From: an uncultured Candidatus Saccharibacteria bacterium | GTDB lineage: Bacteria > Patescibacteriota > Minisyncoccia > UBA6257 > GWB1-50-10 | DNA length: 50,826 bases | Direction: 5' to 3' | Assembly (NCBI GenBank): GCA_964639325.1 | Contig: CAZXDO010000006.1 | Span: 1 to 50,826 of the forward strand | Shown here: positions 1 through 50,826 of the stretch, piece after piece | Layout of the letters: every line of letters starts with the position of its first letter | Position numbering within the stretch: position 1 is the first letter of the stretch | Notes under the pieces: model-generated | The model's database searches: none | Seen by the model: only the letters and a program-made list of their open reading frames with translations | Told to the model about the DNA's origin: nothing | Position numbers and translations under genes: made by a program

Positions 1-2
1 AA

Positions 3-317
3 AAGAAAGGTTATAAAAACACTCTTGATTGGACCAAGTATGAAGGACTCAAGCCCTATGACAGTAACAAAGAAAGATCAAAAGAATTTTCTTTAAAAGT
101 TGAGAGGGCTATAAATGAATGTGATTTATTTATTCTCATAAGCGATGAAATGGGAACAGGGATGCATACGGAGCTAGGTATAGCCATGCAAAGAGCTTTG
201 CAAGAAGGCGCTCCTAAAATTTATATAATAGGTAATTATCTGTCTCGTTCTGTATTTTATTTTCACCCTGTTATAAATAAAGCAAATAAGATAGAAGAAA
301 TCTTAGATATTCTTTAA
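3..317 (+). CDS. hypothetical protein, 3' fragment (start lies upstream of window)
   Basis: Frame 3 is open from the window edge to TAA at 315-317 (...DLFILISDEMGTGMHTELGIAMQRALQEGAPKIYIIGNY...). Weak resemblance to nucleoside 2-deoxyribosyltransferase-like proteins. Not in the ORF track because no start codon lies in the window. Confidence 0.45.
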   Translation, partial: KKGYKNTLDWTKYEGLKPYDSNKERSKEFSLKVERAINECDLFILISDEMGTGMHTELGIAMQRALQEGAPKIYIIGNYLSRSVFYFHPVINKANKIEEILDIL

Positions 318-335
318 ATTGATAAAAATAAATTT

Positions 336-902
336 ATGAGCGACGGTAGAAAATTAAATATTGTTGATGAGAACGATAATGTAGTAGGTGTTAAAGACAG
401 AGAAGAAATTCATAAAGAAGGTTTTTTACATAGGGAAGTTCATGTTTGGCTTTACACCCCTCTAGGAGAAATAATTTTTCAGCACAGAGCTAAAGATAAA
501 GACACCTATCCCAACTTGCTAGATGCCTCAGCCGGAGGTCATGTTGAAATAGGTGATAGTTATGCAGATACAGCTATAAAAGAATTAAGAGAAGAAACGG
601 GTTTAGAAATTAACGCAGAAAACTTAATTTTCATTGTTAAGACAAGAGAAGATAGTCATGATCAAGTTACGGGAAAAGAGAATAATACTTTCAGGTCAAT
701 CTATGCCTATAGATATGAAGATGGTCTGAATAATTTAAAAATTGAAAAAGGAAAAGCTTTATTTTTTGAATCCTGGCCTATCAACAAAATTATTAATTTA
801 GATTTAACTGAAGAAGAAAGAAAAAAGTTTGTTCCGGACTTATTAAAGAACAGGTATTTAGATGTTTTTAAAGAAATTAAAAGGTTGTTTAATAAAAACT
901 AA
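336..902 (+). CDS. Nudix hydrolase
   Basis: 188-aa ORF with Nudix box GGHVEIGDSYADTAIKELREETGL (GX5EX7REUXEEXGU pattern). Confidence 0.85.
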   Translation: MSDGRKLNIVDENDNVVGVKDREEIHKEGFLHREVHVWLYTPLGEIIFQHRAKDKDTYPNLLDASAGGHVEIGDSYADTAIKELREETGLEINAENLIFIVKTREDSHDQVTGKENNTFRSIYAYRYEDGLNNLKIEKGKALFFESWPINKIINLDLTEEERKKFVPDLLKNRYLDVFKEIKRLFNKN

Positions 903-948
903 GTATTTTTTATGTTAAAATAAAAGAAAATTAAAATAAATTAAAATT

Positions 949-1407
949 ATGAAAAATATACACGAAAATCTTAAAGAAGAATTAAAAGAAGCTATGAAAG
1001 AAAAGAAAGAAACTAAAGTTTTGGTTATTAGAGATCTCCTTACCGCTTTTACTAACGAGGCTGTAAAAACCGGAAAAACAGCTCAATCAATTTTAGAAGA
1101 TGAAGAAGCCCTTAAAGTAATAAAAGGAAAAGCCAAACAAAGGAAAGATTCTATAGAAAGTTTTGAAAAAGGAGGGAGAGAGGATTTGGTTGAAAAAGAA
1201 AAAGCCGAGCTTGAAGTAATTGAGGAATATCTTCCGGAACAGCTTTCAGATGAGGAAATAGAAGAAATAGTAAACAAAGCAATTGAAGAAACGGGTGCTA
1301 TGGAAATTTCTGATATGGGAAGGGTTATAGGTAAAGTCATGGAAAAAGTAGGTAATCAAGTTGAAGGAGGAAAAGTTTCTGAAATTGTAAAAGAAAAGCT
1401 TCAATAA
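949..1407 (+). CDS. GatB/YqeY domain-containing protein
   Basis: 152-aa ORF with full-length resemblance to YqeY-type proteins (LKEAMKEKKETKVLVIRDLLTAF..., C-terminal GKVMEKVGNQVEGGKVSEIVKEKL). Confidence 0.8.
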   Translation: MKNIHENLKEELKEAMKEKKETKVLVIRDLLTAFTNEAVKTGKTAQSILEDEEALKVIKGKAKQRKDSIESFEKGGREDLVEKEKAELEVIEEYLPEQLSDEEIEEIVNKAIEETGAMEISDMGRVIGKVMEKVGNQVEGGKVSEIVKEKLQ

Positions 1408-1419
1408 AAAACCATAAAA

Positions 1420-1468
1420 GTTATCCACACCAACTTGGGGGTTCCCGACACCCCCAAGTTGGTTTTTT
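1420..1468. repeat. GC-hairpin / DnaA-box element, copy 1 (terminator-like)
   Basis: GTTATCCACA (box TTATCCACA at 1421-1429), then stem CCAACTTGGGGG 1430-1441, loop TTCCCGACA 1442-1450, stem CCCCCAAGTTGG 1451-1462, and T6 at 1463-1468. Lies 13 nt after the yqeY-like stop. Confidence 0.9.
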
Positions 1469-1675
1469 ATACACATTTTTTGAATTTTAAGGAGGTTAGT
1501 GGATTTATTGATTTAATACTTTTTGCTTATTTAAGCTATTTTTTTATTTTTAAACCATTAAATTTAAAAATCTACTTGACATATATTTTAGATAGGGAGA
1601 TGCTTATAATAAGTATCAAAGGTCGGGCTCGGGCCGACGGGAAACGGTCCGAATTACTTAAAAATTAGGAAAAGC

Positions 1676-2638
1676 ATGAATAAAATTACTAAAATTAAGA
1701 AATTTGTTACTGGAAGCACCATTGGAATGGTTGTAGCTGGTTTATTGGTAGCTGGAGTCGCCTCAGCAGCCCTCCTTACTGTTTACACCACTATGTTGGG
1801 TGAAGGTGATGTAGAGCAGTCAGTAAAATTTGGAAACGGAGATATTGCAAAAACATATACCATTGGAAACTCTCCAGCTATAGCCGGAAATACTTACACT
1901 CAAAATTACAATCTTGAGAACAGTTCAGAAACTACTGCTCCTATTAGATTTGTAACCAACCAGTGTATAGTTGGCGGAGGTTATTGTGGTGCTACTTATC
2001 ACGACGAACCAGGAGTTGAAACTTCTTACTGGAGTACTTTGGAATTAACCCAAAAAGATAAAAATTGGGACCCAGATCCAAAAGGTGCAACAGGAACTTT
2101 AACCTACGAATTGGTAGCTTCAAAATTCAATTACGAATTTGAAGCCGAAGGACTTGATGAAGGTGGAGAATACTCCTTGATTTACTATGCCGATAAGCAA
2201 GATAGATTTGAGAATTTCGGTGGAGATAACCCGGGAGCGTTAATCGCTGAATTTACTGCTGATGATAAAGGAAATATTTCTGCTGAAGGAAGTAAAAACT
2301 TGGGTATGGATTTGCCTCATCCTGAAGATTGGAATGGTTCTTCTGAAGCAAATTATTGCGACAATGAAGAGGATGATGATTATGAATTGTGCCGTGGAGC
2401 GAAAATATGGTTGGTTCCAACCAATGATTATAACGGAACAGACAAGGTGGTAGATTGGAACAACATGGATAGCTATCTCTACGAAACAGACCTGATTACT
2501 TATGACGATATTGACAACGGAGAAGCTTTGTATCTTGGTGAAGGAATCTTAAACTTCTTTGTTAAGAATGTTCTTGATATAGCTCTTGCTCCGGGTGATT
2601 ACGAAGTAAGTACAAAAATAAAACCAGTAACTAACTAA
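1676..2638 (+). CDS. secreted or cell-surface protein, unknown family
   Basis: 320-aa ORF. K-rich N-terminus plus a hydrophobic helix (STIGMVVAGLLVAGVASAALL), followed by an acidic, Cys-containing hydrophilic body. First gene of a 3-gene cluster. Confidence 0.7.
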   Translation: MNKITKIKKFVTGSTIGMVVAGLLVAGVASAALLTVYTTMLGEGDVEQSVKFGNGDIAKTYTIGNSPAIAGNTYTQNYNLENSSETTAPIRFVTNQCIVGGGYCGATYHDEPGVETSYWSTLELTQKDKNWDPDPKGATGTLTYELVASKFNYEFEAEGLDEGGEYSLIYYADKQDRFENFGGDNPGALIAEFTADDKGNISAEGSKNLGMDLPHPEDWNGSSEANYCDNEEDDDYELCRGAKIWLVPTNDYNGTDKVVDWNNMDSYLYETDLITYDDIDNGEALYLGEGILNFFVKNVLDIALAPGDYEVSTKIKPVTN

Positions 2639-2729
2639 CATAAAGCTGGAAATTCTGCTCTCGTTATTGCGAGGGCAGAGGCGAGTCCATTTTTATTAAT
2701 ATAAAAGCGGACTCACCTCTGCTAAAGCT

Positions 2730-3305
2730 ATGAATAATAATAAAATTAAATTAATCATAGGAATTGGCTTGCTTTTAATAGCAACAACTTCTTTTGCTGT
2801 TTTTTTGGAATACTATGTTAGGGCGGAAGGAAGCAGTAAAGTTTCTCCTCCGGAGTTTTATATTGGTTCACCTCTTTCTGAAAAGCTTTTAATTGTTAAC
2901 GAAAAATCTCCTGATTGTGGAAGTTTTGGAATAGATGGAGATTTTAGAACTTTTAAGACAAGAGAGTTAAACGGAGTGAGTTTCAACTACCTTCCTAAAG
3001 TTAATTTTTATGTAAGGGCAAGTGGAGATAATACAGTTTCCACCTCAACCCCCTCAATGCGTCTTAGATTTGGTTATTACAAAAACAGTGATACTTCGGG
3101 GAGTAACCCCTTGTACTTAGCTGAAACTGAAATTAATCTCTCTAGTGACTTAACTGATTACTCTCTTCCTTCAATAAATGCCTCTACAAACCCAACTAAC
3201 ATTGGCCGGTTTTTCTATGAATTTAAAAAACTTTGCTCTGAATGTACTTATAAAATAAGTAGGTGCAACGGCAATTTTTATACCAAAGTAAAATTAACTG
3301 AATAA
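2730..3305 (+). CDS. secreted or membrane-anchored protein, unknown family
   Basis: 191-aa ORF with an N-terminal hydrophobic helix (LIIGIGLLLIATTSFAVFL). Its stop directly abuts the next start (3305/3306). Confidence 0.65.
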   Translation: MNNNKIKLIIGIGLLLIATTSFAVFLEYYVRAEGSSKVSPPEFYIGSPLSEKLLIVNEKSPDCGSFGIDGDFRTFKTRELNGVSFNYLPKVNFYVRASGDNTVSTSTPSMRLRFGYYKNSDTSGSNPLYLAETEINLSSDLTDYSLPSINASTNPTNIGRFFYEFKKLCSECTYKISRCNGNFYTKVKLTE

Positions 3306-4514
3306 ATGAAAAACAACTTTTACAAATTAGCAACATTAAGCTTAATACTTGTCCTTAGCGGGATTATTTTTACTGCTTTAGCTCACGCAGAAAGTGGTCT
3401 TTCTTTAGTTGTAAATAAAGAATGTAATATTAAATACAGCGGTAATAGCTGTACTGCTGATTTGGAAATGAAAAATTCTACAGGTAAGGTTTTAGAAGGT
3501 AAAGCATTTCTTTCTATTGACTACAAAGGAACTTGCGGAAACGGTCCTTTTGATGGTGATGGAATTACAGCTCAATTTTTAATAAATGAAAAAGTTTTTA
3601 ATTTTTCCAGCGAATGGAATAATGGAACCACCACAGCTTCAGGTTTTGAAATAAAAAAGAATACAACCTATCCCAAGCTTAAAATAAATACTGTTCCCAA
3701 CCTTTGTCCGGGTATATACACTTACACCTTAACAATAAAAGGAACCTCTGAGGGTGGTGAAGAATACATAACCGAACCTACTCCTGTAGGCGGTGGAGGA
3801 GGAGGCAGCGCATATCGTTCTCCTGACGAAGAAGAAATAATAAATATTGAAAACGTATCCATTTTAGAAGTAATCTCTCAAGAAACAGGTGAAAGGGAAG
3901 AGGTTTTAGGTTGGAGTACTACCGATGAAAACAATGAACCTTTTGCCACTAACGGGGCTGTAGTTTACGGAACCCAATCTGTTCCTGAAAACAACCTTGG
4001 TCCTGCTCCTAATTATGGCTATCAATTTAGACAAGAAAGTGAAGGAAAAAAAGATAATCACCTAGTTACCCTTAGCAATCTTCAACCCGGGACAACTTAT
4101 TATTACCGTATAGTTTCGTGGGCTTCTCCGGACACTGTTAGCAAGGAATACACTTTCACCGTTTCGGAGGAAGAAGAAGAAACAACTCCTACAGAAGGAA
4201 TAATTTCCGGTGAAGGCACCGTTCCCGAAACCGGTGAAGGAGAACCAACAGGAAGTGGCGGAGAAACAGAAGAAACAGGAGAAACCGGCGTAGGTGAATC
4301 TGAAATAGAGGATCTTGTCACTCAACTAACAGAAGAAGATAATTTTCCTAACGGTCTTCCTGCTGGTTTGTTAACTGCAGCTACTCTTCTTACTCTAGGT
4401 ACCGGGAAAAATATAATAGCCATGTTTATATTATTTATAATCCTTGTTATTTTATTCTTCCTTTATGATAAATATTTCAGGAGATCAAAAAAGGACAAAG
4501 TAAAAGGATTTTAA
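3306..4514 (+). CDS. cell-surface protein with signal peptide, FN3-like segment, acidic Glu/Thr/Gly linker and C-terminal membrane anchor
   Basis: 402-aa ORF. Signal peptide ends ...FTALAHA-ES. Contains a Gly6 run and the FN3-like motif LSNLQPGTTYYYRIVSWASPD. C-terminal helix IIAMFILFIILVILFFLY is followed by RRSKKDKVK. Confidence 0.7.
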   Translation: MKNNFYKLATLSLILVLSGIIFTALAHAESGLSLVVNKECNIKYSGNSCTADLEMKNSTGKVLEGKAFLSIDYKGTCGNGPFDGDGITAQFLINEKVFNFSSEWNNGTTTASGFEIKKNTTYPKLKINTVPNLCPGIYTYTLTIKGTSEGGEEYITEPTPVGGGGGGSAYRSPDEEEIINIENVSILEVISQETGEREEVLGWSTTDENNEPFATNGAVVYGTQSVPENNLGPAPNYGYQFRQESEGKKDNHLVTLSNLQPGTTYYYRIVSWASPDTVSKEYTFTVSEEEEETTPTEGIISGEGTVPETGEGEPTGSGGETEETGETGVGESEIEDLVTQLTEEDNFPNGLPAGLLTAATLLTLGTGKNIIAMFILFIILVILFFLYDKYFRRSKKDKVKGF

Positions 4515-4558
4515 TGTTTTGTAATCAAATATTAATAAATAACCCAATAAAGTTAATA

Positions 4559-4581
4559 AACAGCTCAATATTTGAGCTGTT
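4559..4581 (+). terminator. AACAGCTCA-family hairpin, copy a
   Basis: AACAGCTCA 4559-4567, loop ATATT, TGAGCTGTT 4573-4581, then TT. The same stem sequence recurs at 17183 and 35741. Confidence 0.6.
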
Positions 4582-4593
4582 TTCAGTTAAAAA

Positions 4594-4642
4594 GTTATCC
4601 ACAACAACTTGGGGGTTCCCGACACCCCCAAGTTGGTTTTTT
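4594..4642. repeat. GC-hairpin / DnaA-box element, copy 2 (terminator-like)
   Basis: TTATCCACA 4595-4603. Stem CAACTTGGGGG 4605-4615, loop TTCCCGACA 4616-4624, stem CCCCCAAGTTG 4625-4635, then GTTTTTT. Confidence 0.9.
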
Positions 4643-4681
4643 GTTACATAAAGTGTTTTTCTTGATATAATAAAACCGGAT

Positions 4682-5779
4682 ATGAAAAATGATCGGAAAT
4701 ATCTTGTCGTTGAACAACTTGATTCCAAATTTAGAATTTCAAGTGTTTTTCTTAGTAAATCAAATGAATTAATTCTTCTTGATGCGGATGAAGTTGCAGA
4801 TCTCAGTAATGTTAAAAAAACATTTTCAGCTCCTTACGTCGTTCTTGCTCTTGATTCCAAACACGCCACTACCATAGAAAAAGAGATAACTATAGGAAGG
4901 CTTCATCCAAATAGGGAAGTTACTGAAAATGAAATGGATCAAATTATCTTTAAAGTTCTTTGGGAATTTTTAAACGAACATCGTAATAAAGCTGCTAAGA
5001 AAATGGATGTTACTGACTTAGACATAGTTCTTTCAGAAATTGAAATAAAAGAAGTATTTTTAGGATCAAAAAACATCCTTAGCCCTATTGGTTTTAAAGG
5101 AGAAAAAGTTACTTTTCGTTTTCGAGGCACTCTTATTCCTAGAAGTTCTTTAGAATATATTGAATCTTTAAGGGTTTTTGGTCATAACTTAAAAGCGGTA
5201 GAACGCTTTGCTATTATTTCTTCTCTATCTTCACCGGCTGATTTTTTTGTTCATTCCGGAAACAACAATACGGAAGTATTTTCAATTAAAGACAAGACCC
5301 TTGAATACAAAGAAAAGTATCCTTGGGGAGTAAAAAAAATTGTTGTTCCTGTGTCCGAAAACTTTTCGATAAACGAAGAATCTGCTTGCCAAATTCTTGA
5401 ATGGTATTTTGACGGTCGTCTTTCAGAAAATTTTAGCCAAGCCGTAAAAAAGAAAATAAAACCGGCCCTTGATGAGTTGAATAAAACAGTTAAAAGCATT
5501 ACTAAAAGAAGGAAGGTGAAAATAATAGTTAATATACCTAAGCCCTTTTTTGAAGAAGCTTTTGGGGAATATAATAAAGCAGAACACTTTGATATTATTG
5601 GAACTCTGGAATCTAAGGGATTTAATGTTATTATTAAAAAAAACAGTAAGAAAGATTTCTTTTTAAATCAAAATAATTCTGCTTTGGTCTTAGCTGGTTC
5701 CAATCTTTTCTCACCCCATTATGAGAATTTAAATAGAATGTTAAGAAGAAGATCAAGGTGGCTTGTTCCTCACTCTTAA
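4682..5779 (+). CDS. hypothetical protein
   Basis: 365-aa ORF with normal coding appearance. No motif I can assign. Confidence 0.6.
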   Translation: MKNDRKYLVVEQLDSKFRISSVFLSKSNELILLDADEVADLSNVKKTFSAPYVVLALDSKHATTIEKEITIGRLHPNREVTENEMDQIIFKVLWEFLNEHRNKAAKKMDVTDLDIVLSEIEIKEVFLGSKNILSPIGFKGEKVTFRFRGTLIPRSSLEYIESLRVFGHNLKAVERFAIISSLSSPADFFVHSGNNNTEVFSIKDKTLEYKEKYPWGVKKIVVPVSENFSINEESACQILEWYFDGRLSENFSQAVKKKIKPALDELNKTVKSITKRRKVKIIVNIPKPFFEEAFGEYNKAEHFDIIGTLESKGFNVIIKKNSKKDFFLNQNNSALVLAGSNLFSPHYENLNRMLRRRSRWLVPHS

Positions 5780-5786
5780 AAATACA

Positions 5787-7412
5787 ATGGATAAAGAACA
5801 CAAAATATTTTTAGAACCTGAAGAAAGCCTTGAAGAGGTAATAGATAAAATAAAAAAAGGAAAAGGAGATAAAATTGTCCTCCATATTCCAGAAGGATCT
5901 GTTTTAAGATCTTCAATAGACAATTTTTACGCCATTAAAGAAAAATCCTTTATTGAGGGTAAAGAAATTTTAATAGAATCAGTTGATCCCTATATTGAAG
6001 AAATTGCAGAAAGAGTTGGTCTTGATGCAATAAACCCTATATTTGGCAGGGAAGAACATTTTGTTTCAGATATTATTCCTAGAAGAAAAAAAGGTATCTT
6101 AACTTCAACCTCAGATTATAAGAAAGAAGGGGGGGTAGAAAAGGAAAAGGAAGACAAGGCTTATAATTTCTTTAACGCTCCTAAATCTAAAAAGATTCTA
6201 AAAGAAGAAAAAAGGAAAGAAAAAAAAGAAAGAAAAGCAATCCAGCCGGTAAACAGAAAAAAACGTTCTTTAGTTCTGGCCGGAACTTTTACTTTACTTA
6301 TACTTCTTGGATTTTTAGCTGTTAATGTTCTCCCTAAAGCCGATGTTGAGGTGACTCTAAAAAAATCACCTCTTTCTTTTGAAGAAAACATAATAGCCTC
6401 AGCTTCTGTTTATGAAATTGCTCTCGGCGAAGAAGAAATTATTATTCCCGGTGAATTATTAACCGCTGTTAAAAACATTGAAAAAAAGTTTCCGGCCACC
6501 GGAGAGGAAGAGATTCAAAAAAAAGCCACCGGGGAATTATATATATACAATGAGTATTCTTCTGCTCCCCAGACACTTGTGGATACTACTCGTTTTGTTT
6601 CTTCGGAAGGCAAAGTGTTTCGCCTTGACGAAAAGGTAACCGTTCCCGGAGCTGAAATAATCGGCGGGGAAATACTTCCTTCCAAGATAAAAGTTTCTGT
6701 TACAGCTGATAAAGCAGGGGAAGAATATAATATTAATTCAGACTCTGAAGAAAAATGGACCATTCCGGGCTTTAAAGAGGCCGGTCTTACCGATCGCTAC
6801 AATAAATTTTATGCTAAAACTGCTAGCTCTATGAGTGGAGGATATTCCGGAATATCCAAAGTTCCCACAGAAGAAGATTTGGAAAAAGCCGAGGCGGAAA
6901 TTAAAGAAATTCTTAAATCTTCTTTAGAAAGCCAGATAATGATAGCTTATTCTGATAACTTTAAATCACTTGAACCGGCTCGCCAGTTTGAAATTACTAA
7001 AATAGATTTTTCTGAAAGAGCCGATGATGAAGGCAATTTCAGCATCTTTGCTGAGGGCAAAACAGAAGCCTTTGTTTTTGAAGAGAAAACTTTAAAAGAA
7101 GCTTTAATTGAGAAAAATTCTTCTCCTCTTGATTTTGATTTTCAAATAATAGAAAGCAAGGTTAATTATTCCGAGGCTAAAACAGGAGAAAATGAGGAAT
7201 CGATATCTTTTAGTATTAATGGTTCTTTTGTCGTTGAACCTAAAATAAATAAAGACAACCTTAAGGCTCAACTTATCGGACAAACTGAAGAGATGGTAAA
7301 ACCAATACTTTTTTCAATTCCCAATTTGGAAAAAGCCCGAATTACTCTATGGCCTTTTTGGGTGAGTAAAGTTCCGGAAAATCCTAAAAAGGTAAATATA
7401 GAATTAAAGTAA
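5787..7412 (+). CDS. hypothetical membrane-anchored protein
   Basis: ORF track gives 5763..7412. I prefer the ATG at 5787 (MDKEHKIF...) because it avoids overlap with the upstream gene. K/E-rich region, then one TM helix (LVLAGTFTLLILLGFLAVNVL), then a large extracytoplasmic domain. Confidence 0.6.
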   Translation: MDKEHKIFLEPEESLEEVIDKIKKGKGDKIVLHIPEGSVLRSSIDNFYAIKEKSFIEGKEILIESVDPYIEEIAERVGLDAINPIFGREEHFVSDIIPRRKKGILTSTSDYKKEGGVEKEKEDKAYNFFNAPKSKKILKEEKRKEKKERKAIQPVNRKKRSLVLAGTFTLLILLGFLAVNVLPKADVEVTLKKSPLSFEENIIASASVYEIALGEEEIIIPGELLTAVKNIEKKFPATGEEEIQKKATGELYIYNEYSSAPQTLVDTTRFVSSEGKVFRLDEKVTVPGAEIIGGEILPSKIKVSVTADKAGEEYNINSDSEEKWTIPGFKEAGLTDRYNKFYAKTASSMSGGYSGISKVPTEEDLEKAEAEIKEILKSSLESQIMIAYSDNFKSLEPARQFEITKIDFSERADDEGNFSIFAEGKTEAFVFEEKTLKEALIEKNSSPLDFDFQIIESKVNYSEAKTGENEESISFSINGSFVVEPKINKDNLKAQLIGQTEEMVKPILFSIPNLEKARITLWPFWVSKVPENPKKVNIELK

Positions 7413-7440
7413 AAATTACTTAGTTTTGGTGTTTAAGGGG

Positions 7441-7469
7441 TTGACTTTATCCCTCTTCATTATTAATGT
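7441..7469 (+). promoter_or_regulatory. candidate sigma70-type promoter upstream of infA
   Basis: TTGACT 7441-7446, 17-nt spacer, TAATGT 7464-7469. Confidence 0.4.
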
Positions 7470-7524
7470 TATAAACATAGCTTATTGGTTTTATAATAAA
7501 ACCAGCGAGTGAAAAATTTAGATA

Positions 7525-7746
7525 ATGGTAAAAAACGATAATATTGTAACTGTTGAGGGGCAAATAACAGAGATTCTTCCAAGTCTTCAATTTCGTGTTA
7601 AACTCGAAAAAGATGAACGGGAGATTATTGCTCATCTTTCCGGAAAAATGAAGATGCATCGTATTAGAGTTGTTCCGGGTGACAAGGTTAAGATAGAAAT
7701 GCCTGAAGAAAACAGTGAAAGAGGAAGAATAGTTCGGCGCCTTTAA
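7525..7746 (+). CDS. infA: translation initiation factor IF-1
   Basis: 73-aa S1-like protein: VEGQITEILPSLQFRVKLEKDEREIIAHLSGKMKMHRIRVVPGDKVKIE. Confidence 0.95.
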   Translation: MVKNDNIVTVEGQITEILPSLQFRVKLEKDEREIIAHLSGKMKMHRIRVVPGDKVKIEMPEENSERGRIVRRL

Positions 7747-7781
7747 ACATTAACAAATGAAACTTTTAGGTGTTGGTTAGT

Positions 7782-7816
7782 GAAACAAATTATTTTTGAT
7801 TTGTTTCTCTTATTTT
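7782..7816 (+). terminator. intrinsic terminator-like hairpin after infA
   Basis: GAAACAAAT 7782-7790 pairs with ATTTGTTTC 7799-7807, followed by TCTTATTTT. Confidence 0.5.
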
Positions 7817-7818
7817 CC

Positions 7819-7848
7819 TTGTAATTAATGAATATATAGGTGTATAAT
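7819..7848 (+). promoter_or_regulatory. candidate promoter for rpmJ-rpsM-rpsK-rpsD
   Basis: TTGTAA 7819-7824, 18-nt spacer, TATAAT 7843-7848. Confidence 0.4.
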
Positions 7849-7865
7849 TGAGCAATTAACTATTT

Positions 7866-7979
7866 ATGAAAGTACGAGCTTCAGTAAAAAAAATATGCAA
7901 AGATTGTAAAGTCGTGAGAAGAAAGGGCCGAGTTTATGTTATATGTAAAAATCCTAAACATAAACAGCGCCAAGGGTAA
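7866..7979 (+). CDS. rpmJ: 50S ribosomal protein L36
   Basis: Hand-translated 37-aa ORF, too short for the ORF track: [37 protein letters not shown]. Canonical position between infA and rpsM. Confidence 0.93.
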
Positions 7980-7996
7980 TAATTTTTTAACAAACT

Positions 7997-8380
7997 ATGA
8001 GAATTAGCGGTGTTAATATACCAGACGATAAAAAAATAAAGATTTCTCTTACTTATCTTTTTGGGGTAGGTATTTCTAATGCTTTGAAAATTCTTGAAAA
8101 AACTGGTATTGATAAAGAAAAAAGGACTAAGGATTTAAAGCCTGAAGAAGTTTCTAAAATTCAGAAACTGATTGACAATGGATATGTAATTGAAGGTGAA
8201 CTTAGACAAGATCACAAAAAAAATGTAAGTCGGTTGAAAAACATTAATAGCTACCGTGGTGACCGCCACTCTAGAAAATTACCCCTTCATGGACAGAGGA
8301 CAAAAACTAATTCCCGCACTGTAAGAGGAAATGTTAGAAGAACAGCCGGAAGCGGAAAACGTAAAACCGAGCTTAAGTAA
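7997..8380 (+). CDS. rpsM: 30S ribosomal protein S13
   Basis: MRISGVNIPDDKKIKISLTYLFGVG... with a basic C-terminus. Conserved operon position. Confidence 0.95.
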   Translation: MRISGVNIPDDKKIKISLTYLFGVGISNALKILEKTGIDKEKRTKDLKPEEVSKIQKLIDNGYVIEGELRQDHKKNVSRLKNINSYRGDRHSRKLPLHGQRTKTNSRTVRGNVRRTAGSGKRKTELK

Positions 8381-8396
8381 ATTTTATTAATTTAGT

Positions 8397-8852
8397 ATGG
8401 GAAAAAAACAAATTATTGAAAAAACACAAGAGGAGACAGCGGAAGAAGCAAGAAAAGTTGAAGAAAAGAAAGCTAAACAAGTAAGCTCTGGAACCAAAAA
8501 AAAGAAAATTCAAAAAGGAAGAGTTTATATTAAAGCTTCTTACAACAACACCTTTATAAGTATTACTGATGAGAATGGCAATATTATTACTTGGATGTCT
8601 GCCGGATCGCTTGGTTTTTCGGGTCCCAAGAAAGCCACTCCCTTTGCTGCCTCTAAAGTAACTGAAGCTATCGCTGAAAAAATATCTAGAACAGGACCTT
8701 TTGAGGTAGAAGTTTATCTCAAAGGAATAGGACCGGGCAGAGATTCAGTTTTAAGAACTTTAAATGCTAAGGGTTTTGATGTTACCTCTATTGAAGACAT
8801 TACCCCAATTCCACATAATGGTCCGAGACCAAGAAAACCAAGAAGAGTATAG
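8397..8852 (+). CDS. rpsK: 30S ribosomal protein S11 (with about 25-aa K/E-rich N-terminal extension)
   Basis: GRVYIKASYNNTFISITDENGN...GSLGFSGPKKATPFAA... Confidence 0.95.
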   Translation: MGKKQIIEKTQEETAEEARKVEEKKAKQVSSGTKKKKIQKGRVYIKASYNNTFISITDENGNIITWMSAGSLGFSGPKKATPFAASKVTEAIAEKISRTGPFEVEVYLKGIGPGRDSVLRTLNAKGFDVTSIEDITPIPHNGPRPRKPRRV

Positions 8853-8863
8853 AATAAAAAATT

Positions 8864-9472
8864 ATGAGACAAAGAGCAAAAGAAAAAAAAGAAAGAGCCT
8901 TAGGTGAAAAACTGTTTCTTAAAGCAGAACGGTGTAATTCTCATAAATGTGTTATGGTTCGCCGGCCTTTCCCGCCCGGTCAACATGGCCAAAAACAAAG
9001 AAGACGCCCTTCTGAATACGGGCGCCAGCTTATGGAAAAACAGAAAATAGCTATTGTTTATGGGTTAACCAATAAACAAATGTCTAATATTTTCGAAAAA
9101 CACGCCGGGGATCCTAAGAAAATAGTTTCTATTCTTGAAAAACGCCTTGATCGAGTTGTGTATTATTTAGGCTTTGCTCTTTCACCGCGTGTTGCCCGCC
9201 AAATTGTTTCCCATGGACACATTATGGTAAATGGTCGTAAAACAAATATACCTTCTTATAATGTTAAAGAAGGTGATGTTATTAGTATCCGCCCCCAATC
9301 AAGTAAAAGTAAAATTTTCGAAGATTTGGATACCCGTCTCAAAAAAAATAAAACACCGGACTGGTTAAAACTTGACACTGACAAGAAAGAAGGGAAGTGT
9401 ATTGGGGAACCAGAGGAAGATGCAATTCTTCCTTTTGATATAAACCTTGTTGGAGAATTCTATTCTCGATAA
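8864..9472 (+). CDS. rpsD: 30S ribosomal protein S4
   Basis: S4 N-terminal region plus S4 RNA-binding domain (LDRVVYYLGFALSPRVARQIVSHGHIMVNGRKTNIPSY). Confidence 0.95.
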   Translation: MRQRAKEKKERALGEKLFLKAERCNSHKCVMVRRPFPPGQHGQKQRRRPSEYGRQLMEKQKIAIVYGLTNKQMSNIFEKHAGDPKKIVSILEKRLDRVVYYLGFALSPRVARQIVSHGHIMVNGRKTNIPSYNVKEGDVISIRPQSSKSKIFEDLDTRLKKNKTPDWLKLDTDKKEGKCIGEPEEDAILPFDINLVGEFYSR

Positions 9473-9474
9473 GG

Positions 9475-9512
9475 AACAAACAGTTATAAAAATCTGTTTG
9501 TTTTTATTAAAA
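9475..9512 (+). terminator. hairpin plus T/A-rich tract between rpsD and rpoA (terminator or attenuator)
   Basis: AACAAACAG 9475-9483 pairs with CTGTTTGTT 9494-9502, followed by TTTATTAAAA. Confidence 0.45.
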
Positions 9513-9551
9513 AAGCTAATCTCAATAAATAAATATAAATAATTTAAAAAT

Positions 9552-10361
9552 ATGGAATATAAGTATTTAAGCGATACCGTTGAGGTTAAAAAAGTAAAAG
9601 AGACAGATACTGTTGGTACTTTTCATATTGAAGGCCTTTATGCCGGATATGGTACTACTATTGGCAACTCGCTCAGAAGAGTTTTACTTTCCTCTCTTCC
9701 CGGTGCAGCAATTTCTCAAGTTAAAATAAAAGGTGTAAAACACGAATTTTCAACTATTCCCGGAATGATGGAGGATGTAGTTGAATTTACTATGAATCTT
9801 AAGAAAGTTAGGTTTAACTTTAAAGCAGAAGAACCGCAAACCCTTAAACTTAAAGTTAAAGGACAAAAAGATGTAAAAGCCGGTGACATTGAATCAACTA
9901 CTTTAGTTGAAGTGGTTAACAAAGATCTTTATCTCGCCAGTTTAACCGATAAAAAAACCGAACTTGATATTGAGGTAACAGTTGATAAAGGTCTTGGTTA
10001 TGTTCCGGTTGAAGACAGAAAAAACGAACGTTTGCCTATCGGCACTATTGTTCTTGATTGTATTTACTCTCCCATAAAAAATGTTCAATTTGATGTTGAG
10101 TATATGCGTGTGGGAGAAGACACTGACTATAACCGTCTCAAGATAACTATTGAAACTGATGGTTCAATTTCTCCCTCTAGAGCCTTTCATCAAGCTTCAA
10201 ATATTTTAAGCGACCACTATGGAAAAATATCTGCATCAAGCAAGCCCGCCGAAAAGCAAAAAACAGTAAAAGAAGAAAAAGTGAAAGAAACAAAAGAGGA
10301 AAAACCGAAAACCAAGAAAACTGAAAATAAAAAAACTACTAAAAAAACAACAAAGAAATAA
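9552..10361 (+). CDS. rpoA: DNA-directed RNA polymerase alpha subunit, N-terminal domain only, with Lys-rich tail
   Basis: NTD motifs are present (GYGTTIGNSLRRVLLSSLPGAAISQVKIKGVKHEFSTIPGMMEDV). The protein is 269 aa and ends KPAEKQKTVKEEKVKETKEEKPKTKKTENKKTTKKTTKK instead of an alpha-CTD. Confidence 0.92.
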   Translation: MEYKYLSDTVEVKKVKETDTVGTFHIEGLYAGYGTTIGNSLRRVLLSSLPGAAISQVKIKGVKHEFSTIPGMMEDVVEFTMNLKKVRFNFKAEEPQTLKLKVKGQKDVKAGDIESTTLVEVVNKDLYLASLTDKKTELDIEVTVDKGLGYVPVEDRKNERLPIGTIVLDCIYSPIKNVQFDVEYMRVGEDTDYNRLKITIETDGSISPSRAFHQASNILSDHYGKISASSKPAEKQKTVKEEKVKETKEEKPKTKKTENKKTTKKTTKK

Positions 10362-10387
10362 TTTGATTTGTAAGTTTATTTATTAAA

Positions 10388-10738
10388 ATGCGTCATTTAA
10401 AGAAAGGAAGAAAACTTAAAAGAAAAAGAGGGCAGCGCCGAGCTCTCCTTAATACTTTGGCTGTTAGTCTTGTAAAGTATGGAAAAATAAAAACAACAGA
10501 AGCTAAGGCTAAAGAGCTCCGTCCTTTTGTTGAACGCCTTGTGACTTACGGAAAAAAACAGGACGTTTCTAATCTTCGCAGAATTATGAAATTTATTCCT
10601 AAAGACTTTGCCCTTAAGGTTCAAAATGAGATAGCTCCTCGTTATGTTGATAGAAAAGGGGGTTATACTCGCATAACCAAGCTTGCCCAAAGAAGGGTAA
10701 ATGATGGGGCCGAAATGGCAACAATTGAATTTGTATAA
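10388..10738 (+). CDS. rplQ: 50S ribosomal protein L17
   Basis: MRHLKKGRKLKRKRGQRRALLNTLAVSL...GGYTRITKL... Confidence 0.95.
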   Translation: MRHLKKGRKLKRKRGQRRALLNTLAVSLVKYGKIKTTEAKAKELRPFVERLVTYGKKQDVSNLRRIMKFIPKDFALKVQNEIAPRYVDRKGGYTRITKLAQRRVNDGAEMATIEFV

Positions 10739-10742
10739 AATT

Positions 10743-11108
10743 ATGAAAAAAGAAAATCAAACAAAAGAATACACAATAGATGCCAAAGGTAAAAAGCTAG
10801 GACGTTTAGCTACTGAAATAAGTATGCTTTTACAAGGCAAGAATGATCCTTCATTTGATCCAAGTAAGTTAAGTGATGTTAAGGTAAAAGTAGAGAACTT
10901 GAAAGACGTTGAAGTTTCCGGTAAAAAAGCAGAACAAAAAATTTATTACAGACATGCCGGACGTTTAGGCCACTTAAAAGAAGTTGTTTATTCCAAAATG
11001 TTTGAAAAGAAACCTGAATGGGTTTTAAAGCACGCCGTTCGCCTTATGCTTCCTAAAAATAAACTTGCTAAAAAAAGACTTCAAAATTTAATTATTGAAG
11101 ATAAATAA
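10743..11108 (+). CDS. rplM: 50S ribosomal protein L13
   Basis: ORF track starts at 10701, inside rplQ. The ATG at 10743 gives MKKENQTKEYTIDAKGKKLGRLATEISMLLQGK, a typical L13 N-terminus. Confidence 0.92.
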   Translation: MKKENQTKEYTIDAKGKKLGRLATEISMLLQGKNDPSFDPSKLSDVKVKVENLKDVEVSGKKAEQKIYYRHAGRLGHLKEVVYSKMFEKKPEWVLKHAVRLMLPKNKLAKKRLQNLIIEDK

Positions 11109-11112
11109 TAAT

Positions 11113-11517
11113 ATGGTTGATAAAAAAACAGAAAAATACATAGAAGGAATTGGAAGAAGAAAAACTGCTTCTGCTAGGGTAAGAATATATCCCGGTTCTA
11201 AATCTGGAACTTTTAAAGTTAACGAAAAAGATTTAAAAGATTATTTCTCTACTTCTAAGCAAGAAAAAACAGCTCTTGCTCCTTTTGAACTTTTAGGTGA
11301 AAAGTTTAAAATTACCGTCCAGATTGAAGGCGGAGGGTCAAACGCCCAAGCTGAAGCTGTTCGTCACGGACTATCCAGAGCTTTGGTTAAGCATAACGAG
11401 AAATGGAGAAAAGAATTAAAAGAACGAGGATTTCTAACTCGTGATCCGAGAATGAAAGAGTCAAAGAAACCTGGCCTTAAAGGAGCCCGCAGAGCAAAAC
11501 AATGGAGAAAACGATAG
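11113..11517 (+). CDS. rpsI: 30S ribosomal protein S9
   Basis: The ATG at 11113 gives MVDKKTEKYIEGIGRRKTASARVRIYPG... and the protein ends ...KQWRKR. The ORF track start at 11095 overlaps rplM. Confidence 0.92.
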   Translation: MVDKKTEKYIEGIGRRKTASARVRIYPGSKSGTFKVNEKDLKDYFSTSKQEKTALAPFELLGEKFKITVQIEGGGSNAQAEAVRHGLSRALVKHNEKWRKELKERGFLTRDPRMKESKKPGLKGARRAKQWRKR

Positions 11518-11550
11518 TTTTCTCTATTGTTTTAAAAACACCTTTGTAAT

Positions 11551-11592
11551 CAACTTGGGGGTTCCCGACACCCCCAAGTTGTTGTGGATAAC
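11551..11592. repeat. GC-hairpin / DnaA-box element, copy 3 (box on the 3' side)
   Basis: Stem CAACTTGGGGG 11551-11561, loop TTCCCGACA, stem CCCCCAAGTTG 11571-11581, then T and TGTGGATAA 11583-11591. Confidence 0.9.
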
Positions 11593-11639
11593 TTGAAATG
11601 TTAATTGGTGTGGTTTGTTGTGAAAAATAGTGCTAATAA

Positions 11640-11668
11640 TTGACATTTAGGGGGTTAAAGCGCAAAAT
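11640..11668 (+). promoter_or_regulatory. candidate promoter upstream of mreB
   Basis: TTGACA 11640-11645, 17-nt spacer, CAAAAT 11663-11668. Confidence 0.35.
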
Positions 11669-11696
11669 GAAAATACTTTAATTTAATTATTTTAAA

Positions 11697-12707
11697 ATGT
11701 TTATTAGAAGAATAGGTATTGATCTTGGAACCACCAACACTCTTGTCTTTCTTCCCGATAAAGGGATTGTTATTAACGAACCAACCGCTGTAGCTATTAA
11801 AAAACCCGAAAATATAGTTTTGGCCGTGGGAGCTGAAGCAAAAGAAATGGTTGGCCGGACCCCAGAAAATATTGTTACCTATCGCCCGCTAAAAGAGGGT
11901 GTAATTGCTGATTATTATATCACCCAAAAAATGTTGAAATACTTTATTGGGAAGAGTGTTGGATCCTTTAATTTTTTCAGGCCCGATGTGGTTATTTCCG
12001 TCCCTGCGGGTATTACCTCTACTGAATTTAGGGCAGTTATGAACGCCGCTAAAGAAGCCGGCGCCAAAAATGTTTATTTAGTCAAGGAGCCCCTTCTCGC
12101 TGCCTTGGGGGCAGGTATTCCTATTCATTCCTCTGAAGGGAATATGATTGTTAATATTGGAGGAGGCACTACTGAAGTAGCGGTTATTTCTTTAGGAGGT
12201 ATTGTTGCCTGGTCCAGCCTAAGAGTTGCCGGAAACCTTTTTGATAAATCAATCACCGAATATATTAAAAAGAAGTATAATCTTGCTATAGGTGAATCAA
12301 CCGCTGAAAATATAAAAATAAATATAGGAACAGCTCTTAACGGCAAAGACGATATGGAAATGAAAATAAGAGGAAGGGATCTTGGAACAGGTCTTCCTAG
12401 GGATTTGGTAATAAATTCCAACGAAATTGCCGGAGCTATAAATTCCCACCTTGTTAATATAGTTAACGAAGTCCAGTCAGTTTTTAATGTTACGCCCCCT
12501 GAGTTAGCTGCGGATATTATGGAGAAAGGAATTATTCTTTCCGGAGGAAGTTCTCAACTTCGCAGAATTGACGAGTTTTTTAATCGTTCTTTAGGAGTTC
12601 CGACTTATCGAGCCGAACATCCCTTCTATTGTGTTTCTAAGGGTACTGCCACGATTTTAAGCCATCTTAATGTGTACCAACGCACTCTTTTGAACAAATA
12701 CTCCTAA
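11697..12707 (+). CDS. mreB: rod shape-determining actin homologue MreB (paralogue 1)
   Basis: [13 protein letters not shown]...VINEPTAVAI...VKEPLLAALGAGIP...NIGGGTTEVAVISLGG...SGGSSQL. Confidence 0.93.
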   Translation: MFIRRIGIDLGTTNTLVFLPDKGIVINEPTAVAIKKPENIVLAVGAEAKEMVGRTPENIVTYRPLKEGVIADYYITQKMLKYFIGKSVGSFNFFRPDVVISVPAGITSTEFRAVMNAAKEAGAKNVYLVKEPLLAALGAGIPIHSSEGNMIVNIGGGTTEVAVISLGGIVAWSSLRVAGNLFDKSITEYIKKKYNLAIGESTAENIKINIGTALNGKDDMEMKIRGRDLGTGLPRDLVINSNEIAGAINSHLVNIVNEVQSVFNVTPPELAADIMEKGIILSGGSSQLRRIDEFFNRSLGVPTYRAEHPFYCVSKGTATILSHLNVYQRTLLNKYS

Positions 12708-12711
12708 TCCT

Positions 12712-13494
12712 ATGATTTACGGGCACAAACAGAAAGAGGTTTTTTTCAAGAATATTATTTCCCGTGAAAATCTTGGAAAAGCTCATCTTGGCCACGCTTA
12801 TCTTTTTTTTGGTGAACCTCAAATAGGAAAATATCATTTTACAAAACACCTTTCTTATTTTTTAGAATACGGAAAATTTGAAATTCTTGAAAAACCTCTT
12901 CTTGATACTTTTGTTATAAAATCTGAAGAAGGGGGTAAAATAGGCGTTGATAAAGTTAAAGAAATAAAAAGATTTCTTTTTCAAAAACCTTTTCATTCTA
13001 ACAAAAGAATTGCGGTGATAAACGATGCCGAAAACATGACCTCTGAAGCCCAAGCAAGTCTTCTTAAAATTGTAGAAGAATCTCCTTCTCATAATCTTTT
13101 AATTTTTATTGTTAAAAATCCTCAATCTTTACTTCCTCCTCTTGTTTCCCGCCTTCAAAAAATTTATTTCTCCCATCTTTCTTCTGAAAAAATAAAAAAT
13201 ATATTAGTTAAAGATTTTAAAACACCGGAAAAAAAAGCAAAAGAAATAACAGAAAAATCACTTGGACACTTGGGAAAAGCTCTGAATTTACTAAACCAAG
13301 AAGAAGAAAATAATAGCGAGGAAAATATTGAAAAATTTGTTGAAGATAAAATTTTATCCCTCTTTATTGAAGATAAATTAAAAAATACAGAAACCTTAAA
13401 ATGGCTCATTGCCAAAGAAAAAGAAATAAAACGTTTTAACTTAAATCCTAAACTTCAGAATAAAGTAATTAAGGCTAGGATAAAGCAAGTATAA
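12712..13494 (+). CDS. holB: DNA polymerase III delta' subunit-like AAA+ clamp-loader protein
   Basis: HAYLFFGEPQIGKYHF (degenerate P-loop) and AVINDAENMTSEAQASLLKIVEESP. 260 aa. Confidence 0.7.
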   Translation: MIYGHKQKEVFFKNIISRENLGKAHLGHAYLFFGEPQIGKYHFTKHLSYFLEYGKFEILEKPLLDTFVIKSEEGGKIGVDKVKEIKRFLFQKPFHSNKRIAVINDAENMTSEAQASLLKIVEESPSHNLLIFIVKNPQSLLPPLVSRLQKIYFSHLSSEKIKNILVKDFKTPEKKAKEITEKSLGHLGKALNLLNQEEENNSEENIEKFVEDKILSLFIEDKLKNTETLKWLIAKEKEIKRFNLNPKLQNKVIKARIKQV

Positions 13495-13527
13495 AGGAGT
13501 TATTTTTTGTGGTATTATTAGTAAATA

Positions 13528-14298
13528 ATGAGTTTTTTGTTTAGATTAGTTCTTGCTGTTGGTATAGGAGCGGCCATATTTTTTCTTGTTACCGGAAGCA
13601 CTCCTAGCAATCTTCCTAAACCAACGGAAGAGGGTTTTAAGGTTGAAACTGATGATTCTAGTACCGTTAGTGAATGGAAAGAAAAAATTAAAAATATTTT
13701 TTCTGAAAATTCAACTAGTACAGAAATAGAAAGCGGCAAGGAGAACGAAGACAAAGAAGCCGATGTTGAATTTTTTAAAAACCTTGTTTCTAAATCCGTT
13801 GAAGAAGGGGAGGCAAGCCCTGAAGAAACTGAAAGTGAAGCTAAGGAAGACAATTTCCTTCAAAAAGTAATTAATAACCTTAAAAATCAATTCAATATTG
13901 ATGACTCTGAAAAAGATGCGTCAGAAAAAGCTTTTTCTTTAAAAGTAGACAGCGTTCCCTCTTTTACTACCGTATGTTTTCCTGAAACAAAACAAACTTG
14001 CTCACCTTCCGGATGTAAAGAAACTTCTCCCAAAGTTGAATTTACTCTTCTTAATAAAGAAGAGTCAGTAATCGCTCATTGTGATTCTGAAGGTTGCGTT
14101 ACTTATGATGCGGAATATATAGAATCAGGAGATTATGAAAATTACCAGCCTACAAAACCGGAAGGTTATATAATTTCTAAACAGCTTAACCTGGAAGATA
14201 ATTCCGGTAGAAGTCCTTATATTGAAACCGTTATTAGGGGGATTGAAATAACTACTTATTTCGGTTATTGTCTTGAACGAGAAACTTCCGACAATTGA
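13528..14298 (+). CDS. hypothetical membrane-anchored protein with acidic linker and Cys-containing C-terminal domain
   Basis: 256-aa ORF with an N-terminal TM helix (LVLAVGIGAAIFFLV). No recognised family. Confidence 0.6.
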   Translation: MSFLFRLVLAVGIGAAIFFLVTGSTPSNLPKPTEEGFKVETDDSSTVSEWKEKIKNIFSENSTSTEIESGKENEDKEADVEFFKNLVSKSVEEGEASPEETESEAKEDNFLQKVINNLKNQFNIDDSEKDASEKAFSLKVDSVPSFTTVCFPETKQTCSPSGCKETSPKVEFTLLNKEESVIAHCDSEGCVTYDAEYIESGDYENYQPTKPEGYIISKQLNLEDNSGRSPYIETVIRGIEITTYFGYCLERETSDN

Positions 14299-14332
14299 TA
14301 ACAAAAATATTTAACTATATAATTAAAACTTA

Positions 14333-14884
14333 ATGCAAGATAATATTAATAATTTTAAACAGAAAATAAGCAGACTTATTTCCGATTTTAAAGAAGGATT
14401 AAAAAGTGTTCGGGCTAATCGGCCTAGCGCTGCTATGGTTGAAAATCTTGAAGTTGATTATTACGGAACCAAAACCCCTCTTAACCATTTAGCCTCTATT
14501 CAAATCCGCCCTCCGCGGGAGATAATAATTCAAGTTTGGGACGGTGATGCCGTGAAATCGGTTAGTGATGTTATTAATTCTTCTGATCTAGGTTTTACGG
14601 CCAATACCGAAGGAAACGTTATTAAGGTTTTTATCCCCGAATTATCCAGAGAAAGAAGAGAGGAGCTTATTAAATATATTAAAAACCAAGTTGAGGAATA
14701 TCGTATAAATATAAGAAACTTGAGAGATGAAGTTAACAAGGAAATTGATGCTAGAGAAAAATCAGGAGAAATAACCGAAGATGACAAATTTAGATTCAAA
14801 AAAGAAATTCAAGAAGAGACCGAGAAAGCTAATAAAGAAATAGAAGAAGTATTTGAAAATAAAAAAGAAGAGATTAGTCTTTAA
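14333..14884 (+). CDS. frr: ribosome recycling factor
   Basis: LKSVRANRPSAAMVENLEVDYYGTKTPLNHLASIQIRPPREIIIQVWD...IPELSRERREEL. Confidence 0.93.
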   Translation: MQDNINNFKQKISRLISDFKEGLKSVRANRPSAAMVENLEVDYYGTKTPLNHLASIQIRPPREIIIQVWDGDAVKSVSDVINSSDLGFTANTEGNVIKVFIPELSRERREELIKYIKNQVEEYRINIRNLRDEVNKEIDAREKSGEITEDDKFRFKKEIQEETEKANKEIEEVFENKKEEISL

Positions 14885-14887
14885 TCT

Positions 14888-15946
14888 ATGATAATTATTT
14901 ATGTAATAATCGGGCTTTCTTTATTGATCCTGGTTCACGAGCTAGGCCATTTTTTTGTTGCTAAAATGTTTGGTATAAGAGTTGATGAATTTGGTTTTGG
15001 TTACCCCCCTCGTCTTTTTTCTAAAAAATATGGAGAAACTGAGTATTCTATTAATGCTCTTCCTTTTGGAGGATTTGTAAAAATATATGGTGAAGATGAA
15101 ACTAAGGTTAATGCATCTTCTTCGGATTTTAAAAGAAGCTTTGCTTACCAATCGTGGTTAAAGAGATCGGCAGTTCTCTTAGCCGGTGTTTTTATGAATA
15201 TAGTTCTTGCTTTCGTTCTCCTTTCTTTAGTTTTTATGGTAGGAGCTCCTAAATATATGGGTGTGGCTTCTGTAGCTGATGGCTCTCCCGCAGAAGAAGC
15301 AGGTCTTGAAGGGGGAGATATTATTTTAGAAGCAAGTGTTGGAGAAGATTTGTTATCCAGTCCTATTTCTACAGATAAATTTATTGAATTTGTAAATAAT
15401 CATAAAGGGGAGAATATTAACCTTACTATACAGAGAGATAATGAAACCTTTAAAGAAGAGCTTTTAGCAAGAAAAAATCCGCCCGCAGGAGAGGGTAGTA
15501 TTGGTATTGCTTTAGTAGATATGGGCATAGAAAAACAAGGCTTTTTCGGTGCCATTTGGCAAGGAATGAAAACCACCGGGCAACTCTTAAAAGGAATAGC
15601 AATTGGGTTTTATAATATTATTACCGGCATTTTTACTAATCCGGATATTGTTGAAAATATTGCTGGCCCTGTTGGTATATTTGTCATCACTAAACAAGCC
15701 GGTTCAATAGGCCTAATATATTTAGTTCAATTAATTGCCATAATTTCCCTTAATTTAGTTATTATTAATCTTTTGCCTTTTCCGGCTTTAGATGGAGGTC
15801 GTTTTCTTTTTATTCTTATTGAAAAGATTAAAGGTTCTCCGGTTTCCAATAAGTTTCAGATGGCAGCCAATGCTTTTGGCTTTATTCTTCTTATTTTGCT
15901 TATGATAATAGTTACCATAAAAGATATCGGTAATTTTATTCTTTAA
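14888..15946 (+). CDS. rseP: RIP metalloprotease RseP (M50 site-2 protease with PDZ domain)
   Basis: HELGHFFVAKMFGIRV zinc motif, PDZ-like SPAEEAGLEGGDIILE, and NLLPFPALDGG. Confidence 0.9.
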   Translation: MIIIYVIIGLSLLILVHELGHFFVAKMFGIRVDEFGFGYPPRLFSKKYGETEYSINALPFGGFVKIYGEDETKVNASSSDFKRSFAYQSWLKRSAVLLAGVFMNIVLAFVLLSLVFMVGAPKYMGVASVADGSPAEEAGLEGGDIILEASVGEDLLSSPISTDKFIEFVNNHKGENINLTIQRDNETFKEELLARKNPPAGEGSIGIALVDMGIEKQGFFGAIWQGMKTTGQLLKGIAIGFYNIITGIFTNPDIVENIAGPVGIFVITKQAGSIGLIYLVQLIAIISLNLVIINLLPFPALDGGRFLFILIEKIKGSPVSNKFQMAANAFGFILLILLMIIVTIKDIGNFIL

Positions 15947-15986
15947 AAGGTTAAAAAATAATAAAATTTAAGTTATAATAAAAAAT

Positions 15987-16520
15987 ATGAAAAAAATAAT
16001 TTTAATAGTTGTAATTATTGCCCTTGTTATCTTCGGTATATATTATTTTAACTCAGTTAAAAAAGAAAAAATTACTGAAATATCAAGTTTTGAGGAATGT
16101 GTTGAAGCCGGATATCCGGTTATGGAAAGTTACCCTCGAAAGTGCCAAGTTCCGGAAGGAGATCTTTTTTCAGAATATATCGGCAATGAATTTGAAAAAG
16201 TTGATTTTATATTTATAAACAATCCTCGCCCAAACCAAGAAATATCAAGTCCTCTTAATATTTCCGGAGAAGCTAGAGGATACTGGTATTTTGAAGCTGA
16301 TTTTCCAATAGAGCTCCTTGATGAAGACGGAAATGTTATAGGAACCGCAATTGCTTCTGCCAAAGATGATTGGATGACAGAAGATTTTGTTGAATTTGAG
16401 GCGGTTCTTGAATTTGAAAAACCTGAATCGCAGAAAGGCACCCTAATCCTTAAAAAAGATAATCCTTCAGGTCTTTCAGAAAACGATGACGAATTGATTG
16501 TTCCTGTGAAGTTTAATTAA
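15987..16520 (+). CDS. membrane-anchored protein with Gmad2-like immunoglobulin-like domain
   Basis: N-terminal TM helix. ISSPLNISGEARGYWYFEADFPIELLDEDGNVIG...DFVEFEAVLEF resembles the Gmad2/GerM-associated Ig-like domain. Confidence 0.6.
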   Translation: MKKIILIVVIIALVIFGIYYFNSVKKEKITEISSFEECVEAGYPVMESYPRKCQVPEGDLFSEYIGNEFEKVDFIFINNPRPNQEISSPLNISGEARGYWYFEADFPIELLDEDGNVIGTAIASAKDDWMTEDFVEFEAVLEFEKPESQKGTLILKKDNPSGLSENDDELIVPVKFN

Positions 16521-16528
16521 AGCTAAGC

Positions 16529-17155
16529 GTGAAAAAAACTCTTATCTTCATAATAATTGCAGTTTTAATAGTAGGAGGCCTTTATTTGATAAATCTTATT
16601 AATAATGAAGAAACAGACACCTCCGAAGAAGCTAAAGTTACTATCGCCGGTGAAGTTTTTGATATAGCAATGGACAACCGAATGATTTCTGTTACAAGAG
16701 AAAACAGTCCTCTTAGTAATTTTTTTGGTATAACCGTAAAAGATGATACAAGTTATTTTAACCAAAGCGGAGAAAAGATAACTTTTGAAAATATAGAAAA
16801 AGGCGACCTTATTTTTTCTGTAGGTAAAGGTGATGAAAATAATCTAACTTCCGACAGAATTATTCTTGTTAAAGAAAATTTAGAAATATTTTCTGAGACA
16901 GGGAATATAAGCATTAACGCTCCCGGTAGTGAACCGGGAATTGTTTACCTTGTTTACGAAAAGCCCGGCGCTCCGGCAAATAGCACCATCCTTAAAATGA
17001 CTGATTTTAGTATTTGTGATATGAGTCAAGATAATAAATCATGTTCTAATTTTAGAAACAATCCCAATTTTTATATAGGAGAAAGAGTTTCTGTTTACGG
17101 AACAAAAGAAGGAGATCTAGTTAATATTATTTATATTAAATCTGTTTCTGATTAA
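16529..17155 (+). CDS. hypothetical membrane-anchored protein
   Basis: 208-aa ORF with a GTG start and an N-terminal TM helix (LIFIIIAVLIVGGLYLI). Confidence 0.55.
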   Translation: MKKTLIFIIIAVLIVGGLYLINLINNEETDTSEEAKVTIAGEVFDIAMDNRMISVTRENSPLSNFFGITVKDDTSYFNQSGEKITFENIEKGDLIFSVGKGDENNLTSDRIILVKENLEIFSETGNISINAPGSEPGIVYLVYEKPGAPANSTILKMTDFSICDMSQDNKSCSNFRNNPNFYIGERVSVYGTKEGDLVNIIYIKSVSD

Positions 17156-17182
17156 GGAACTAGGTTTGTAATTTTTTAAAGA

Positions 17183-17216
17183 AAACAGCTCAATAGTTTT
17201 TGAGCTGTTTTATATT
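17183..17216 (+). terminator. AACAGCTCA-family intrinsic terminator, copy b
   Basis: AAACAGCTCA 17183-17192, loop ATAGTTTT, TGAGCTGTTT 17201-17210, then TATATT. Confidence 0.65.
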
Positions 17217-17243
17217 GCCAATACGCAAATTGGCTGATATAGT
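17215..17243 (+). promoter_or_regulatory. candidate promoter upstream of proS
   Basis: TTGCCA 17215-17220, 17-nt spacer, TATAGT 17238-17243. Confidence 0.45.
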
Positions 17244-17261
17244 GAGTGTAATCAATGAACT

Positions 17262-18512
17262 ATGAGACAATCTAACCTTTTCTTTAAGACACAAAAAGAT
17301 GATCCTAAAGGCGAGTTAGCAGTAAACGCCAAGCTTTTAATTAGGGCTAAATTTATTGATAAATTAATGGCCGGAGTTTTTTCTATGCTTCCTATGGGTT
17401 TTAGGGTTCGTGAAAAAATAATAAACATAATAAGGGAGGAAATGAATGCTGTAGGAGGTCAAGAGATTATTATGCCCGCCCTTCACCCTCGTTCTGTCTG
17501 GGAAGCCACTAATCGTTGGAACGGAATGAGTAGTGTTATGTATCAGTTTACAGATGAAAACGGAAAAGAATGGGGTCTTGGCCCAACTCACGAAGAGGTA
17601 ATTGCACCGTTAGCTAAATATGGTATAGATTCTTATGTTGATATGCCTAAATCCTTATACCAAATTCAAGTTAAATTTAGAAATGAAGAACGTCCCAAAT
17701 CAGGTCTTTTAAGGGGTCGGGAGTTTACTATGAAAGATCTTTACAGTTTTCATGCCGATGAAGATTCTCTTAATGAGTATTACGACAAAGTAACCGAAAG
17801 CTACCATAAGATATTTAAAAGAGTAGGTTTGGGAGATATTACTTATTTAACCTTCGCTTCTGGTGGTAGTTTTTCAAAATATTCCCACGAATTTCAAACG
17901 CTTTCTGAAATAGGTGAAGATACTATTTATGTATGTGAAAAATGTAATATTGCGGTAAATAAGGAAATTATAGACAAACAAGAAACATGCCCTAAGTGTG
18001 GCAATAAAAATCTTGCTGAAAAACGGGCTATAGAAGTAGGTAATATATTTAAACTTGGCACAAAGTTTTCCGATCCAGTTGGTTTAACTTACACTTCAGA
18101 ATCTGGAGAGGAGAAACCCGTAATAATGGCTTCTTATGGTATAGGGATTGAGAGATTGATGGGAACTATAGTAGAAATATTTCACGACGAAAAAGGTATA
18201 ATATGGCCTCAGTCGGTAGCCCCATTTCAGGTCCATCTTCTTATGATAGGGGAACCAACAGACAACCTTAAAAAATATACAGAAGAAATATATAAAAAAC
18301 TTGAAGATTCAAGCATAGAAACTTTATACGATGACAGGTCTGAAACATCGGCAGGGGAAAAATTTGCTGAAGCTGATCTTATAGGTATTCCTTGGCGATT
18401 GGTTATTAGTGAAAAAACTTTAAACGAAAACAAAGTTGAAATAAAACGGCGTGATTCTAAGGAGGAAAGTTTGGTTAGTTTAGAAGAAGCCATTAAAACC
18501 ATAAAAAAGTAA
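17262..18512 (+). CDS. proS: proline--tRNA ligase (bacterial type, no INS editing domain)
   Basis: MRQSNLFFKTQKD...LGPTHEEVI...YQIQVKFRNEERPKSGLLRGREFTMKDLYSFH... parallels bacterial ProRS. 416 aa with a CxxC...CxxC insertion (VCEKCN...CPKCGN). Confidence 0.88.
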   Translation: MRQSNLFFKTQKDDPKGELAVNAKLLIRAKFIDKLMAGVFSMLPMGFRVREKIINIIREEMNAVGGQEIIMPALHPRSVWEATNRWNGMSSVMYQFTDENGKEWGLGPTHEEVIAPLAKYGIDSYVDMPKSLYQIQVKFRNEERPKSGLLRGREFTMKDLYSFHADEDSLNEYYDKVTESYHKIFKRVGLGDITYLTFASGGSFSKYSHEFQTLSEIGEDTIYVCEKCNIAVNKEIIDKQETCPKCGNKNLAEKRAIEVGNIFKLGTKFSDPVGLTYTSESGEEKPVIMASYGIGIERLMGTIVEIFHDEKGIIWPQSVAPFQVHLLMIGEPTDNLKKYTEEIYKKLEDSSIETLYDDRSETSAGEKFAEADLIGIPWRLVISEKTLNENKVEIKRRDSKEESLVSLEEAIKTIKK

Positions 18513-18524
18513 TAATTAATTATT

Positions 18525-19541
18525 ATGTTTAAAAAAGTTTTAGGTATAGATTTAGGAACCGAAACAACTCAAATATATTTAAAAGGAAAGGGAATTGTTA
18601 TTGATGAGCCTTCTATTGTTGCCTTTAATAATAGGACGAATAGGGTAATTGCCGTTGGGAAAAAGGCTAGAGCTATGATTTCTCGAACCCCTTCCCACAT
18701 TACAGCCATGAGTCCCATAGCAAACGGAGTTATTGCTGATTTTGATATGGCTAAAGAAATGGTAAGAAAGTTTCTAAAAAATAAAAATATTCCTTGGTCT
18801 TTATTTACCGATGTTGTTGTTTCTGTTCCGACTAATCTTACGGAAGTTGAAAGAAAATCTGTTATAGATCTTTTGAAGGAAACAGGCGTTAATAATGTCT
18901 ATCTTTTAGAACAACCCTTAGCTGCTGCTTTTTCTATCCGTTTAAATATTTTTGAACCCACTGCTTATCTTATTTTAGACATTGGAGCCGGAACATCTGA
19001 TATGGCAATAATTTCCATGAATGGAATTGTTGTTTCTAAACGTCTAAAAATTGCCGGTAATTTTTTTGACAACGAAATAATAAAAGGAGTAAAAGATGAA
19101 TTGAAATTAAATATAGGCAAACCAACAGCCAAAGAAATAAAATTAGCTGTTGGATCGGCAATACCTAGAAAAGAAAAATTAGAAGTTACCGTTAGGGGAA
19201 GGGATGTTTTAAGTGGATTGCCCAGGGAGGTAGATATAAAGGACACTATGGTTAGATCCAAGCTTTCTCAACCATTAAAAGAAATAGTCAGCGCTCTTAA
19301 GGATCTTATTGAAATTACCCCTCCGGAGCTTGTAGGAGATATATATCACAATGGTATTTATGTCTGCGGAGGAGGAAGTATGTTAAGGGGTGTAGAAGAT
19401 CTGCTTAAAAAAGAAATAGGTGTTGATGTTCATGTTATAAATGAGCCTTTGACCTGCGTTGCACGCGGGTCCGGTGTTATTGCTGAAGAGTTTGATAAAT
19501 ATTCCCATCTTTTAACTGATGCCTCGTTAAAAGAAATTTAA
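18525..19541 (+). CDS. mreB: MreB/Mbl-like actin homologue (paralogue 2)
   Basis: LGIDLGTETTQIY...VIDEPSIVAF...LEQPLAAAF...DIGAGTSDMAIISMNG...CGGGSML. Directly precedes mreC. Confidence 0.9.
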   Translation: MFKKVLGIDLGTETTQIYLKGKGIVIDEPSIVAFNNRTNRVIAVGKKARAMISRTPSHITAMSPIANGVIADFDMAKEMVRKFLKNKNIPWSLFTDVVVSVPTNLTEVERKSVIDLLKETGVNNVYLLEQPLAAAFSIRLNIFEPTAYLILDIGAGTSDMAIISMNGIVVSKRLKIAGNFFDNEIIKGVKDELKLNIGKPTAKEIKLAVGSAIPRKEKLEVTVRGRDVLSGLPREVDIKDTMVRSKLSQPLKEIVSALKDLIEITPPELVGDIYHNGIYVCGGGSMLRGVEDLLKKEIGVDVHVINEPLTCVARGSGVIAEEFDKYSHLLTDASLKEI

Positions 19542-19603
19542 GTTTTTTAAAAAAACTTTTGCGATGTTTGCCTCTGGAGAAAAGTATTTAATATCTAAAA
19601 ATT

Positions 19604-20290
19604 ATGAAACCCACCACAATTATAACTACTTTTATAATAATTCTTCTTGTTGGTTTTATAGTTTTTTATGGCCAAACAAGTTTAAGTTCAACTTTTAACA
19701 ATGTAAAAGTATTTTTGGCAAGTTTTTCTTTTGCGGGGAAATGCGAAGATTGTGGATTATTAATTCAAGAAAATAAATATCTTAAATTTGAACTTCAAAA
19801 ATATAGAAACAGTAGCTCCGACGAAAGTGAAGGCGAGATAGCTAAAGTTTTTTCTCGTTACCCCTTTAATGATAGGGAATATATTGTTGTAAATCTTGGA
19901 AAAAATGATGGGATTAAGATTAATTCTCCAGTTTTAACACCTAGTAAATATCTTTTAGGTAAAGTTGTTTCAGTTTATGATAACCAATCTGAAATTGAAA
20001 CTATATTTAACCCTGAGTGGAAATCAAGCGTCGCCTTAAAAGTTCCCGAAATAAAAGCAGTGTTGAAAGGCGGGCAAGTTCCTAAGCTAGAGCTTATTTC
20101 TAAAGATTCCGAAATTAAAGAAGGTGATTTTGTTTTTAATATTTCCCCAGATTTTCCTTATGAAAAAATTATTGGAGAAGTTAAAAATATAAAAAAGAGC
20201 TCTGAAGAAACATGGTATACGGCTTTAGTTGAGATTCCTTACGGTATTGACGAAATTACAGAAGTTATCATTCTCAATGAATTTAAATGA
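19604..20290 (+). CDS. mreC: rod shape-determining protein MreC
   Basis: N-terminal TM helix, coiled-coil (LIQENKYLKFELQKYRN), beta-rich C-terminus with GDFVF. Position between mreB and mreD. Confidence 0.75.
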   Translation: MKPTTIITTFIIILLVGFIVFYGQTSLSSTFNNVKVFLASFSFAGKCEDCGLLIQENKYLKFELQKYRNSSSDESEGEIAKVFSRYPFNDREYIVVNLGKNDGIKINSPVLTPSKYLLGKVVSVYDNQSEIETIFNPEWKSSVALKVPEIKAVLKGGQVPKLELISKDSEIKEGDFVFNISPDFPYEKIIGEVKNIKKSSEETWYTALVEIPYGIDEITEVIILNEFK

Positions 20291-20336
20291 ACAAAACTTC
20301 TAAGCGTCGGTTCTTAAAATACAAAAATTTTGTTTT

Positions 20337-20807
20337 ATGGCAAATATGAACTCCATTACCAAAACATCAACTTTAATTTTTGTATTTGTTTTATTATTAC
20401 TTTTTCAAAGTAATCATTTTTTTGAAATAGAAAGTATTGTTCCAAACTTAACCCTCATTGCTTTCCTTATTTTATCCTTGAAAGAAAATGAAGGCTCAAA
20501 AATAGTTTTATTTATAGGAATTTTCCTTGTTGCGGTCAGTCTTTTATGGTTTTCTTTTTGGGTTTGGGGGGTAATTCTTATTTTTATTTTTGGAATTATT
20601 TCAAATTTTATTAGTAATTTTTTATCAGGAAATATTTTTATTGATTACTTTTTAGTTGTCGTTTTAGCTACTTTTCTTTTTTATGCTGTTTTTTATTTTA
20701 TTGGATCAAGTTTCTTTATTTGGTCTATTGTTTTAGGTGAGGTTTTTTATAATCTTATTTTAGGTGAGTTATTCCTCTTTCTTTTTAATGATTTTTTAAA
20801 AAAATAG
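20337..20807 (+). CDS. mreD: polytopic membrane protein, MreD-like by position
   Basis: 156 aa, about 5 hydrophobic helices, located between mreC and PBP2. The sequence alone is not diagnostic. Confidence 0.5.
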   Translation: MANMNSITKTSTLIFVFVLLLLFQSNHFFEIESIVPNLTLIAFLILSLKENEGSKIVLFIGIFLVAVSLLWFSFWVWGVILIFIFGIISNFISNFLSGNIFIDYFLVVVLATFLFYAVFYFIGSSFFIWSIVLGEVFYNLILGELFLFLFNDFLKK

Positions 20808-20816
20808 GCTTGCATT

Positions 20817-22646
20817 ATGAAACATAAAAACGAAATAAATCTCGAAGACATTCTTTCTGATAAATTGGTTGAAAACAGCTTTCTGGAAATTCCTCTTAAC
20901 GATAAAGTTTTTAAAGTTTTTTTTGGAATAGTTATTTTAATTTTTTTAGTGATTTTTTTTCAGTTAATTAATATAAGCGTTTTTCATCACCAAGTATACG
21001 AACGAAGTGCTTTTGGTAATATTACTGAATCTGATATTGAGCCGGCTCCTAGGGGAGTTATTAAAGACCGTTTCGGAAATGTAATTGTTGACAACAAAGC
21101 CTCTTTCCACGTTTTCTTATCTCCTCGTTCTTTCCCCAAATCCTCTGAGGAAAGAAAAGAAGTTTTAAATAAAATTTCTGGAATTTTAGATATAGATCTT
21201 CAAGAATTATCAGAGGATATAGAAAATTACGATTGGCGGCTTGGTAATTTCCTTTTGGAAAAGAATATAAGCCATGAAGAGTTAATTACTCTTTCTTCCG
21301 AAGATGTTCCGGGAATAAAAATTGAATCAGGATTTACTAGAATAGCTTCTTCCTCAAAGGTATTTAGCCATCTTGTAGGAATAGTTGGTTTAGCAACCAA
21401 AGAAGATATTAAGAAAAATCCGGGTTTTGTTTTAAAAAACGAAATTGGAAAATCAGGTTTGGAACTTTTATATGACGAAAATCTCAGAGGCCAGAGCGGA
21501 AAAGAAATTGCTTACATTAACGCCCATATGGAAATTGAAGATAAAAAAGTGGTTAGTGGAGCAAAAATGGGTCAAAATTTAGATCTCTTTATAGATGCCG
21601 GATTACAGGAATATTTCTATGATCGCCTTTCAAGACAAATAAAAAATGTTGGAGGAAAAGGAGGTGTAGGCGTTGTTGTAAATCCCCAAAATGGAGAAGT
21701 CCTTTCTCTTATAAGTATTCCCGGGTTTGAAATAGGTAGTCCTGTTGATTATCTTGACCAACCTAACCAGCCTTTCTTTAATAGGGTTGTGAGTGGGTTA
21801 TATAACCCCGGTTCAACCATTAAACCTCTTCATGCTATTGCTGCCTTAGAAGAAGGTATAGTTAATCCAGAAAAGAGTTTTCTTTCTACCGGGCGGCTTG
21901 TTGTTTCTAATCCTTACAACCCCAACAACCCTTCTGTTTTTAAAGATTGGAAGGCTCATGGTTGGGTTAATTTATATTCTGCCCTTGCCAGATCAAGTAA
22001 CGTTTATTTTTACACCATTGGAGGAGGGTTTGAAGACCAAGAAGGCCTGGGTATTTCCCGCTTAAATGAGTGGTGGAAAAAATTCCGCCTTGACAAAAAA
22101 ACGGAAATTGACTTACCCGGAGAAGATTCAGGTTCGCTTCCTAATGTTAAAGAAAAAGAAGAAAAATATGGAGAACCTTGGAGGGTGGGAGATACTTATA
22201 ACGTCAGTATAGGTCAAGGCAATCTTATGATTACGCCCCTTGAATTAATAAATTACATCTCGGCTGTTGCTAACGGTGGAAAAATATATAAACTTCGTAT
22301 TGCTAAAAATCAAAAAGAAGAAATTCTTAAAGACATAAGTAAAGAAATAGAAAGTGCCTTGCCTCACGTAAGAAAAGGTATGAAAGACGCAGCCGACAAA
22401 CCGTACGGAACCGCTTATCATCTCTCAAACCTTCCTTTTGATGTTGCTGCTAAAACAGGCAGTTCTCAAGTAGGAAACGAAGAAACCAATGCCTTGTTTG
22501 TTGGTTTTGCTCCATACGAAAACCCTGAAATTGCTTTAATAGTTCTTATTGAAAACTCAGAAGAGGGAGGGTTAAATGCGGTTCCGGTAGCTAACGACGT
22601 CTTTTCATGGTATTACTTCAATCGGATGGCAAAAACCGAGGACTAA
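20817..22646 (+). CDS. mrdA: penicillin-binding protein 2 (elongasome transpeptidase)
   Basis: N-terminal TM helix, PBP dimerisation region, and transpeptidase motifs STIKP, SSN and KTGS. Confidence 0.88.
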   Translation: MKHKNEINLEDILSDKLVENSFLEIPLNDKVFKVFFGIVILIFLVIFFQLINISVFHHQVYERSAFGNITESDIEPAPRGVIKDRFGNVIVDNKASFHVFLSPRSFPKSSEERKEVLNKISGILDIDLQELSEDIENYDWRLGNFLLEKNISHEELITLSSEDVPGIKIESGFTRIASSSKVFSHLVGIVGLATKEDIKKNPGFVLKNEIGKSGLELLYDENLRGQSGKEIAYINAHMEIEDKKVVSGAKMGQNLDLFIDAGLQEYFYDRLSRQIKNVGGKGGVGVVVNPQNGEVLSLISIPGFEIGSPVDYLDQPNQPFFNRVVSGLYNPGSTIKPLHAIAALEEGIVNPEKSFLSTGRLVVSNPYNPNNPSVFKDWKAHGWVNLYSALARSSNVYFYTIGGGFEDQEGLGISRLNEWWKKFRLDKKTEIDLPGEDSGSLPNVKEKEEKYGEPWRVGDTYNVSIGQGNLMITPLELINYISAVANGGKIYKLRIAKNQKEEILKDISKEIESALPHVRKGMKDAADKPYGTAYHLSNLPFDVAAKTGSSQVGNEETNALFVGFAPYENPEIALIVLIENSEEGGLNAVPVANDVFSWYYFNRMAKTED

Positions 22647-22696
22647 ATTGGTATAATAATAGTAATAACTAAAAACAAGATTTTATATAAAAAAAC

Positions 22697-22725
22697 TTGC
22701 ATTAACAATTGTTTTCCACTAATCT
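22697..22725 (+). promoter_or_regulatory. candidate promoter immediately upstream of greA
   Basis: TTGCAT 22697-22702, 17-nt spacer, TAATCT 22720-22725. The greA ATG is at 22733. Confidence 0.4.
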
Positions 22726-22732
22726 TTACTTC

Positions 22733-23188
22733 ATGGAAAAAACATATCTTACAAAAGAAAAATACAAGGAACTCAAAGAAAGCCTTCAACTCTTGAAAAA
22801 TGAAGAGCGCCGAAAAATAGCCAAACGCCTCAAAGAGGCTAAGGAGCTTGGTGACCTTTCTGAAAACTCTGAATACCAAGAAGCCAAAAATGATAAAATT
22901 CTTCTTGACCAAAAAATAAACAAACTTGAAGAAACTCTTCGTAATTCAGAAATTATTAAAAAATCTGATAGTAAAAAAGTACAAATTGGCTCTGAAGTTG
23001 AAATTGAAGAGGATAAAAAGAAAAAAGTTTATACTATTGTTGGGTCCAGTGAAACAGATCCTTCAAAAGGAAAAATTTCTAATGAATCACCTTTTGGAAA
23101 AAAACTTTTAGGATGTGAAGTGGGGGATAAAGTTGTTTTTGAAACTCCTAAAAATAAAAGAGTGTTCAAAATTAAAAAGATAAGTTAA
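22733..23188 (+). CDS. greA: transcription elongation factor GreA
   Basis: The ATG at 22733 gives MEKTYLTKEKYKELKESLQLL...AKELGDLSENSEYQEAK. The ORF track start at 22709 adds 8 non-conserved residues. Confidence 0.92.
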   Translation: MEKTYLTKEKYKELKESLQLLKNEERRKIAKRLKEAKELGDLSENSEYQEAKNDKILLDQKINKLEETLRNSEIIKKSDSKKVQIGSEVEIEEDKKKKVYTIVGSSETDPSKGKISNESPFGKKLLGCEVGDKVVFETPKNKRVFKIKKIS

Positions 23189-23215
23189 TCAAGGATTTTT
23201 TAATCAGCTAAATAA

Positions 23216-23240
23216 CCTGTCAGAAATATGGACTGACAGG
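23216..23240 (+). terminator. hairpin after greA (weak U-tail)
   Basis: CCTGTCAG 23216-23223 pairs with CTGACAGG 23233-23240, followed by TTC. Confidence 0.35.
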
Positions 23241-23244
23241 TTCA

Positions 23245-23510
23245 GCCCCCAGGATTTGAACTAGAATCAATTTAGCGAAAGCAATTTTGTTAATATTCAA
23301 GGCGCGAGGAGCGTGGGGTGTTAGATAACACGCGAGCGACGAGCAACGCAGAAGATAAACAAAATTGTTCCGCCCGAAGGGAAGCAAAATAATAAGCAAT
23401 TTCTTCGTTACTCCTCGTCAATGTATGCTCCGCATACACTTTCCTCGTCGTGTCTTGAAATTGCTTATTATTTTGCTTCTAAACTTAATTCTAGTTCAAA
23501 TCCTGGGGGC
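23245..23510. repeat. 266-bp element built from nested perfect inverted repeats (structured ncRNA or MITE-like element)
   Basis: Outer 23-bp IR 23245-23267 / 23488-23510. Inner 23-bp IR 23381-23403 / 23457-23479. 10-bp IR 23282-23291 / 23358-23367. Small hairpin 23423-23428 / 23432-23437. Confidence 0.85.
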
Positions 23511-23554
23511 GCTGTGTTATTATTGTTCTATAAATCTAATATATTTTAATAAAA

Positions 23555-24946
23555 ATGCTCGAAGATCTTATAAAAGACAGGCTTAAAAAACTTGAGAAAT
23601 ATGAAAAAGAGGCAAATCCTTATCCTTCTCGCATAAAAAGAGATTTGGTTATAAAGGATGTAATTACTTCTTTTGAAGATTTTAAAGAAAAAAGTAATTC
23701 TCTTTGTCTTGCCGGCCGAGTTAGAAGCTGGCGTGACCAAGGAGGGATAATTTTTTCTGATTTAGAAGATGCTACAGAAAAAATACAAATTGTTTTAAAC
23801 AAAGATAACATTGAAAATTTTGAACTTCTTCAAGAAACGGTTGATGTTGGAGATTTTCTTGAAGTGTGCGGTTTTCCCGGAGAAACAAAAAGAGGCGAAA
23901 AAAGTATTATGGCAAATTCAGCCAGAATGATCACAAAAAGTTTGCGTCCTTGGCCTTCTTCTTGGTTTGGACTTGAAGATTCTGAAGAACGGCACCGCCG
24001 GCGTTATCTCGACTTTATTTACAACAAAGAATCAAAAGAAAAGATTTTGATGCGTTCACATATAATAAGAGCCCTTCGAAAAAGTTTTGAAGAAGATAAT
24101 TTCATAGAAGTTGAAACTCCGGTTATTCAACCTCTCCCCGGTGGGGCTTTAGCAGCGCCTTTTGAAACACATTTTAACACTCTTGATTTAGATGTTTATT
24201 TAAGAATTGCCCCGGAACTTTATTTAAAACGGCTTCTTGTTGGGGGGTTTGAAAAGATATATGAAATAGGAAAAGATTTTAGAAACGAAGGTATTGACCG
24301 AGATCATTACCCTGAATTCACCATGCTTGAATTATATTGGGCTTACCAAAACTATGAAGGCCTTATGGACTCTTTAGAAAAGTGGTTGAAAGATTTAATT
24401 AAAGATATTGGAATAGAGAAAGTTGTTTTTGAGGATAAAGAAATAAGCCTTACCGGTAATTGGCCTAGGATAAAATACGCTGAAATTATTGAAAAATATA
24501 GCCCTGAAGACAAAGATAAAATTCATACACCTGAAATTGATGAAATCTTTAAGAAAAAAGTTCGCTCCAAAATAGAAGAACCTATTTTTATTATTGATTA
24601 CCCTAAAGTTATTTCTCCGCTTGCCAAAACCAAATCAGAAGATCCTCTTTTTACTGAAAGGTTTCAACTAATAGCCGCTAAGACCGAGCTTGTTAATGGT
24701 TTTTCTGAATTAAACAATCCATTGGACCAAAGAAAAAGAATGGAAGAGCAAGAAGAAAGGTTTAGAAAAGGAGATAAAGAAGCTTCCCGAATGGATGATG
24801 ATTTTTTGGAAGCCCTAGAGTATGGTATGCCTCCTGCTGCCGGTTTGGGAATGGGCATTGATCGTCTTGTTTCTCTTTTGTCCGGAGCTAAAAATATAAG
24901 AGAAGTAATTACCTTCACCACAATAAAGCCTAAAAATGAAAAATAA
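23555..24946 (+). CDS. lysS: lysine--tRNA ligase, class II
   Basis: OB-fold N-domain plus class II core (EVETPVIQPLPGGALAAPF, FRNEGIDRDHYPEFTMLELY, GMGIDRL). Confidence 0.93.
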   Translation: MLEDLIKDRLKKLEKYEKEANPYPSRIKRDLVIKDVITSFEDFKEKSNSLCLAGRVRSWRDQGGIIFSDLEDATEKIQIVLNKDNIENFELLQETVDVGDFLEVCGFPGETKRGEKSIMANSARMITKSLRPWPSSWFGLEDSEERHRRRYLDFIYNKESKEKILMRSHIIRALRKSFEEDNFIEVETPVIQPLPGGALAAPFETHFNTLDLDVYLRIAPELYLKRLLVGGFEKIYEIGKDFRNEGIDRDHYPEFTMLELYWAYQNYEGLMDSLEKWLKDLIKDIGIEKVVFEDKEISLTGNWPRIKYAEIIEKYSPEDKDKIHTPEIDEIFKKKVRSKIEEPIFIIDYPKVISPLAKTKSEDPLFTERFQLIAAKTELVNGFSELNNPLDQRKRMEEQEERFRKGDKEASRMDDDFLEALEYGMPPAAGLGMGIDRLVSLLSGAKNIREVITFTTIKPKNEK

Positions 24947-24983
24947 AGAATTAAAAATAATACTATTAACCATTAACTAATTT

Positions 24984-26249
24984 ATGTTGGACATTAACTT
25001 CATCAGAGAAAACCCGGAAAAAATAAAGGAAGGCGTTGAAAAAAAACAAATTGACCCCAAGCTCGTCGATCGTGTTTTAGATTTTGATAAAAAGTGGAGA
25101 GAAAAAACTGTTACTCTTGATGGCCTTCGAGCCGAACAGAATAAAATAACTAAAAATATTCATCTTTCTGATGGTAAAAAAAATGAAGACATTCTTTCTC
25201 AAGCTCAGGTTTTAAAAAAGCAAATATCTAAAATAGAAAAAGAAGAAAATGAATTAAGGAATAAAAGAGACAATCTCTTAAAAGATCTTCCCAATATTCC
25301 TTTTGAAGATGTTCCCGTAGGTAAGGATGATTTTGGAAACGTTGTTGCTAGGGAGGTTGGCGAAAAACCTAATTTTGATTTCCAACCCAAAAGTTACATA
25401 GGATTAGGAGAGAAATTAAACATTATTAATACTCAAAAAGCTGCTGAAGTTTCCGGAGGGCGTTTTGGTTACTTGCTGGGTGACGCAGCAATTCTTGAGT
25501 TTGCTCTTGTTAGGCTTGCTTTTGATACGCTCCTTGAAAAAGGTTTTACTCCTATCATCCCCCCTGTAATGGTTCGGCCTGAAATTATGATAAAGATGGG
25601 TAAGGGAAAATTTATTGACGAGAAAGATGCTTTTTATGTTAAAGACAACGACCTTTATTTAGTTGGGAGCTCTGAGCACTCTATTGGACCTTTTCATATG
25701 AATGAAAAAATTGATGAAGATAAATTTCCTTTAAAATACGTTGGTTTTTCGACTTGTTTTCGTAGGGAAGCCGGTTCTTACGGAAAAGATACTCGAGGAA
25801 TTCTTAGGGTCCACCAATTTGATAAAATTGAAATGTTAGTCTTTTCTCTTCCGGAAAATTCAGAGGAGATGCAAAAAGAAATAGTTTCTATTCAAGAGAG
25901 CTTAATGCAAAAATTAGAACTTCCTTATAGGGTAATGGAAATTTGTACGGGTGATATGACTTGGGCTGATGCTCGTCAATTTGATGTAGAAACATGGTTT
26001 CCTTTTGAGGGTAAATATAGAGAAACTCACTCGTGTTCTAATACCACCGACTTTCAGGCAAGGGGAGTTAATACTAAATATAAATCAAAGAAAGATAATA
26101 AAGCTCATTTAGTTCACGTGCTTAATGGAACCGCTTTTGCTATTGGCAGAACTATTATAGCCATTATAGAAAACAACCAAACTAAAGAAGGTACCGTAAA
26201 AGTTCCAAAAATTCTCCAGAATTATGTGGGCAAGGAAGAAATTAAATAA
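24984..26249 (+). CDS. serS: serine--tRNA ligase
   Basis: MLDINFIRENPEKIKEGVEKK coiled-coil arm, FRREAGSYGKDTRGILRVHQFDKIE, and NGTAFAIGRTIIAIIEN. Confidence 0.95.
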   Translation: MLDINFIRENPEKIKEGVEKKQIDPKLVDRVLDFDKKWREKTVTLDGLRAEQNKITKNIHLSDGKKNEDILSQAQVLKKQISKIEKEENELRNKRDNLLKDLPNIPFEDVPVGKDDFGNVVAREVGEKPNFDFQPKSYIGLGEKLNIINTQKAAEVSGGRFGYLLGDAAILEFALVRLAFDTLLEKGFTPIIPPVMVRPEIMIKMGKGKFIDEKDAFYVKDNDLYLVGSSEHSIGPFHMNEKIDEDKFPLKYVGFSTCFRREAGSYGKDTRGILRVHQFDKIEMLVFSLPENSEEMQKEIVSIQESLMQKLELPYRVMEICTGDMTWADARQFDVETWFPFEGKYRETHSCSNTTDFQARGVNTKYKSKKDNKAHLVHVLNGTAFAIGRTIIAIIENNQTKEGTVKVPKILQNYVGKEEIK

Positions 26250-26299
26250 TCTTATTAATTATTATTACCATCACAACTACCTGAACTTAATTTAAGGCT

Positions 26300-27139
26300 A
26301 TGTTTCTAAAAAATAAAAAGAAATCAAGGTTAAAGGTTTTTTTTCGTTTTCTACTTTTCATAGCTTTTATTTTTTTGGTTTGCGGTATTCTTTATCTTTT
26401 AATTTATTCTAATGTCTTAAATGTAAAAACTTTTGAATTTCAATACTCAAGTGAATACCATAAGGAAGAAACTGTACCTGAAGACGAAGCCGGTAAGGCC
26501 TCTATATTTTATACAAACGATTTTTTAGCTTCTTCTTTATCAAGCCAAATAATCAAGGAAAGAAAAAATCTTGGTTACCTTGGTCCAGATAATATACTTC
26601 TTTGGTTTCTAGGCAAAAAAGAGAATTTAGTTAATAACAACATTCTTCCTTCAGTTGAACAGATTAATTTAGACGTAGATTTATTTGATCGTAAAGTAAA
26701 GATTTTGGTAGAAGAAAAAGAATTAAGCGGCATTATTTGTAAACCGGAAAAATTATGTTTTGCTTTTGATAAATCAGGACGTATTTTTGCCTCGGCTCCT
26801 TTTGTTAAAGGTTCTCTTATTTTTAGGATAGATGATACTAATGACCGCCCCTTGGTTTTTGGAGAAAAATTTCTTTCCAAAGAAAAATGGATTAATAATA
26901 TATTGAAAACAATTAAAATAATAAAAGAAAGCGGCTTTAATATTAAATCTTCGGCTATTCGTGAAATGGATTTAAGTGAGTGGGAAGTTGTTATTTCTGA
27001 TGGTCCTAAATTATTATTTAGTCTTAATTTTGTTCCCGGTGATTTACAAGAAATAATAAAGACCCTTAAAGAAAGAGCTGATTTTTCTGATATTAGTTAT
27101 TTTGATATGAGAGTTGAAAATAGGATATACTATAAATAG
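26300..27139 (+). CDS. hypothetical membrane-anchored protein
   Basis: 279-aa ORF with an N-terminal TM helix (FLLFIAFIFLVCGILYLLI). FtsQ-like topology, but no motif I can defend. Confidence 0.55.
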   Translation: MFLKNKKKSRLKVFFRFLLFIAFIFLVCGILYLLIYSNVLNVKTFEFQYSSEYHKEETVPEDEAGKASIFYTNDFLASSLSSQIIKERKNLGYLGPDNILLWFLGKKENLVNNNILPSVEQINLDVDLFDRKVKILVEEKELSGIICKPEKLCFAFDKSGRIFASAPFVKGSLIFRIDDTNDRPLVFGEKFLSKEKWINNILKTIKIIKESGFNIKSSAIREMDLSEWEVVISDGPKLLFSLNFVPGDLQEIIKTLKERADFSDISYFDMRVENRIYYK

Positions 27140-27164
27140 AAGTATTAATTACGAATTAAGATAA

Positions 27165-27944
27165 ATGAAATTTATAAAAAATAAAAAAGGTAAGAAGGGT
27201 TTTTCACTTATTGAGCTTTTAATTTACGTAGCTATTTTTGCCGCCAGCTCTGTTTTTATGGTTGGTATTCTTATAGTTTTTACCCAAATTAATCTGCGCC
27301 AAACAGCAGTTAACGAAGTTAACAACCAGGTTTCTTTTGTTAAAAACACTATTCAAAGAAATGTTAGAAATTCTTCTATAATTGATGTTCCCGTAGGAAC
27401 ATCTACCTCAACTTTAGTTCTTCAAATGGCTTCTTCAACCTTGAGTCCAACCACAATTTATCTTGAAGAAGATACTGTTTATTTAAAAGAAGGGGATTTT
27501 TCTCCTATCCCTCTTACTGACTCAAATGTTGTTGTAGATAGCTTTCAAGTAACGAAATATGAAAATCCCGGAAGTTATTCTCTTGTTCAGGTTAACCTTA
27601 CCGTTAGTTACAATACCTTAAATGAAAAAGCTAAGTTTAAGAGGACTATTAATACGGCCGTAGGAAGAGTTTCTGCTGCTACTTTTGATTCTGACATAGT
27701 TCCTAATATCAATAATTCTTACAACATAGGAAACGCTAGTAATAAATGGAAAGATGCTTATTTTTCAGGGAATGTAGGTATTGGAACGGGTCCTGTTGTG
27801 GGAGCCAGCTTAAAAACATCCGGTGATATTTCTATTTCAGATGATTCAAAAGGGTTAATTTTAACTTCACCCGGGGGAACTTGTTACAGAATAACCGTTT
27901 TGGATGGAGGAAATACTACCTCAACTGCCGTAGCTTGTCCGTAA
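27165..27944 (+). CDS. type IV pilin-like protein (prepilin-type N-terminal cleavage/methylation signal)
   Basis: KKGKKG-FSLIELLIYVAIFAASSVFMVGIL is a class III signal with Glu at +5. The C-terminus is Cys-bracketed (GGTCYRITV...AVACP). Confidence 0.85.
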   Translation: MKFIKNKKGKKGFSLIELLIYVAIFAASSVFMVGILIVFTQINLRQTAVNEVNNQVSFVKNTIQRNVRNSSIIDVPVGTSTSTLVLQMASSTLSPTTIYLEEDTVYLKEGDFSPIPLTDSNVVVDSFQVTKYENPGSYSLVQVNLTVSYNTLNEKAKFKRTINTAVGRVSAATFDSDIVPNINNSYNIGNASNKWKDAYFSGNVGIGTGPVVGASLKTSGDISISDDSKGLILTSPGGTCYRITVLDGGNTTSTAVACP

Positions 27945-27951
27945 ACGTTTT

Positions 27952-27987
27952 ATAGCACTTGACACCCATAAGTGCTATTGATAATAT
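27952..27987 (+). promoter_or_regulatory. CIRCE operator overlapping the hrcA promoter
   Basis: ATAGCACTT 27952-27960, N9, AAGTGCTAT 27970-27978 (CIRCE consensus TTAGCACTC-N9-GAGTGCTAA). TTGACA 27959-27964, 17-nt spacer, TAATAT 27982-27987. Confidence 0.85.
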
Positions 27988-28012
27988 TTCAGTAGAACCG
28001 AACACACTAGCT

Positions 28013-28714
28013 ATGAACTCTAGAACAAAATTAATTCTCAAAAAAAGTATTGAGGATTTCATTAATACCGGCCGGCCAATAACTTCAAATTACCTTTTTG
28101 AAAAATATGATTTTGGTATTCGTCCGGCCATGATTCGTCGTGAATTAAACAACCTTGACAATAATGGATTTCTTTTTCAGGTGCACTCCTCAGGAGGACG
28201 TGTTCCTACTAACAAAGGATATAGATTTTTTGTAAAAGATATTCAATCCAGAGATCTTGAATTTGATATTTCCGAAAGAAAAACTCGTCAGATAATTGAA
28301 AGGCTTGTTGCTAAAAAAATGGAAGTTTTTGCAGAGATTCTAGCTGATTATTTAAACACCCTTAACGCCGTATATCAGTTAAAACAAAATGAATTTTATG
28401 CCTCTGGTTTAGAAGATCTTTTCAGTTCAGTTGAAATTGAAACCAAATCAGAACTTGGTCAAATAATTAGAGATTTCGAAATGCTTCCTAAACGTCTTTC
28501 TGAAATAGTAGATAAGATTGAAATTCAAGAGAAGCCACAAGTGTATATTGGCAGGAACCCAATAACAAGAAGCAGTTATTTGTCAGTTGTTTCTGAAAGA
28601 TTTGTTTACGGCGACGACGAATTTATTCTTTTGACTGTTAGTCCCAGACGTATGGATTACCGTAAATTACTTTGCTTATATAGATTAATTGAAGAAGAAA
28701 TTACAAATCTTTAA
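28013..28714 (+). CDS. hrcA: heat-inducible transcription repressor HrcA
   Basis: The ATG at 28013 gives MNSRTKLILKKSIEDFINTGRPITSNYLFEKYDFGIRPAMIRRELNNLDNNGFL...SSGGRVPTNKGYRFFV. The ORF track start at 27959 lies inside the CIRCE operator. Confidence 0.88.
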   Translation: MNSRTKLILKKSIEDFINTGRPITSNYLFEKYDFGIRPAMIRRELNNLDNNGFLFQVHSSGGRVPTNKGYRFFVKDIQSRDLEFDISERKTRQIIERLVAKKMEVFAEILADYLNTLNAVYQLKQNEFYASGLEDLFSSVEIETKSELGQIIRDFEMLPKRLSEIVDKIEIQEKPQVYIGRNPITRSSYLSVVSERFVYGDDEFILLTVSPRRMDYRKLLCLYRLIEEEITNL

Positions 28715-28720
28715 CCTAAT

Positions 28721-29221
28721 ATGAAACAAGAAAATAAAAAAACAATAGAGAACGATCAGAAAGAGATTAACGATTTAAAAAAGAAGTTAAAGGAATGTGA
28801 AGAAAAATGTGATGAATATCTTAAAGGATGGCAAAGAAACAGGGCCGATTTTATAAATTACAAAAAAGAAGAAGAAGAAAGACTTAAAACTCATAGCCGA
28901 AGAGAAAAAGAAGAATTAATGAGAGAGTTGGCAACAGTTTTAGATAGTTTTGACTTAAGTATATTAATGAGTAAAAAAGAAGCGATAGAAAAAAGAGGAG
29001 TAGAGCTTATTAGAAATCAGCTTGTAGATGTTTTAAAAAGAAGAGATTTTAGAAAAATTGATGTTAGTCCGGGAGATGATTTTGACCCTAACATACATGA
29101 AGCAGTGGAAAGAGTTGATGCGGATATGCCTCCGGGGAAGATAGTTGAAGAAACAGAAAAAGGTTATATTCTAGGGAGTAGGGTTTTAAGACATTCCCGA
29201 GTAAAAGTTTCTAAAGGTTAA
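28721..29221 (+). CDS. grpE: nucleotide exchange factor GrpE
   Basis: YLKGWQRNRADFINYKKE...FDPNIHEAV...GYILGSRVLRHSRVKVS. Confidence 0.92.
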   Translation: MKQENKKTIENDQKEINDLKKKLKECEEKCDEYLKGWQRNRADFINYKKEEEERLKTHSRREKEELMRELATVLDSFDLSILMSKKEAIEKRGVELIRNQLVDVLKRRDFRKIDVSPGDDFDPNIHEAVERVDADMPPGKIVEETEKGYILGSRVLRHSRVKVSKG

Positions 29222-29264
29222 AGTTTAAAAAATAATTAATTAATAAATAAAATAAAAAAATATT

Positions 29265-31181
29265 ATGAGCAAAATATTAGGTATAGATTTAGGTACTACA
29301 AATTCATGTTTCGCTGTTATGGAAGGAGGAGAACCAAAAGTTTTAGAAAACGAAGAAGGTAACCGCACCACTCCTTCTGTTGTTGCTTTAAACAAGTCAG
29401 GAGAACGTTTGGTGGGCGCTATTGCTAAAAGACAGCAAATAGTTAACCCCGAAAACACAATACCCTCCGTTAAACGTCTCATCGGCCATAAATTTGAAGA
29501 CAAAGCGGTGCAAAAAGATAAAGAGACCATTGCCTACGAAATTAAAAAATCTGATGAAGGTGGAGTAGAAATAAAAATGGGTGACAGATGGTATAAACCT
29601 GAAGAAATTTCAGCCAAGATTATTCAAAAAATGAAAACAGATGCTGAGGCTAAGCTAGGTGAAAAAATCAAAGAAGCAGTTATCACCGTCCCGGCTTATT
29701 TTGATGACAGTCAACGTCAGGCCACTAAACAGGCTGGTCAAATAGCCGGTCTTGAGGTTAAAAGAATATTAAACGAACCAACTGCTGCTGCTCTTGCTTA
29801 TGGATTAAATAAGAAGAATGATGAACGCGTTGTTGTTTATGACTTTGGTGGAGGAACTTTTGACATTTCCGTTCTTGAAATAGGGGATAATACTATTGAG
29901 GTTAAAGCTACGGGTGGTAATTCCCACCTAGGAGGCGAAGATTTTGATCGCAGAATTTTAGATTATTTAGTTTCAGAATACAAACGTAACGAAGGAATAG
30001 ACCTTTCTAAAGATCCTCTAGCTATTCAGCGTCTTAAAGAAGCTACTGAAAGAGCAAAGCATGAACTCTCAACAGCTAAAGAAACAGAAATAAATCTTCC
30101 TTATATTACCTCGGGAGAAGATGGTCCCAAGCATTTTGTAATGAAATTAACCAGAGCTAAAGTTGAGGAATTGGTAAAAGATCTTATTGACAAATCAATT
30201 GATCTCGTTAAAGAAACTATCACCGCCAACCCTCCACAAGGAGCAGGAATTAAAATAGAAGATGTTGATGAGATCATCCTTGTTGGCGGACAAACAAGAA
30301 TGCCTGCTATCCAAGAAGAGGTAAAAAAACTTTTTGGAAAAGAACCTCACAAGGGTATTAACCCTGATGAAGTTGTTGCTATAGGCGCTGCTATTCAAGC
30401 CGGTATTATGCAAGGTGATGTTAAAGATGTACTTCTTCTTGATGTTACCCCTCTTACTCTCTCGATTGAAACCATGGGAGGCGTTGCCACGCCAATGATT
30501 TCTAAAAACACCACCATTCCTACCGAAAAGAAGCAAGTTTTTTCTACTGCTTCTGATAACCAGTCTTCGGTTGAAGTTCATGTTCTTCAAGGTGAAAGAC
30601 CTATGGCCAGTGATAATAAAACCTTGGCTAGGTTTATTCTTGACGGAATTCCTCCTGCTCCTCGCGGGGTTCCTCAAATTGAAGTTACCTTTGATATAGA
30701 TGCAAATGGAATATTAAATGTTAAAGCTCACGATAAAGGCACCGGAAAGGAACAATCAGTTAAAATTGAAGCTACAACCAGCCTTTCCAAGGAAAAAATA
30801 GAAGAACTTAAAAGAGAAGCAGAAATCAATGCCGAAGAAGACAATAAGAAGAAAGAGCTTATTGAAGCTAAGAACCAAGCCGAATCTTTAATTTATGTTG
30901 CTGAAAAATCTCTTAAAGATTCCGGAGATAAAGTTTCAGAAGATGTAAAAAAGAGTATAAATGAAAATATAGACCAGCTTAAAAAATCCAAGGAAGGTAA
31001 TGATGTGGAAAAGATAAAAAGTGATACTGAAAACCTTTCTAAAGAAATACAAAAGATAGGGCAAGGGATGTATGAAGACAATAAATCCTCTTCAGATAAT
31101 AAGGAAGGAAAAGTGGTTGACGAGCAGGAAGGCAAGGACGATAATAAAGAAAAGAAAGATAACTCCGAAGACAATTCTTAA
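29265..31181 (+). CDS. dnaK: molecular chaperone DnaK (Hsp70)
   Basis: [36 protein letters not shown]. 638 aa with an acidic/Lys-rich C-terminal tail. Confidence 0.97.
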
Positions 31182-31203
31182 CATAAAATTAGTGTTTTTA
31201 GAA

Positions 31204-31238
31204 AAGTGAGATGAATTTTTAAAAAATTCATCTCACTT
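31204..31238. other. 35-nt near-perfect palindrome after dnaK
   Basis: AAGTGAGATGAATTTT pairs with AAAATTCATCTCACTT across a TAA centre (31204-31238). No clear U-tail. Confidence 0.6.
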
Positions 31239-31274
31239 AATAAATCTGGTAAATAAAAATTTAACTACAGTGGG

Positions 31275-32255
31275 ATGAACTCCAAAACGATTAAAATAAT
31301 TTCCCTTGGTCTTCTCACCGGAATATTTTCTTTCCTTTCTTTTTATTTTTTAAACCAAGGAGCTGTTCTTGGTAGTTTAGGCAGTATTTGGCCTATAGTA
31401 ATTGCTCTTTTTTTCTTTATTATTTTTTTTGTTCTTGAGGTTATTTTAATAGATGACATTGGTATTCTTTTTATTTTTATATTTTTTCAGAGTCTTCTTC
31501 CGTTTCTCGCCTTTACTAAATCTTTTGATAATATAAAATTTTTACTTATTGATTTTGCAATATTATTTATATTTACTTTTTGGGCAGCAAAAAAAGGGCG
31601 CTCTTTTATTGAAAACGGATTAAAAATAAATTTTTTCTCCATCGCTCACCGTGTAGTCCCAAAGTTTTTTACCGGCCTCCTTCTTTTTATAATGATTCTT
31701 TTATATTTTAATTATGTTTTTTTGGGAAGATTTAACGATAATATGGGCCGTCAAACTTTTGATCAGGTAGCAAATTTTATTGCTCCTGCTTTTGAAATTT
31801 GGTTGCCCGGTATTTCTTTAGATTTAAGCATCAAAGAAAATTTAGAGGAATCAGCAAGGGCTCAGCTTCAAAAATCTAAAATTGAGTTATTAGAAAAAGG
31901 TGTCAACCTTGACGAAATAACCCCTTCACAAAGAGAAGAGCTTGTAAAACAAACTGCTTTGCAAATAGAAGAAAACATAGAAGAAGCTGTTGGAGAATTG
32001 GATCATAATCAGACAGTTCGTGAATTTGCTTACAGCACAATTGAAAATAGAGTTGATAAGCTTTCGCCAACAGCTAAAATATTTGCCGGAGGAGGTGTTT
32101 TCTTAATCCTTTTCTTTTTAATTAAGGGGATTGCTTTTATTCTTTACCCAATTATCGAATTTATTGCTTTTGTTATTTATCATCTCCTTCTTATGACCGG
32201 TTTTACTCATATTAGTTTAGAGTCGAGACAAAAAGAAATAATTAATATTTCTTAA
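31275..32255 (+). CDS. polytopic membrane protein of unknown function, embedded in the dnaK operon
   Basis: 326-aa ORF. About 5 N-terminal and 2 C-terminal hydrophobic helices flank a charged helical segment. 4-nt gap to dnaJ. Confidence 0.65.
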
Positions 32256-32259
32256 TAAA

Positions 32260-33360
32260 ATGTCTAAAGATTATTATCAAATATTAGGTGTTTCAAGAAA
32301 CGCTTCAGATGAGGAAATTAAAAAAGCGTATCGACGCCTTGCTCACAAATATCATCCCGATAAAGAAGAAGGTAACGAAACTAAATTTAAAGAAATAAAC
32401 GAAGCTTACCAGGTTCTTTCCAATAAAGAGAAAAGGCAACAGTATGATCGTTTCGGTCATGTTTTTTCTGGTCAAGCAGCAGAAGGAGGTTTTAACCAAA
32501 GAGGAGGATCCGGTTTTGGTTTTGGTGGTATGGATTGGGAAAATATGTCTGGCGGGTCAGGTGAATGGGCTGATATTTTTGAAGGAATATTTGAACATTT
32601 TGGAGGGGCTGGCAAAAGCCGCCAAACTTATGTTCAAGGATCAGATATTGAAATTATTCATCCCATTACACTTGAAGAGGCTTTTAGTGGTATAGAAAAA
32701 AGGTTAAGTTTCCGCACATTTATCACTTGTGATAAATGTGATGGACGTGGATACGATAAAGAATCTAAAACAAAAACTTGTCCAACCTGCCAGGGCAAGG
32801 GAGAAATAAAGGAAGAAAAAAGAACTTTTTTTGGTTATTTTTCACAAGTTAAAGCTTGTCCCGAGTGCCGAGGAAAGGGAGAGGTTTTTGACAAGCCGTG
32901 TTCTAAATGCAACGCTCACGGGAGAATAAAGGGAAATCGTGAGGTTTTGATAAACATAAAACCCGGTATTGAAGATAGTCAAATTATTAAAGTAAAAGAA
33001 GCCGGGGAAGCCGGAGAAAGAGGTTCTAAAACTGGAGATCTTTATGTAGTTGTTAAAGTAAAGCCTCATAATAAATTTAAGCGTGATGGAGCGGATCTCC
33101 ATATGCAACAGGACATAAAAATAACTAAAGCTCTGCTTGGTGAAAAAATAGAAATTGAAGGAATTAAAGACGAAAAAATTAACGTAACCATTCCTTATGG
33201 GTTTAACTTTAAAGATGAATTAAAGATAGAAAATAAGGGTATGCCTAGACTTGATTCGAATGAGAGAGGCGATCTTTATGTTTTCTTTAATGCTATTTTG
33301 CCTAAAAAATTATCAGAAAAAGCTAAGAAAATTATTGAAGACTTAGATAAAGAGATATGA
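32260..33360 (+). CDS. dnaJ: molecular chaperone DnaJ
   Basis: J-domain (DYYQILGV...HKYHPDK), Gly-rich region, four CxxCxG zinc motifs. Confidence 0.96.
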
Positions 33361-33366
33361 TAATAT

Positions 33367-33397
33367 TTGACAAAACAAGTTAATCGTCTATCATAAT
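33367..33397 (+). promoter_or_regulatory. candidate promoter of the rplJ-rplL operon
   Basis: TTGACA 33367-33372. TATCAT at 33389-33394 (16-nt spacer) overlaps CATAAT. Confidence 0.45.
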
Positions 33398-33424
33398 AAA
33401 GCTCTAGAACATGGAGCTTGAGTC

Positions 33425-33512
33425 CGCAGACAGCAAGCATTTAAGACTTGCCGAGGATAATTGGGTGATTTTTTCACCCCATCTGTCTGCGTTAAAGGTC
33501 GCAGATTTTTTT
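33425..33512 (+). promoter_or_regulatory. ribosomal protein L10 leader-like structure with overlapping intrinsic terminator
   Basis: 9-bp closing stem CGCAGACAG 33425-33433 / CTGTCTGCG 33483-33491 encloses the hairpins GCAAG/CTTGC and GGGTGA/TCACCC. Terminator stem TCTGCG 33486-33491 / CGCAGA 33500-33505 is followed by T7 at 33506-33512. Confidence 0.6.
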
Positions 33513-33531
33513 ATTAACACCTAAATCAAAT

Positions 33532-34023
33532 ATGGCAAAAACAAAGGAACAAAAAAAACAAGAGATAGAAGAAATTAATAGTTTAGTAGAAAAAAACAAG
33601 GGTTTCCTGTTTTTAGGTTTTAATGGTATTTCTGTAAATGAATTAAATGATTTCCGTTCTAAAATAAGAAGTGTTAACGGAGAAATAAAAGTTATCAAGC
33701 GTAGAATTTTAGATCTTTATTTGAATGAAAAAGGAATCAAGCTTGATATAAAACCTTTTATGGGTCAAACTGCTCTTGCCTTTTTTGGTAACGACATATT
33801 AGACGTGGCTGGAATTATTTATGATTTTACTAAAGAAGACAAAATTGAAAGCAAGATATTAGGAGGTTACGATATTAAATCAAAAGAGATTTATGAGACT
33901 GAATATCTTGAAAGACTAGGTCAACTTCCTTCTCGAGAAATTCTCTTGGGTCAAGTAGTTGGAGGAATTTCTGGTCCCATTCGCGCCTTTGTATATACCT
34001 TAAAGGCAATATCTGAAAAATAA
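33532..34023 (+). CDS. rplJ: 50S ribosomal protein L10
   Basis: 163 aa, MAKTKEQKKQEIEEINSLVEKNKGFLFLGFNGISVNELNDFRSKIR. Precedes rplL. Confidence 0.92.
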   Translation: MAKTKEQKKQEIEEINSLVEKNKGFLFLGFNGISVNELNDFRSKIRSVNGEIKVIKRRILDLYLNEKGIKLDIKPFMGQTALAFFGNDILDVAGIIYDFTKEDKIESKILGGYDIKSKEIYETEYLERLGQLPSREILLGQVVGGISGPIRAFVYTLKAISEK

Positions 34024-34071
34024 TTTAACAAAAAAGTCGAATAAATTATTAACTAACAATAAAACAAAAAT

Positions 34072-34665
34072 ATGGCAGAAGAAAAAAAAGATACTTCCGT
34101 TGAAGCTACGGAAGAAAAAGAAGAAGAAAAAGAAGAAGTAAAAGAAGAAGTAAAAGAAGAAAATACTGCTGCTGAAAAACCTAAAGAAGCAAAAGAAGAA
34201 GCTTCTTCTGAAAAAAAAGAAGAACAAGAAGAGAAAAAAACAGAAGACAAAAAAGAAGAAAAAGTAAAAGACAAGGAAGAAGATGATGAAGAAGTAGAAG
34301 TTCCTGAAAAGTTTAAAGACATTGTTGAAAAAATAGAAAAAATGACCGTTGTTGATCTTGCTGATTTAGTTTCTCTCTTAGAAAAGAAATTTAAGGTTTC
34401 TGCAGTTGCTAGCGCTCCGGCAGGGGGAGGAGCAGCAGGCGGAGGAGAAGAAAAATCTGAAGTTAATGTAGTTTTGAAAGAAATTGGTGAAAAGAAAATA
34501 GAAGTAATTAAGGCGGTTAAAGAAATAACCGGTCTTGGATTACAAGAAGCAAAGGGCATTGTTGATGGTGCTCCGGGTAACATCAAAGAAAATGTAAAGA
34601 GAGAAGAAGCTGAAGAAATGAAAGGTAAACTTGAAGAAGCCGGCGCTACCATTGCTCTTGAATAA
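34072..34665 (+). CDS. rplL: 50S ribosomal protein L7/L12 with about 75-aa acidic N-terminal extension
   Basis: The C-terminal 120 aa are canonical ([25 protein letters not shown]...[19 protein letters not shown]...[10 protein letters not shown]). The first about 75 aa are an E/K-rich low-complexity region. Confidence 0.9.
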
Positions 34666-34668
34666 ATA

Positions 34669-34690
34669 AAACCCTACTTAGTAGGGTTTT
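34669..34690 (+). terminator. small hairpin after rplL
   Basis: AAACCCTAC 34669-34677, loop TTA, GTAGGGTTT 34681-34689, then T. tRNA-Val starts 2 nt later, so read-through is likely. Confidence 0.4.
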
Positions 34691-34691
34691 A

Positions 34692-34765
34692 GGGCACTTA
34701 GCTCAGCTGGCTAGAGCGCTGCCGTCACATGGCAGAGGTCACTGGTTCAAGCCCAGTAGTGCCCA
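34692..34765 (+). tRNA. tRNA-Val (anticodon CAC), no encoded CCA
   Basis: Hand-folded cloverleaf. Acceptor GGGCACT/AGTGCCC, D arm GCTC-AGCTGGCTA-GAGC, anticodon arm CTGCC-GTCACAT-GGCAG, T arm ACTGG-TTCAAGC-CCAGT, discriminator A. Confidence 0.9.
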
Positions 34766-34787
34766 CAAAATATTTCAAGGAATAATT

Positions 34788-34818
34788 CAACGTGGGGGTT
34801 CCCGACACCCCCAAGTTG
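34788..34818. repeat. GC-hairpin element, copy 4 (one stem mismatch, no adjacent box)
   Basis: CAACGTGGGGG 34788-34798, loop TTCCCGACA, CCCCCAAGTTG 34808-34818. The nearest TGTGGATAA is at 35000-35008. Confidence 0.85.
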
Positions 34819-34836
34819 TCGTCGTTTTACTCCTCC

Positions 34837-34904
34837 CCAGAAACCCTCGTTTTCTGGCGCTTCGCTGTTTTCCAACACGGGGAAAATACTCTTCCCCGAC
34901 CCCC
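34837..34904 (+). repeat. GC-rich two-hairpin repeat, element B
   Basis: H1 is CCAGAAA 34837-34843 / TTTCTGG 34851-34857. GCTTCGCT lies at 34859-34866. H2 is CGGGGAA 34878-34884 / TTCCCCG 34892-34898. CCCCGACCCC lies at 34894-34903. Same layout as 44659-44720. Confidence 0.75.
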
Positions 34905-35059
34905 TTTGTCGTTTAATAGCTTGGTGGTTATTTGCTAACTAATTCCTTTGTTATGTCTTCAGGAATAATGTTGTATTGTTAGAATTTCATATTAAACATT
35001 GTGGATAACTTATTTTTCTCCCATTAAGCTTGATCTAAGTTTTTTTCATTTTTGAAAAT

Positions 35060-35088
35060 TGACAAATTATTTATATTTTGGCATATTG
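35060..35088 (+). promoter_or_regulatory. candidate promoter of the zinc-ribbon orphan gene
   Basis: TTGACA 35060-35065, 17-nt spacer, CATATT 35083-35088. Confidence 0.45.
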
Positions 35089-35128
35089 TTAAAGGATTTT
35101 TAATAATTTAAAAAGAAAGGTTTTAGTT

Positions 35129-35728
35129 ATGGAAACAGAAGTTAATCTTGAAGTAGCCGACAGAGAAGTTAGAAGGATTGTAGAAAACTTAAAAGAAAAA
35201 GGTTTTCCGGAGATTGTTCAGTATAAAGAGGCTTATGAGTATTTTACTGACGACCAAAATAAAGCCATTTCAGAACTGAAAAAGGCTGTAAAAAAAGAGG
35301 CAAAAGTCGGAGATCTTTCAAGCAAAACCGTGCCCGGTGATGCTTTTTGGGAAAGTCGTACTTTTGTTCGCAAAAAAATTCAGGAAGCAATAAAAGTAGG
35401 CCTTATTTATATTGAGGTTATAAAAGAACAGGCCGTAAGGTATGGAGCTATTCCTGACCCGGAAACAGATTGGAAGTATTATTTACTTCCTGATTTCAGT
35501 TATGCCTGTTGGCGTTGCGGTTCAGAAATTTTGGTTAAAGACCAAGCTATTTCAGTTCATGATGGACCTTTTCCACTTTCTGGAAGCGGTAAGGTTGAGC
35601 ATAGGGGAATTCCTTATTGCCCAAGGTGTGACAACGAGCCGCCTGAAAGAGGTGTCGTCAAAAGAGATCCGGTAGAAGAACTTGCCGAAGAAATGAAAAT
35701 TTTTTCTAGAGTAAAAGAAAAAAATTAA
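35129..35728 (+). CDS. hypothetical protein with C-terminal CxxC...CxxC zinc ribbon
   Basis: 199-aa ORF with CWRCGSE...CPRCDNE. Has its own promoter and terminator. No recognised family. Confidence 0.65.
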   Translation: METEVNLEVADREVRRIVENLKEKGFPEIVQYKEAYEYFTDDQNKAISELKKAVKKEAKVGDLSSKTVPGDAFWESRTFVRKKIQEAIKVGLIYIEVIKEQAVRYGAIPDPETDWKYYLLPDFSYACWRCGSEILVKDQAISVHDGPFPLSGSGKVEHRGIPYCPRCDNEPPERGVVKRDPVEELAEEMKIFSRVKEKN

Positions 35729-35740
35729 TCTCATTTTTTA

Positions 35741-35766
35741 AAACAGCTCATTATTGGGCTGTTTTT
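35741..35766 (+). terminator. AACAGCTCA-family intrinsic terminator, copy c
   Basis: AAACAGCTC 35741-35749, 6-nt loop, GGGCTGTTT 35756-35764 (one G-U pair), then TT in a T5 run. Confidence 0.6.
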
Positions 35767-35868
35767 AATTTAATTTTCTTTACGTTACAATAAAATTATT
35801 GCTAAAGTGCGGTATTTTTTTGATTTAGGCGTTATAATGTTTATTAACCAAAAAAGCTTCTAAAAAAA

Positions 35869-36504
35869 ATGACCCCAAAAGAGGAGTTAGAAAAATTAAA
35901 AGAGAAAATGATTAAAGATGATTCTTTACCAATCCAAGAATCAACTCTTGTTTTTGGTGATGGCAAAGCTGATACCGATATTTTATTTGTAGGAGAAGCT
36001 CCCGGTTTTTACGAAGACAAGGTGGGTTTACCTTTTGTAGGAAGAGCCGGTCAGCTTTTAGATAAGTTAATTAACGACATTGATTGGAAGAGAGAAGATG
36101 TTTATATTACTAATGTTGTAAAACGCCGACCACCTAATAATCGTGACCCTTTGCCCGAAGAAATAGAAAAATATAAACCTTACCTTAAATATCAAATTCA
36201 AATCATTGATCCTAAAATCATTGTTCCTCTTGGACGTTTTGCTATGAATTATTTTCTTCCTGATGCTAAAATATCTAGAGATCAAGGCAAAGCTTTTTGG
36301 CTCGGCAATAGGCTTATTTTCCCCATATATCACCCGGCTGCTGCTTTAAGAAATCCCTCTGTTTTAGAAAAAACTAGAGAAAGTTTTATAAAGTTGAAAA
36401 AAATTTTTGAAGATTATGATAGTTTTGTAGAAGAGAGAGAAAAAAAACGTAGAGAAATTGAGGAAGATAAAAAAATAAAAGAAAAAGAACAAACCCTCCT
36501 TTAA
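35869..36504 (+). CDS. uracil-DNA glycosylase, family 4
   Basis: ILFVGEAPGFYEDKVGLPFVGRAGQLLDKL, YITNVVKRRPP and YHPAAALRN motifs. K/E-rich C-terminal tail. Confidence 0.88.
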   Translation: MTPKEELEKLKEKMIKDDSLPIQESTLVFGDGKADTDILFVGEAPGFYEDKVGLPFVGRAGQLLDKLINDIDWKREDVYITNVVKRRPPNNRDPLPEEIEKYKPYLKYQIQIIDPKIIVPLGRFAMNYFLPDAKISRDQGKAFWLGNRLIFPIYHPAAALRNPSVLEKTRESFIKLKKIFEDYDSFVEEREKKRREIEEDKKIKEKEQTLL

Positions 36505-36519
36505 AAATATATAAATTTT

Positions 36520-38280
36520 ATGATCAAATATAAAAAAGCTTTAAAAAAAGCTAAAAAAAGAAAAAAAAGCAAGAAATTTCCCAATCTGTCCGAATATATT
36601 TTTTATAAGATTTACCAGGAAATAAAAGAAATCTTAAAAAATATTTCTTTTAATGATATCCAAACACCACCAGAACATATTAAAGCTGATTTAACTTTGA
36701 CAAGTAATCCTGAGGAAGTAAAAAAAGCGGTTGAAAAAATAAATTCTGGCGACTTTAATTATCTTGAAAAAGCCGAAGGAGAAGGTCCTTTTCTTAATAT
36801 TTTCATAAAAAAGGATGTTGTTTTTCACAATACCTTAAAAAACGTAAATGAATTAAATAATAATTTTGGTTTTTCGAATATTAATTTAGATAAATTTGCC
36901 ATAATAGAATATTCTTCACCAAATGTAGCCCGTCCTATTGGTGTAGGCCATCTTCGTTCTACTATTATCGGTCAGGTGCTTTCTAATATATATGAGGCTA
37001 CCGGTTACATAGTTTTGCGTGATAATTATCTTGGAGATTGGGGAACCCAATTTGGAAAACTAATCTATGCTTATGAAACTTGGGGAAATAATAAAAAGAA
37101 ATTATCAGCAAGTAAAAGCGATTTTATAAGAGAGCTTAAAAAACTTTATATTCGTTTTCAGAAAGAATCTGAAAATAATGAAGAGATAGTAGAAGAGGCG
37201 CGATCCATCCTTAAAAAATTAGAAGAAGGGGATGGGAAAAAAATAAAACTTTGGAAAAAATTTCGAAAGTTAAGTATTGAAGATTTTGAAAAAGCATATC
37301 AAAAACTTGGAGTATATTTTGATAATTACGGCGGGGAAAGTTTTTTTATAGAACCGGCAAAAAATATTCCCGATGAATGTTTAGAAAAAGGATTTTGTAA
37401 AAAGGGAAAAGAGGATGAAGTTATTGTTGAAATTGAAAATTTTCCTACTTTTCTTTTGAGAAAAAGCGACGGTTCTACAATATATCACTCAAGAGATCTG
37501 GCTCAATTAAAATTTAGAATAAATAAATTAAATCCTGATGATATTTTGTATGTAGTCGGAAGTGAACAAAGCCTTTATTTTAAACAACTTTTTGGCTTGG
37601 CTAAAAAATTGGATTTTGTTAATGACACAAAACTTGAACATATTGGTTTTGGTCTTGTTCTGGGAGAAAACGGAAAACGAATGTCTACCCGCCATGGTAC
37701 CGCCGTAGAACTTGAAAGTCTTGTTAATAAATCAATCGAAAGATCCAGAAAAGTTATTGAAGAAAAAAACCCAAATCTTTCCAATAAAGAAAAAGAAGAA
37801 ATTTCCTTTAAAATTGGAGTGGGGGCTATTATCTACAATGATATTTCCCAATCCCGGGAAAAGAACATTTCTTTTGATTGGGACAGGATGCTTAATTTTG
37901 AAGCCGGTTCTGCTGTTTATCTTCAATATACTTGTGCTAGGATTAATTCAATAATAGATAAATATAAAAATTCTTTTGGTTCTTTTTCTAACCCGAAAAA
38001 ATTTATTTTTGAAGAAGGTCTTGAGTTTGAAATAGTTAAGAAAATAATGTTGTTCCCTAAAATAATTAACACTGCCAAGGAAAATAACTCACCTCACACC
38101 ATAGCTGTTTATTTGGAAGAATTAGCCAGTCTTTTTAATACTTTTTATAATAAAATTTCTATTGTAAAAACTGAAAAAAAAGATCTTAGGATTTCTAGAT
38201 TAATGTTGGCAAAAGGAGTAGGCTTGGTTATTAAAAAAGGTCTCGACGTTTTAAATGTGCCGGTGCCGAAAAAAATGTAA
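36520..38280 (+). CDS. argS: arginine--tRNA ligase
   Basis: SSPNVARPIGVGHLRSTIIG (HIGH-type), MSTRHG (KMSKS-type), DALR anticodon-binding C-terminus. Lys-rich 20-aa N-terminal extension. Confidence 0.92.
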   Translation: MIKYKKALKKAKKRKKSKKFPNLSEYIFYKIYQEIKEILKNISFNDIQTPPEHIKADLTLTSNPEEVKKAVEKINSGDFNYLEKAEGEGPFLNIFIKKDVVFHNTLKNVNELNNNFGFSNINLDKFAIIEYSSPNVARPIGVGHLRSTIIGQVLSNIYEATGYIVLRDNYLGDWGTQFGKLIYAYETWGNNKKKLSASKSDFIRELKKLYIRFQKESENNEEIVEEARSILKKLEEGDGKKIKLWKKFRKLSIEDFEKAYQKLGVYFDNYGGESFFIEPAKNIPDECLEKGFCKKGKEDEVIVEIENFPTFLLRKSDGSTIYHSRDLAQLKFRINKLNPDDILYVVGSEQSLYFKQLFGLAKKLDFVNDTKLEHIGFGLVLGENGKRMSTRHGTAVELESLVNKSIERSRKVIEEKNPNLSNKEKEEISFKIGVGAIIYNDISQSREKNISFDWDRMLNFEAGSAVYLQYTCARINSIIDKYKNSFGSFSNPKKFIFEEGLEFEIVKKIMLFPKIINTAKENNSPHTIAVYLEELASLFNTFYNKISIVKTEKKDLRISRLMLAKGVGLVIKKGLDVLNVPVPKKM

Positions 38281-38291
38281 TAATAAAATAT

Positions 38292-39548
38292 ATGAACAAA
38301 AAAATTATATTAGGATTTATCATATTTATTCTCCTTTCAGGAGTTGTTCTTGCGGCTAGATTGTTTGTATTTCCTTACAATCCGAACCAACCGCCCCAAG
38401 CGGATGATTCCGGTTCAACAGAAGAGGGGATAAAAAGTGTTATTGAGGCAAATAATAATTTTGCTTTTGATGCGTATAAAAAAATAATTGAATCTGAAGA
38501 GGGTAATATTTTTTACTCTCCTTACAGCATATCTTCCGCTTTGGCAATGACTTATGAAGGAGCAGAAGGAGAGACGGCTGAAGAAATTAAATCAGTTTTC
38601 CATTTTCCCAACAAAAACAGTTTAAGGCCTAATTTTGCCGCCGTTTATAACAACATCAACGCCAAAGACAAAAATTATGAATTAAGCACGGGAAACGCTC
38701 TGTGGATTCAGCATGACTTTTCTTTGTTAAATAAGTACAGCAACAATATTGAAAACTATTATGGAGGTAAAGCAGCTCTTTTGGATTTTGTAAACGAACT
38801 TGAGCAATCAAGGCAAACTATAAATAGTTTTATAGAAGAACAAACCAGGGATAAAATTAAAGATTTAATTCCAGAAGGGTTACTAAATCAAGACACAAGG
38901 CTTGTTTTAACTAACGCAATTTATTTTAAAGGATTATGGAAAGTGGAATTTGATAAATCTGATACCCGCGAAGAAAACTTTAATATTAGTCCGTCTGAAA
39001 CAATAAAAGTGCCTATGATGAAAATGAAACCTGAAGAAGAAAAGTTTAATTATGCCAGAACAGAAGAATTGGAAATATTAGAGTTATCTTATAAAGATGA
39101 AAAAATTTCAATGTTAATATTATTACCAAATGAAAGTCTTGAAGATGTGGAATCTGATTTAACATTAGAAAAAATAAATGAATATAAATCTCAGATGAGA
39201 GAAACGGAATTAAGCTCAATATCAATTCCTAAATTTGAGTTTGATACAAAATATTTTATGAATGAAACCCTAGCTTCGTTAGGAATGCCTACGGCTTTTT
39301 CAAGCAACGCCGATTTTTCCGGAATAACCGGAAGAAAAGATTTGTTTATAAGCTCTGTTATTCATCAAGCTTATATTGGAGTTGATGAAAAAGGAACGGA
39401 AGCGGCTGCGGCAACTGCCGTAGTTATGGAGCTTGCTATGGCTCCAACAAACAATTTTAAAGCTGATCATCCTTTTGTCTTCATAATTCAAGATAAGGAA
39501 ACCGGCAATATTTTGTTTATGGGTAGAGTGGTAAACCCGTCAAATTAA
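38292..39548 (+). CDS. serpin-family serine protease inhibitor, membrane-anchored or secreted
   Basis: N-terminal hydrophobic helix. FYSPYSISSALAMTYEGAEGETAEEI, LTNAIYFKGLWK, hinge/RCL GTEAAAATAVVMELAMAP, FKADHPFVFIIQD. Confidence 0.9.
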   Translation: MNKKIILGFIIFILLSGVVLAARLFVFPYNPNQPPQADDSGSTEEGIKSVIEANNNFAFDAYKKIIESEEGNIFYSPYSISSALAMTYEGAEGETAEEIKSVFHFPNKNSLRPNFAAVYNNINAKDKNYELSTGNALWIQHDFSLLNKYSNNIENYYGGKAALLDFVNELEQSRQTINSFIEEQTRDKIKDLIPEGLLNQDTRLVLTNAIYFKGLWKVEFDKSDTREENFNISPSETIKVPMMKMKPEEEKFNYARTEELEILELSYKDEKISMLILLPNESLEDVESDLTLEKINEYKSQMRETELSSISIPKFEFDTKYFMNETLASLGMPTAFSSNADFSGITGRKDLFISSVIHQAYIGVDEKGTEAAAATAVVMELAMAPTNNFKADHPFVFIIQDKETGNILFMGRVVNPSN

Positions 39549-39567
39549 ACCAAATAATTTATTTTTT

Positions 39568-39605
39568 AAAGAAAAAGGTTTTTCAAAAGCCTTTTTCTTT
39601 TTTTA
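39568..39605 (+). terminator. intrinsic terminator after the serpin gene
   Basis: AAAGAAAAAGG 39568-39578 pairs with CCTTTTTCTTT 39590-39600, then TTTT. Confidence 0.65.
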
Positions 39606-39721
39606 GTGGGGAATAGCTAATTTTTAAAATTTCCTAAAATCTGGGGATAACTTTTTTCTTATATTTTAATTCCCCCCTTATTAAAGGGTTTTTTAATTTA
39701 TAAGTTTATCTTTTTTACGCT

Positions 39722-39749
39722 TTGACAGCTAATGTCATGGTGGTACAAT
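39722..39749 (+). promoter_or_regulatory. candidate mra (dcw) promoter
   Basis: TTGACA 39722-39727, 16-nt spacer, TACAAT 39744-39749. Confidence 0.5.
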
Positions 39750-39761
39750 AAATAACAGAAA

Positions 39762-39809
39762 TGGGGAGATGTGGATAATTATGTGGATATCTTTCAAATC
39801 TGTGGATAA
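39762..39809 (+). promoter_or_regulatory. array of same-orientation TGTGGATA boxes (DnaA-box-like, possible MraZ operator)
   Basis: TGGGGAGAT 39762-39770, TGTGGATAA 39770-39778, TGTGGATAT 39783-39791, TGTGGATAA 39801-39809. A further TGGGGATAA lies at 39642-39650. Confidence 0.6.
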
Positions 39810-39925
39810 CCCATTTCTAATAAAACTACCGTCTCTGTTTTTTTAAAAAAAGTCCGACCCATGCTTTTCCCTGGTTCTTAACAAAGAATCAAAAACAGAG
39901 ACGGTGGTTTCCCTAAAATAAATTT

Positions 39926-40357
39926 ATGCTTCTTGGTGAATTTCAACATAATCTTGATCAAAAAGGACGGGTAGCTGTTCCTGTTAAATTTCGCAGTAAC
40001 TTTGCTGATGGTGCAGTTATTACCCGAGGTCTTGATAAATGTTTGTTTATTTTTAGTACCAAGGAATGGAGAATTCTTGCTGAAAAATTAACCTCTCTTC
40101 CTTTATCACAATCTAATTCAAGAGCTTTTGCTAGATTAATGTTGGCCGGTGCAGTAGACGTAAATGTGGATTCTCAAGGAAGGGTTCTTATACCTGACTA
40201 TCTTCGTAAATACGCCGGTCTTGAAAGAGAATTAGTGGTTGCCGGCTTATATAATCGAGTGGAAATTTGGAATAAAGACAAATGGGAAGAATACAAGAAG
40301 GAAACTGAAGAATCTTCTGAGGATATTGCTGAAAAACTTTCAGAGCTTGGAATATAG
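39926..40357 (+). CDS. mraZ: transcriptional regulator MraZ
   Basis: MLLGEFQHNLDQKGRVAVPVKFR plus a second SpoVT/AbrB-like repeat VDSQGRVLIPDYLR. Confidence 0.93.
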   Translation: MLLGEFQHNLDQKGRVAVPVKFRSNFADGAVITRGLDKCLFIFSTKEWRILAEKLTSLPLSQSNSRAFARLMLAGAVDVNVDSQGRVLIPDYLRKYAGLERELVVAGLYNRVEIWNKDKWEEYKKETEESSEDIAEKLSELGI

Positions 40358-40362
40358 TTGAT

Positions 40363-41286
40363 ATGGATAAAGAAAACAGTGGCCACGTACCAGTTCTTTT
40401 AAAAGAAGTATTTGAGATTCTTAAACCTGTACCGGGAGAATTCTTTATTGACGGAACCTTAGGATTAGCCGGACACGCTAAAGTTGCCCTAAAAAAGATT
40501 AACCCTGAAGGAATTTTCTTAGGGATAGATAGAGATATTTCATCTATAGAGAAAGCTAAAAATATAATTTCAGAACACAAAAAAGAAGAGGGGATAAAAG
40601 ATGTAAAAGTAATTATAGTTTCTAATAATTTTACAGAAATACCAGATATTATTATTAGAAATAATATCAACAGAAAAGCTGATTGTCTTCTTCTAGATCT
40701 TGGTTTTTCCTCAATTCAAGTATTTTCGGGAAAAGGTTTTAGTTATGACAAGGACGAACCTCTCATTATGAGATATGACGGAGATGCAAGTAAATTAACC
40801 GCTGCCAGAGTGGTAAATGAGTACGATTACAAAAAGCTATCCAATCTTTTAAAGGAGTATGGCGAAGAAAGATTTTCTGAAAGAATAGCTGATGGAATTG
40901 TTAAAAAAAGAAAAAACAAGCCCATTAGGACAACGAAAGAGCTTTCTGAAATAATAAAAAATTCATTACCGAGTAGTTACCTTTTTAAAGCTAGGCCGGA
41001 AGCTAGAACATTTTTTGCACTTCGGAACTACATTAATGAAGAAACTGAAAGTTTGAAAAAAATATTGAATCTCATACCTGATATTATGGCGGATAAAGGT
41101 CGGGCGGCAATTATAACTTTTAATTCCCTTGAAGATAAGATCGTTAAAGAAATCTTTAAAGAACTCTCAAAAAAAACTGCCCGGCTTTTAACCAAAAAAC
41201 CAATTTCTCCTACTAAAGAGGAGATAGTGAAAAATAATAAATCAAGGTCGGCAAAATTAAGAGCAATTCAAATTATTAATAAATAA
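40363..41286 (+). CDS. rsmH: 16S rRNA (cytosine1402-N4)-methyltransferase RsmH
   Basis: HVPVLLKEV...DGTLGLAGH...DLGFSS...FNSLEDKIVK...NNKSRSAKLR. Confidence 0.93.
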   Translation: MDKENSGHVPVLLKEVFEILKPVPGEFFIDGTLGLAGHAKVALKKINPEGIFLGIDRDISSIEKAKNIISEHKKEEGIKDVKVIIVSNNFTEIPDIIIRNNINRKADCLLLDLGFSSIQVFSGKGFSYDKDEPLIMRYDGDASKLTAARVVNEYDYKKLSNLLKEYGEERFSERIADGIVKKRKNKPIRTTKELSEIIKNSLPSSYLFKARPEARTFFALRNYINEETESLKKILNLIPDIMADKGRAAIITFNSLEDKIVKEIFKELSKKTARLLTKKPISPTKEEIVKNNKSRSAKLRAIQIINK

Positions 41287-41288
41287 CC

Positions 41289-41594
41289 ATGACTATTATA
41301 AAACCAAAAGAGAAAAATAATATATCTTTTATAGTTTTAATGTTTGCAGTCGCTATTATTGGAGGAATGTTTTATATTTCTCAATACAATGGTGTTGCTG
41401 ATAATAGGTATAAGATAAAAGAGCTAAAATTAGAAATTGCTGAAGCAGAAGAACAAAACGTTGAGCTTAAAAATAATTTTTATAAAATTGTTGATCCCAC
41501 CGAATTAGAAAAAATGGCCGGCGATCACGGGTTAGTTTTGGATAAAAATCCTGACTACTTAGATCCCGAAAGTATTGTTTTACATTCCGACTAA
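41289..41594 (+). CDS. ftsL: FtsL-like small bitopic division protein
   Basis: 101 aa, one TM helix then a coiled-coil (YKIKELKLEIAEAEEQNVELKNN). Canonical position between rsmH and ftsI. Confidence 0.6.
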   Translation: MTIIKPKEKNNISFIVLMFAVAIIGGMFYISQYNGVADNRYKIKELKLEIAEAEEQNVELKNNFYKIVDPTELEKMAGDHGLVLDKNPDYLDPESIVLHSD

Positions 41595-41695
41595 GTCGTG
41601 AAATACTAAAACAATGGAATATCGGAAAAATAATAAATTATATAAAAAAATAAATGATAATAGCGGTTGCCTAAAGACAACCTAACACTATCGGG

Positions 41696-43291
41696 ATGAA
41701 CGCCAGATTAATTTTTTTAAACTTAATATTCTTAACCCTCTTTGCTCTTATTGGTTTTAACCTGTATGAATTACAGGTAAAAAACAATGATTATTATTTC
41801 AAAAGAGTTCAGGCTCGTAATGAGTATGAAGAGAAACTCTACTTTCAAAGAGGAAAAATTTTTTTAACCGACCGGCATAATAATGACATTCCTGCAGCTA
41901 TTAATAAAAAGTATCCTATAATTTACGCTGTCCCTAAAGAGATTGAGAATATAGAAAAAACTGCTACAAACTTATCAAGTATAATTGATATCCCAAAAGA
42001 AGAAATTGTTAAAAAGCTAGATAATCCGGATAGCCTGTTTTCTCTCTTAGTTGAAAAAGCTGCCGATAACCAAATCAGGGACATAAACAATCTTAAGCCT
42101 GAAGGGATATATATTAACAACAAACAGTATCGTTACTATCCTTTTAATAAACTTACATCCCATGTTCTTGGTTTTGTCGGGGTTAATGATAAAAATGCAG
42201 AACCTACGGGGTTGTATGGAGCTGAGAGAATGTATAATAGCACCTTAAAGGACGAGAGCGATATTTTTTTAACAATTGACCGTACTTTACAGGTAGAGTC
42301 AGAAAATATTCTTCATGAATTAATTGAAAATTATGAAGCGATCGGAGGTTCGGTTATTATTCAAGATCCTAAAACCGGGAAGATTCTTGCCATGGCTAAT
42401 GAACCTAACTTTGATCCGAACGAGTATAATAAATATCCTGTTGGCAGTTTTATTAACCCTGCTGTTCAGTATGTTTACGAGTCTGGATCAGTATTTAAAC
42501 CGCTAACTATGGCTATTGGAATTAATACGGGTAAAATTACTCCCGAAAGCACCTATTACGACTCGGGGTCAATAACTCTTAACGGAAAAAAAATTACAAA
42601 CTGGGATCACAAGGCTTACGGTAAAATTTCTATGACAACAGTAATTGAACGTTCTATAAACACGGGAGCTGTTTATGCAGAGCAGCAGATTGGCCACAAA
42701 GATTTTATTTCTTATATTAAAAAATTTGGCTTTGGGGAAAAAACCGGGATTGATCTTCCCGATGAAGTTGAGGGAAGTTTAGCTAATTTAACAAAAAACG
42801 ACACGCGAGAAATTGATTTTGCTACTGCTTCTTTCGGACAGGGCACAGCCGTTACTTCGATTCAACTTATTAATGCTTATTCAGCTATTGCCAACGGTGG
42901 TCTTCTTATGAAACCTTACATCAATAAAGCAAGTAAGCCGTACATTAAAAGAAGAGTGATTAAAGAAGAATCATCACGGCAAGTTTCTGAAATGATGGAA
43001 TCGGCCGTAAAAAAAGCTCATGTAGCTTCTATTCCGGGATTTAGAATTGCTGGTAAAACCGGCACAGCCCAAATTCCTGATTTTGAAAAAGGTGGTTATT
43101 CAGAGGAATATGTTCATACCTTTGTTGGATTTGGCCCGGTTTCTGATCCTGAATTTGTTATTCTTATAAAAATTGATAAACCCAATGTGGTTTTAGCCGG
43201 CTATACTGTTGTACCCGCTTTTAAAGAATTAGCTCAATTTGTTCTAAATTATTATCAAATTCCTCCGGATAACTTAGAAGAAATAGAATAA
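41696..43291 (+). CDS. ftsI: penicillin-binding protein, FtsI-like division transpeptidase
   Basis: TM anchor, PBP dimerisation region, and motifs SVFKP, SIN and KTGT. Confidence 0.85.
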   Translation: MNARLIFLNLIFLTLFALIGFNLYELQVKNNDYYFKRVQARNEYEEKLYFQRGKIFLTDRHNNDIPAAINKKYPIIYAVPKEIENIEKTATNLSSIIDIPKEEIVKKLDNPDSLFSLLVEKAADNQIRDINNLKPEGIYINNKQYRYYPFNKLTSHVLGFVGVNDKNAEPTGLYGAERMYNSTLKDESDIFLTIDRTLQVESENILHELIENYEAIGGSVIIQDPKTGKILAMANEPNFDPNEYNKYPVGSFINPAVQYVYESGSVFKPLTMAIGINTGKITPESTYYDSGSITLNGKKITNWDHKAYGKISMTTVIERSINTGAVYAEQQIGHKDFISYIKKFGFGEKTGIDLPDEVEGSLANLTKNDTREIDFATASFGQGTAVTSIQLINAYSAIANGGLLMKPYINKASKPYIKRRVIKEESSRQVSEMMESAVKKAHVASIPGFRIAGKTGTAQIPDFEKGGYSEEYVHTFVGFGPVSDPEFVILIKIDKPNVVLAGYTVVPAFKELAQFVLNYYQIPPDNLEEIE

Positions 43292-43317
43292 TTCTTAAAA
43301 AATAAAACAACAAGAGA

Positions 43318-44619
43318 GTGAAATTATTTTTTATAAAAATTCTAAAAAAAATATTAAGAGGCTTAGCTAAAGCAACTCTTTCCCGTTATAAACCCAAAAT
43401 AGTTGGGGTCACGGGCAATGTTGGTAAAACATCAACTAAAATAGCCATTGAAGCTGTTCTTTCTCAAAAATTTAGAGTAAGGTCATCGGCTAAAAATTTT
43501 AATAATGAACTTGGTCTTCCTCTTTCTATATTAGGAAATTGGAAAAAAACAGGAAATTGGTTTTTTTGGCTTAAGGTTGTTATTTATGGTTTTTTTAGAA
43601 TTATTTTCAAAAATTCTTCATATCCGGAAATACTTGTTCTTGAGTATGGTGTAGATAAGCCCGGAGATATGAAATATCTTCTTAATATTGCCCGACCGCA
43701 AATAGGAGTAGTTACTGCGGTTGGAGAAATTCCGGTCCACGTTGAATTTTTTACCGGTAAAGAGCAACTTGCTAGAGAAAAAGCAATTTTAATAAATCAA
43801 CTTCCGGCTACCGGTTTTGTTTCTTTAAACGCTGATGATATTACTGTTTATGAAATGAAAAATCAAACCAGAGCCCAAATCATCACTTTCGGTTTTAGTG
43901 AAGAAGCCGATATTAAAATTACTTCTTTTGAAACTCTTTTTAATAAAAACTTAATCGGAGTTACTTTTAAATTAGGTTATGGAGGAAGTTTTATTCCTGT
44001 TCGTATTGAAAATGTTTTTGGAATATCTCAAGCTTATGCCGCTGCTTCAGCTGCTTCAATAGGCTTAATATTTGGAGTTAATCTTGTAAATATATCTGAG
44101 GCTCTTTCAAATTATTCTTCGCCATCAGGAAGGATGAAAATTATTCCCGGCATTAAAGAAAGTTATATTATTGATGATACTTATAACGCCGCTCCTTTAG
44201 CTACAGAAAATGCTCTTGAAACCTTAAAAGGGTTAGAGGCAAAGAGAAAAATAGCAGTCTTGGGTGACATGCTTGAAATTGGTAAATATACAATTGAAGC
44301 TCATACAAAAATAGGAAAGATTTCTGCAAAAACAGTTGATATTCTTATTACCGTTGGTATGCGGGGGAAAATAATTGCTGAATCGGCTCGTAAGGCCGGA
44401 ATACCAAAGAATAAGATTTATCATTTTAACAAGATTCAAGAAGCAGGTCTTTTTCTTCAAGATGAAATAAAAAAGGATGACGTTGTTCTTGTTAAAGCAT
44501 CTCAGGCAGCCCGTTTTGAGAAAATAGTAAAAGAAATTATGAATAACCCCGACGAAGCAAAAAATATTCTTGTTAGACAAAACAAGGAATGGTTAGAAAG
44601 AAAAGGAAGTTATGAATAA
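43318..44619 (+). CDS. murF: UDP-N-acetylmuramoyl-tripeptide--D-alanyl-D-alanine ligase
   Basis: GTG start. GVTGNVGKTSTK P-loop, DDTYNAAPLATENALETL, and VLGDMLEIGKYTIEAHTKIG typical of MurF. Confidence 0.8.
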   Translation: MKLFFIKILKKILRGLAKATLSRYKPKIVGVTGNVGKTSTKIAIEAVLSQKFRVRSSAKNFNNELGLPLSILGNWKKTGNWFFWLKVVIYGFFRIIFKNSSYPEILVLEYGVDKPGDMKYLLNIARPQIGVVTAVGEIPVHVEFFTGKEQLAREKAILINQLPATGFVSLNADDITVYEMKNQTRAQIITFGFSEEADIKITSFETLFNKNLIGVTFKLGYGGSFIPVRIENVFGISQAYAAASAASIGLIFGVNLVNISEALSNYSSPSGRMKIIPGIKESYIIDDTYNAAPLATENALETLKGLEAKRKIAVLGDMLEIGKYTIEAHTKIGKISAKTVDILITVGMRGKIIAESARKAGIPKNKIYHFNKIQEAGLFLQDEIKKDDVVLVKASQAARFEKIVKEIMNNPDEAKNILVRQNKEWLERKGSYE

Positions 44620-44740
44620 TTTGTGATCCCAACCGGATATTTCACGTCGCTTCGCTCCCTGAAACCCCTCGGTTTCAGTGCTTCCGCCACGGGAAACTTC
44701 CGTTTCCCGACCCCTTCCCCGGTTCAAATCCTGGGTTCAA
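44620..44740 (+). repeat. GC-rich two-hairpin repeat, element A, bounded by a duplicated tRNA-Glu 3' end
   Basis: TTTGTGATCCCAACCGGAT 44620-44638 matches 44776-44794 at 18 of 19 nt. H1 is CTGAAACC 44659-44666 / GGTTTCAG 44671-44678. H2 is CGGGAAAC 44690-44697 / GTTTCCCG 44702-44709. Then CCCGACCCC and GTTCAAATCCTGGG 44722-44735. Confidence 0.8.
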
Positions 44741-44749
44741 AATAAAACA

Positions 44750-44767
44750 ACCCGCCTGACAGCGGGT
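44750..44767. terminator. bidirectional terminator hairpin between murF and tRNA-Glu
   Basis: ACCCGC 44750-44755 pairs with GCGGGT 44762-44767. A T-rich tract follows it on both strands. Confidence 0.55.
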
Positions 44768-44779
44768 AATTTTATTTTG

Positions 44780-44852
44780 TGACCCCAACCGGATTTGAAC
44801 CGGTGTTTCTGCCGTGAGAGGGCAGCGTCCTAAACCACTAGACGATGGGGCC
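44780..44852 (-). tRNA. tRNA-Glu (anticodon CTC), no encoded CCA
   Basis: The reverse complement folds as follows. Acceptor GGCCCCA/TGGGGTC, D arm GTC-TAGTGGTTTAG-GAC, anticodon arm CTGCC-CTCTCAC-GGCAG, T arm ACCGG-TTCAAAT-CCGGT, discriminator A. Confidence 0.9.
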
Positions 44853-44892
44853 CTTAGATATAAATTTATAACGAATTTAATACCAAATCAAA

Positions 44893-44924
44893 TAAAAAAG
44901 TCCCTCTAAACATAAGAGAGACTT
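44893..44924 (-). terminator. intrinsic terminator of the minus-strand membrane-protein gene
   Basis: AAGTCCCTCT 44898-44907 pairs with AGAGAGACTT 44915-44924 (one mismatch). The A-run at 44894-44899 gives the U-tail on the minus strand. Confidence 0.55.
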
Positions 44925-44961
44925 AGAAAGAATAATTTTTATTAAAATCTCTGAAAAACAG

Positions 44962-45492
44962 TTACACTTGAAGCATTTGATCATTGGTCTCTTTTTTGAA
45001 TAACCAACTCCAAATATTTTCCAAAACTCCCCATACAAGAAGTATTATTATAATTCCCGGCAAAACAAGAAAAGTTTGGTAGCGGTGCTCAAAAACAAGA
45101 TCTCCGTAAGGCAACTCTAACCATCTCAATAAAATTGAAACTCCATTAGCAATAACGGGGAGGAAAAAATAAACAACACTAATCCAAAAGGTCGTTCTAA
45201 AACCTCTTGACTTAGAATAACGTTCTCCTCTAGCTGCAAGGTAAAGTATACCAAGAAAGACCAATACAAGTGGTGAAAACATTACGGTAGAAGGCATAAC
45301 GTTAACATCCCATCCGGCTAGGTAAGTATAGGGTACAGCTATAACTAAACCGATTAGTAAATAAACAATAATCAGAATAAATATTGTAATAGTATTTATT
45401 ACTATTTCAAATAAATTCCTTTTTTCCCTTAGCTTCATCCTACCTTTAAGCAATCTTTTAACAAAGCCCTTAATCTTTTCAATCATTTTCAT
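44962..45492 (-). CDS. hypothetical polytopic membrane protein
   Basis: 176-aa ORF with 4-5 hydrophobic helices. Confidence 0.6.
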   Translation of the reverse strand: MKMIEKIKGFVKRLLKGRMKLREKRNLFEIVINTITIFILIIVYLLIGLVIAVPYTYLAGWDVNVMPSTVMFSPLVLVFLGILYLAARGERYSKSRGFRTTFWISVVYFFLPVIANGVSILLRWLELPYGDLVFEHRYQTFLVLPGIIIILLVWGVLENIWSWLFKKETNDQMLQV

Positions 45493-45611
45493 TTTTAATC
45501 TCCTTTCTTTTTAATTTTTAAAAATCTGCTTATATTTTATAACATAATTTGCCTATTGTCAATTTAATTAAAACTTTGCCTTATTAAATTTTATAGGCCA
45601 TAATTAAAACA

Positions 45612-45950
45612 ATGGTAAACATATTCAAAGATAAAATTCTTACAGTTTTTTTAAGTTTTTCCCTAATTTTTCTTTTAGTGGGCTTAGTTTTAATTATTGT
45701 AAATATTGATAATCTTTCTTCGCCCCTCATAGTCCATATAAATTCTTACGTCGGAGTAGATATGATGGGAAATATAAATCATTTATGGAGCTTAGTTTTA
45801 ATGGGTGTCCTTGTGTTTATTATTAATTTTGGCTTAACTAATGTTTTCTTTTATAGAGAAAGAACAATTTCTTATATTATTACCACGGTTAGTTTTATAG
45901 TTTCTCTTTTTGTATTAATGAACATAGCAAATATTATTGCTTTAAATTAA
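45612..45950 (+). CDS. hypothetical small membrane protein
   Basis: 112-aa ORF with three hydrophobic helices. Confidence 0.55.
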   Translation: MVNIFKDKILTVFLSFSLIFLLVGLVLIIVNIDNLSSPLIVHINSYVGVDMMGNINHLWSLVLMGVLVFIINFGLTNVFFYRERTISYIITTVSFIVSLFVLMNIANIIALN

Positions 45951-45953
45951 AAC

Positions 45954-46946
45954 ATGAATGAATTATTAATAATTTTAATATTTTTGGTTATCGCTGGTTT
46001 TGCTGGTGTATTTTGGATGTTTTTCCAAAAGAAGGATAAAGGATCTGATGATAAATCACTAATCATGCTCCAAAACCAAATAAATGAAATAAATAATTCT
46101 ATTCAAGACTCTGTTCAAAAATTAATAAGAGAATCTAGTGAAGTTAAAGAATCAAGTAAACAGGTTTTTGATGTAGCTGATCAGTTAAAGAATTTAGAGC
46201 AAGTTCTTAAAAACCAAAAAAGAAGAGGTAGTTTGGGTGAAGCCGGTTTAGAACTTGTCCTTTCTAATGTCTTGCCACCCGATGCCTATAAAATGCAATA
46301 TTCTTTTAAGGATGGAAGTATTGCTGACGCTGTTATTTTTACCAAAGAAGGTGTTATTCCGGTTGATGCAAAATTTTCTCTCGATAATTATATAAGACTA
46401 GTGAACGAAAAAGATGAAAACGAAAAAGAAAAATTAAATAAAGACTTCGTAAATGATTTAAAAAAAAGAGTTAATGAAACAGCAAAGTATATAAAACCTA
46501 AGGAAGGAACCTTGCCTTTTGCTTTTATGTACATTCCCGCAGAACCCATTTATTACGATTTATTGGTAAATGAAGTAGGTTTAGTTAAAGAAAACACCAG
46601 AAGCATTATTGAATACGCTTATAAAGACAAAAACGTAGTTATAGTTTCTCCAACTACTTTTTCTGCTTATTTGCAATCCGTCTTGTACGGTTTTAGAGCT
46701 TTTAGAATAGAAAAATCAGCCCAGCAAATAAGCAAAAATGTTGAAAATTTAAGACGTCATATAATAAGTTATGAAGAGTACTTAAATAAGTTAGGAGACT
46801 CTTTAGGCACCACTGTAAGCCATTACAATAGGGCCTATAAAGAATTAGGTAAAATAGATAAGGATATATTTAGAATTACCGAAAAATCCGCCGATACAAA
46901 TCCTCAAGAATTAGACAAACCTAAAAAAGAAGATTTCGATAAATAA
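45954..46946 (+). CDS. rmuC: DNA recombination protein RmuC
   Basis: N-terminal TM helix, coiled-coil, then RGSLGEAGLELVLSNVLPP...YSFKDGSIADAVIF...VIPVDAKF...AFMYIPAE. Confidence 0.85.
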   Translation: MNELLIILIFLVIAGFAGVFWMFFQKKDKGSDDKSLIMLQNQINEINNSIQDSVQKLIRESSEVKESSKQVFDVADQLKNLEQVLKNQKRRGSLGEAGLELVLSNVLPPDAYKMQYSFKDGSIADAVIFTKEGVIPVDAKFSLDNYIRLVNEKDENEKEKLNKDFVNDLKKRVNETAKYIKPKEGTLPFAFMYIPAEPIYYDLLVNEVGLVKENTRSIIEYAYKDKNVVIVSPTTFSAYLQSVLYGFRAFRIEKSAQQISKNVENLRRHIISYEEYLNKLGDSLGTTVSHYNRAYKELGKIDKDIFRITEKSADTNPQELDKPKKEDFDK

Positions 46947-46954
46947 TTTAAGCA

Positions 46955-47008
46955 GATAACCAACTTGGGGGTGTCGGGAACCCCCAAGTTGGTGTGGATA
47001 ACTTTTTT
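46955..47008. repeat. GC-hairpin / DnaA-box element, copy 5 (loop inverted)
   Basis: GATAAC, stem CCAACTTGGGGG 46960-46971, loop TGTCGGGAA 46972-46980, stem CCCCCAAGTTGG 46981-46992, TGTGGATAA 46993-47001, then CTTTTTT. Confidence 0.9.
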
Positions 47009-47026
47009 AGATAAATTTTTAAAGGA

Positions 47027-47707
47027 ATGAAAGAAGGTTTTTTAGACGAAAAATGGAAAAAACTTCTAAAGCTATCTAAGAAATTTAGATATGTTCCTTT
47101 TGTTGATTTTGTTTTAGTTTCAGGTTCTATGGCTATGGGAGAAGCAAAAGAAAATTCTGATTTTGATTTTATTGTTGGTTCCCGACAAGGACGTATTTTT
47201 ACCTCCCGCCAATTTACCGCCGGTTTTTTTGAATTAATTAGCAAAAGAAGAAAAAAAGACAGCAACGAGAAAGAAGCAAAAGATAAAGCCTGTTTTAATC
47301 ATTATGTTACTTCTAAAGGATATCGTCTTGATCCTCCGTATAACGAATATTGGATTTCTCTTTATCAAAAATTAGTCCCAGTTTATGGTGATCGTAAACT
47401 AATAGAATCTTTTCTAAGGGCTAATGATTGGGCGGGGGAGATAGAGATTGATTATAAATTATTATCTAATAAAAAAAATAGCTTAATTAAAAAAATCGGT
47501 GAGTTTTTCCTTAAGGGTAGATTAGGAAACTTTCTTGAAAGTAAGTTTAAAGAATACCAAGTTAAAAGAATTGAAAAAAATTTAAAAAAAACCAAAACTT
47601 ACAAACCTTTAATTAAATATGATGACACTGAACTTAGGTTTCATATAGATACTAGAAGAATAGAAGAGTGGATTGAAAATAATAAAAGTCGGGCCGCGGG
47701 GAGTTGA
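47027..47707 (+). CDS. nucleotidyltransferase-domain protein (Pol beta superfamily)
   Basis: LVSGSMAMGEAKENSDFDFIVGS is the GS...DxD minimal nucleotidyltransferase signature. The last 20 nt overlap tRNA-Pro on the opposite strand. Confidence 0.7.
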   Translation: MKEGFLDEKWKKLLKLSKKFRYVPFVDFVLVSGSMAMGEAKENSDFDFIVGSRQGRIFTSRQFTAGFFELISKRRKKDSNEKEAKDKACFNHYVTSKGYRLDPPYNEYWISLYQKLVPVYGDRKLIESFLRANDWAGEIEIDYKLLSNKKNSLIKKIGEFFLKGRLGNFLESKFKEYQVKRIEKNLKKTKTYKPLIKYDDTELRFHIDTRRIEEWIENNKSRAAGS

Positions 47708-47758
47708 ACCCCGGTCACACGCACCCCATGCGTGCATACTGCCGTTGTACTACGGCCC
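47688..47758 (-). tRNA. tRNA-Pro (anticodon GGG), no encoded CCA
   Basis: The reverse complement folds as follows. Acceptor CGGGCCG/CGGCCCG (C1-G72), D arm GTAC-AACGGCA-GTAT, anticodon arm CACGC-ATGGGGT-GCGTG, T arm CGGGG-TTCAACT-CCCCG, discriminator A. Confidence 0.9.
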
Positions 47759-47951
47759 GGAGCGAAGCAGAAATGCAAAAACGTTAGTTTTTGAATTTCT
47801 GATGAGCGATCGAGACGCAAACTTTGTTTACGGCCCGAAGTGAGGGAAAAGTATAAACGAAGTTTATGTTTTTCACGAACGCCCGGAGACGCAAACTTTG
47901 TTTACGGCCCGGAGCGAAGCAGAAATGCAAAAACGTTAGTTTTTGAATTTC
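47750..47951. repeat. direct-repeat block upstream of tRNA-Pro, incorporating the tRNA 5' end
   Basis: An identical 50-mer lies at 47750-47799 and 47902-47951. An identical 26-mer lies at 47811-47836 and 47885-47910. TACGGCCCG (complement of tRNA positions 1-9) occurs three times. Confidence 0.9.
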
Positions 47952-47978
47952 TAATAAAAAACCAGTTTCCATTATAAT

Positions 47979-48506
47979 ATGAAGAAAATTCTAAATCAAA
48001 AATTTTTCAACCGAGATACTCTTAAAGTTGCGGAAGAATTAATTGGAAAATATTTAGTTATAAAAAAAGGAAACATTAATAAATCAACAATGATTATTGA
48101 GGTAGAGGCGTATGATGGACCCAATGACAAAGCTTGTCATGCTTATAAAGGCAAAACAGAAAGAAATAAGGTTATGTTTGGCCCGCCCGGTTATTGGTAT
48201 GTATATTTAGTGTACGGTATGCATTGGATGCTAAATATTGTAACCGGTCCCGAGGGTTATCCGGGAGCAATTTTAATAAGGGGAGTAAAGGATATAGATG
48301 GACCGGGTAAATTAACAAAAAGTATGGGAATAAATAATCGCTTTAATAATAAACCCGCTAAAATAGAAACAGGGCTTTGGATTGAGGATAGGGGGGTAAA
48401 TATAAGAAAAAAAGATATTAAGAAAATACCTAGGATTGGAGTTGATTACGCTAAAGAGTGGGCCGATAAACCATATCGTTTTGTTCTTGATGAAAATAAA
48501 TTATAA
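47979..48506 (+). CDS. mpg: DNA-3-methyladenine glycosylase (MPG/AAG family)
   Basis: FFNRDTLKVAEELIGKYLV...VEAYDGPNDKACHAYKGKTERNKVMFGPPGYWYVYLVYGMHWMLNIVT. Confidence 0.88.
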   Translation: MKKILNQKFFNRDTLKVAEELIGKYLVIKKGNINKSTMIIEVEAYDGPNDKACHAYKGKTERNKVMFGPPGYWYVYLVYGMHWMLNIVTGPEGYPGAILIRGVKDIDGPGKLTKSMGINNRFNNKPAKIETGLWIEDRGVNIRKKDIKKIPRIGVDYAKEWADKPYRFVLDENKL

Positions 48507-48517
48507 TTGTTTAAATT

Positions 48518-49693
48518 ATGTCTATTCATACTCACTCCCACTTATTTCACGTATTTAAAAATAGGGAAATAGATTCTCTTTATTTTATGAACGCTTTGCA
48601 GATTTTTGCTACAAGCTTAGTAAATATATTTATACCAATCTATTTTTTTAAATTAGGTATTCCTATTTGGGCTATTATATTGTTTTATTTTTTATGGTCT
48701 GTTTATTTTATAGTTTTAAGTTATTCTTTACTTCCTCTTGTTCGTTATTTAAGTGACAAGATGATGATATTTTTAGGAATTCCTTTTTTAGTCACCGCCT
48801 TTCTTTTAGTTGACCAAATAAGCGGTTTAGGTTTGCTTTTCTTTATTGCTCCGGTCGCATTTTCTCTTTACGCTGTTTTTTTTAATATCGGCTCAAGTTT
48901 TGATTTTTCTAGATTTGCCGATAAAGAAGAAAGAGAAATAGAGGTTGGCATAGGTAATATGATAATGGAGTTTACTCGTTTTGCTAGTCCCTTTATCGGT
49001 GCCTTGATTATTGTCAATTCAGGATTTCACATAGCTATATTAATTTCTACTATTATTTTAATAATATCTGTTGTTCCTCTTATGTTTTTTTCAAGGAGAA
49101 GAAAAGTTTTTCAAGAAATTAACCACAAGGATATTTTTAAGGTTGTTAAAGAAAAAAGTTTTCAAAATTTTCACAAAGCTATGTTTGGTTATGTTACCGA
49201 AAAAATAAATACTACTACAATCTGGCCTTTATTTATTTTTGTTTCCTTGGGAAGTATTGAAATAGTGGGTGAGTATATTTCTTTAGGACTTCTTTTTGGT
49301 GCCATAGCTGCCTACTTTGCCGGGAAAATTTCTAACAAAGGAAAAACCTCTCTTCTTTTTACATTAACAGGAGTTGGCCAATCCATAATATGGTTTTTTA
49401 AAACATTGATTCAAAGTATCGGAGGAATAATAGGGTTGAATGTTGGCGGCTATATATTTAGAGATGCCGCTGTTTCTTCTATGAACAGCAGATACTATGA
49501 ACTTATTCAAGATAAAAAAGACAAGGGTAAGTATATAATGGCTCAAGAGATTTATTACAATTTTGCAAGAATAATTATTTACCCCTTTTTGATATTATGT
49601 GCCTTTATTTTATCTCTAAACACATTCTTTACCGTTTCCTTTATTATCGCCGGAATTTTATCTTTATTATTTGTATTTGCCGGTAAGAAATAA
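48518..49693 (+). CDS. polytopic membrane protein (transporter-like, about 10-12 helices)
   Basis: 391-aa hydrophobic ORF. MFS-like layout, but no diagnostic motif identified. Confidence 0.6.
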   Translation: MSIHTHSHLFHVFKNREIDSLYFMNALQIFATSLVNIFIPIYFFKLGIPIWAIILFYFLWSVYFIVLSYSLLPLVRYLSDKMMIFLGIPFLVTAFLLVDQISGLGLLFFIAPVAFSLYAVFFNIGSSFDFSRFADKEEREIEVGIGNMIMEFTRFASPFIGALIIVNSGFHIAILISTIILIISVVPLMFFSRRRKVFQEINHKDIFKVVKEKSFQNFHKAMFGYVTEKINTTTIWPLFIFVSLGSIEIVGEYISLGLLFGAIAAYFAGKISNKGKTSLLFTLTGVGQSIIWFFKTLIQSIGGIIGLNVGGYIFRDAAVSSMNSRYYELIQDKKDKGKYIMAQEIYYNFARIIIYPFLILCAFILSLNTFFTVSFIIAGILSLLFVFAGKK

Positions 49694-49763
49694 ATAAAAA
49701 AATAAATAAACATTTTCATGTTTATTTATTTAATTTTCTTGCAAGCAAGAATAAGTTTTATTC

Positions 49764-50045
49764 TTAACTTTTAAATTGTTTATCGTACCCTCTCCAAGAA
49801 TCAGCAACTGTTTTATCTGCATCATCAAGAAATGCTAAGACCTCTTCTCTGATTTGGGAAGAGGATATATCGCCGTCAATATCATCAATTATTTCATTCA
49901 CTTTACTAGAAATTTTTTCGGTTATTTCATTTATTTTTTCAAAATTCAACCCTGCTTCTTCAGCTGCTTTTTGTATTGCTTCTTTTATTTTTTCCGGATC
50001 AAAAGGTTCTTTTCGCCCGTCCTTTTTTATTACATTTTTAACCAT
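49764..50045 (-). CDS. stand-alone ATP-cone domain protein
   Basis: 93 aa. VIKKDGRKEPFDPEKIKEAIQKA...SSSQIREEVLAFL matches the ATP-cone pattern found in NrdR and ribonucleotide reductases. Confidence 0.7.
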   Translation of the reverse strand: MVKNVIKKDGRKEPFDPEKIKEAIQKAAEEAGLNFEKINEITEKISSKVNEIIDDIDGDISSSQIREEVLAFLDDADKTVADSWRGYDKQFKS

Positions 50046-50100
50046 ATTTTTAAATAAATATTACGCCCTTTATTTGTTCTCTTTAATTATATCACACACA

Positions 50101-50134
50101 AAAAAACCACCGGTCTTATTACCGGTGGTTTTTT
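50101..50134. terminator. bidirectional intrinsic terminator downstream of the RRM gene
   Basis: AACCACCGGT 50105-50114 pairs with ACCGGTGGTT 50121-50130, flanked by an A6 run and a T6 run. Confidence 0.7.
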
Positions 50135-50148
50135 GCAGTAATTATTAA

Positions 50149-50403
50149 TTACTCACTTTTTGGTCTGGCTTCATCAACAGTTAAAGTTCTGCCGTTGAAT
50201 TCCTTTTTATTCCATTCTTCAACAGCTTTACTTCCTTCTTCATCAGAAGACATTTCTACAAAACCAAAACCTTTGGAACGTCCAGTCATTTTATCAGTAA
50301 TAATATTAGCTGATTCTACAGTACCGGAGTTAGAAAAAGCTTCTTTAAGCTCATCCTCAGTAGTTTCGTAAGGCAATCCGCCTACAAATAATCTTTTACT
50401 CAC
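50149..50403 (-). CDS. RRM-type RNA-binding protein
   Basis: RNP2 LFVGGL and RNP1 KGFGFVEM. 84 aa. Confidence 0.9.
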   Translation of the reverse strand: MSKRLFVGGLPYETTEDELKEAFSNSGTVESANIITDKMTGRSKGFGFVEMSSDEEGSKAVEEWNKKEFNGRTLTVDEARPKSE

Positions 50404-50536
50404 TATTTTATTGTGATTTATTTTTTGAGTTCTAGCTCGTGCAAGGCGACCTTCGGGTCTTAACCCTTATTTCGAACTTGAGCCGCCTAAAAACGAGACG
50501 GAAAGATTCGAACACACTTTTTCACGAACATCAGGA

Positions 50537-50565
50537 AGTATATTTTATTTATGCCTGTTTGTCAA
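50537..50565 (-). promoter_or_regulatory. candidate promoter of the RRM gene
   Basis: On the minus strand, TTGACA (50565-50560), 17-nt spacer, TATACT (50542-50537). Implies a 5' UTR of about 125 nt. Confidence 0.5.
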
Positions 50566-50621
50566 TATGTTTGTATTTACTATTGCGAAATAAAAAGAAT
50601 ATAGGTAAAGTAATAATTGAT

Positions 50622-50692
50622 TGCCGGGTCGTCTAACGGTAGGACGCCAGGTTTTGGTCCTGGTAACGAGGGTTCGATTCCTTCCCCGGCAG
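50622..50692 (+). tRNA. tRNA-Gln (anticodon TTG), no encoded CCA
   Basis: Acceptor TGCCGGG/CCCGGCA (U1-A72, typical of bacterial tRNA-Gln), D arm GTC-TAACGGTAG-GAC, anticodon arm CCAGG-TTTTGGT-CCTGG, T arm GAGGG-TTCGATT-CCTTC, discriminator G. Confidence 0.9.
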
Positions 50693-50826
50693 CACGAATG
50701 AAATGAGTGATGACGGGTATGGATTCAAACCATTTTGCCCCGTGTTGGAAAGTATCTAAACCCACGGGTTTTCAAAGTCAGGGGGTCGGGGCAAAATATG
50801 TGTTTATGTGAGATTCCTTCCCCGGC
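50693..50826 (+). repeat. GC-rich repeat, element C, ending in a second copy of the tRNA-Gln 3' end
   Basis: 11-bp stem 50732-50742 / 50787-50797. Contains CCCCGTGTTGGAA and GGGGGTCGGGG blocks. GATTCCTTCCCCGGC 50812-50826 repeats 50676-50690, and the window ends inside it. Confidence 0.8.

Follow-up and report, generated by a model that had tools for sequence, protein, structure and literature searches.

Members of the Patescibacteria (CPR) have very small genomes, usually held to contain few repeats and little mobile DNA. What, then, are the near-identical GC-rich hairpins, most of them next to an exact DnaA-box 9-mer, that recur in the 50,826-nt stretch of DNA analysed here (the window)? 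The window has a G+C content of 33% and carries nearly all of its genes on the + strand. According to Pfam, these include the housekeeping genes yqeY, the S13-S11-S4-RpoA-L17-L13-S9 cluster, mreBCD, dnaK/dnaJ/grpE, L10/L12 and mraZ-rsmH-ftsL-PBP-mur, and the nearest protein relatives of the window genes are named Candidatus Paceibacterota / Jorgensenbacteria. Since the GC skew is positive across the whole window and the genes lie almost all on the + strand, we take this strand to be the leading strand. A contig of the same species (L029) continues for 5.8 kb beyond the window on its right side and extends the span available for analysis to ~56.6 kb.

A scan of the window with the pattern CAACTTGGGGG-N9-CCCCCAAGTTG, tolerating up to three mismatches, returned five hairpins, with 0 expected and none found in 100 dinucleotide-preserving shuffles; the five near-identical copies of the original prediction are thereby confirmed. 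Two more copies lie on L029, giving seven in ~56.6 kb, or about one per 8 kb. The repeat unit is ~44 nt long and consists of a 31-nt hairpin, one variable base and a 12-mer tag, TGTGGATAACTT. The hairpin has a perfect 12-bp stem, a 7-nt loop and no bulge, and its predicted folding energy is -17 to -27 kcal/mol. The motif said to abut four copies is present there behind a 1-nt spacer, but the conserved flank extends beyond the DnaA-box 9-mer to the full 12-mer. The copies and the features closest to them are as follows.

Copy 1, 1418-1461, - strand: tag AAGTTATCCACA at 1418-1429 (TGTGGATAACTT on the - strand), spacer C at 1430, hairpin at 1431-1461 with loop TTCCCGACA on the + strand; an extra C-G pair (1430/1462) lengthens the stem and GTTTTTT follows directly; begins 23 nt past the yqeY stop codon.
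Degenerate box TTATACACA, 1467-1475, + strand: on the far side of copy 1, oriented as the box in its tag.
Ordinary terminator hairpin AAACAGCTCAA-tat-TTGAGCTGTTT, 4558-4582, + strand: ahead of copy 2.
Copy 2, 4592-4635, - strand: tag at 4592-4603, spacer A at 4604, hairpin at 4605-4635 with loop TTCCCGACA on the + strand, then GTTTTTT; the hairpin ends 46 nt upstream of the next start codon.
Copy 3, 11551-11594, + strand: hairpin at 11551-11581 with loop TTCCCGACA, spacer T, tag TGTGGATAACTT at 11583-11594; in the rpsI-mreB gap, without a T-run; loop flipped relative to the tag when compared with copies 1, 2 and 5.
Copy 4, 34788-34818, + strand: hairpin without an adjacent tag, with a G.A mismatch at stem position 5; begins 21 nt past tRNA-Val and is followed directly by a GC-rich repeat of another family.
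Lone 12-mer tag TGTGGATAACTT, 35000-35011, + strand: no hairpin; lies 181 nt past copy 4, ahead of the TTGACA promoter belonging to a 199-aa gene.
Copy 5, 46961-47004, + strand: hairpin at 46961-46991 with loop TGTCGGGAA on the + strand, spacer G, tag at 46993-47004, an arrangement that is the exact reverse complement of copy 1; begins 14 nt past the rmuC stop codon; 22 nt separate the end of the tag from the following start codon.
Copy 6, L029:14057-14100: A.C mismatch at stem position 5; the tag follows downstream.
Copy 7, L029:14498-14541: perfect copy with the tag downstream of the hairpin; 12 nt ahead of the ychF start codon.

On the ORF and tRNA maps all seven copies are intergenic; they begin 14-90 nt past the upstream gene and invariably lie between co-directional genes on the leading strand. 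All are singletons; the closest neighbours, copies 6 and 7 (441 nt apart) and copies 1 and 2 (3174 nt), are direct repeats. An assembly artefact, raised at the outset as a possible source of such identity, is ruled out, because every copy recurs unchanged and in the same orientation in independent same-species assemblies (several JGI samples and Logan runs; 99.9% identical); across the assemblies of different samples, the loop had a single orientation at any given locus.

The loop is identical in 11 of 12 copies drawn from several contigs, and stem position 5 is variable, occurring as T-A, A-T, G-C, G.A and A.C. Read on the strand where the tag is AAGTTATCCACA, the loop is TTCCCGACA in copies 1, 2 and 5 and flipped in copies 3, 6 and 7, about half of the copies; copy 4 is tagless. 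On the gene-sense strand the loop reads TTCCCGACA in six of the seven copies, an orientation bias that is not significant (P = 0.125).

In wider searches the repeat was scarcely found. When one genome from each of 185,579 GTDB species was scanned for the stem with any 9-nt loop, only 10 chance hairpins with other loops were returned, and IMG/VR, phages and plasmids gave no match. The loop core was found in JGI metagenome contigs on three short contigs, two of which (L011 and L012) carry two copies each beside genes missing from the window, the third (L013) carrying a single tagless copy after a tRNA gene. The latter was considered as an ortholog of copy 4 and dismissed, the tRNA being tRNA-Pro and not tRNA-Val. 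The repeat is narrowly distributed and lineage-restricted.

We compared the sites of four copies (3, 4, 6 and 7) with their orthologs in a sister species, R (JGI 3300036943/3300036543), whose MreB, YchF and L10 are 98%, 93% and 88% identical to those of the window species and whose syntenic DNA has 87-92% nucleotide identity; the sites of copies 1, 2 and 5 were re-found only in the same species (99.9% identity). At the sites of copies 6 and 7, PEBP, a small gene and ychF are collinear in R, and both copies are missing, hairpin and tag alike. The corresponding alignment gaps are 90 nt (copy 6) and 65 nt (copy 7), the second running on its right side exactly to where the tag ends. Where copy 7 sits in the window species, the small gene and ychF of R are 13 nt apart and form an operon junction. 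Since the tag is missing at both empty sites, it arrives with the hairpin and is not a pre-existing target. The filled sites hold 21-46 nt of extra AT-rich DNA beside the 44-nt unit, so insertion is not clean, and no target-site duplication was found at these two filled/empty pairs or in the flanks of the other copies. In this comparison, which has no outgroup, gain in the window species and loss in R cannot be told apart.

The two other sites are occupied in R, each in its own manner. After tRNA-Val lies a decayed copy (L037:4360-4409) composed of CTAACGGGG, 22 extra nt and TTCCCGACA-CTCTCAAGTTG. The next gene's promoter comes directly after it; a tag is missing, as are 241 nt that the window has here. 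At rpsI-mreB, R has a different perfect 31-nt hairpin, CAACTGAGGGAAG-TTCAA-CTTCCCTCAGTTG (L041:4207-4237), in the same 31 alignment columns as the hairpin of copy 3. The two hairpins are 61% identical within flanks of 91-93% identity; the outer CAACT/AGTTG and the total length are kept, four stem pairs are changed on both sides, and R has no tag. A second copy of R's own hairpin, with the loop flipped (TTGAA versus TTCAA), lies after rplL (L037:4231-4261). Neither an intact copy of the window repeat nor TTATCCACA, the DnaA-box 9-mer, occurs in ~15 kb of R.

The closeness of copy 4 to the lone tag at 35000 is suspicious (chance ~0.002), and we considered whether the two are one element split by an insertion. 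This reading fails: removing the GC-rich element (~85 of the 181 nt) leaves them unjoined, and R has neither the tag nor the extra 241 nt there.

In a further species, S (L027; MreB 90% identical), the rpsI-mreB gap contains yet another perfect palindrome, TTGTGATTGGC-taa-GCCAATCACAA, and 2 nt past this unrelated palindrome the 13-mer TTGTGGATAACTT, which is the same as in the window. Three more distant relatives (L021, L024 and L026; MreB 86-88% identical; ~54 kb) carry no copy and no TTATCCACA, and at rpsI-mreB they have ordinary terminators that are mutually unrelated. The expectation that orthologous sites share a core thus did not hold among the distant relatives, whose ordinary divergent terminators argue against a conserved, selected signal. 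In all the contigs of relatives obtained, covariance model R1 detected no diverged copies; its weak matches were confined to the decayed copy after tRNA-Val (12 bits), R's own hairpin (15 bits) and two hairpins of a distant Paceibacterota contig, L007.

The repeat is real, non-artefactual, young and species-specific, and its tag contains a DnaA box. Because near-identical intergenic copies are combined with lineage restriction and with presence, absence, decay and replacement between sister species, we consider it likely that the element is a species-specific, REP-like dispersed palindromic repeat, non-coding, that has multiplied in the intergenic DNA of one Paceibacterota lineage and turns over fast between sister species. 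The recent REP/MITE-like spread of the original prediction is supported by the near-identity of the intergenic copies, by the state of the four sites in R (two empty, one decayed, one with a different hairpin) and by the absence of the repeat across GTDB.

REPs are GC-rich palindromes of 20-40 bp with an unpaired tag at one end, which are found mainly downstream of ORFs, between unidirectional or convergent genes, and which form species-specific classes with dynamic copy numbers (PMC3733652, PMC3686654, PMC6006769). Like the GTAG-/CGTC-tagged, RAYT-associated REP/PU/BIME elements, the present repeat is a small, near-perfect GC-rich palindrome with a conserved unpaired tag at one foot; it is multi-copy, wholly extragenic and mostly located past ORFs between co-directional genes, and its class is species-specific, with an abundance that differs sharply between close relatives. 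In some contexts REPs can terminate transcription or stabilise mRNA, as the present repeat might, and some REP classes also carry a site for a host protein, as with IHF in BIME/RIP (PMC6006769, PMC3733652, PMC3686654).

The differences from REPs are equally specific. Canonical REPs have an unpaired tag, GT[AG]G or CGTC, at a distance of 0-2 nt from the stem foot on the 5' side (PMC6006769), whereas the tag here is a 12-mer instead of a tetranucleotide, its GTGG is found 2 nt past the stem on the 3' side, and the strand with the tag 5' of the stem reads CCAC-A-N-stem. REP loops are 2-5 nt long, or the hairpin is long and bulged; here the loop is 7 nt and all 12 bp of the stem are paired without a bulge. 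No inverted doublets (REPINs) occur among the copies, all of which are singletons, and half of them have the loop turned round with respect to the tag. Pfam and the gene tables show no gene for a RAYT or any other transposase within the 56.6 kb, and the host belongs to the Patescibacteria/CPR. In view of the 12-mer 3' tag, the 7-nt loop, the singleton copies, the lack of a duplication and the AT-rich surplus, we file the repeat as a REP-like variant rather than as a member of the GTAG/CGTC group.

MITEs are the other obvious comparison. Like the present repeat, bacterial MITEs are non-autonomous, intergenic and multi-copy, and can carry protein sites and form RNA hairpins, but they derive from an IS and are usually 100-400 bp long, with terminal inverted repeats and target-site duplications, whereas the unit here is 44 nt long and has no detectable duplication. 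Examples are Correia/NEMIS, RUP and ERIC (PMC2229807, PMC3184786). The hairpin arms could pass as 12-bp terminal inverted repeats.

The copies are probably made in trans by an enzyme, and a hairpin with an adjacent tag would best fit an ssDNA nuclease of the HUH/Y1 (RAYT-like) type. The combination of perfect arms, a mutational hot-spot with occasional compensation and loop flips in two hairpin families suggests that the palindrome is subject to arm-to-arm template switching or hairpin resolution; the perfect stems, the position-5 hot-spot and the loop flips would then be products of these processes and not of selection on an RNA. Loop inversion is known from quasipalindrome template switching, from chloroplast hairpin-loop inversions and from the flip/flop of parvovirus terminal hairpins. 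There, as here, a spacer between perfect arms occurs in both orientations while arms and flanks remain unchanged, although these are mechanisms and not element families, and they would apply to the present repeat by analogy.

A literature search found no published description of REP-like repeats in Patescibacteria/CPR, and this is, as far as we could find, the first such palindromic repeat for a CPR genome, which makes it moderately interesting. A species-specific repeat of high density that is gained, lost and swapped between sister species means that CPR intergenic DNA is dynamic, and the repeat could be used as a marker for tracking strains and species. Should the mobilising enzyme be found, a 12-nt tag on the side opposite to that of canonical REPs, together with loop flipping, would widen the picture of REP-type elements.

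What role does the DnaA box then have? The exact 9-mer, TTATCCACA or TGTGGATAA, occurs seven times on the two strands of the window (at 1421, 4595, 11583, 35000, 39770, 39801 and 46993), compared with 0.42 expected, and all seven sites are intergenic, just as had been claimed for at least seven. By sequence, all seven belong to the DnaA-box class, which is defined by a 9-mer matching TTATCCACA. Four of them adjoin a hairpin through the 1-nt spacer and lie inside the tag of the repeat, and with copies 6 and 7 included the count is six of nine. The 9-mer excess is largely a passenger on this tag, and selection for DnaA, the other explanation offered at the outset, is not supported, even though the three hairpin-free exact boxes of the window are still above chance (P ~0.009). 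One of these boxes belongs to the lone tag at 35000 and the other two to the following array.

Three direct box repeats TGTGGATAA / TGTGGATAT / TGTGGATAA, 39770-39809, + strand: start-to-start distances of 12 and 19 nt.

The array lies in the leader of mraZ, downstream of a TTGACA-17-TACAAT promoter and outside the hairpin repeat, and comprises two exact boxes and one with a single mismatch. At the dcw promoter, an MraZ operator consists of three or four GTG(G/T) boxes with spacers of 6 nt and a period of 10 nt (PMC12957436). We considered such an operator for the boxes at 39770-39809, whose GTGG cores lie just past the mraZ promoter, yet their spacers are 8 and 15 nt, and the assignment was rejected.

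The tag matches the consensus DnaA site, and DnaA binding is plausible but secondary. DnaA might bind it as a side effect, making it a roadblock or a titration sink, rather than the tag existing for DnaA. The tag sequence may have a host role of its own, given that the hairpin-free boxes exceed chance and that species S keeps the tag beside a different palindrome. Against such a role, R lacks the tag at three sites and the distant relatives lack TTATCCACA altogether. The tag beside S's unrelated palindrome and the hairpin-free boxes before genes are hints that count against the REP-like reading. Inspection of the copy flanks gave no consistent match to a -35/-10 promoter inside the tag.

Hairpin and tag could, alternatively, form a regulatory module selected by the host, with the hairpin as a terminator or insulator and the tag as a high-affinity DnaA site; tag-bound DnaA would block read-through or tune the downstream promoter, and the sites would titrate DnaA in the manner of datA or a DnaA-box cluster. 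The 9-mer is the exact consensus, its hairpin-free occurrences stand ahead of a promoter (35000) or in the mraZ leader and are too frequent for chance, species S retains the 13-mer at rpsI-mreB, and the element always lies between co-directional genes of the leading strand. R, however, is without hairpin and tag at two sites and without the tag at rpsI-mreB, and it tolerates a decayed copy; TTATCCACA is absent from the ~15 kb of R and from the ~54 kb of distant relatives. Moreover, some copies have the tag ahead of the hairpin and others behind it, the distances to promoters vary, and DnaA binding is assumed from the consensus. We regard a module of this kind as unlikely. A note of caution applies to motif searches: the excess of DnaA boxes and the 'shared terminators' are mostly passengers of the repeat and should be taken neither for a DnaA regulon nor as a predictor of oriC.

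DnaA boxes in mobile DNA have a precedent. The outside end of IS50/Tn5 contains the DnaA box TTATACACA, which is used as a host-factor site, and in both cases a DnaA-box 9-mer is part of a conserved end sequence of an element. IS50, however, is an autonomous IS of 1.5 kb with a DDE transposase and 9-bp target duplications, whereas the present unit has no transposase gene and no target duplication and is a hairpin, not a linear end.

As for transcription termination, the original prediction had placed all copies at the 3' ends of transcription units and had three of them followed by a T-run. Both the placement and the inferred capacity to terminate were overstated. The copies do lie downstream of genes, but copy 7 is only 12 nt before the ychF start and the tag of copy 5 only 22 nt before a start codon. 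A T-run follows the stem directly in copies 1 and 2 only; copy 5 has one only past its tag, copies 3 and 4 have none, and in copies 6 and 7 none directly follows the stem. The succession of hairpin and T-run that defines an intrinsic terminator is thus found at copies 1 and 2, which alone look like canonical terminators by their sequence. Copy 2 is not the primary terminator of the operon upstream, since that operon's own ordinary terminator at 4558-4582 precedes it. If transcribed, the hairpin would terminate only where a U-run follows, that is, at copies 1 and 2; elsewhere it would be at most an attenuator, or a block to 3' exonucleases within operons.

The hairpin could also act as a structured RNA in which a protein or another RNA recognises the conserved loop of 7-9 nt, UUCCCGACA, as a processing, stability or small-RNA-like signal at 3' ends. 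That 11 of 12 copies share one loop, while stem position 5 occurs as T-A, A-T and G-C, fits this proposal, as do the sense orientation of the loop in six of seven copies of this species and the high stability of the hairpin; in addition, the stem of one copy on L012 (L012a) stays paired solely by virtue of G-U pairs, on the TTCC(T)GACA strand. The loop is, however, flipped at copy 5, at L011a and at both copies of L012 (L012a and L012b). Covariation within the repeat is no better than chance, since 79 of 500 shuffles attain the observed score; a change on both sides is found at a single stem pair, where three mismatched cells also fall. For this reason we do not take the perfect stems as evidence of a selected RNA. 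In Rfam searches only tRNAs reached the gathering score, and permissive thresholds around copies 1 and 4 gave nothing credible. With copies missing, decayed or replaced in R as well, we judge a structured RNA improbable. The conservation of the loop and its orientation count against the REP-like reading and leave room for a function.

The layout of the hairpin, two inverted 12-bp arms around an asymmetric 7-bp spacer (12-7-12, 31 bp), would also suit a site on double-stranded DNA that is bound by a dimeric protein or by a tyrosine recombinase, as with lox, FRT or dif, and copies of such a site might flank exchangeable gene modules. Direct copies indeed bracket small genes or operons: a three-gene operon lies between copies 1 and 2, an 89-aa gene between copies 6 and 7, and a 71-aa gene between the two copies on L011, each of which is preceded by an ordinary terminator. 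The 89-aa gene, however, is resident at the same place in R without any copies and is therefore not an imported cassette; for the same reason the integron attC/gene-cassette reading was rejected. No recombinase gene lies nearby, and no similarity to the dif consensus is apparent by eye. A site of this kind is very unlikely.

Inverted pairs of an uptake word offer another route to recurrent hairpins at gene ends. Patescibacteria are thought to depend on DNA uptake, and inverted pairs of the Neisseria DUS and Haemophilus USS form terminators, although the words themselves mostly occur singly and also inside genes. With these systems the repeat would share terminator-like hairpins at gene ends, a common stem throughout the genome and species-specific 'dialects'. 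The presumed dependence of Patescibacteria on uptake lends some credit to the view that the hairpins are DUS-like pairs doubling as terminators, as do the two hairpins of L007, which have the stem word CTTGGGGGT in common and differ in their loops. In the window, however, nine of the ten occurrences of the arm 8-mer, CTTGGGGG/CCCCCAAG, are inside hairpins, leaving essentially no single copies within genes or outside them, and conservation extends from the arms to the loop and the tag, which an uptake word does not need; in DUS pairs the loops vary. We give this view hardly any credence.

Finally, hairpin and DnaA box might together be a working DNA element and not junk, with single-stranded hairpins throughout the genome that are nicked or resolved at the hairpin-tag junction and serve DnaA-dependent functions in a minimal CPR genome. 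We think this doubtful and improbable. If it were true, nicking or resolution at the junction would account for the loop's flip/flop, the functions served could include 'ABC-primosome'-type helicase reloading or a distributed DnaA titration that couples replication to gene ends, and the hairpin 'dialect' of each species would co-evolve with the protein that reads it. CAACTTG resembles the phiX174 origin and AGTTGG the AAV nicking site; both matches are short and are taken as coincidence.

Sister species R carries a perfect hairpin family of its own, CAACTGAGGGAAG-TTCAA/TTGAA-CTTCCCTCAGTTG, which has the same outer 5 bp and the same total length as the hairpin of the window; the loops of its two copies lie in opposite orientations (TTCAA vs TTGAA). 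In third species S, the same 13-mer, TTGTGGATAACTT, is found 2 nt past an unrelated palindrome, TTGTGATTGGC-taa-GCCAATCACAA.

Hairpins of the sister species (contigs L041 and L037) and the third species (contig L027)
L041:4207-4237, sister-species hairpin copy
L037:4231-4261, sister-species hairpin copy
L027:879-918, perfect palindrome with the 13-mer, in the rpsI-mreB spacer

Recurring stems were also found in ordinary-looking terminators. Two bidirectional terminators of the window have an 11–12-bp stem in common, AAACAGCTCAA/TTGAGCTGTTT, and differ in their loops; shared-stem terminators are therefore not peculiar to the reported hairpin repeat. A variant of this stem is present in a relative, and in a distant genome, Candidatus Paceibacterota MAG RS_9_47 (contig L007), two terminator-like hairpins with other loops share the stem CTTGGGGGT/ACCCCCAAG, a word that may recur more widely across the phylum.

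Terminators and terminator-like hairpins with shared stems
window 4558-4582, bidirectional terminator, stem AAACAGCTCAA/TTGAGCTGTTT
window 17182-17211, bidirectional terminator, same stem
L027:811-836, stem variant AAACGGCTCAA/TTGAGCCGTTT
L007:200-226, terminator-like hairpin, stem CTTGGGGGT/ACCCCCAAG
L007:1215-1235, terminator-like hairpin, same stem

A second repeat family is GC-rich, about 85–130 nt long and bears two hairpins (GGGGGTCGGGGA...TCCCCGTGTTGGAAA...CCAGAAAC..GTTTCTGG), and has no match in Rfam. The end of the element, TTCCCCGACCCCC, is similar to the loop and arm of the hairpin repeat. Its neighbours include tRNA-Val, tRNA-Glu and tRNA-Gln, and an 18-nt duplication of the tRNA-Gln 3' end lies on both sides of the element that follows this gene. 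In the sister species, the element lies between two 27-nt copies of the 3' end of rpsI, the window representing the empty site.

Members of the GC-rich repeat family (L029, contig of the window's species)
window 34820-34904
window 44640-44725
window 50694-50800
L029:12163-12280
L041:4036-4161
L027, from about 560

The mraZ leader (window 39723-39905) combines a TTGACA-17-TACAAT promoter, three direct repeats resembling the DnaA box (39770-39809) and, immediately upstream of the start codon, a long-range inverted repeat with 15-nt arms (39827-39841 / 39891-39905); a near-copy of the hairpin repeat's tag, TGGGGATAACTT, occurs at 39642. An 18–20-nt motif, CCTAACACTATCGGGATG, is common to window 41681-41698 and L012:1049-1068, reaching into the start codon of a PBP gene in the window and of an unrelated gene on L012, a metagenome contig.

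Direct repeats adjoin tRNA-Pro(GGG) at 47751-47955 and duplicate its 5' end (TACGGCCCGG); they may be a vestige of integration or of partial tRNA duplication.

Direct repeat pairs near tRNA-Pro(GGG), window
47751-47803 / 47903-47955, 98% identical
47812-47857 / 47886-47931

A 73-aa ORF that separates greA from a gene for a class II aminoacyl-tRNA synthetase is enclosed by a 29-nt inverted repeat (23245-23273 / 23482-23510, 93% complementary), with no credible match in Rfam. The product of the ribosomal protein L7/L12 gene (34072-34665) has 197 aa; its long N-terminal extension is rich in Glu and Lys and internally repetitive, with repeats in the DNA at 34096-34331.

Follow-up and report, generated by a model that had tools for sequence, protein, structure and literature searches.

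A 266-bp compound palindrome between greA and lysS in a Parcubacteria genome, a probable small palindromic insertion with a natural deletion allele

Background

What kind of sequence separates greA from lysS in this genome? The two genes are co-directional housekeeping genes, and their spacer holds a 266-bp non-coding element (positions 23245-23510) composed of inverted repeats. A sequence-only reading of the window (i.e., the whole 50,826-nt stretch of DNA analysed here) had offered four candidates, namely a Y-shaped structured ncRNA, a lysS leader, a nested MITE-like insertion and a DNA cruciform. Our analyses favor, with a probability of roughly 55%, a compound palindromic insertion that is non-coding and specific to the species, of the MITE or small-palindromic-repeat kind, rather than an RNA gene or riboswitch. 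The element looks like a selfish or neutral small palindromic insertion, and its membership in a mobile MITE family is unproven.

Location and architecture of the element

The host lineage is Parcubacteria/Paceibacterota (CPR). The element lies within the cluster mreB-mreC-(mreD)-pbp2-greA-lysS-serS...hrcA-grpE-dnaK-dnaJ, and the gene content of the 50-kb window is housekeeping only. The greA gene spans 22709/22733-23188, and the class II LysRS gene lysS, an essential housekeeping gene, spans 23555-24946. The 366-bp spacer between them begins with 56 bp that include a 10-bp hairpin, continues with the 266-bp element and closes with 44 bp of AT-rich DNA; the approximately 100 bp of spacer DNA outside the element are like the spacers of relatives. 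Two simple observations of the sequence-only reading were borne out, i.e., the distance of 44 nt between the element and the lysS ATG and the higher GC content of the element as compared to its surroundings (42.5% versus 33.5% for the window). The 10-bp hairpin, after which the element starts at a distance of 2 nt, is probably the stem of a former greA terminator, because relatives that have a spacer (L027 and L034) have a canonical terminator, a hairpin followed by a T-run, in this position. The features of the locus are as follows:

23214..23242, + strand: 10-bp hairpin AACCTGTCAG-N9-CTGACAGGTT, an inverted repeat 26 nt past the greA stop codon
23245..23275, unstranded: left arm, outer part, 31 nt, pairing without mismatch with 23488-23510 over its first 23 nt
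23276..23381, unstranded: module A, an imperfect hairpin of 106 bp (49% GC) that splits the left arm
23275-23298 / 23351-23373, unstranded: module A stem (helix listing)
inside 23276..23381: module A core hairpin GTGTTA-GA-TAACAC, enclosed by GCGTG...CACGC
inside 23276..23381: module A purine-rich internal loops GCGAGGAGC and GCGACGAGC
inside 23276..23381: 3' end of module A, a CCC-GAA-GGG mini-hairpin
23279..23287, + strand: direct repeat AAGCAATTT, copy 1, one edge of a 115-bp deletion
23382..23403, unstranded: left arm, inner part, 22 nt (23 with G23381), perfectly complementary to 23457-23479
23394..23402, + strand: direct repeat AAGCAATTT, copy 2, the other edge of the 115-bp deletion
23404..23456, unstranded: loop of the main hairpin, 53 nt, with a central 7-bp hairpin at 23422-23438
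23412-23419 and 23442-23449, unstranded: pyrimidine-rich direct repeats TCCTCGTC, flanking the central hairpin of the 53-nt loop
23457..23510, unstranded: right arm, continuous over 54 nt, carrying the 16-mer GTTCAAATCCTGGGGG
23495..23523, + strand: lysS promoter-like site, a consensus match only (9/12 positions, TG before the -10)

The inverted repeats are far beyond chance. Within the window each arm 23-mer matched only its own partner, as compared to 0.00-0.01 matches expected from shuffled sequences, and approximately 300 kb of related Parcubacteria DNA contained no other perfect looped inverted repeat of at least 17 nt. The pairs described earlier were recovered where they had been placed: the outer arms (23245-23267 / 23488-23510) and the inner arms (23381-23403 / 23457-23479) are each perfect over 23 nt, the outer pair extending to 29 nt (93%) and the inner pair enclosing a 53-nt loop, in which the central hairpin TGTATGC-TCC-GCATACA was also found. 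A third pair, previously described as 10 bp long, is present and longer (23282-23298 / 23351-23367, 17 nt, 88%), and it holds a 12-bp perfect helix (23280-23291 / 23358-23369).

The coordinates of the arms were thus right; their division into outer and inner arms was not, however, as outer and inner arm are one arm, continuous on the right side. This right arm matches the reverse complement of 23245-23275 joined to 23382-23403 at 52/54 positions, and with 23276-23381 removed the arms differ by one substitution mismatch and one 1-nt indel. Because removal of this segment restores the arm match, the alignment identifies the architecture as a 160-bp hairpin element with a 53-nt loop and a second module nested in its left arm.

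The origin of module A was pursued through several comparisons. Its similarity to the rest of the element is not significant (94/500 shuffles score equally), and a derivation as a diverged inverted copy of the main element or of the hairpin formed by the inner arms (hairpin B) was rejected on this ground. Neither module A nor hairpin B is significantly similar to the GC-rich units, variable among strains, that relatives L028 and L030 carry between pbp2 and greA. A likeness to the GC-rich stretch at 34786-35008, after tRNA-Val, did not exceed chance, nor does this stretch fold in a notable way. The loops of the two hairpins do, on the other hand, match one another: the purine-rich loops of module A have their complement in the TCCTCGTC repeats, and complementarity between the loops of module A and those of hairpin B extends over 16 nt (13 Watson-Crick plus 2 G-U pairs, + strand).

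Empty sites in related lineages

The order mreB-mreC-pbp2-greA-lysS-serS is conserved around the site in relatives. All 24 related Parcubacteria lineages compared (24/24), with LysS identities of up to 74%, lack the element between greA and lysS. Among the seven nearest lineages (LysS identity of 74, 71, 71, 68, 67, 66 and 62%), the spacers measure -1, 73, 14, 96, 99, 6 and 4 bp, respectively, and show no similarity to the element; at all 17 of the 17 distant loci that hold greA, the gene ends within approximately 160 bp of lysS, mostly approximately 10 bp away. Where a spacer is present in relatives, it consists of an ordinary hairpin plus T-run terminator followed by an AT-rich promoter region. 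Because the greA-lysS spacers of relatives lack the element, these comparisons identify it as a species-specific insertion. The presence/absence polymorphism that is one of the hallmarks of MITEs is therefore seen here as an empty site in 24/24 lineages.

Same-species alleles and a 115-bp deletion

Seven same-species contigs from other samples were found by exact look-up of the GreA protein. The full element is present, 100% identical, in three of the seven, and one of the seven breaks inside it; two (L059 and L060, from two samples) carry a short form in which 115 bp are missing. The deletion covers 23279-23393 or, equivalently, 23288-23402, and its junction falls at the 9-bp direct repeat AAGCAATTT; contig L057 ends at 23287, exactly at the deletion junction. 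The lost 115 bp comprise module A and 13 nt of the inner left arm, and 151 bp remain, predicted to fold as a single rod (-64.8 kcal/mol, z = -10.2). An assembly artefact was rejected as an explanation, because at least six samples and two assembly pipelines yielded contigs with identical sequence.

As the short form is found with two different SNP backgrounds, the deletion is either recurrent or recombined between backgrounds. The direction of change, read from the arms, is from long to short, because the right arm, which is retained, still contains the perfect complement of the 13 nt lost from the left arm (GAAGCAAAATAAT). The reverse reading, an insertion of 115 bp with a 9-bp target-site duplication, was rejected, as an unrelated insert would not supply the arm-complementary GAAGCAAAATAAT. 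Palindromes are unstable in bacteria, and deletion between direct repeats at the bases of a hairpin is classical palindrome-stimulated slippage. The alleles indicate that the element is dispensable and genetically unstable.

Folding and strand symmetry

The predicted fold energy of the element is -114.8 kcal/mol for the + strand and -119.4 kcal/mol for the - strand (z = -9.6 and -10.9, respectively; 0/200 shuffles were as stable), and both strands are predicted to take the same Y shape. In a second evaluation, the strands reached -111.2 (+) and -117.3 (-) kcal/mol, with 3 and 4 G-U pairs, respectively, and a forced rod-like alternative was approximately 8 kcal/mol worse (-103.4 versus -111.2). 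The stems are perfect Watson-Crick duplexes. Because the stems are purely Watson-Crick and both strands fold almost equally well, the models point to a symmetry at the level of DNA rather than to a strand-specific RNA. Long perfect duplexes with equal folding of the two strands are typical of DNA palindromes and not of evolved RNAs.

RNA families, tRNA likeness and coding potential

No Rfam family was recognised in the element, either at the gathering threshold (whole window) or at E ≤ 10 (23100-23650, both strands); matches at E ≤ 10 were restricted to snoRNA and miRNA families at chance level. The lysine-riboswitch core blocks that the sequence-only reading had discerned thus receive no support from covariance models: the cmscan comparison it had recommended yielded no match to RF00168 (Lysine) or RF00230 (T-box). 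Its proposal of a lysS leader is not supported on further grounds, as an extended -10 promoter-like site lies downstream of, and overlaps, the right end of the element and natural variants delete half of the structure. The element may still be a Y-shaped ncRNA or form a DNA cruciform, but we found no strand asymmetry, conservation or family match in support.

The earlier suggestion that the outer arm resembles the T-loop and acceptor end of a tRNA is partly right, in that the right arm and the T-arms of some true tRNAs have the 16-mer GTTCAAATCCTGGGGG in common; the element itself, however, holds no tRNA or tmRNA. The four tRNAs that ARAGORN and Rfam (RF00005 / RF00023) detected in the window all lie outside 23245-23510 and do not have the arm sequence, and the element lacks the 5' half of the T-stem. 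Among viral contigs the 16-mer had 12 matches, of which three are genuine tRNAs (tRNA-Phe, tRNA-Leu and tRNA-Trp) and nine are not tRNAs but unrelated genes.

ORFs in the element are short and none is plausible as a gene. Translated-frame searches found no homologues, in a setting where the positive control did not work (a known partial ORF called on contig L056 was not retrieved by one such search), and the only translated-frame match, from HMMER, was rejected as an artefact of a tandem-repeat protein.

Other copies and mobile-element hallmarks

A search of the 50.8-kb window turned up no second copy of either module. No copy was found with five patterns in IMG/VR viral contigs, where a 17-mer match on contig L041 is due to chance, nor with an 18-mer of the arm in 241 million metagenome records, where the four single matches are chance matches with no element or tRNA. 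The metagenome scan did not return the source contig itself; the organism's own samples are therefore absent from the DNA-searchable collections, and the rest of its genome lies outside the searched DNA. Searches of GenBank phages and PLSDB plasmids with blastn gave AT-rich chance matches only. The sequence-only reading had held that multiple identical copies with target-site duplications would make the element a plain MITE; none turned up in the window, viral contigs, metagenomes, phages or plasmids.

Nor were the usual companions of a mobile element encountered. In the metagenome and IMG/VR collections scanned, the arm 18-mer was not found adjoining a transposase, and the 50 largest ORFs of the window include no reverse transcriptase, transposase, integrase or recombinase/invertase domain. 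The flanks of the element (...GGTTCA / GCTGTG...) show no target-site duplication and no direct repeat of at least 2 bp; at the element ends there is, as an exception, an ambiguous self-complementary GC. Module A is likewise not surrounded by direct repeats. The arms are apparently young, because they are perfect. A literature search on MITEs or invertons in Patescibacteria/CPR found nothing relevant.

As for formal definitions, MITEs are small (< ~600 bp) and non-coding and have terminal inverted repeats, and the element has these traits at a length of 266 bp, or of 160 bp when module A is left out; the target-site duplication that flanks MITEs, at least their young copies, is absent. REP / BIME units measure approximately 35 bp and are highly repeated, and the element is much longer and single-copy in the scanned DNA. 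A separate, dispersed REP-like palindromic family, absent from relatives, has five copies in the 50 kb, which suggests a genome permissive to palindromic repeats; the sequence of this hairpin family is unrelated to the element. Of the four candidates of the sequence-only reading, the nested MITE-like insertion fits best, given the absence from relatives, the non-coding nature, the long terminal repeats and the nested second module, but its nesting was different, as hairpin A splits the left arm rather than hairpin B lying inside an outer element, and neither a target-site duplication nor an additional copy accompanies it. A MITE family would have several copies at different loci and a related autonomous IS with the same terminal repeats to mobilise it; in the DNA covered here one copy is known, no target-site duplication accompanies the perfect arms and no parent IS was found.

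Alternative explanations

GC-richness is the usual signature of structural RNAs in AT-rich genomes, and the element could accordingly be a functional structured RNA, either a stand-alone Y-shaped sRNA or a processing/insulator element of the greA 3' UTR or the inter-cistronic region, with a three-way junction in which GAGGAG-type (A) and CUCCUC-type (B) loops make a tertiary or intermolecular contact. The extreme stability of the predicted fold, the GC-rich core in an AT-rich genome, the 16 nt of loop-to-loop complementarity, a position between co-directional genes (where the element would be transcribed if greA is not terminated) and the 100% identity in six contigs from different samples would fit such an RNA. 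The contig identity is uninformative, however, because the flanking genes of these contigs are also > 99.6% identical, and Rfam gives no match even at the permissive threshold. There is no homologue in any relative and therefore no covariation. The 23-bp perfect duplexes and equal strand folding resemble a DNA palindrome, hairpin A and part of the stem of hairpin B are deleted on two haplotypes, and no promoter-like site precedes the element. We consider a functional RNA unlikely; the GC-rich module A and the complementary loops keep it alive at low probability, and the complementary purine/pyrimidine loops could hint at a designed RNA tertiary contact. Similarly unlikely, in our view, is an in-situ origin, in which errors of DNA replication or repair (fold-back, template switch, quasi-palindrome correction) in the greA-lysS spacer would have produced the palindrome and, through the same instability, the 115-bp deletion. 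Such an origin would account for the lack of a target-site duplication, another copy or a transposase, for arms as perfect as templated correction yields, and for a deletion between 9-bp direct repeats at hairpin bases, the classical outcome of slippage. Yet the 266 bp are without similarity to the spacers of relatives or to the flanking DNA, and hence no template is visible; moreover, the main element shows no sequence relationship to module A, and both have a GC content that is foreign to the locus.

The remaining explanations invoke recombination or regulation of lysS. As tRNA 3' ends are common integrase attachment sites, the arm might stem from the 3' end of a tRNA (T-loop plus acceptor), duplicated in inverted form by an integrative element, and the presence of GTTCAAATCCTGGGGG in genuine tRNAs (3/12 viral-contig matches) would agree with this. 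However, the 16-mer match is weak evidence because 9/12 matches are not tRNAs, the 5' half of the T-stem is lacking, the four tRNAs of the window do not contain the sequence, no tRNA lies in the element and no integrase nearby, and duplications of attachment sites are direct rather than inverted repeats; such a remnant of site-specific recombination seems very improbable. We give a little less credence still to an inverton, in which a recombinase would flip the segment between the repeats and thereby alter greA read-through or lysS expression. A segment of approximately 220 bp between 23-29-bp inverted repeats directly upstream of a gene has the anatomy that is classical for fimS and for the Bacteroides and Clostridioides switches, but the outer and inner segments have one and the same orientation in six same-species contigs from different samples, the segment holds no promoter-like site, no recombinase gene lies within the 50 kb, and the gene downstream, lysS, is essential. 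The promoter-like site is independent of orientation, because it uses the repeat itself, and flipping would change little because the interior is nearly symmetric. Least credible of all is that the element regulates lysS in cis as its leader (lysine riboswitch or T-box-like) or that it is an msr/msd RNA of the retron type. The position upstream of lysS, an outer stem with two hairpins as in retron ncRNAs and the short motifs that the sequence-only reading found in lysine-riboswitch order would suit such a role; yet neither RF00168 nor the T-box matched at E ≤ 10 with permissive filters, relatives have no leader of any kind at the site, the deletion removes half of the structure, and the neighbours are greA and lysS, with no reverse transcriptase encoded by the window's 50 largest ORFs. 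In addition, a lysS mRNA made from the best promoter-like site would start downstream of the element, which therefore would not be a lysS leader.

Comparison with known systems

The MITEs QMITE2 (Coxiella) and CREE (Neisseria) resemble the element in their small size, their non-coding and intergenic nature, their terminal inverted repeats (23-29 bp or longer), a very stable stem-loop in the transcript (-111 to -117 kcal/mol for the element), presence or absence among lineages, and nesting. For QMITE2, terminal repeats of 23-29 bp and a folding energy near -113 have been reported, and in pneumococcus small repeat elements are inserted in one another (PMC10969869). The differences are that the element has no target-site duplication, one known copy and no related IS or transposase, that its arms (53/54 nt) are much longer, and that its module A is GC-rich, MITEs being typically AT-rich (PMC10969869). 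Correia elements can create a promoter at the element end and can be bound or cut by RNase III (PMC2649163); here, the -35 that lies in the right arm and the perfect duplexes of 23 bp are the parallel features.

REP / BIME, ERIC and the terminator-like pneumococcal SPRITE share with the element a palindromic unit just past the 3' end of a gene, beside or replacing a terminator hairpin. Extragenic palindromes of this kind are, moreover, mosaics of palindromic units for which no target-site duplication is expected. REP units differ in their approximately 35 bp and high repetition, as compared to 160 + 106 bp in a sequence that is single-copy as far as visible. The behaviour of long palindromes in E. 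coli parallels the 115-bp deletion between 9-bp direct repeats on two haplotypes, but this parallel describes behaviour and not the origin of the sequence. T- or Y-shaped hairpins also occur in ssDNA replicons, e.g., in parvovirus inverted terminal repeats, the forked attP of CTX phage and the single-strand origins of plasmids. In topology, the element would resemble such ends through its outer palindrome around two smaller hairpins; unlike them, it lacks a replicon, a Rep gene and a Xer context and sits in a conserved chromosomal housekeeping cluster. Judged by its arms, a nested insertion into one of them accounts better for the Y shape.

Proposed course of events and effects on neighbouring genes

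Under the preferred reading of a compound palindromic insertion, a hairpin element of approximately 160 bp (53/54-nt arms, 53-nt loop) would have landed 2 nt past the greA hairpin and upstream of the lysS -10, arriving by transposition or another DNA-level event. The unrelated 106-bp GC-rich hairpin module would later have come to lie inside the left arm, and in natural populations the unstable composite loses 115 bp through slippage or recombination between the 9-bp repeats, leaving a 151-bp rod hairpin.

The only promoter-like site lies at the right end, none being found inside or preceding the element. Its -35 (TTCAAA) lies inside the right arm, and after a 17-nt spacer an extended -10 (TGT-TATTAT) lies in the flank, 8 nt past the element. 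The right arm may thus now supply the -35 hexamer of the lysS promoter. A transcript reading through from greA would acquire a very stable 3' structure from the 23+23-bp perfect duplex, and this duplex could make RNA polymerase stop or stall, could obstruct 3' exonucleases or could, as reported for Correia elements, be a substrate for RNase III. By analogy with Correia elements, the likely effects on the host would be this stable duplex at the 3' end of transcripts reading through from greA and the donation of a -35 to lysS; possibly the element has been co-opted as a greA 3' structure and a lysS -35 element.

A more far-reaching interpretation, which we regard as distinctly doubtful, is that the element represents either the first of a hairpin-targeting, duplication-free palindromic mobile family in Parcubacteria (CPR) or a species-specific RNA whose long and short alleles set greA termination and lysS expression. 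If the RNA version applied, the complementary internal loops of the two hairpins would be a specific RNA-RNA contact.

Conclusions

Of the new facts, the most useful are that all relatives have an empty site, that the architecture differs from the one first described and that a 115-bp deletion allele exists in nature. Should the element be a compound palindromic insertion, it would involve no new regulatory mechanism unless transcript data reveal a defined RNA, and its meaning would be fairly ordinary: the tiny, streamlined genomes of Parcubacteria would acquire, and then erode, palindromic insertions in housekeeping clusters. The process would here be caught underway, since the collections contain relatives with an empty site, the compound element at full length and, on two haplotypes, the slippage-deleted form. 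The locus would then illustrate cleanly, in natural populations, how unstable a palindrome can be and how an insertion may donate a promoter or terminator.

Dispersed hairpins and boxes

A dispersed family of REP-like hairpins, with the consensus A[CT]CAACTTGGGGGT-TCCCGAC-ACCCCCAAGTTG[GT]T, was observed in the window, where the hairpin arms gave 9 matches as compared to 0.17 expected. The copies are located as follows.

REP-like hairpin copies in the window
1421-1463, REP-like hairpin
4595-4637, REP-like hairpin
11549-11591, REP-like hairpin
34786-34820, REP-like hairpin, with its TGTGGATAA at 35000
46959-47001, REP-like hairpin

Every copy is located immediately 3' of a gene, usually with a T-run after it, and a perfect DnaA-box-like 9-mer (TTATCCACA / TGTGGATAA) is found beside each hairpin, on one side only. 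The family, which was not found in approx. 300 kb of loci from related Parcubacteria, could represent a mobile terminator-like element.

Downstream of tRNA-Val, the degenerate hairpin at 34786-34820 is separated from its displaced TGTGGATAA box by a pyrimidine-rich, GC-richer stretch of approx. 180 nt (34821-35000). The fold of this stretch is unremarkable (z = -1.6), and its sequence does not resemble that of the 266-bp element in the greA-lysS spacer; the stretch may be a further insertion within a repeat unit.

The same 9-mer also occurs 5' of mraZ (39926), where the region 39770-39910 carries three boxes in direct orientation, TGTGGATA[AT], located at positions 39770, 39782 and 39801 and followed on their 3' side by an inverted repeat of 20 nt (39823-39842 / 39891-39910; 95%, loop of 48 nt). 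The boxes and the inverted repeat could represent an MraZ operator or DnaA boxes.

Serpin and MreB genes

Between argS and the mraZ-mraW-ftsI-mur cluster, this small CPR genome encodes a full-length serpin (38292-39548; PF00079, E = 1e-121); serpins are uncommon in bacteria. The window also encodes two full-length MreB paralogues located 6 kb apart (11697-12707 and 18525-19541), only the second of which is followed by mreC-(mreD)-pbp2.

Hairpin units in the pbp2-greA spacer of relatives

In the related Parcubacteria loci L028-L033, which represent a lineage at 71% LysS identity, the pbp2-greA spacer (locus coordinates approx. 2075-2525) contains GC-rich hairpin units that replace one another from strain to strain in a cassette-like manner. 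Two tandem units of approx. 90 nt each are present in L028, L031 and L033, while L030 carries a single, different unit; the flanks of the variable units are conserved, and strains that differ in their units have identical LysS. A perfect 15-bp inverted repeat with a 96-nt loop is located immediately 5' of greA in this lineage. The units showed no significant similarity to the window's 266-bp element. Overall, these data suggest that spacers near greA in this clade repeatedly gain and swap hairpin modules.

Follow-up and report, generated by a model that had tools for sequence, protein, structure and literature searches.

The tRNA-Val locus of the window (the whole 50,826-nt stretch of DNA analysed here, a contig of 51 kb with 33% GC) raises the question of why one of five copies of a short hairpin, which elsewhere adjoins a 12-nt box, stands far apart from its own box, and whether the DNA between them arrived by insertion, as the initial annotation proposed. 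We address this by comparing the copies within the window and the corresponding loci of relatives, by tracing the GC-rich part of the intervening DNA through public metagenomes, and by weighing what kind of element it may represent.

The separated hairpin and box at tRNA-Val

The features of the locus, and the further copies with which it is compared, are as follows.

34692..34766 (+): tRNA-Val(CAC), called by ARAGORN; 61.8 bits with the Rfam tRNA model
34788..34818 (no strand assigned): hairpin copy 4, CAACGTGGGGG-TTCCCGACA-CCCCCAAGTTG; predicted folding energy as DNA -10.7 kcal/mol, z -3.3
34819..34832 (-): 3' tail of element B, GAGTAAAACGACGA, abutting the hairpin; matches the ...GGAGTGAAACGACGACGTGAGAT tails of L053 and other family members
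34833..34908 (-): core of element B, from the family alignment; covariance model R1 47.8 bits, E 2e-11
34909..34999 (no strand assigned): AT-rich remainder of the spacer, 91 nt, with no second copy in anything searched
35000..35011 (+): TGTGGATAACTT box of copy 4, reverse complement of the DnaA-box consensus TTATCCACA; usually the direct neighbour of the hairpin
35059..35087 (+): promoter-like TTGACA-17-CATATT serving ORF 35129-35728; kept in L007
1418..1461 (no strand assigned): hairpin and box copy 1 (box 1418-1429, hairpin 1431-1461)
4592-4635, 11551-11594 and 46961-47004: the other hairpin and box copies

The 27-nt core of the hairpin occurs five times in the window at no more than one mismatch, against a chance expectation of 0, and the 12-nt box has five exact copies, or seven at up to one mismatch where 0.31 are expected. 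Copy 4 forms a stem of 11-12 bp with one G.A mismatch (arms 34788-34798 and 34808-34818) around the loop TTCCCGACA. Box and stem are parted by a single nucleotide in copies 1, 2, 3 and 5 (four of the four other copies), whereas the stem of copy 4 ends at 34818 and its box begins at 35000, leaving 181 nt between them, which bears out the anomalous spacing first reported. The locus had also been placed correctly, directly after tRNA-Val and upstream of an ORF (35129-35728) that has few homologues and a weak zinc-ribbon match only. Read on the minus strand, the order is box (AAGTTATCCACA), 91 AT-rich nt, core B, its tail GAGTAAAACGACGA, hairpin, 21 nt and the reverse complement of tRNA-Val.

The 31-nt hairpin, with its GC-rich 11-12 bp stem lying after gene ends, resembles an intrinsic terminator, and copies 1 and 2 are followed by GTTTTTT; copies 3 and 4 have no such T-run, and a terminator scan reported none at 34788-34818. 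The box is a perfect 9/9 match to the DnaA-box consensus, which occurs seven times in the window, always between genes. Unlike the clustered boxes of an origin, however, those seen here are dispersed beside terminator hairpins and upstream of mraZ, where three lie between promoter and start codon. From its sequence and placement, the box (TGTGGATAA) is a candidate target for DnaA or MraZ of this clade, and it is equally possible that the putative binding factor is DnaA, or instead MraZ or another factor. A search of one genome per GTDB species with the hairpin core returned three chance matches only, in unrelated phyla.

Relatives provide the principal evidence on the former state of the locus. 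L144, which shares the rplJ-rplL-ORF-UDG-ArgRS synteny of the window (rplL 88% identical), carries AAGTTATCCACA-C-hairpin straight after rplL, followed by a terminator and then by minus-strand tRNA-Val sequences. A blastn comparison aligns the window block from tRNA-Val through hairpin to box, in the same order, with the reverse complement of L144 1294-1590, which indicates that the whole block has been inverted between the two genomes; the L144 block contains neither the 181-nt segment nor a match to model R1. In the more distant L011, a box, 1 nt and a terminator hairpin lie upstream of the homologous ORF, such that L144 and L011 share the layout while their hairpin sequences differ. Given the one-nucleotide spacing in the other window copies, in L144 and in L011, adjacency of box and hairpin would appear to be the ancestral or default state. 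L007 (downstream ORF 74% and rplL 87% identical) has tRNA-Val on the plus strand and a degenerate hairpin 3' half, TTCCCGACACTCTCAAGTTG, after which the ORF promoter TTGACA-17-CATATT follows directly, and lacks window positions 34819-35059 (241 nt), B and box both included. Because the box is missing too, L007 is no clean empty site, and a deletion there could account for the difference in place of an insertion in the window. The empty site that had been predicted is therefore found in part, with hairpin and box adjacent in L144, within an inverted block, and the box lost along with the segment in L007; the spacing of the window recurs in neither. Near-identical strains yielded no clean pair of empty and filled sites, and neither a mobilizing enzyme nor an excised form was found. 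The sequence downstream of tRNA-Val in L007 was also considered as a remnant of the element and rejected: comparison with L144 shows it to be largely what is left of the 3' half of a second tRNA-Val, together with a 12-nt inverted-repeat motif.

Together, the one-nucleotide rule, the L144 block that lacks the segment, and the presence of a multi-copy element abutting the hairpin support the insertion originally claimed, and we consider it quite probable that the 181-nt segment is an insertion that brought in, or partly consists of, element B. The converse, that the 181-nt spacer is ancestral and was lost in relatives, the flank match to copy 3 being incidental, could draw on L007 lacking the box as well as the segment, on the missing target-site duplication and on the uniqueness of the AT-rich half. 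It is at odds with the 1-nt spacing in all four other copies, in L144 and in L011, with the multi-copy element held by the segment, and with the much shorter or different surroundings of tRNA-Val in L144 and L146, and we regard it as most improbable. No convincing target duplication was found around the segment; a weak direct repeat (12/13) relates TTCAGGAATAAT at 34958-34969 to TTCAAGGAATAAT at 34774-34786.

A structured element family in Patescibacteria

JGI metagenomes were scanned with a pattern drawn from the three copies in the window (CCCGTGNNGGAA..AAAC..GGGTTT), and the family pattern was recovered from at least 120 contigs, mostly from groundwater and sediment. The family consensus reads GGAAAGGGGTC-[P1]-GTG-NN-GGAA-[P2]-GGAG-[variable P3, often a GCGAAGC mini-hairpin]-..GACGTGAGAT, in which the joining sequences GGGGTC, CCCGTG-NN-GGAA and GGAG are invariant; the conserved core measures approximately 70-100 nt and the full insertion 110-180 nt. 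A covariance model, R1 (70 positions, with P1 and P2 of 9 bp each), was built from 35 metagenome copies, window excluded, and identified 105 copies in 100 loci among the matches listed. When applied to the window, it found B on the minus strand and two further elements, A and C, and gave the five 31-nt hairpins about 5 bits each. By eye and by local alignment, the hairpin (with its box) suggestively resembles the 5' half of the element (GGGGTCGGGAA..CCCC..GTGTAGGAA), and we keep this as an idea; homology between the two was rejected on those R1 scores (E ~9). The members other than B are laid out as follows.

44620..44778 (-): element A, canonical, downstream of tRNA-Glu(-) at 44779-44852; R1 56.4 bits, E 1e-13
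44740-44778, 44719-44739 and 44655-44719: parts of element A, respectively its terminator hairpin, an inverted copy of the tRNA T-arm and acceptor 3' strand, and the core
50694..50826 (+): element C, a degenerate member after tRNA-Gln(+), with its core at 50704-50779; R1 E 1e-4

Pairing in P1 and P2 is strongly conserved through covariation, with 97% of cells paired, 12 of 18 pairs changed on both sides and 284 compensated cells (among the matches listed); none of 500 shuffles reached the family value, and slid structures also fell short of it. Wobble pairs are rare and show no strand bias, G.U or U.G occurring 10 times and A.C or C.A 7 times among 1757 paired cells (among the matches listed). 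Young copies of a few subfamilies may contribute to this low count. Mini-hairpins of the GCGAAGC type recur among family copies; d(GCGAAGC) is an unusually stable DNA hairpin. Circularly permuted variants are represented by L039, L062 and possibly C.

The initial annotation had likened the module in the spacer, delimited as 34837-34904, to element A. The likeness holds, in that the layout on the plus strand is as described (hairpin 34837-34857, GCGCTTCGCTG at 34858-34868, hairpin 34879-34897, GACCCCC at 34898-34904), R1 matches both, and, when B is aligned with A, loops and joining sequences prove conserved and the first hairpin differs by a compensatory A-T/T-A change. Its orientation and extent required correction: the family consensus puts B on the minus strand, and core and 3' tail together span approximately 34819-34908. 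The core accordingly runs J0 GGGGGTC, P1 (34879-34897), the joining sequence CCCCGTGTTGGAA, a GCGAAGC mini-hairpin insert, P2 (34837-34857) and GGGGAG; the R1 match covers the full length of the model, and the insert assigns B to a subtype common to L061, L071 and L081. Copies of the module are plentiful (A, C and more than 100 elsewhere), contrary to what would have refuted the insertion, whereas the 181-nt segment as a whole has no second copy, its repeated part being the 90-nt GC-rich stretch only.

We have little doubt that B belongs to this family of elements associated with tRNA 3' ends. Nonetheless, B lies on the strand opposite to tRNA-Val, whereas A and C are on the same strand as, and downstream of, their tRNA genes; neither a direct repeat of the target after the core nor an inverted copy before it was found, no flanking repeat is significant, and the best inverted repeat, of 7 nt, is at chance level. 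B also has a mismatch in P1 that strain L003 lacks, and the contigs of three other assemblies break in or near it. B is probably a stray, reversed copy that is likely decaying, and it is most likely without function.

Three of the four tRNA genes in the window carry or adjoin a copy. The closest relatives of its MurF and L7/L12 are proteins of Patescibacteria (Jorgensenbacteria/Paceibacterota-like), and the named relatives of proteins on other contigs place hosts in Yonathbacteria, Colwellbacteria/Parcubacteria and 'Patescibacteria group'; the family is widespread in Patescibacteria (Parcubacteria). The window ORFs with Pfam annotation are all housekeeping, 11 of those scanned have no Pfam match, and the ORFs covered by that scan, which comprised all but 150-317, 41289-41594 and 47979-48506, yielded no domain of a recombinase, transposase or reverse transcriptase. 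All-against-all clustering of 1107 neighbouring ORFs (among the matches listed) revealed no protein family that recurs in more than five of approximately 120 loci. Rfam 15 (4227 families), searched both with gathering scores and with relaxed E-value limits (10 or 0.1), has no family for the element; the window, both module regions and 16 canonical loci returned tRNA and tmRNA only, and the Infernal check proposed for B thus matched no family. Module A was also tried as a tRNA-like cloverleaf on the plus strand, which neither ARAGORN nor the Rfam tRNA model supported. Four patterns searched in IMG/VR gave nothing, or chance matches that the model fails to confirm (three for the family-core pattern), and the element was not found by blastn in GenBank phages or PLSDB plasmids. 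No published description was found in the literature, as far as this was covered, and the family appears to be undescribed so far.

Linkage to tRNA genes and a proposed mode of movement

Among the matches listed, a tRNA lies no more than 400 nt from 72 copies, and for 62 of these a complete tRNA is found upstream on the same strand. The distance from the tRNA end to the CCCGTG motif is 45-105 nt, all isoacceptor families are represented, and one copy lies downstream of a tmRNA gene. In 42 of 65 cases (among the matches listed), the core is followed by a stretch that repeats the tRNA exactly, in direct orientation, over 11 nt or more (up to 24 nt or longer). It starts at T-loop position 57-61, as placed by ARAGORN's end convention, and extends to the acceptor end, in some loci on through trailer and terminator; the duplicated target varies in length (11-45 nt, commonly 15-18 nt). 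The 3' end of the element itself resembles a T-loop (GTGAGAT, GTTCGAT). Ahead of the core, the T-loop, T-stem and acceptor 3' strand of the same tRNA usually recur in inverted orientation, in exact runs of up to 20 nt, and exact inverted repeats of 9 nt or longer are seen around 25% of 93 copies (among the matches listed) versus 0% in shuffles. In many loci, a terminator-like palindrome lies between tRNA and element.

Both canonical hallmarks are visible in the window. The distal direct repeat of the tRNA-Glu 3' end in element A (44620-44638) is identical to 44776-44794 at 18 of 19 positions, in addition to the inverted copy listed above. C sits within an insert of 117 nt, on either side of which stands a perfect direct repeat of 18 nt, ATTCCTTCCCCGGCAGCA; the repeat covers tRNA-Gln from T-loop to 3' end and is found at 50677-50694 and from 50813 onward, its second copy being completed in L015-L019; on contigs that extend beyond the end of the window, the native terminator comes after this second repeat.

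Comparison of loci also points to turnover. At murF-tRNA-Glu in L143 (MurF 95% identical), the element is present with another spacer and terminator and a second, nested direct repeat, and its P2 differs from that of the window by a compensatory change (G-C to A-T). In L141 and L142 (MurF 67-69% identical), tRNA-Glu lacks the element and lies in the opposite orientation, directly after murF. L128 carries a tandem array of three units after one tRNA-Gly, and one strain has a 32-nt deletion inside C. Taken together, these differences are indicative of gain, loss and re-insertion of elements.

We lean towards mobile DNA, and away from an RNA gene, as the nature of the family, and towards reading the 181 nt bearing B as an insertion. 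Under this proposal, a non-autonomous, site- and orientation-specific element would integrate at the T-loop and 3' end of tRNA genes and leave the tRNA intact. An enzyme acting in trans, encoded elsewhere, may recognize the hairpin core as a DNA-level structure, either single-stranded or as a cruciform, move the element, and join its T-loop-like 3' end to the T-loop of the tRNA gene, which would remain whole owing to the duplicate of its 3' part. Folding of the two target copies, one inverted and one direct, could then yield a duplex of 15-20 bp identical to the target. B might represent an off-target or rearranged insertion beside a T-arm-like terminator hairpin, likely inert and decaying. 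Simple target duplication by a staggered cut was ruled out at loci where an unduplicated terminator lies between tRNA and element; in several loci, that intervening terminator sets the direct repeat apart from the insertion point.

Many of these observations could also be accommodated if the module acted as a structured non-coding RNA, or as a 3'-trailer module co-transcribed with tRNAs or transcribed next to them, of which B would be a stray or pseudogene copy. The inverted and direct copies would then pair as an acceptor/T-stem minihelix bearing the tRNA's own 3' end, which could be a substrate of RNase P, RNase Z or the CCA-adding enzyme, or could serve as a decoy or regulator of tRNA ends. 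Invariant unpaired nucleotides between strongly covarying stems, same-strand placement downstream of tRNAs, circular permutation of the kind seen in ribozyme classes, the compensatory change in P2 between the window and L143, and a GC-rich sequence within a 33% GC genome would all speak for such an RNA. Yet G.U pairs show no excess over A.C pairs (10 versus 7 of 1757 cells), a terminator-like hairpin parts the tRNA from the element in many loci, Rfam offers no match, and one strain has lost 32 nt of C; moreover, tandem arrays, nested direct repeats and duplicated trailers and terminators are not predicted by an RNA gene alone. Rare, strand-unbiased wobble and GCGAAGC mini-hairpins fit a Watson-Crick constraint at the level of DNA better than a classic RNA. 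We consider the RNA reading unlikely.

The direct repeat of the tRNA 3' end from the start of the T-loop is also the classic signature of integrase insertion, and the tmRNA gene is a further target; the family might therefore comprise scars of kb-scale tyrosine-integrase prophages or islands at tRNA genes, nearly all deleted to leave attL/attR arms, B being one such scar. More than 60 loci share both the same 45-105 nt distance and the same 70-nt core, at all isoacceptors, and independent deletions would not converge in this way. No integrase or phage genes recur nearby, and searches of IMG/VR, GenBank phages and plasmids did not find the core. We judge this origin highly improbable.

Within the mobile-DNA proposal, and only tentatively, the family could constitute a new class, in which a conserved three-hairpin scaffold is combined with 15-20 nt copied in inverted orientation from the 3' end of the neighbouring tRNA, which would serve as a guide or fold-back site, and the enzyme would be an unrecognized recombinase or reverse transcriptase of Patescibacteria. 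The boundary at T-loop position 57-61 recalls that of the retroviral primer-binding site. As the inverted copy would be rewritten for each target, one scaffold could colonize tRNA and tmRNA genes of every kind. Local inversions of tRNA genes between related genomes might be a further effect of the element.

These findings matter in several respects. The genomes of Patescibacteria are tiny and thought to be poor in mobile elements, and here one small element is found behind every kind of tRNA, in many lineages from groundwater and sediment. Should it prove to be mobile DNA, it would offer a compact, natural form of site-specific insertion at a universal safe site, the tRNA T-loop, with the tRNA restored; if it is RNA, then a widespread, unannotated class of structured RNA linked to tRNA ends would have come to light. 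In either case, copies create partial duplicates of tRNAs, break assemblies and may underlie tRNA-gene inversions, and the partial tRNA copies and assembly breaks bear on the annotation and binning of CPR genomes.

Comparison with known systems

A self-splicing (group I) tRNA intron was considered and rejected: the tRNAs are complete without splicing, no Rfam intron model matches, and the core is only approximately 70 nt. The family has more in common with MITEs, REP/BIME sequences and the PATEs derived from IS200/IS605, as small, non-coding, multi-copy, intergenic, hairpin-forming and presumably trans-mobilized elements, and the mosaic or degenerate copies B and C, perhaps with the 31-nt hairpin family, recall BIME mosaics. 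However, its inverted repeats are copied from each target tRNA rather than borne by the element, its target duplication is variable (11-45 nt) where MITEs have a fixed short one and IS200/IS605 derivatives make none, and it is strictly site- and orientation-specific at tRNA T-loops. It is thus not a MITE in the strict sense. Casposons, which rely on a Cas1 casposase and produce duplications of 14-15 bp, likewise target tRNA 3' ends with an unusually long duplication, but the present elements lack Cas1 and polymerase genes, their duplication varies in length and is sometimes not contiguous with the insertion point, and their hosts are CPR bacteria rather than archaea.

The CTX-phage attP(+) and the integron attC are recombination substrates that fold from single-stranded DNA. 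By analogy, the inverted target-like copies of the family, some 90 nt apart, could fold to mimic the duplex of the chromosomal site, and conservation of structure and of a few bases, under a symmetric Watson-Crick pairing constraint, would fit folding as DNA. In contrast to those systems, the target is a tRNA gene rather than dif or attI, and the element, which has no cassette ORF, falls far short of CTX phage in size.

The nearest known kind is integrase-mediated insertion into the 3' ends of tRNA and tmRNA genes, as practised by prophages, ICEs, islands and CIMEs. The nearest published context concerns kb-scale integrative elements that leave tRNA fragments (PMC9897764), and the T-loop is one known crossover sublocation of tRNA-gene integration (Williams, 2002, as cited in PMC9897764). 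The differences are of size and content: the insertion measures 110-180 nt rather than kilobases, with no ORF inside and no integrase gene in or beside it, and a single 70-nt structured core, accompanied by an extra inverted copy of the target, serves all isoacceptors. The likenesses lie in the 3' target and T-loop junction, in a tRNA that is kept intact, in the tandem arrays, and in the direct repeat of the tRNA 3' end on the far side, which, as a repeat of the attL/attR type, is carried by the family at large and by A and C, with B as the exception.

tRNA genes inverted or split among related genomes

The orientation of tRNA genes was switched in place among related genomes at both the tRNA-Glu and the tRNA-Val loci. 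For tRNA-Glu, the window and the relative L143 have the gene on the minus strand, whereas L141 and L142 have it on the plus strand, directly 3' of murF. For tRNA-Val, the plus strand carries the gene in both the window and L007, and the minus strand carries it in both L144 and L146.

Orientation of tRNA genes in the window and in related contigs
44779-44852 (-), window, tRNA-Glu
4306-4379 (+), L141, tRNA-Glu
4305-4377 (+), L142, tRNA-Glu
34692-34766 (+), window, tRNA-Val
1371-1590 (-), L144, tRNA-Val
3068-3141 (-), L146, tRNA-Val

At the tRNA-Glu locus, the lineages bearing the element (the small hairpin family associated with tRNA 3' ends) are the inverted ones. In L144, the window-type tRNA-Val is broken into three pieces; its D-loop region holds a 38-nt insert, and its anticodon loop is where a further tRNA-Val, complete in itself (1431-1503), is nested. 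The nested gene is bounded by an inverted repeat, CCCCGTTAGATT / AATCTAACGGGG, a motif that is also retained 3' of tRNA-Val in L007.

Small repeats and assembly breaks

The 5' end of the minus-strand tRNA-Pro, together with 43 nt upstream, recurs as a second copy at a distance of 152 nt, with 98% identity over 53 nt (window 47751-47955). This duplication has an internal repeat at 74-nt spacing, and the strain represented by L016 is 78 nt shorter than the window here. The repeat contains GGAGCGAAGC, a mini-hairpin motif also present in the tail of the element; no element core was found in 47751-47955 by the covariance model.

In three other assemblies, contigs from the window's species (L001, L002, and L003; starts at window 34675-34982) break within or beside the region of B, the element copy between hairpin copy 4 and its box, and the window itself ends (50826) partway through the tRNA-Gln repeat's second copy. 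Assembly fragmentation is caused by these small repeats.

Neighboring genes and GC-rich stretches

Ribosomal protein L7/L12 (34072-34665) comprises 197 aa, including a Glu/Lys-rich N-terminal extension of ~80 residues coded by imperfect GAAGAA repeats, and is likewise long in relatives (172-196 aa). A full-length serpin gene (38292-39548; Pfam E 1e-121) lies between argS and mraZ, in what is a small-genome bacterium. Two further short stretches are GC-rich (62-65% vs. 33% for the genome), neither of which matched Rfam or the element model.

GC-rich stretches
1610-1661, precedes the ORF at 1676
23297-23351, 3' of greA

The 31-nt hairpin and its DnaA-box-like motif

The 31-nt hairpin has a perfectly palindromic stem, but its loop faces the box in opposite orientations in copies 3 and 4 vs. 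copies 1, 2, and 5 (flip/flop). In sequence the loop, TTCCCGAC(A)CCCC, is similar to the element motif GGGGTCGGGAA when that motif is reverse-complemented.

Hairpin loop orientation
Copies 3 and 4: 11551-11594; 34788-35011
Copies 1, 2, and 5: 1418-1461; 4592-4635; 46961-47004

The 1-nt distance between box and terminator hairpin is kept in relatives (L144 1294-1334; L011 about 299-335), despite different hairpin sequences. TTATCCACA, an exact match to the DnaA-box consensus, occurs seven times in the window, always intergenically, and three direct copies of TGTGGATA(A/T) are placed upstream of mraZ, between promoter and start codon.

Motif sites and promoter
39642-39809 region; 1421, 4595, 11583, 35000, 46993, exact consensus matches
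39723-39750, mraZ promoter, TTGACA-17-TACAAT

The TTATCCACA motif could be a site for DnaA, MraZ or another factor.

Follow-up and report, generated by a model that had tools for sequence, protein, structure and literature searches.

Introduction

The described systems that come closest to the element reported here are of two kinds, i.e., genetic islands that integrate at tRNA ends and small GC-rich hairpin repeats. Islands and CIMEs that depend on tRNA-targeting integrases enter the 3′ end of a tRNA or tmRNA gene, supply a replacement for it, and leave the old end behind as a downstream repeat that begins in the T-loop. Judging from its layout, our element would do the same; however, its whole unit measures 114–252 nt and contains neither an integrase nor cargo, one conserved core serves dozens of targets, including the end of an open reading frame (ORF), and the element possesses an inverted copy of the target together with a core showing RNA-type covariation. 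To our knowledge, none of these distinguishing features has been described for att sites.

As to the hairpin repeats, one report describes the GC clusters of yeast mitochondria as merging and shuffling into new combinations (PMC4478555), and hairpin-forming elements termed RHE and DHE occur in sponge and fungal mitochondria (PMC2800124). Our element resembles them in consisting of short, GC-rich, non-coding hairpins, in residing in small AT-rich genomes, and in being present or absent among close relatives; merging and shuffling is also how an initial annotation of the DNA under study had seen the GC-rich blocks recurring in it. There is, however, no sequence relationship, the mitochondrial elements being simple palindromes without a multi-helix core spread over an entire radiation, nor have they been reported at gene 3′ ends in company with direct and inverted copies of the target.

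REP/BIME sequences, MITEs, and the Rickettsia palindromic elements, the latter mentioned in PMC1166351 and PMC1779305, are comparable in that they are 100–250 nt long, structured, present in multiple copies, located in intergenic regions or at gene ends, and found in reduced genomes. In contrast to these, the core family has neither terminal inverted repeats of its own nor a short target-site duplication of fixed length; its flanking repeats copy the target, and it is spread over many classes and not confined to one genus.

Folded single-stranded att sites are known from the CTX phage (attP, XerCD) and from integrons (attC), and the ends of IS200/IS605 elements combine a guide with a hairpin. 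As in the folded att sites, the inverted, target-like hairpin of our element could present a duplex target in single-stranded DNA and, as at IS200/IS605 ends, a target-complementary internal sequence lies beside a conserved hairpin. These systems use a fixed target (dif, attI) or a guide of 4–5 nt, whereas the complementary segment of the element comprises 15–25 nt and is different at every site. Compared with IS200/IS605-derived elements, there are two conserved hairpins, yet long target duplications, too.

By analogy, the element can be regarded as combining tRNA-end integration with a duplicated 3′ end, on the one hand, and small GC-rich hairpin repeats, on the other. It differs from both known kinds in its multi-helix core, its radiation-wide spread, its many targets, and its inverted target copy. 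The literature that was searched yielded analogues only and no prior description of the element.

Bacteria of the Candidate Phyla Radiation (CPR) account for a large part of bacterial diversity; their genomes are tiny and, as is generally assumed, poor in mobile elements and in known non-coding RNAs. An element of ~100 nt that is conserved between Saccharibacteria and Parcubacteria, has several copies per genome, and is absent from Rfam would be either an unrecognised structured RNA or an unrecognised type of small insertion element, and both would extend our knowledge of these organisms.

Three Related Islands in a Saccharibacterial Contig

The window, i.e., the whole stretch of DNA that was analysed (50,826 nt, from an uncultured Candidatus Saccharibacteria bacterium), has a GC content of 33.5%, with the majority of genes on the + strand. 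Its gene set, including greA, lysS, the genes for L10/L12, mreB, a Mur ligase gene, rmuC, and the gene for an RRM protein, is typical of a small AT-rich genome. The homologues of RmuC point to Patescibacteria, Jorgensenbacteria being the top named relatives (~63% identity). Exact matches to the protein of the first window gene and to the 159-aa greA ORF were sought and not found. The window has four tRNA genes, those for tRNA-Val (34692–34766, +), tRNA-Glu (44779–44852, −; called by ARAGORN and by the Rfam tRNA model), tRNA-Pro (47688–47759, −), and tRNA-Gln (50622–50693, +). No recombinase or integrase domain was found in the 20 window proteins scanned.

Judged by their sequence, E1, E2, and E3 are three related islands, i.e., copies of one predicted two-hairpin core of 75–100 nt. 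E2 has all of its parts, E3 has diverged and is in decay, and E1 amounts to a bare core in a lineage-specific segment. Copies from 19 other CPR genomes can be aligned with E1 and E2 column for column.

The core of E2 (44650–44722, −) is the canonical form. It lies downstream of tRNA-Glu on the same strand, scores 66.7 bits with the covariance model R1 (see below), to whose training set it belongs, and has a fold z-score of −3.5 to −3.8. Between gene and core, the 3′ end of the functional tRNA-Glu (proximal X; 44779–44794, −; + strand GTGACCCCAACCGGAT) is followed by a linker with a bidirectional terminator hairpin (44740–44778; ACCCGCCTGACAGCGGGT between A and T runs), which appears to have come in with the insertion, and by an inverted, imperfect copy of the tRNA 3′ end (anti-X; 44719–44739, −; the + strand reads CCGGTTCAAATCCTGGGTTCA). 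Anti-X matches the reverse complement of the tRNA-Glu 3′ end at 20/24 positions with a gap of 3 nt, forms base pairs with the tRNA 3′ end in the fold of lowest free energy, and includes GTTCAAATCCTGGG, one of the recurrent blocks that had initially been annotated. Beyond the core, a displaced copy of the tRNA-Glu 3′ end (distal X′; 44623–44638, −) is identical to X at 15 of 16 positions (z = 9 versus shuffles). It lies 3 nt past the stop codon of the Mur ligase gene, which is the site of the intact tRNA-Glu gene in the sister species. E2 thereby displays the full layout of X, terminator, anti-X, core, and X′ on the strand of the upstream gene.

E3 contains a diverged core (50701–50784, +) downstream of tRNA-Gln and on its strand, which R1 detects with 28.3 bits (E ~1.5e-6) even though it is outside the training set. 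The 5′ strand of its hairpin P1 reads GACGGG, the P1 loop carries an insert of 21 nt, and the core is trailed by an extra partial GGGGGTCGGGG at 50782–50792. The layout is partial, X and X′ being present and anti-X not evident. Proximal X is the tRNA-Gln 3′ end from the T-loop onward (50676–50694, +; GATTCCTTCCCCGGCAGCA), and distal X′ is a direct copy thereof (50812–50826, +; 15/15 in the window, z = 10) that is cut by the window end; contigs L009, L011, and L013 extend it to GATTCCTTCCCCGGCAGCA (19/19), followed by a clean terminator hairpin. In strain L009 of the same species, which otherwise aligns to the window, exactly 32 nt of E3 are missing (50702–50733, +), and this copy is broken because the missing segment holds the 5′ strand of P1. 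A reading of E3 as a circular permutation of E1 was dismissed, since R1 aligns E3 in normal order on the + strand.

The core of E1 (34828–34911, −; R1 57.1 bits, in the training set) encloses the interval 34837–34904, on which the initial annotation had centred. It is composed of GGGGGTCGGGG, hairpin P1, CCCCGTGTTGGAAAA, the small hairpin CAGCGAAGCGCC, and hairpin P3 (CAGAAAACGAGGGTTTCTG). E1 is convergent with tRNA-Val and consists of the core alone, with no X, anti-X, or X′. It resides in a lineage-specific segment of ~243 nt (34819–35061) that is bounded by a 33-nt hairpin after tRNA-Val and by the conserved promoter of the next gene, ATTGACAAAT.

From Recurrent Blocks to Island Homology

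All GC-rich blocks named in the initial annotation are present in the window, and most of their coordinates are exact; three are off by one (47759 instead of 47758, 47911 instead of 47910, and 47869 instead of 47868). Further copies that had escaped notice lie in coding sequence, i.e., CCCGACCCC at 17713 (−) and TTTTTCACGAAC at 17406 (−). Taken singly, the blocks do not rise above chance: an all-versus-all blastn comparison of 25 intergenic regions gave 27.6–29.5 bits, against top scores of 28 bits on average and up to 31.5 bits in local-composition shuffles, and only the separate 33-nt hairpin family far exceeded these shuffles.

Dinucleotide shuffles, used as a joint test, gave a different picture for some of the islands. 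E1 and E3 have 26 nt in common in blocks of ≥10 nt (p ≤ 0.001), and E2 and the element between greA and lysS have a 14-mer in common (p = 0.002). The sharing of k-mers between E1 and E2 is marginal in this test (p ~0.025); their homology is nonetheless proven, by the alignment and the covariance model. For GGAGCGAAGC, which is common to E2 and the tRNA-Pro region, the uncorrected value is p ~0.04, both tRNA-Pro copies being parts of a single 53-nt direct repeat. The occurrence of TTTTTCACGAAC in both the tRNA-Pro region and the RRM leader is not significant, and its copy at 50518 lies in leader sequence that is kept in the sister species.

The blocks can be assigned to parts of the islands. 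CCCCGACCCC makes up the 5′ strand of P1, TTCCAACACGGGG covers its 3′ strand together with the junction, and GCTTCGCT and GGAGCGAAGC are small hairpin modules of the GCGAAGC type. GTTCAAATCCTGGG had been taken for a core block of the family; it is instead a tRNA T-arm-like terminal repeat, i.e., the tRNA-like inverted copy of E2, and also the terminus of the separate greA–lysS palindrome.

In the rest of the window, R1 gave no match at the greA–lysS element, the tRNA-Pro repeats, the RRM leader, or the 33-nt hairpins. Among the six loci originally proposed as members, E1, E2, and E3 are therefore retained, and the repeats upstream of tRNA-Pro and the RRM leader drop out, having no R1 match and possessing conserved counterparts in the sister species. 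The same applies to the 33-nt hairpin, which had been brought in as a related element; the likeness of one block to the loop of this hairpin found no support, with R1 matching no hairpin copy.

The expectation of a genuine repeat family in place of independent regulatory sites was borne out. As to its recombining nature, a repeat family that is inserted and tied to tRNA genes was recovered, and free shuffling of modules was not; E1 and E2 present the blocks in the order seen in ~100 copies from other genomes. What looks like reshuffling comes from three sources, namely, the strand of the copy, the optional GCGAAGC-type hairpin with its variable position, and the diverged E3 with its extra GGGGGTCGGGG.

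A Structured Family across CPR Genomes

A search pattern derived from E1 and E2 (GGGGTCGGG, 4–18 nt, CCCGTGNNGGAA) was run against contigs representing one genome per species. It returned at least 120 loci in these species-representative genomes, with ~94% Patescibacteria among the matches listed, where Saccharibacteria, many Parcubacteria lineages, Paceibacteria, and Minisyncoccia are represented. By these sequence matches, the family is not private to the source genome; it is spread over the CPR. A few matches in high-GC Actinobacteria look like chance. The reverse-complement pattern retrieved nothing E-like from 2.9 million viral contigs. One viral match, L003, has a tRNA-Glu 3′ end shaped like the first hairpin of the core, from which the idea arose that this hairpin might be a degenerate tRNA T-arm; the idea was abandoned, as the stem and loop lengths and the covariation of the family are unlike those of a T-arm.

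The matches keep a fixed order of parts. The core of 75–100 nt runs from GGGGUC through P1, GUGNNGGAA, an optional mini-hairpin (often GCGAAGC), and P3 to GGAGCG. The stem and loop of P1 span 12–18 nt between the fixed parts, many of the P1 loops being GNRA-like (GGGA, GGTA, GGAA); P3 carries the invariant AAACC-GNG-GGUUU. For E1, E2, and 19 copies, RNAalifold predicts two helices with compensatory changes in 10 of the 17 predicted pairs.

Covariance model R1 was built from E1, E2, and the copies of 19 other genomes. It recovers E1 and E2 with E-values of 1e-15 to 1e-18 and the untrained E3 with ~1e-6, and it found 99 copies in 100 loci. In the alignment of these copies, which leans towards structure because it was fitted to the R1 model, pairing holds in 94.5% of cells, and both partners vary in 13 of 17 pairs. 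Its covariation score of 0.415 compares with 0.139 in shuffles, none of 500 shuffles reaching 0.415, and slid partners give 0.124 at most. On the tRNA-sense strand, G·U pairs outnumber A·C pairs by 29 to 11. Taken together, E1–E3 almost certainly belong to a conserved, CPR-wide structured family.

No match to the element exists in Rfam 15, either in the window (gathering score and E ≤ 5) or in 31 CPR loci (gathering score); these scans gave only tRNA, tmRNA, one group I intron, and a sub-threshold L10 leader, none of which lies over the element. Beside the copies away from tRNA genes, Rfam likewise detected no other RNAs.

Cassette Layout and Gene Context

The usual order of a cassette is the 3′ end of a gene (X), a terminator hairpin, the inverted copy (anti-X), the core, and a second direct copy (X′). 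Among the matches listed, a tRNA or tmRNA end lies 23–119 nt upstream of 53 out of 118 copies, against ~1.5% expected by arithmetic when the density of tRNA genes in these loci is considered; the tRNA association claimed in the initial annotation is, thus, real at the level of the family. In each of the 53 cases, the core shares the strand of the upstream gene, as it does behind protein genes, and the tRNA and tmRNA genes concerned represent 28 anticodons plus tmRNA. Of the 53 tRNA-linked copies, 44 have the tRNA 3′ end repeated in inverted form ahead of the core, and 46 have a direct repeat of it behind the core. The cassette units are 114–252 nt long with target copies of variable length (about 14–25 nt), and the linker often has a terminator hairpin and a T-run. 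Some copies are placed between two tRNA genes of one operon, e.g., between tRNA-Thr(GGU) and tRNA-Thr(CGU) in L060 and L073.

Copies away from tRNA genes follow the same logic of layout, with X being a hairpin in some of them. In one recurrent group, X is formed by the last 17–21 nt of an S9-like ORF, stop codon included. About 45 of the 118 copies among the matches listed have non-tRNA flanks, and some of them are without the full layout. The arm preceding the core is part of a ~75-nt hairpin in 86% of the tRNA-linked and 65% of the unlinked copies versus 34% of control positions.

Where X and X′ differ, anti-X agrees with proximal X at 38 positions and with distal X′ at 13 (17 copies versus 3). 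Anti-X, thus, tracks proximal X, so that X, terminator, and anti-X would form a maintained unit and X′ a drifting remnant, which agrees with the comparison for E2. An encoded CCA is found in 10/41 distal copies and 6/41 genes, with ~23% in background tRNA genes; in six cases, it ends the distal copy and is absent from the gene. None of the 118 copies has cargo between X and core, and clustering of 1,052 neighbouring ORFs within 2.5 kb of these copies revealed housekeeping proteins only and no associated protein family.

Comparison with the Sister Species and with Strains

A sister species (RmuC 79%, GreA 96%) has the same gene order as the window. In its locus L025, the tRNA-Glu gene is located 5 nt past the stop codon of the Mur ligase gene with nothing in between. 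The window has X′ at this place, and, hence, 155 nt consisting of terminator, inverted copy, core, and direct copy would have been inserted. L029 runs from tRNA-Val through a degenerate 33-nt hairpin straight into the promoter ATTGACAAAT of the next gene, which amounts to ~243 nt less than in the window. Contig L026, of the same species as the window, is identical to it over the E1 segment. In L032 and L034, the greA terminator is intact and the 270-nt palindrome is absent, as it is from L035. R1 gave no match in the sister-species loci.

The absence of E2, the E1 segment, and the greA–lysS palindrome from the orthologous sites of the sister species leads us to read them as insertions; for the E1 segment, the difference could have arisen in either direction, by insertion here or by deletion in the sister. 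Overall, we consider it likely that E-type copies are insertions. Counterparts of the tRNA-Pro modules and of the RRM-leader block are conserved in the sister species, one small hairpin showing a compensatory change; modules and block are, therefore, older, local features. Within the species of the window, one 74-nt unit upstream of tRNA-Pro is missing from strains L011 and L014.

The greA–lysS Element and the 33-nt Hairpin

The palindromic element between greA and lysS (~270 nt; 23243–23512) is a separate insertion that is absent from the sister species. As in MITEs, its termini are inverted repeats, here up to 29 nt long (23245–23273 and 23482–23510; GCCCCCAGGATTTGAACTAGAA), with no duplication at the junctions. 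These repeats resemble the T-arm plus acceptor strand of a tRNA and have 14 nt in common with anti-X of E2; the interior is different. The fold z-score is −9.5. The core of the 33-nt hairpin had no match in genome contigs or in viral contigs, and the three short metagenome contigs it matched are all devoid of E blocks.

Proposed Explanation and Its Alternatives

Taken as a whole, the following explanation is probably correct: the recurrent blocks are conserved parts of a small non-coding element that inserts at gene 3′ ends. Neither a circular or excised form nor a recombinase was identified, so we infer mobility solely from presence and absence among relatives and from the duplicated target ends. 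The specific mechanism of integration is proposed tentatively, and we hold it to be doubtful in its details. The cassette would integrate by recombination inside a short stretch of identity, X; the gene that is entered would keep a working 3′ end and gain a terminator, and the old end would be pushed downstream as X′. The hairpin of X, terminator, and anti-X may restore a duplex version of the target within a single-stranded intermediate. The core might be recognised by machinery supplied in trans, i.e., a recombinase, a replication or priming factor, or an RNA-binding protein, or might itself be a functional RNA. The dozens of X sequences within one family are hard to explain by ordinary site-specific recombination, because each new target needs a new X and a matching anti-X. 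E1, with no X, anti-X, or X′ and facing the wrong way with respect to tRNA-Val, counts against the cassette reading.

The main rival, which is compatible with integration, holds that the core is a functional structured RNA of the 3′ regions of tRNA, tmRNA, and ribosomal-protein genes, where it could act as a processing or stability element, a read-through sensor, or an insulator; hairpin and core would be under selection, and the insertion-like features would reflect only how copies arise. We rate this as possible, if rather unlikely. It overlaps with the explanation given above because a mobile element, once domesticated, could be both. The strong covariation and the single-stranded nucleotides that stay invariant between distant CPR classes, the excess of G·U over A·C pairs (29 versus 11, tRNA-sense), the many GNRA-like P1 loops, the strict co-orientation with the upstream gene, the maintained complementarity of anti-X to proximal X, and the copies between two tRNA genes of one operon (L060, L073) are all in line with an RNA role; indeed, cross-class conservation, GNRA-type loops, and the G·U excess fit a functional RNA as well as, or better than, purely selfish DNA. 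Yet a terminator hairpin with a T-run often stands between gene and core and should limit co-transcription, the sister species manages without E2 and E1, E3 is decaying and broken in one strain, and X′, even where it duplicates a stop codon, has no obvious RNA role and drifts.

The other readings are less likely than the insertion of a small non-coding element. It is improbable that E2 and E3 are CIME-like scars of integrase-borne islands or prophages that entered the T-loop of a tRNA and lost their interior, so that the shared blocks would be integrase arm sites and attL, attR, and a little arm sequence would be what is left. Direct repeats do flank the insert (15/16 in E2, 19/19 in E3, and 46/53 tRNA-linked copies elsewhere), they run from the T-loop to just past the discriminator, reportedly the classic att position of tyrosine integrases, and a terminator comes after the restored tRNA, a feature also of many attP regions; but no full-length parent was seen, none of 118 copies has cargo or an integrase between X and core, nothing E-like occurs in 2.9 million viral contigs, the core has RNA-type covariation, and the same core behind 28 anticodons, tmRNA, an ORF end, and hairpins is unlike a single integrase family. 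A SINE-like retroelement, copied via RNA by a reverse transcriptase supplied in trans, is improbable as well. Target-primed synthesis would produce the long, variable duplications (about 14–25 nt), snap-back priming on the terminator hairpin would yield anti-X, with X, terminator, and anti-X forming the single long palindrome around the terminator loop that is observed, and the six distal copies with a CCA that their genes do not have would fit; against it, CCA is not clearly enriched at the distal copy (10/41 versus 6/41 in the gene, ~23% background), no reverse transcriptase recurs near the copies, and anti-X agrees with the proximal copy and not with the distal one. Chance matching of GC-rich hairpins in an AT-rich genome has the poorest prospects and is, as a general account, extremely improbable: single blocks do score within the range of local-composition shuffles, and neither TTTTTCACGAAC nor GGAGCGAAGC at tRNA-Pro is significant after multiple-test correction, but the joint sharing between E1 and E3 (p ≤ 0.001), the R1 E-values of 1e-15 to 1e-18 for E1 and E2 and of ~1e-6 for the untrained E3, and ~100 homologous copies in other genomes speak against it. 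Chance is refuted as an account of E1, E2, and E3 and still holds for the RRM-leader block.

Implications

The family could represent a new mobile or semi-mobile unit of CPR bacteria that is free of protein and templates the target end in both sense and antisense, or else a new class of structured RNA at gene 3′ ends; we regard such novelty as conceivable, at somewhat less than an even chance. If true, the element would carry a guide of 15–25 nt to its own target, repair the gene it interrupts, and add a terminator. The layout suggests harmless entry into essential genes, perhaps with recognition of the target by base-pairing over 15–25 nt and with no protein encoded in cis, and guided insertion of such a kind would be of interest for genome engineering. 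In practical terms, copies break metagenome assemblies, and partial tRNA copies can mislead annotation. Saccharibacteria can be cultivated together with their hosts, so that expression and mobility are open to experiment. The contig ends of five assemblies lie within copies of the element.

Palindromic Element Between greA and lysS

Between greA and lysS, the window contains a palindromic element of ~270 nt (23243-23512) whose insertion point coincides exactly with the T-run that ends the greA terminator hairpin. The element has inverted repeats at its termini (maximum length, 29 nt), encloses a perfect 24-bp stem, and is characterized by a fold z-score of -9.5. Comparison at the greA site revealed that the sister species is devoid of the element, and its junctions carry no target duplication. 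Judging from their sequence, the termini look like a tRNA T-arm together with the acceptor strand; they also share a 14-nt match with anti-X, the inverted, imperfect copy of the tRNA-Glu 3' end located at E2, one of the copies of the two-hairpin core element.

Tandem Repeats Upstream of tRNA-Pro and Assembly Breaks

The region 5' of tRNA-Pro (47751-47955) is occupied by a nested tandem repeat composed of two 53-nt and two 46-nt units, and in each unit 9 nt of the tRNA-Pro 5' end are repeated. In two strains of the same species (L011 and L014), one 74-nt unit is missing. Homologous modules are present in the sister species, where the change in the hairpin is compensatory. The repeat may serve as a leader for the tRNA or as promoter DNA for the glycosylase gene.

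The tRNA-Pro repeats and the core-element copies E1 and E3 fragment metagenome assemblies, since contigs from several independent assemblies break within them. The relevant contig ends are those of L001 (corresponding to window positions 47923-50714), the starts of the contigs L028 (34868) and L027 (34982), and the end of the window itself (50826).

The 33-nt Hairpin Family and Its Associated Box

A GC-rich hairpin of 33 nt, CAACTTGGGGG-TTCCCGACA-CCCCCAAGTTG, constitutes a family distinct from the core element and is present in five copies in the window (1416-1468, 4590-4642, 11536-11594, 34773-34825, and 46946-47006), with the loop being inverted in some of them. Usually, the box TTATCCACA is attached to the hairpin; by its sequence, this box is the DnaA-box consensus, and it occurs seven times in the window versus 0.42 times expected. 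Further sites listed with the hairpin/box family are 35000-35008, 39770-39778, and 39801-39809. Hairpin and box are also found together in three other metagenome contigs, in which the stems show compensatory changes.

Features Outside the Window

In the same-species strain contig L009, a GC-rich island of small hairpins with GCTTCGC/GCGAAGC-type cores lies 3' of tRNA-Ser (20108-20350), 6 kb past the right end of the window; it matches neither the covariance model of the two-hairpin core nor the GC-rich blocks of E1-E3. In L039, one of the CPR loci included for the core-element family, Rfam identifies a group I intron at 2115-2346 with a score of 70 bits; this intron bears no relation to the core element.

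Leaders and Ribosomal Protein Genes

The gene for the RRM protein is preceded by a long, GC-richer 5' leader (50404-50540, minus strand), which is kept in the sister species (L015, 4740-4940) and may be autoregulatory. At the expected position 5' of the L10 gene, a ribosomal protein L10 leader is matched below threshold (33406-33520; 32.7 bits versus a gathering score of 44). The L7/L12 open reading frame (34072-34665), listed with 197 aa from a putative start codon, contains two Pfam L12 domains whose matches are confined to residues 82-196, preceded N-terminally by a long, repetitive Glu/Lys-rich stretch.

What the first reader, a model, noticed from the sequence alone, without database searches (positions are those of the whole stretch)
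39642..39809. Cluster of same-orientation TGTGGATAA (DnaA-box) motifs in the mraZ leader
The boxes lie just downstream of a TTGACA-16-TACAAT promoter (39722-39749) and about 120 nt before mraZ. They are all on the same strand:
- TGGGGAGAT at 39762
- TGTGGATAA at 39770
- TGTGGATAT at 39783
- TGTGGATAA at 39801
- TGGGGATAA further upstream, at 39642

Two of them are exact complements of the DnaA-box consensus TTATCCACA.

There are two competing readings:
- DnaA binding. This would make the site a DnaA-regulated dcw promoter or a DnaA-titrating site, linked to the same 9-mer next to the dispersed hairpins.
- An MraZ operator. MraZ is known to bind arrays of direct GTGG/TGGG-containing repeats between the mra promoter and mraZ.

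If the second reading is right, the hairpin-associated boxes elsewhere would be candidate MraZ sites too.
Basis: partly seen in the sequence, partly recalled or inferred. Interest (0 to 1): 0.6.

Follow-up and report, generated by a model that had tools for sequence, protein, structure and literature searches.

The report
MraZ operator spelled like DnaA boxes
The repeated 9-mers in front of the cell-division regulator gene mraZ are most likely that gene's own conserved repressor-binding site, a known kind of control element; here it happens to be spelled like binding sites for the replication initiator DnaA, so a link between replication and division is possible but unproven.

Summary
Four same-strand G[T/G]GG boxes (cores at 39761, 39771, 39783 and 39802) follow a TTGACA-16-TGgTACAAT promoter and end 116 nt before mraZ. 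No Markov simulation of the window gave such a cluster (0 of 300), and it is the densest TGTGGATAA-like cluster in the 0.68-Mb assembly.

In 29 loci from the same genus, family and order the array keeps its box number, order and spacing. Core-to-core spacing is 10, 12 and 19-20 nt, and the -10 element sits at a fixed distance. G[T/G]GG cores fall on one helical face, at about -31, -21, 0, 10, 20/22 and 41/42.

Some relatives, and other families of the phylum, fill the lattice with GTGG boxes that are not DnaA-like. The local MraZ keeps the three base-contacting residues known from Mycoplasma genitalium. Best reading: a MraZ autoregulatory operator (confidence 0.8).

DnaA binding to boxes 2-4 cannot be excluded, because this clade's origins use TTATNCACA and also TTATCCCCA. 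The box at 39642 is the positional counterpart of a separate, conserved distal box with DnaA-type variability.

The hairpin-linked TGTGGATAAC copies belong to a species-specific repeat (85 hairpins here, 0 in 40 relatives). They say nothing about a MraZ regulon.

The site is not an origin. This scan has noted the same arrangement in at least 124 other genomes.

The parts
39568..39605 (+). Intrinsic-terminator-like hairpin plus T-run ending the upstream serpin gene
   Evidence: 15-pair stem followed by a T-run; sequence read.
39606..39614 (+). Far-upstream GTGGGGAAT word, spelled like box 1, 155 nt upstream of box 1
   Evidence: A G[T/G]GGGGAA word lies 146-189 nt upstream of box 1 in 9 of 29 loci. 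Its function is unknown.
39642..39653 (+). Distal box TGGGGATAACTT, 119 nt upstream of box 1. It is the positional counterpart of a conserved distal box (yTGT[T/G]NATAAC[T]T) with DnaA-type variability. In this genome it departs from that consensus at position 3 (G instead of T).
   Evidence: a + strand distal box is present in 23 of 29 loci, mostly 114-132 nt upstream of box 1, and at exactly 119 nt in the window and its three closest relatives; frequency matrix; the upstream gene differs between loci.
39675..39694 (+). Second short terminator-like hairpin (CCCTTATTAAAGGG followed by T6) between the distal box and the promoter
39722..39727 (+). -35 hexamer TTGACA
39740..39749 (+). GTGG ('box 0') fused to the -10 hexamer TACAAT. 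The TG at 39741-39742 makes it an extended -10.
   Evidence: GTGG sits exactly 21 nt before box 1 in 18 of 29 loci, and the -10 is at a fixed distance.
39761..39768 (+). Box 1, ATGGGGAG (GTGGGGAA in relatives)
   Evidence: G 27, A 2 at the first core position..
39770..39778 (+). Box 2, TGTGGATAA; core is 10 nt after the box 1 core
   Evidence: (GTGGAT in 29 of 29 loci).
39782..39790 (+). Box 3, TGTGGATAT; core is 12 nt after the box 2 core
   Evidence: (TG[T18/G11]GGA).
39801..39809 (+). Box 4, TGTGGATAA; core is 19 nt after the box 3 core
   Evidence: (TG[G21/T8]GGATAA; spacing 19-20 nt in 27 of 29 loci).
39826..39910 (+). Long hairpin in the mraZ 5' leader, with the loop word GTCCGACCCAT at 39852-39862
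   Evidence: -49.9 kcal/mol, z = -4.9; the sister species has a different stem at the same place but the same loop word, and that word is unique in this genome.
39926..40357 (+). mraZ (143 aa, two MraZ domains; Lys13, Arg15 and Arg86 present)
   Evidence: Pfam MraZ, 1.7e-40; gapless alignment over residues 1-102 with M. genitalium MraZ.
40363..41286 (+). rsmH/mraW, the next gene of the cluster, followed by an FtsL/DivIC-like gene (41289-41594) and a penicillin-binding-protein-like gene (41696-43291)
   Evidence: weak DivIC/FtsL_2 matches for 41289-41591. The rsmH and PBP names come from reading the translations and gene order.

Best explanation
The cluster is the autoregulatory operator of the mraZ-rsmH-ftsL-pbp (dcw) operon of an ultra-small-genome bacterium.

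A sigma-70-type promoter (TTGACA, 16 nt, TGgTACAAT) is followed by four direct repeats of G[T/G]GG(A/G)(T/G)AA. A further GTGG is fused to the -10. All cores lie on one face of the helix.

Proposed mechanism: an MraZ oligomer (an opened ring, as in Mycoplasma genitalium) reads the G-T/G-G-G cores through Lys13, Arg15 and Arg86. It covers the DNA from the -10 to about +53 and represses its own operon.

On this reading, the match of boxes 2-4 to the complement of the DnaA box (TTATCCACA) follows from a GTGG core plus an A/T-rich spacer.

Shown here:
- the sequence, the conservation of the array and its helical phasing
- the MraZ contact residues

Inferred:
- the transcription start, near 39757
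- binding by MraZ and repression
For: 1. Position. The array starts 12 nt after the -10 hexamer, directly upstream of a gene with two MraZ domains.

2. Conservation. In 29 loci of the same genus, family and order (MraZ 60-84% identical), box 2 is GTGGAT in 29 of 29. Box 3 lies exactly 12 nt after it in 29 of 29. Box 4 lies 19-20 nt further on in 27 of 29. Box 1 is GTGGGGAA-like.

3. Helical lattice. G[T/G]GG cores pile up at -32..-29 (13 loci), -21 (18), 0 (27), 10 (29), 20 (4), 22 (29) and 41/42 (23).

4. Non-DnaA boxes in the same lattice. L013 reads GTGG at 0/10/20/30 and GGGG at 41. Other families of the phylum read GTGGATAAAA GTGGGGATAA GTGGGGAAAACG GTGGATAA upstream of mraZ (18 of 30 pattern hits lie at mraZ). 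Box 1 and box 0 are not DnaA-like.

5. Central positions. The centre of the 9-mer is GG in 42 of 43 proximal boxes. In TTAT-NN-ACA boxes around dnaA it is CC (the complement of GG) in only 15 of 63.

6. The protein. MraZ aligns without gaps over residues 1-102 with M. genitalium MraZ (PDB 9QLR, 9R4J), and Lys13, Arg15 and Arg86 are conserved. In the cryo-EM structures these three residues read GTG(G/T); four boxes bind cooperatively, and the transcription start lies in box 1 (PMC12957436). B. subtilis uses three GTGG[A/T]G repeats (bioRxiv 10.1101/2022.02.09.479790).

7. Uniqueness. No other multi-box array was found in the genome.
Against: - The spacing (10/12/19) is not the canonical uniform 10 bp of described MraZ operators.
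- Box 1 in this genome reads ATGG, not GTGG.
- Box 4 in most relatives is GGGG, which is not GTG(G/T).
- The strongly conserved ATAA after each core is not explained by the base contacts reported for M. genitalium MraZ.
- Boxes 2 and 4 are perfect DnaA boxes. This clade's origins use both TTATNCACA and TTATCCCCA, so the T/G variation at position 3 does not separate the two proteins.
- There are no binding or expression data.
Confidence: 0.8

Rival explanations
1. Dual control. The array is the MraZ operator, and DnaA also binds boxes 2-4, the distal box, or both. dcw transcription would then respond to the replication initiator, by competition with MraZ or by co-repression.
For: - Boxes 2 and 4 are exact complements of TTATCCACA, and box 3 has one mismatch.
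- Box 2 is TGTGGATAA in 19 of the 24 loci matched by the regular expression, and GTGGAT in 29 of 29.
- The clade's DnaA boxes are canonical. There is a single TTATNCACA about 95 nt before the dnaA start. The dnaA-dnaN spacers carry box clusters followed by CTACTACTACTA runs. TTATCCCCA sits at the run-proximal box in at least 4 genomes.
- A distal box with DnaA-type variability (TGT[T/G]NATAAC) lies 100-134 nt upstream of box 1 in most relatives, whatever the upstream gene.
- The conserved ATAA is unexplained by known MraZ contacts.
- Precedent: E. coli MraZ is reported to bind a site overlapping the DnaA box of the mioC promoter (PMC4446571, citing Eraso 2014).
Against: - All of this is sequence resemblance.
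- An A/T-rich spacer is also a feature of Mollicutes MraZ boxes (AAAGTG[T/G]), so ATAA need not serve DnaA.
- In this genome the distal box reads TGGGGATAAC, off its own consensus at position 3.
- Box 4 meets the strict DnaA pattern in only 4 of 24 relatives.
Confidence: 0.25
2. DnaA only. The boxes form a DnaA-regulated promoter or a DnaA-titrating cluster, and MraZ does not bind here.
For: 9-mer matches to the DnaA box. A 12-nt same-orientation pair of boxes also occurs in origin-like clusters of other families (L079 and L086).
Against: - Box 1, box 0 and the lattice-filling GTGGGGATAA/GTGGTAAA boxes of relatives are not DnaA boxes, yet they are conserved and in phase.
- The central GG is invariant here, unlike in boxes at dnaA.
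- Tandem boxes in the dnaA promoters have an 11-nt period.
- mraZ sits immediately downstream in every case.
Confidence: 0.05
3. The site is the chromosomal replication origin, or part of it.
For: It is the densest cluster of DnaA-box-like 9-mers in the assembly.
Against: - GC skew is positive in 24 of 25 two-kb bins and does not switch strand anywhere in the window.
- dnaA and dnaN lie on contig C53. In relatives the dnaA-dnaN spacer has the box-plus-trinucleotide-run architecture typical of origins.
- All boxes here are co-oriented, and no trinucleotide run or AT-rich unwinding element follows them.
Confidence: 0.01
4. The repeats act in the mRNA leader as GGA-type binding sites for an RNA-binding regulator of the CsrA kind.
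For: If transcription starts near 39757, boxes 1-4 are transcribed, and each contains GGA.
Against: - No CsrA family match in this 98%-complete genome, while the control genomes do match.
- In relatives the lattice continues upstream of the -10, at -21 and -31, which is not transcribed.
Confidence: 0.03
5. The boxes are remnants of the species-specific hairpin repeat that carries the same 9-mer.
For: The same 10-mer, TGTGGATAAC, flanks 47 of the 85 hairpins.
Against: - The nearest hairpins in the window are at 34794 and 46967, about 5 and 7 kb away.
- The array is conserved in 28 relatives that have no copy of the hairpin.
Confidence: 0.01

Closest known systems
MraZ-binding boxes of the Mycoplasma genitalium dcw promoter (four GTG[G/T] boxes; cryo-EM 9R4J, 9SZ7; PMC12957436)
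   Same: - Four direct repeats with a G-T-G-G/T core at the mraZ promoter
- Array lies at or just downstream of the transcription start
- MraZ carries Lys13, Arg15 and Arg86 at the same positions
   Different: - Spacing is 10/12/19 nt instead of a uniform 10
- The box extends to G[T/G]GGATAA
- An extra GTGG is fused to the -10
- Binding was not tested here
MraZ-binding repeats of Bacillus subtilis Pmra (three GTGG[A/T]G repeats with 4-nt spacers; bioRxiv 10.1101/2022.02.09.479790) and of E. coli Pmra (Eraso et al. 2014, known to me, not read here)
   Same: - GTGG core and direct orientation
- Location in the mra promoter
- The only multi-box array in the genome
   Different: - Number of boxes
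- Spacer length and sequence
- Here the repeats coincide with the DnaA-box complement
DnaA boxes of promoters under DnaA control (dnaA autoregulation; the E. coli mioC promoter, where MraZ is reported to bind a site overlapping the DnaA box, PMC4446571)
   Same: - Exact TTATCCACA complements next to a promoter
- The clade's own dnaA promoters and origins use this box family
   Different: - The conserved features of the array (central GG, box 1, box 0, helical lattice) are not DnaA features
- Tandem boxes in the clade's dnaA promoters are spaced 11 nt apart, not 10/12/19
REP/BIME-type palindromic repeats (for the hairpin-linked copies of the 9-mer elsewhere in the genome)
   Same: Short GC-rich hairpin plus a conserved tag, intergenic, many near-identical copies, species-specific
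   Different: Not part of the mraZ control region. The tag is a DnaA-box-like 12-mer. No associated transposase was looked for.

Membership tests
MraZ operator (MraZ-binding repeats at the mra/dcw promoter) | Lies at the promoter directly upstream of mraZ | tested here: met
   The promoter is at 39722-39749, the boxes at 39761-39809 and the mraZ start at 39926. The arrangement is the same in 29 of 30 loci examined, the window included.
MraZ operator (MraZ-binding repeats at the mra/dcw promoter) | Three or more direct repeats with a GTG(G/T) core | tested here: met
   Boxes 2, 3 and 4 are GTGG. Box 1 is ATGG here and GTGG in 27 of 29 loci. A further GTGG is fused to the -10. Caveat: box 4 is GGGG in 21 of 29 loci.
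MraZ operator (MraZ-binding repeats at the mra/dcw promoter) | Regular period of about 10 bp (6-nt spacers) | tested here: inconclusive
   Only the step from box 1 to box 2 is 10 nt; the others are 12 and 19-20 nt. All cores still fall on a lattice of about 10.3 bp (-31, -21, 0, 10, 20/22, 41/42). Some relatives fill positions 20 and 30.
MraZ operator (MraZ-binding repeats at the mra/dcw promoter) | Cognate MraZ with the DNA-reading residues (Lys13, Arg15, Arg86; two DXXXR motifs) | tested here: met
   Gapless alignment with M. genitalium MraZ over residues 1-102: LDQKGRV and VDSQGRV. Pfam MraZ matched twice in the protein.
MraZ operator (MraZ-binding repeats at the mra/dcw promoter) | MraZ binds the repeats and represses the operon | not testable with these tools
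   Needs EMSA or footprinting and a reporter assay.
DnaA-box cluster or DnaA-controlled promoter | 9-mers matching TTATNCACA, the consensus used by the organism's own DnaA | tested here: met
   Two exact matches and one with a single mismatch. The clade's dnaA promoters and dnaA-dnaN spacers use TTAT-NN-ACA and TTATCCCCA.
DnaA-box cluster or DnaA-controlled promoter | The positions that define a DnaA box are what is conserved in the orthologous sites | tested here: inconclusive
   Of the 24 loci matched by the regular expression, box 2 meets the strict pattern TGTGNATAA in 19, box 3 in 14 and box 4 in 4. Box 1 never meets it. The central GG is invariant, which DnaA boxes at dnaA do not require. 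The distal box does show DnaA-type variability.
DnaA-box cluster or DnaA-controlled promoter | DnaA binds the site | not testable with these tools
   Needs EMSA, footprinting or DAP-seq with DnaA.
Chromosomal origin (oriC) | Next to dnaA/dnaN, with a GC-skew switch and an unwinding element with DnaA-trio-like repeats | tested here: not met
   There is no skew switch in the window. dnaA-dnaN is on contig C53. The trinucleotide runs are found in the dnaA-dnaN spacers, not here.
Species-specific hairpin repeat (REP-like) | The 9-mer abuts the GGGGGTTCCCGACACCCCC hairpin | tested here: not met
   There is no hairpin near 39642-39809. The hairpins in the window are at 1437, 4611, 11557, 34794 and 46967.

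The most novel reading that the evidence does not exclude
In this group of ultra-small-genome bacteria, the MraZ operator is deliberately spelled as DnaA boxes and is paired with a dedicated distal DnaA box about 120 nt upstream. The replication initiator and the division repressor would then read the same promoter, coupling the start of DNA replication directly to expression of the cell-division operon in cells that lack most other cell-cycle regulators.
Probability: 0.25. Interest if true: 0.7.

Novelty: new member of a known kind. Interest (0 to 1): 0.35.

Why it matters
MraZ operators have been characterised in only a few model bacteria. This locus shows that the element, with a fixed promoter-to-operator geometry, is conserved across an order of uncultured ultra-small bacteria. 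It also gives a concrete 4-5-box lattice with non-canonical spacing on which to test the open-ring binding model.

The coincidence with DnaA boxes, together with the separately conserved distal DnaA-type box, yields a cheap and testable hypothesis: replication and division may be wired together at one promoter.

The work also removes a false lead. The many hairpin-linked copies of the 9-mer are a young repeat, not a regulon.

Tried and rejected
1. Origin reading. Rejected on GC skew and on the location of dnaA-dnaN with an origin-like spacer on another contig.

2. Hairpin copies as MraZ or DnaA regulon sites. The hairpin is absent from 40 relatives. The box is part of the copied unit. It shows no orientation bias relative to flanking genes.

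3. Known RNA family in the leader or intergenic region. No match reached any family's gathering score in the region or the whole window, apart from four tRNAs elsewhere.

4. CsrA-type RNA reading. No CsrA gene was found.

5. Loss test (does the array vanish where mraZ is lost?). Too little power, because mraZ is present in 147 of 151 genomes of the class. Of those without it:
   - Two also lack rsmH.
   - One is cut at a contig end.
   - Only one was informative: rsmH follows a promoter with a single upstream TGTGGATAACTT and has no 4-box array.

6. 'Double dissociation' between proximal and distal boxes. Only half held. T/G variation at position 3 also occurs in origin boxes, since TTATCCCCA is used next to the trinucleotide run. 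I therefore dropped that half of the argument.

7. A second multi-box array in the genome. None was found. A 3-box cluster on C41 lies inside a sigma-factor-like coding sequence.

8. RNA-seq evidence for the transcription start.

9. Eraso et al. 2014 could not be read.

Full report
**Observation.** The window is contig C6 of a 677,627-bp, 53-contig, 35% GC assembly. Earlier scan notes call the organism Patescibacteria/CPR; I did not verify the taxonomy.

The control region reads as follows:
- The upstream serpin gene ends at 39548 and is followed by a terminator-like hairpin (39568-39605).
- A sigma-70-type promoter follows: TTGACA at 39722-39727, a 16-nt spacer, then TACAAT at 39744-39749 preceded by TG.
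- A further TGGGGATAACTT lies at 39642-39653.
- mraZ starts at 39926.

The cluster is not chance. None of 300 Markov simulations of the window gave three same-strand matches within 50 nt. It is also the densest such cluster in the assembly.

**Conservation.** I collected the mraZ upstream regions of 30 relatives from the same genus, family and order, with MraZ 60-84% identical. Of these loci, the window included, 29 share the array:
- box 1, aaGTGGGGAAtT
- box 2, tGTGGATAA (GTGGAT in 29 of 29), core 10 nt after box 1
- box 3, TG[T18/G11]GGATAA, core exactly 12 nt after box 2 in 29 of 29
- box 4, TG[G21/T8]GGATAA, core 19-20 nt after box 3 in 27 of 29

The -10 element is at a fixed distance. 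In 18 of 29 loci it is fused to a further GTGG, 21 nt before box 1.

A histogram of all G[T/G]GG cores relative to box 1 peaks at -32..-29, -21, 0, 10, 20, 22 and 41/42. That is a lattice of about 10.3 bp on one face of the helix, with unfilled positions at about -10 (the start-site region) and about +31.

**Why MraZ rather than DnaA.**
- The lattice contains conserved boxes that are not DnaA-like. Box 1 is GTGGGGAA, and box 0 is GTGG-TATAMT.
- In relative L013 the same 41-nt span reads GTGG at 0, 10, 20 and 30 and GGGG at 41.
- The pattern GTGGATAA-N4-G[G/T]GGATAA occurs once per genome in 36 of 401 genomes sampled across the phylum. Of the 30 places fetched, 18 lie directly upstream of mraZ.
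- At those 18 the array reads GTGGATAAAA GTGGGGATAA GTGGGGAAAACG GTGGATAA, which is GTGG at 0/10/20/32. This is the published signature of MraZ-binding repeats.
- For comparison, M. genitalium has four GTG(G/T) boxes with 6-nt spacers. They bind cooperatively, are read by Lys13, Arg15 and Arg86, and the start site lies in box 1 (PMC12957436). B. subtilis has three GTGG[A/T]G repeats.
- The window's MraZ has two MraZ domains. It aligns without gaps over residues 1-102 with M. genitalium MraZ, with all three contact residues conserved.
- The centre of the 9-mer is GG in 42 of 43 proximal boxes. In the TTAT-NN-ACA boxes around dnaA of the same genomes, the centre is CC (the complement of GG) in only 15 of 63.
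- No second multi-box array exists in the genome.

**What keeps DnaA in play.** The clade's DnaA boxes are canonical.
- A TTATNCACA-type box lies about 95 nt before the dnaA start in five of the six genomes first examined. In many of the 30 dnaA loci it is followed by one or two degenerate boxes at an 11-nt period.
- The dnaA-dnaN spacers carry box clusters. These end in a TTATMCACA-TATCCACA pair and a CTACTACTACTA run that abuts the dnaN start, an origin-like architecture.
- TTATCCCCA, the complement of TGGGGATAA, is used at the run-proximal box in at least four genomes. It occurs 6 times in these regions against 15 for TTATCCACA.
- The T/G variation at position 3 of boxes 3 and 4 therefore does not discriminate between the proteins, and I withdrew that part of my argument.
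- Boxes 2 and 4 of the window would be expected to bind any canonical DnaA in vitro (inference). Whether that binding is selected for is open.
- Reported M. genitalium MraZ contacts do not explain the conserved ATAA after each core. However, A-rich spacers are also typical of Mollicutes boxes (AAAGTG[T/G]).
- E. coli MraZ is reported to bind a site overlapping the DnaA box of the mioC promoter (PMC4446571, citing Eraso 2014). Overlap of the two motifs therefore has precedent.

**The 39642 box.** It lies 119 nt upstream of box 1, the same distance as in the three closest relatives. A + strand box is present in 23 of 29 loci, mostly 114-132 nt upstream.

A weakly seeded expectation-maximisation search gave the consensus yTGT[T15/G11][G13/A6/C4/T4]ATAA[C]TT. 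The TGT and ATAA parts are invariant and the centre is variable, which is the DnaA-box pattern and not GTG(G/T).

The gene upstream differs among loci: serpin here, argS in three relatives, neither in the rest. The distal box therefore belongs to the mraZ control region. In this genome it reads TGGGGATAAC, off its own consensus at position 3.

**The dispersed copies.** TGTGGATAA occurs 70 times against about 8.5 expected, and TGTGGATAAC 51 times against 1.5 expected.
- 47 copies abut, on one side only, a near-identical palindromic hairpin, CAACTT-GGGGGTTCCCGACACCCCC-AAGTTG. The genome holds 85 such hairpins, with the loop in either orientation.
- 61 of the 70 copies are intergenic, with no orientation bias relative to neighbouring genes.
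- The hairpin has no copy in 40 relatives, three of them from the same genus. These boxes are copies by descent within a young repeat. An earlier scan note (e1-3372176) reached the same view.
- Relatives hold only 5-15 TGTKGATAAC sites each, against 0-5 for a reversed control. These are mostly intergenic and often lie just upstream of a -35 on the other strand.

**Other rivals.**
- Origin: GC skew is positive in 24 of 25 two-kb bins with no switch, and dnaA-dnaN is on contig C53.
- RNA-level GGA sites: no CsrA gene was found, and the lattice extends upstream of the -10.
- Known RNA families: none in the region.

**Mechanism proposed.** An MraZ oligomer occupies the lattice from the -10 (box 0) through about +53 and occludes RNA polymerase, so the operon represses itself. 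The 19-nt gap is read as a lattice position without a specific contact.

The sequence, conservation, phasing and contact residues are shown. The start site, binding and repression are inferred.

**Literature and novelty.** Searches of the held library for MraZ together with 'DnaA box' or 'Patescibacteria' found no description of this arrangement. This scan has noted it before in at least 124 other genomes.

I rate it a new member of a known kind, with a moderately interesting but unproven dual-control hypothesis attached.

Noticed in passing
window 1421-1455, 4595-4629, 11557-11592, 46967-47001; 85 copies genome-wide: A species-specific palindromic hairpin, CAACTT-GGGGGTTCCCGACACCCCC-AAGTTG. 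In 47 of 85 copies it is tagged on one side by (T)TGTGGATAAC(T/G)T. The loop occurs in both orientations. No copy was found in 40 relatives.
   Followed up: partly
window 34794-35008; also G000 C41:18697-18912: In at least two places (and apparently also at C40:39465 and C52:63) an insert of about 190 nt, starting CGTCGTTTTACTCC and ending ATTTCATATTAAAC[A/G]T, sits exactly between the hairpin and its TGTGGATAAC tag. At C40:10859 a short remnant occupies the same junction. The junction may therefore be an insertion target.
   Followed up: no
window 39826-39910: A long hairpin in the mraZ 5' leader (z = -4.9). The sister species has a different stem at the same place but the same loop word, GTCCGACCCAT, which is unique in this genome. 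Other relatives with long leaders also pair the region next to the start codon. It may be an RNase III or translational control element.
   Followed up: partly
G000 C53:31470-31620 (dnaA-dnaN spacer, L090) and loci L091-L119: The origin-like dnaA-dnaN spacer of this order ends in a TTATMCACA-TATCCACA box pair and a CTACTACTACTA run that abuts the dnaN start codon. TTATCCCCA replaces the run-proximal box in at least four genomes.
   Followed up: partly
G000 C21:3122-4420 and C53:32142-33509: The assembly holds two full-length DnaA genes (N-terminal, ATPase and C-terminal domains), only 40% identical to each other. The copy on C53 is followed by dnaN. The three same-genus genomes gave no DnaA match at E <= 1e-30. 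The second copy could be a paralogue, or contamination on a 4.5-kb contig.
   Followed up: no
window 38292-39548: A serpin gene (Pfam Serpin, 1e-121) lies between argS and mraZ. In three relatives argS is the gene next to the mraZ control region, and no serpin was found in any relative's locus.
   Followed up: no
window 39606-39614: A GTGGGGAAT word, spelled like box 1, lies 155 nt upstream of box 1. Similar words lie 146-189 nt upstream in 9 of 29 loci.
   Followed up: no
L089 (G457:C20) about 1425-1490: One class relative has no detectable mraZ. Its rsmH follows murG and a promoter reading TGTGGATAACTTGTGGATTGACA-17-TATAAT, with no 4-box array.
   Followed up: partly
G030:C2:9146-9574 and G030:C54:505-1869: In one genome of the same order, the mraZ and dnaA matches contain 3 and 4 in-frame TGA codons. 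This suggests TGA is read as a sense codon there.
   Followed up: no
loci L033, L041, L050-L052 (relatives): Outside mraZ, GTTATCCACA often lies 5-9 nt upstream of a TTGAC(A/G/C) -35 hexamer on the same strand. It looks like a promoter-proximal site of a DNA-binding protein.
   Followed up: no
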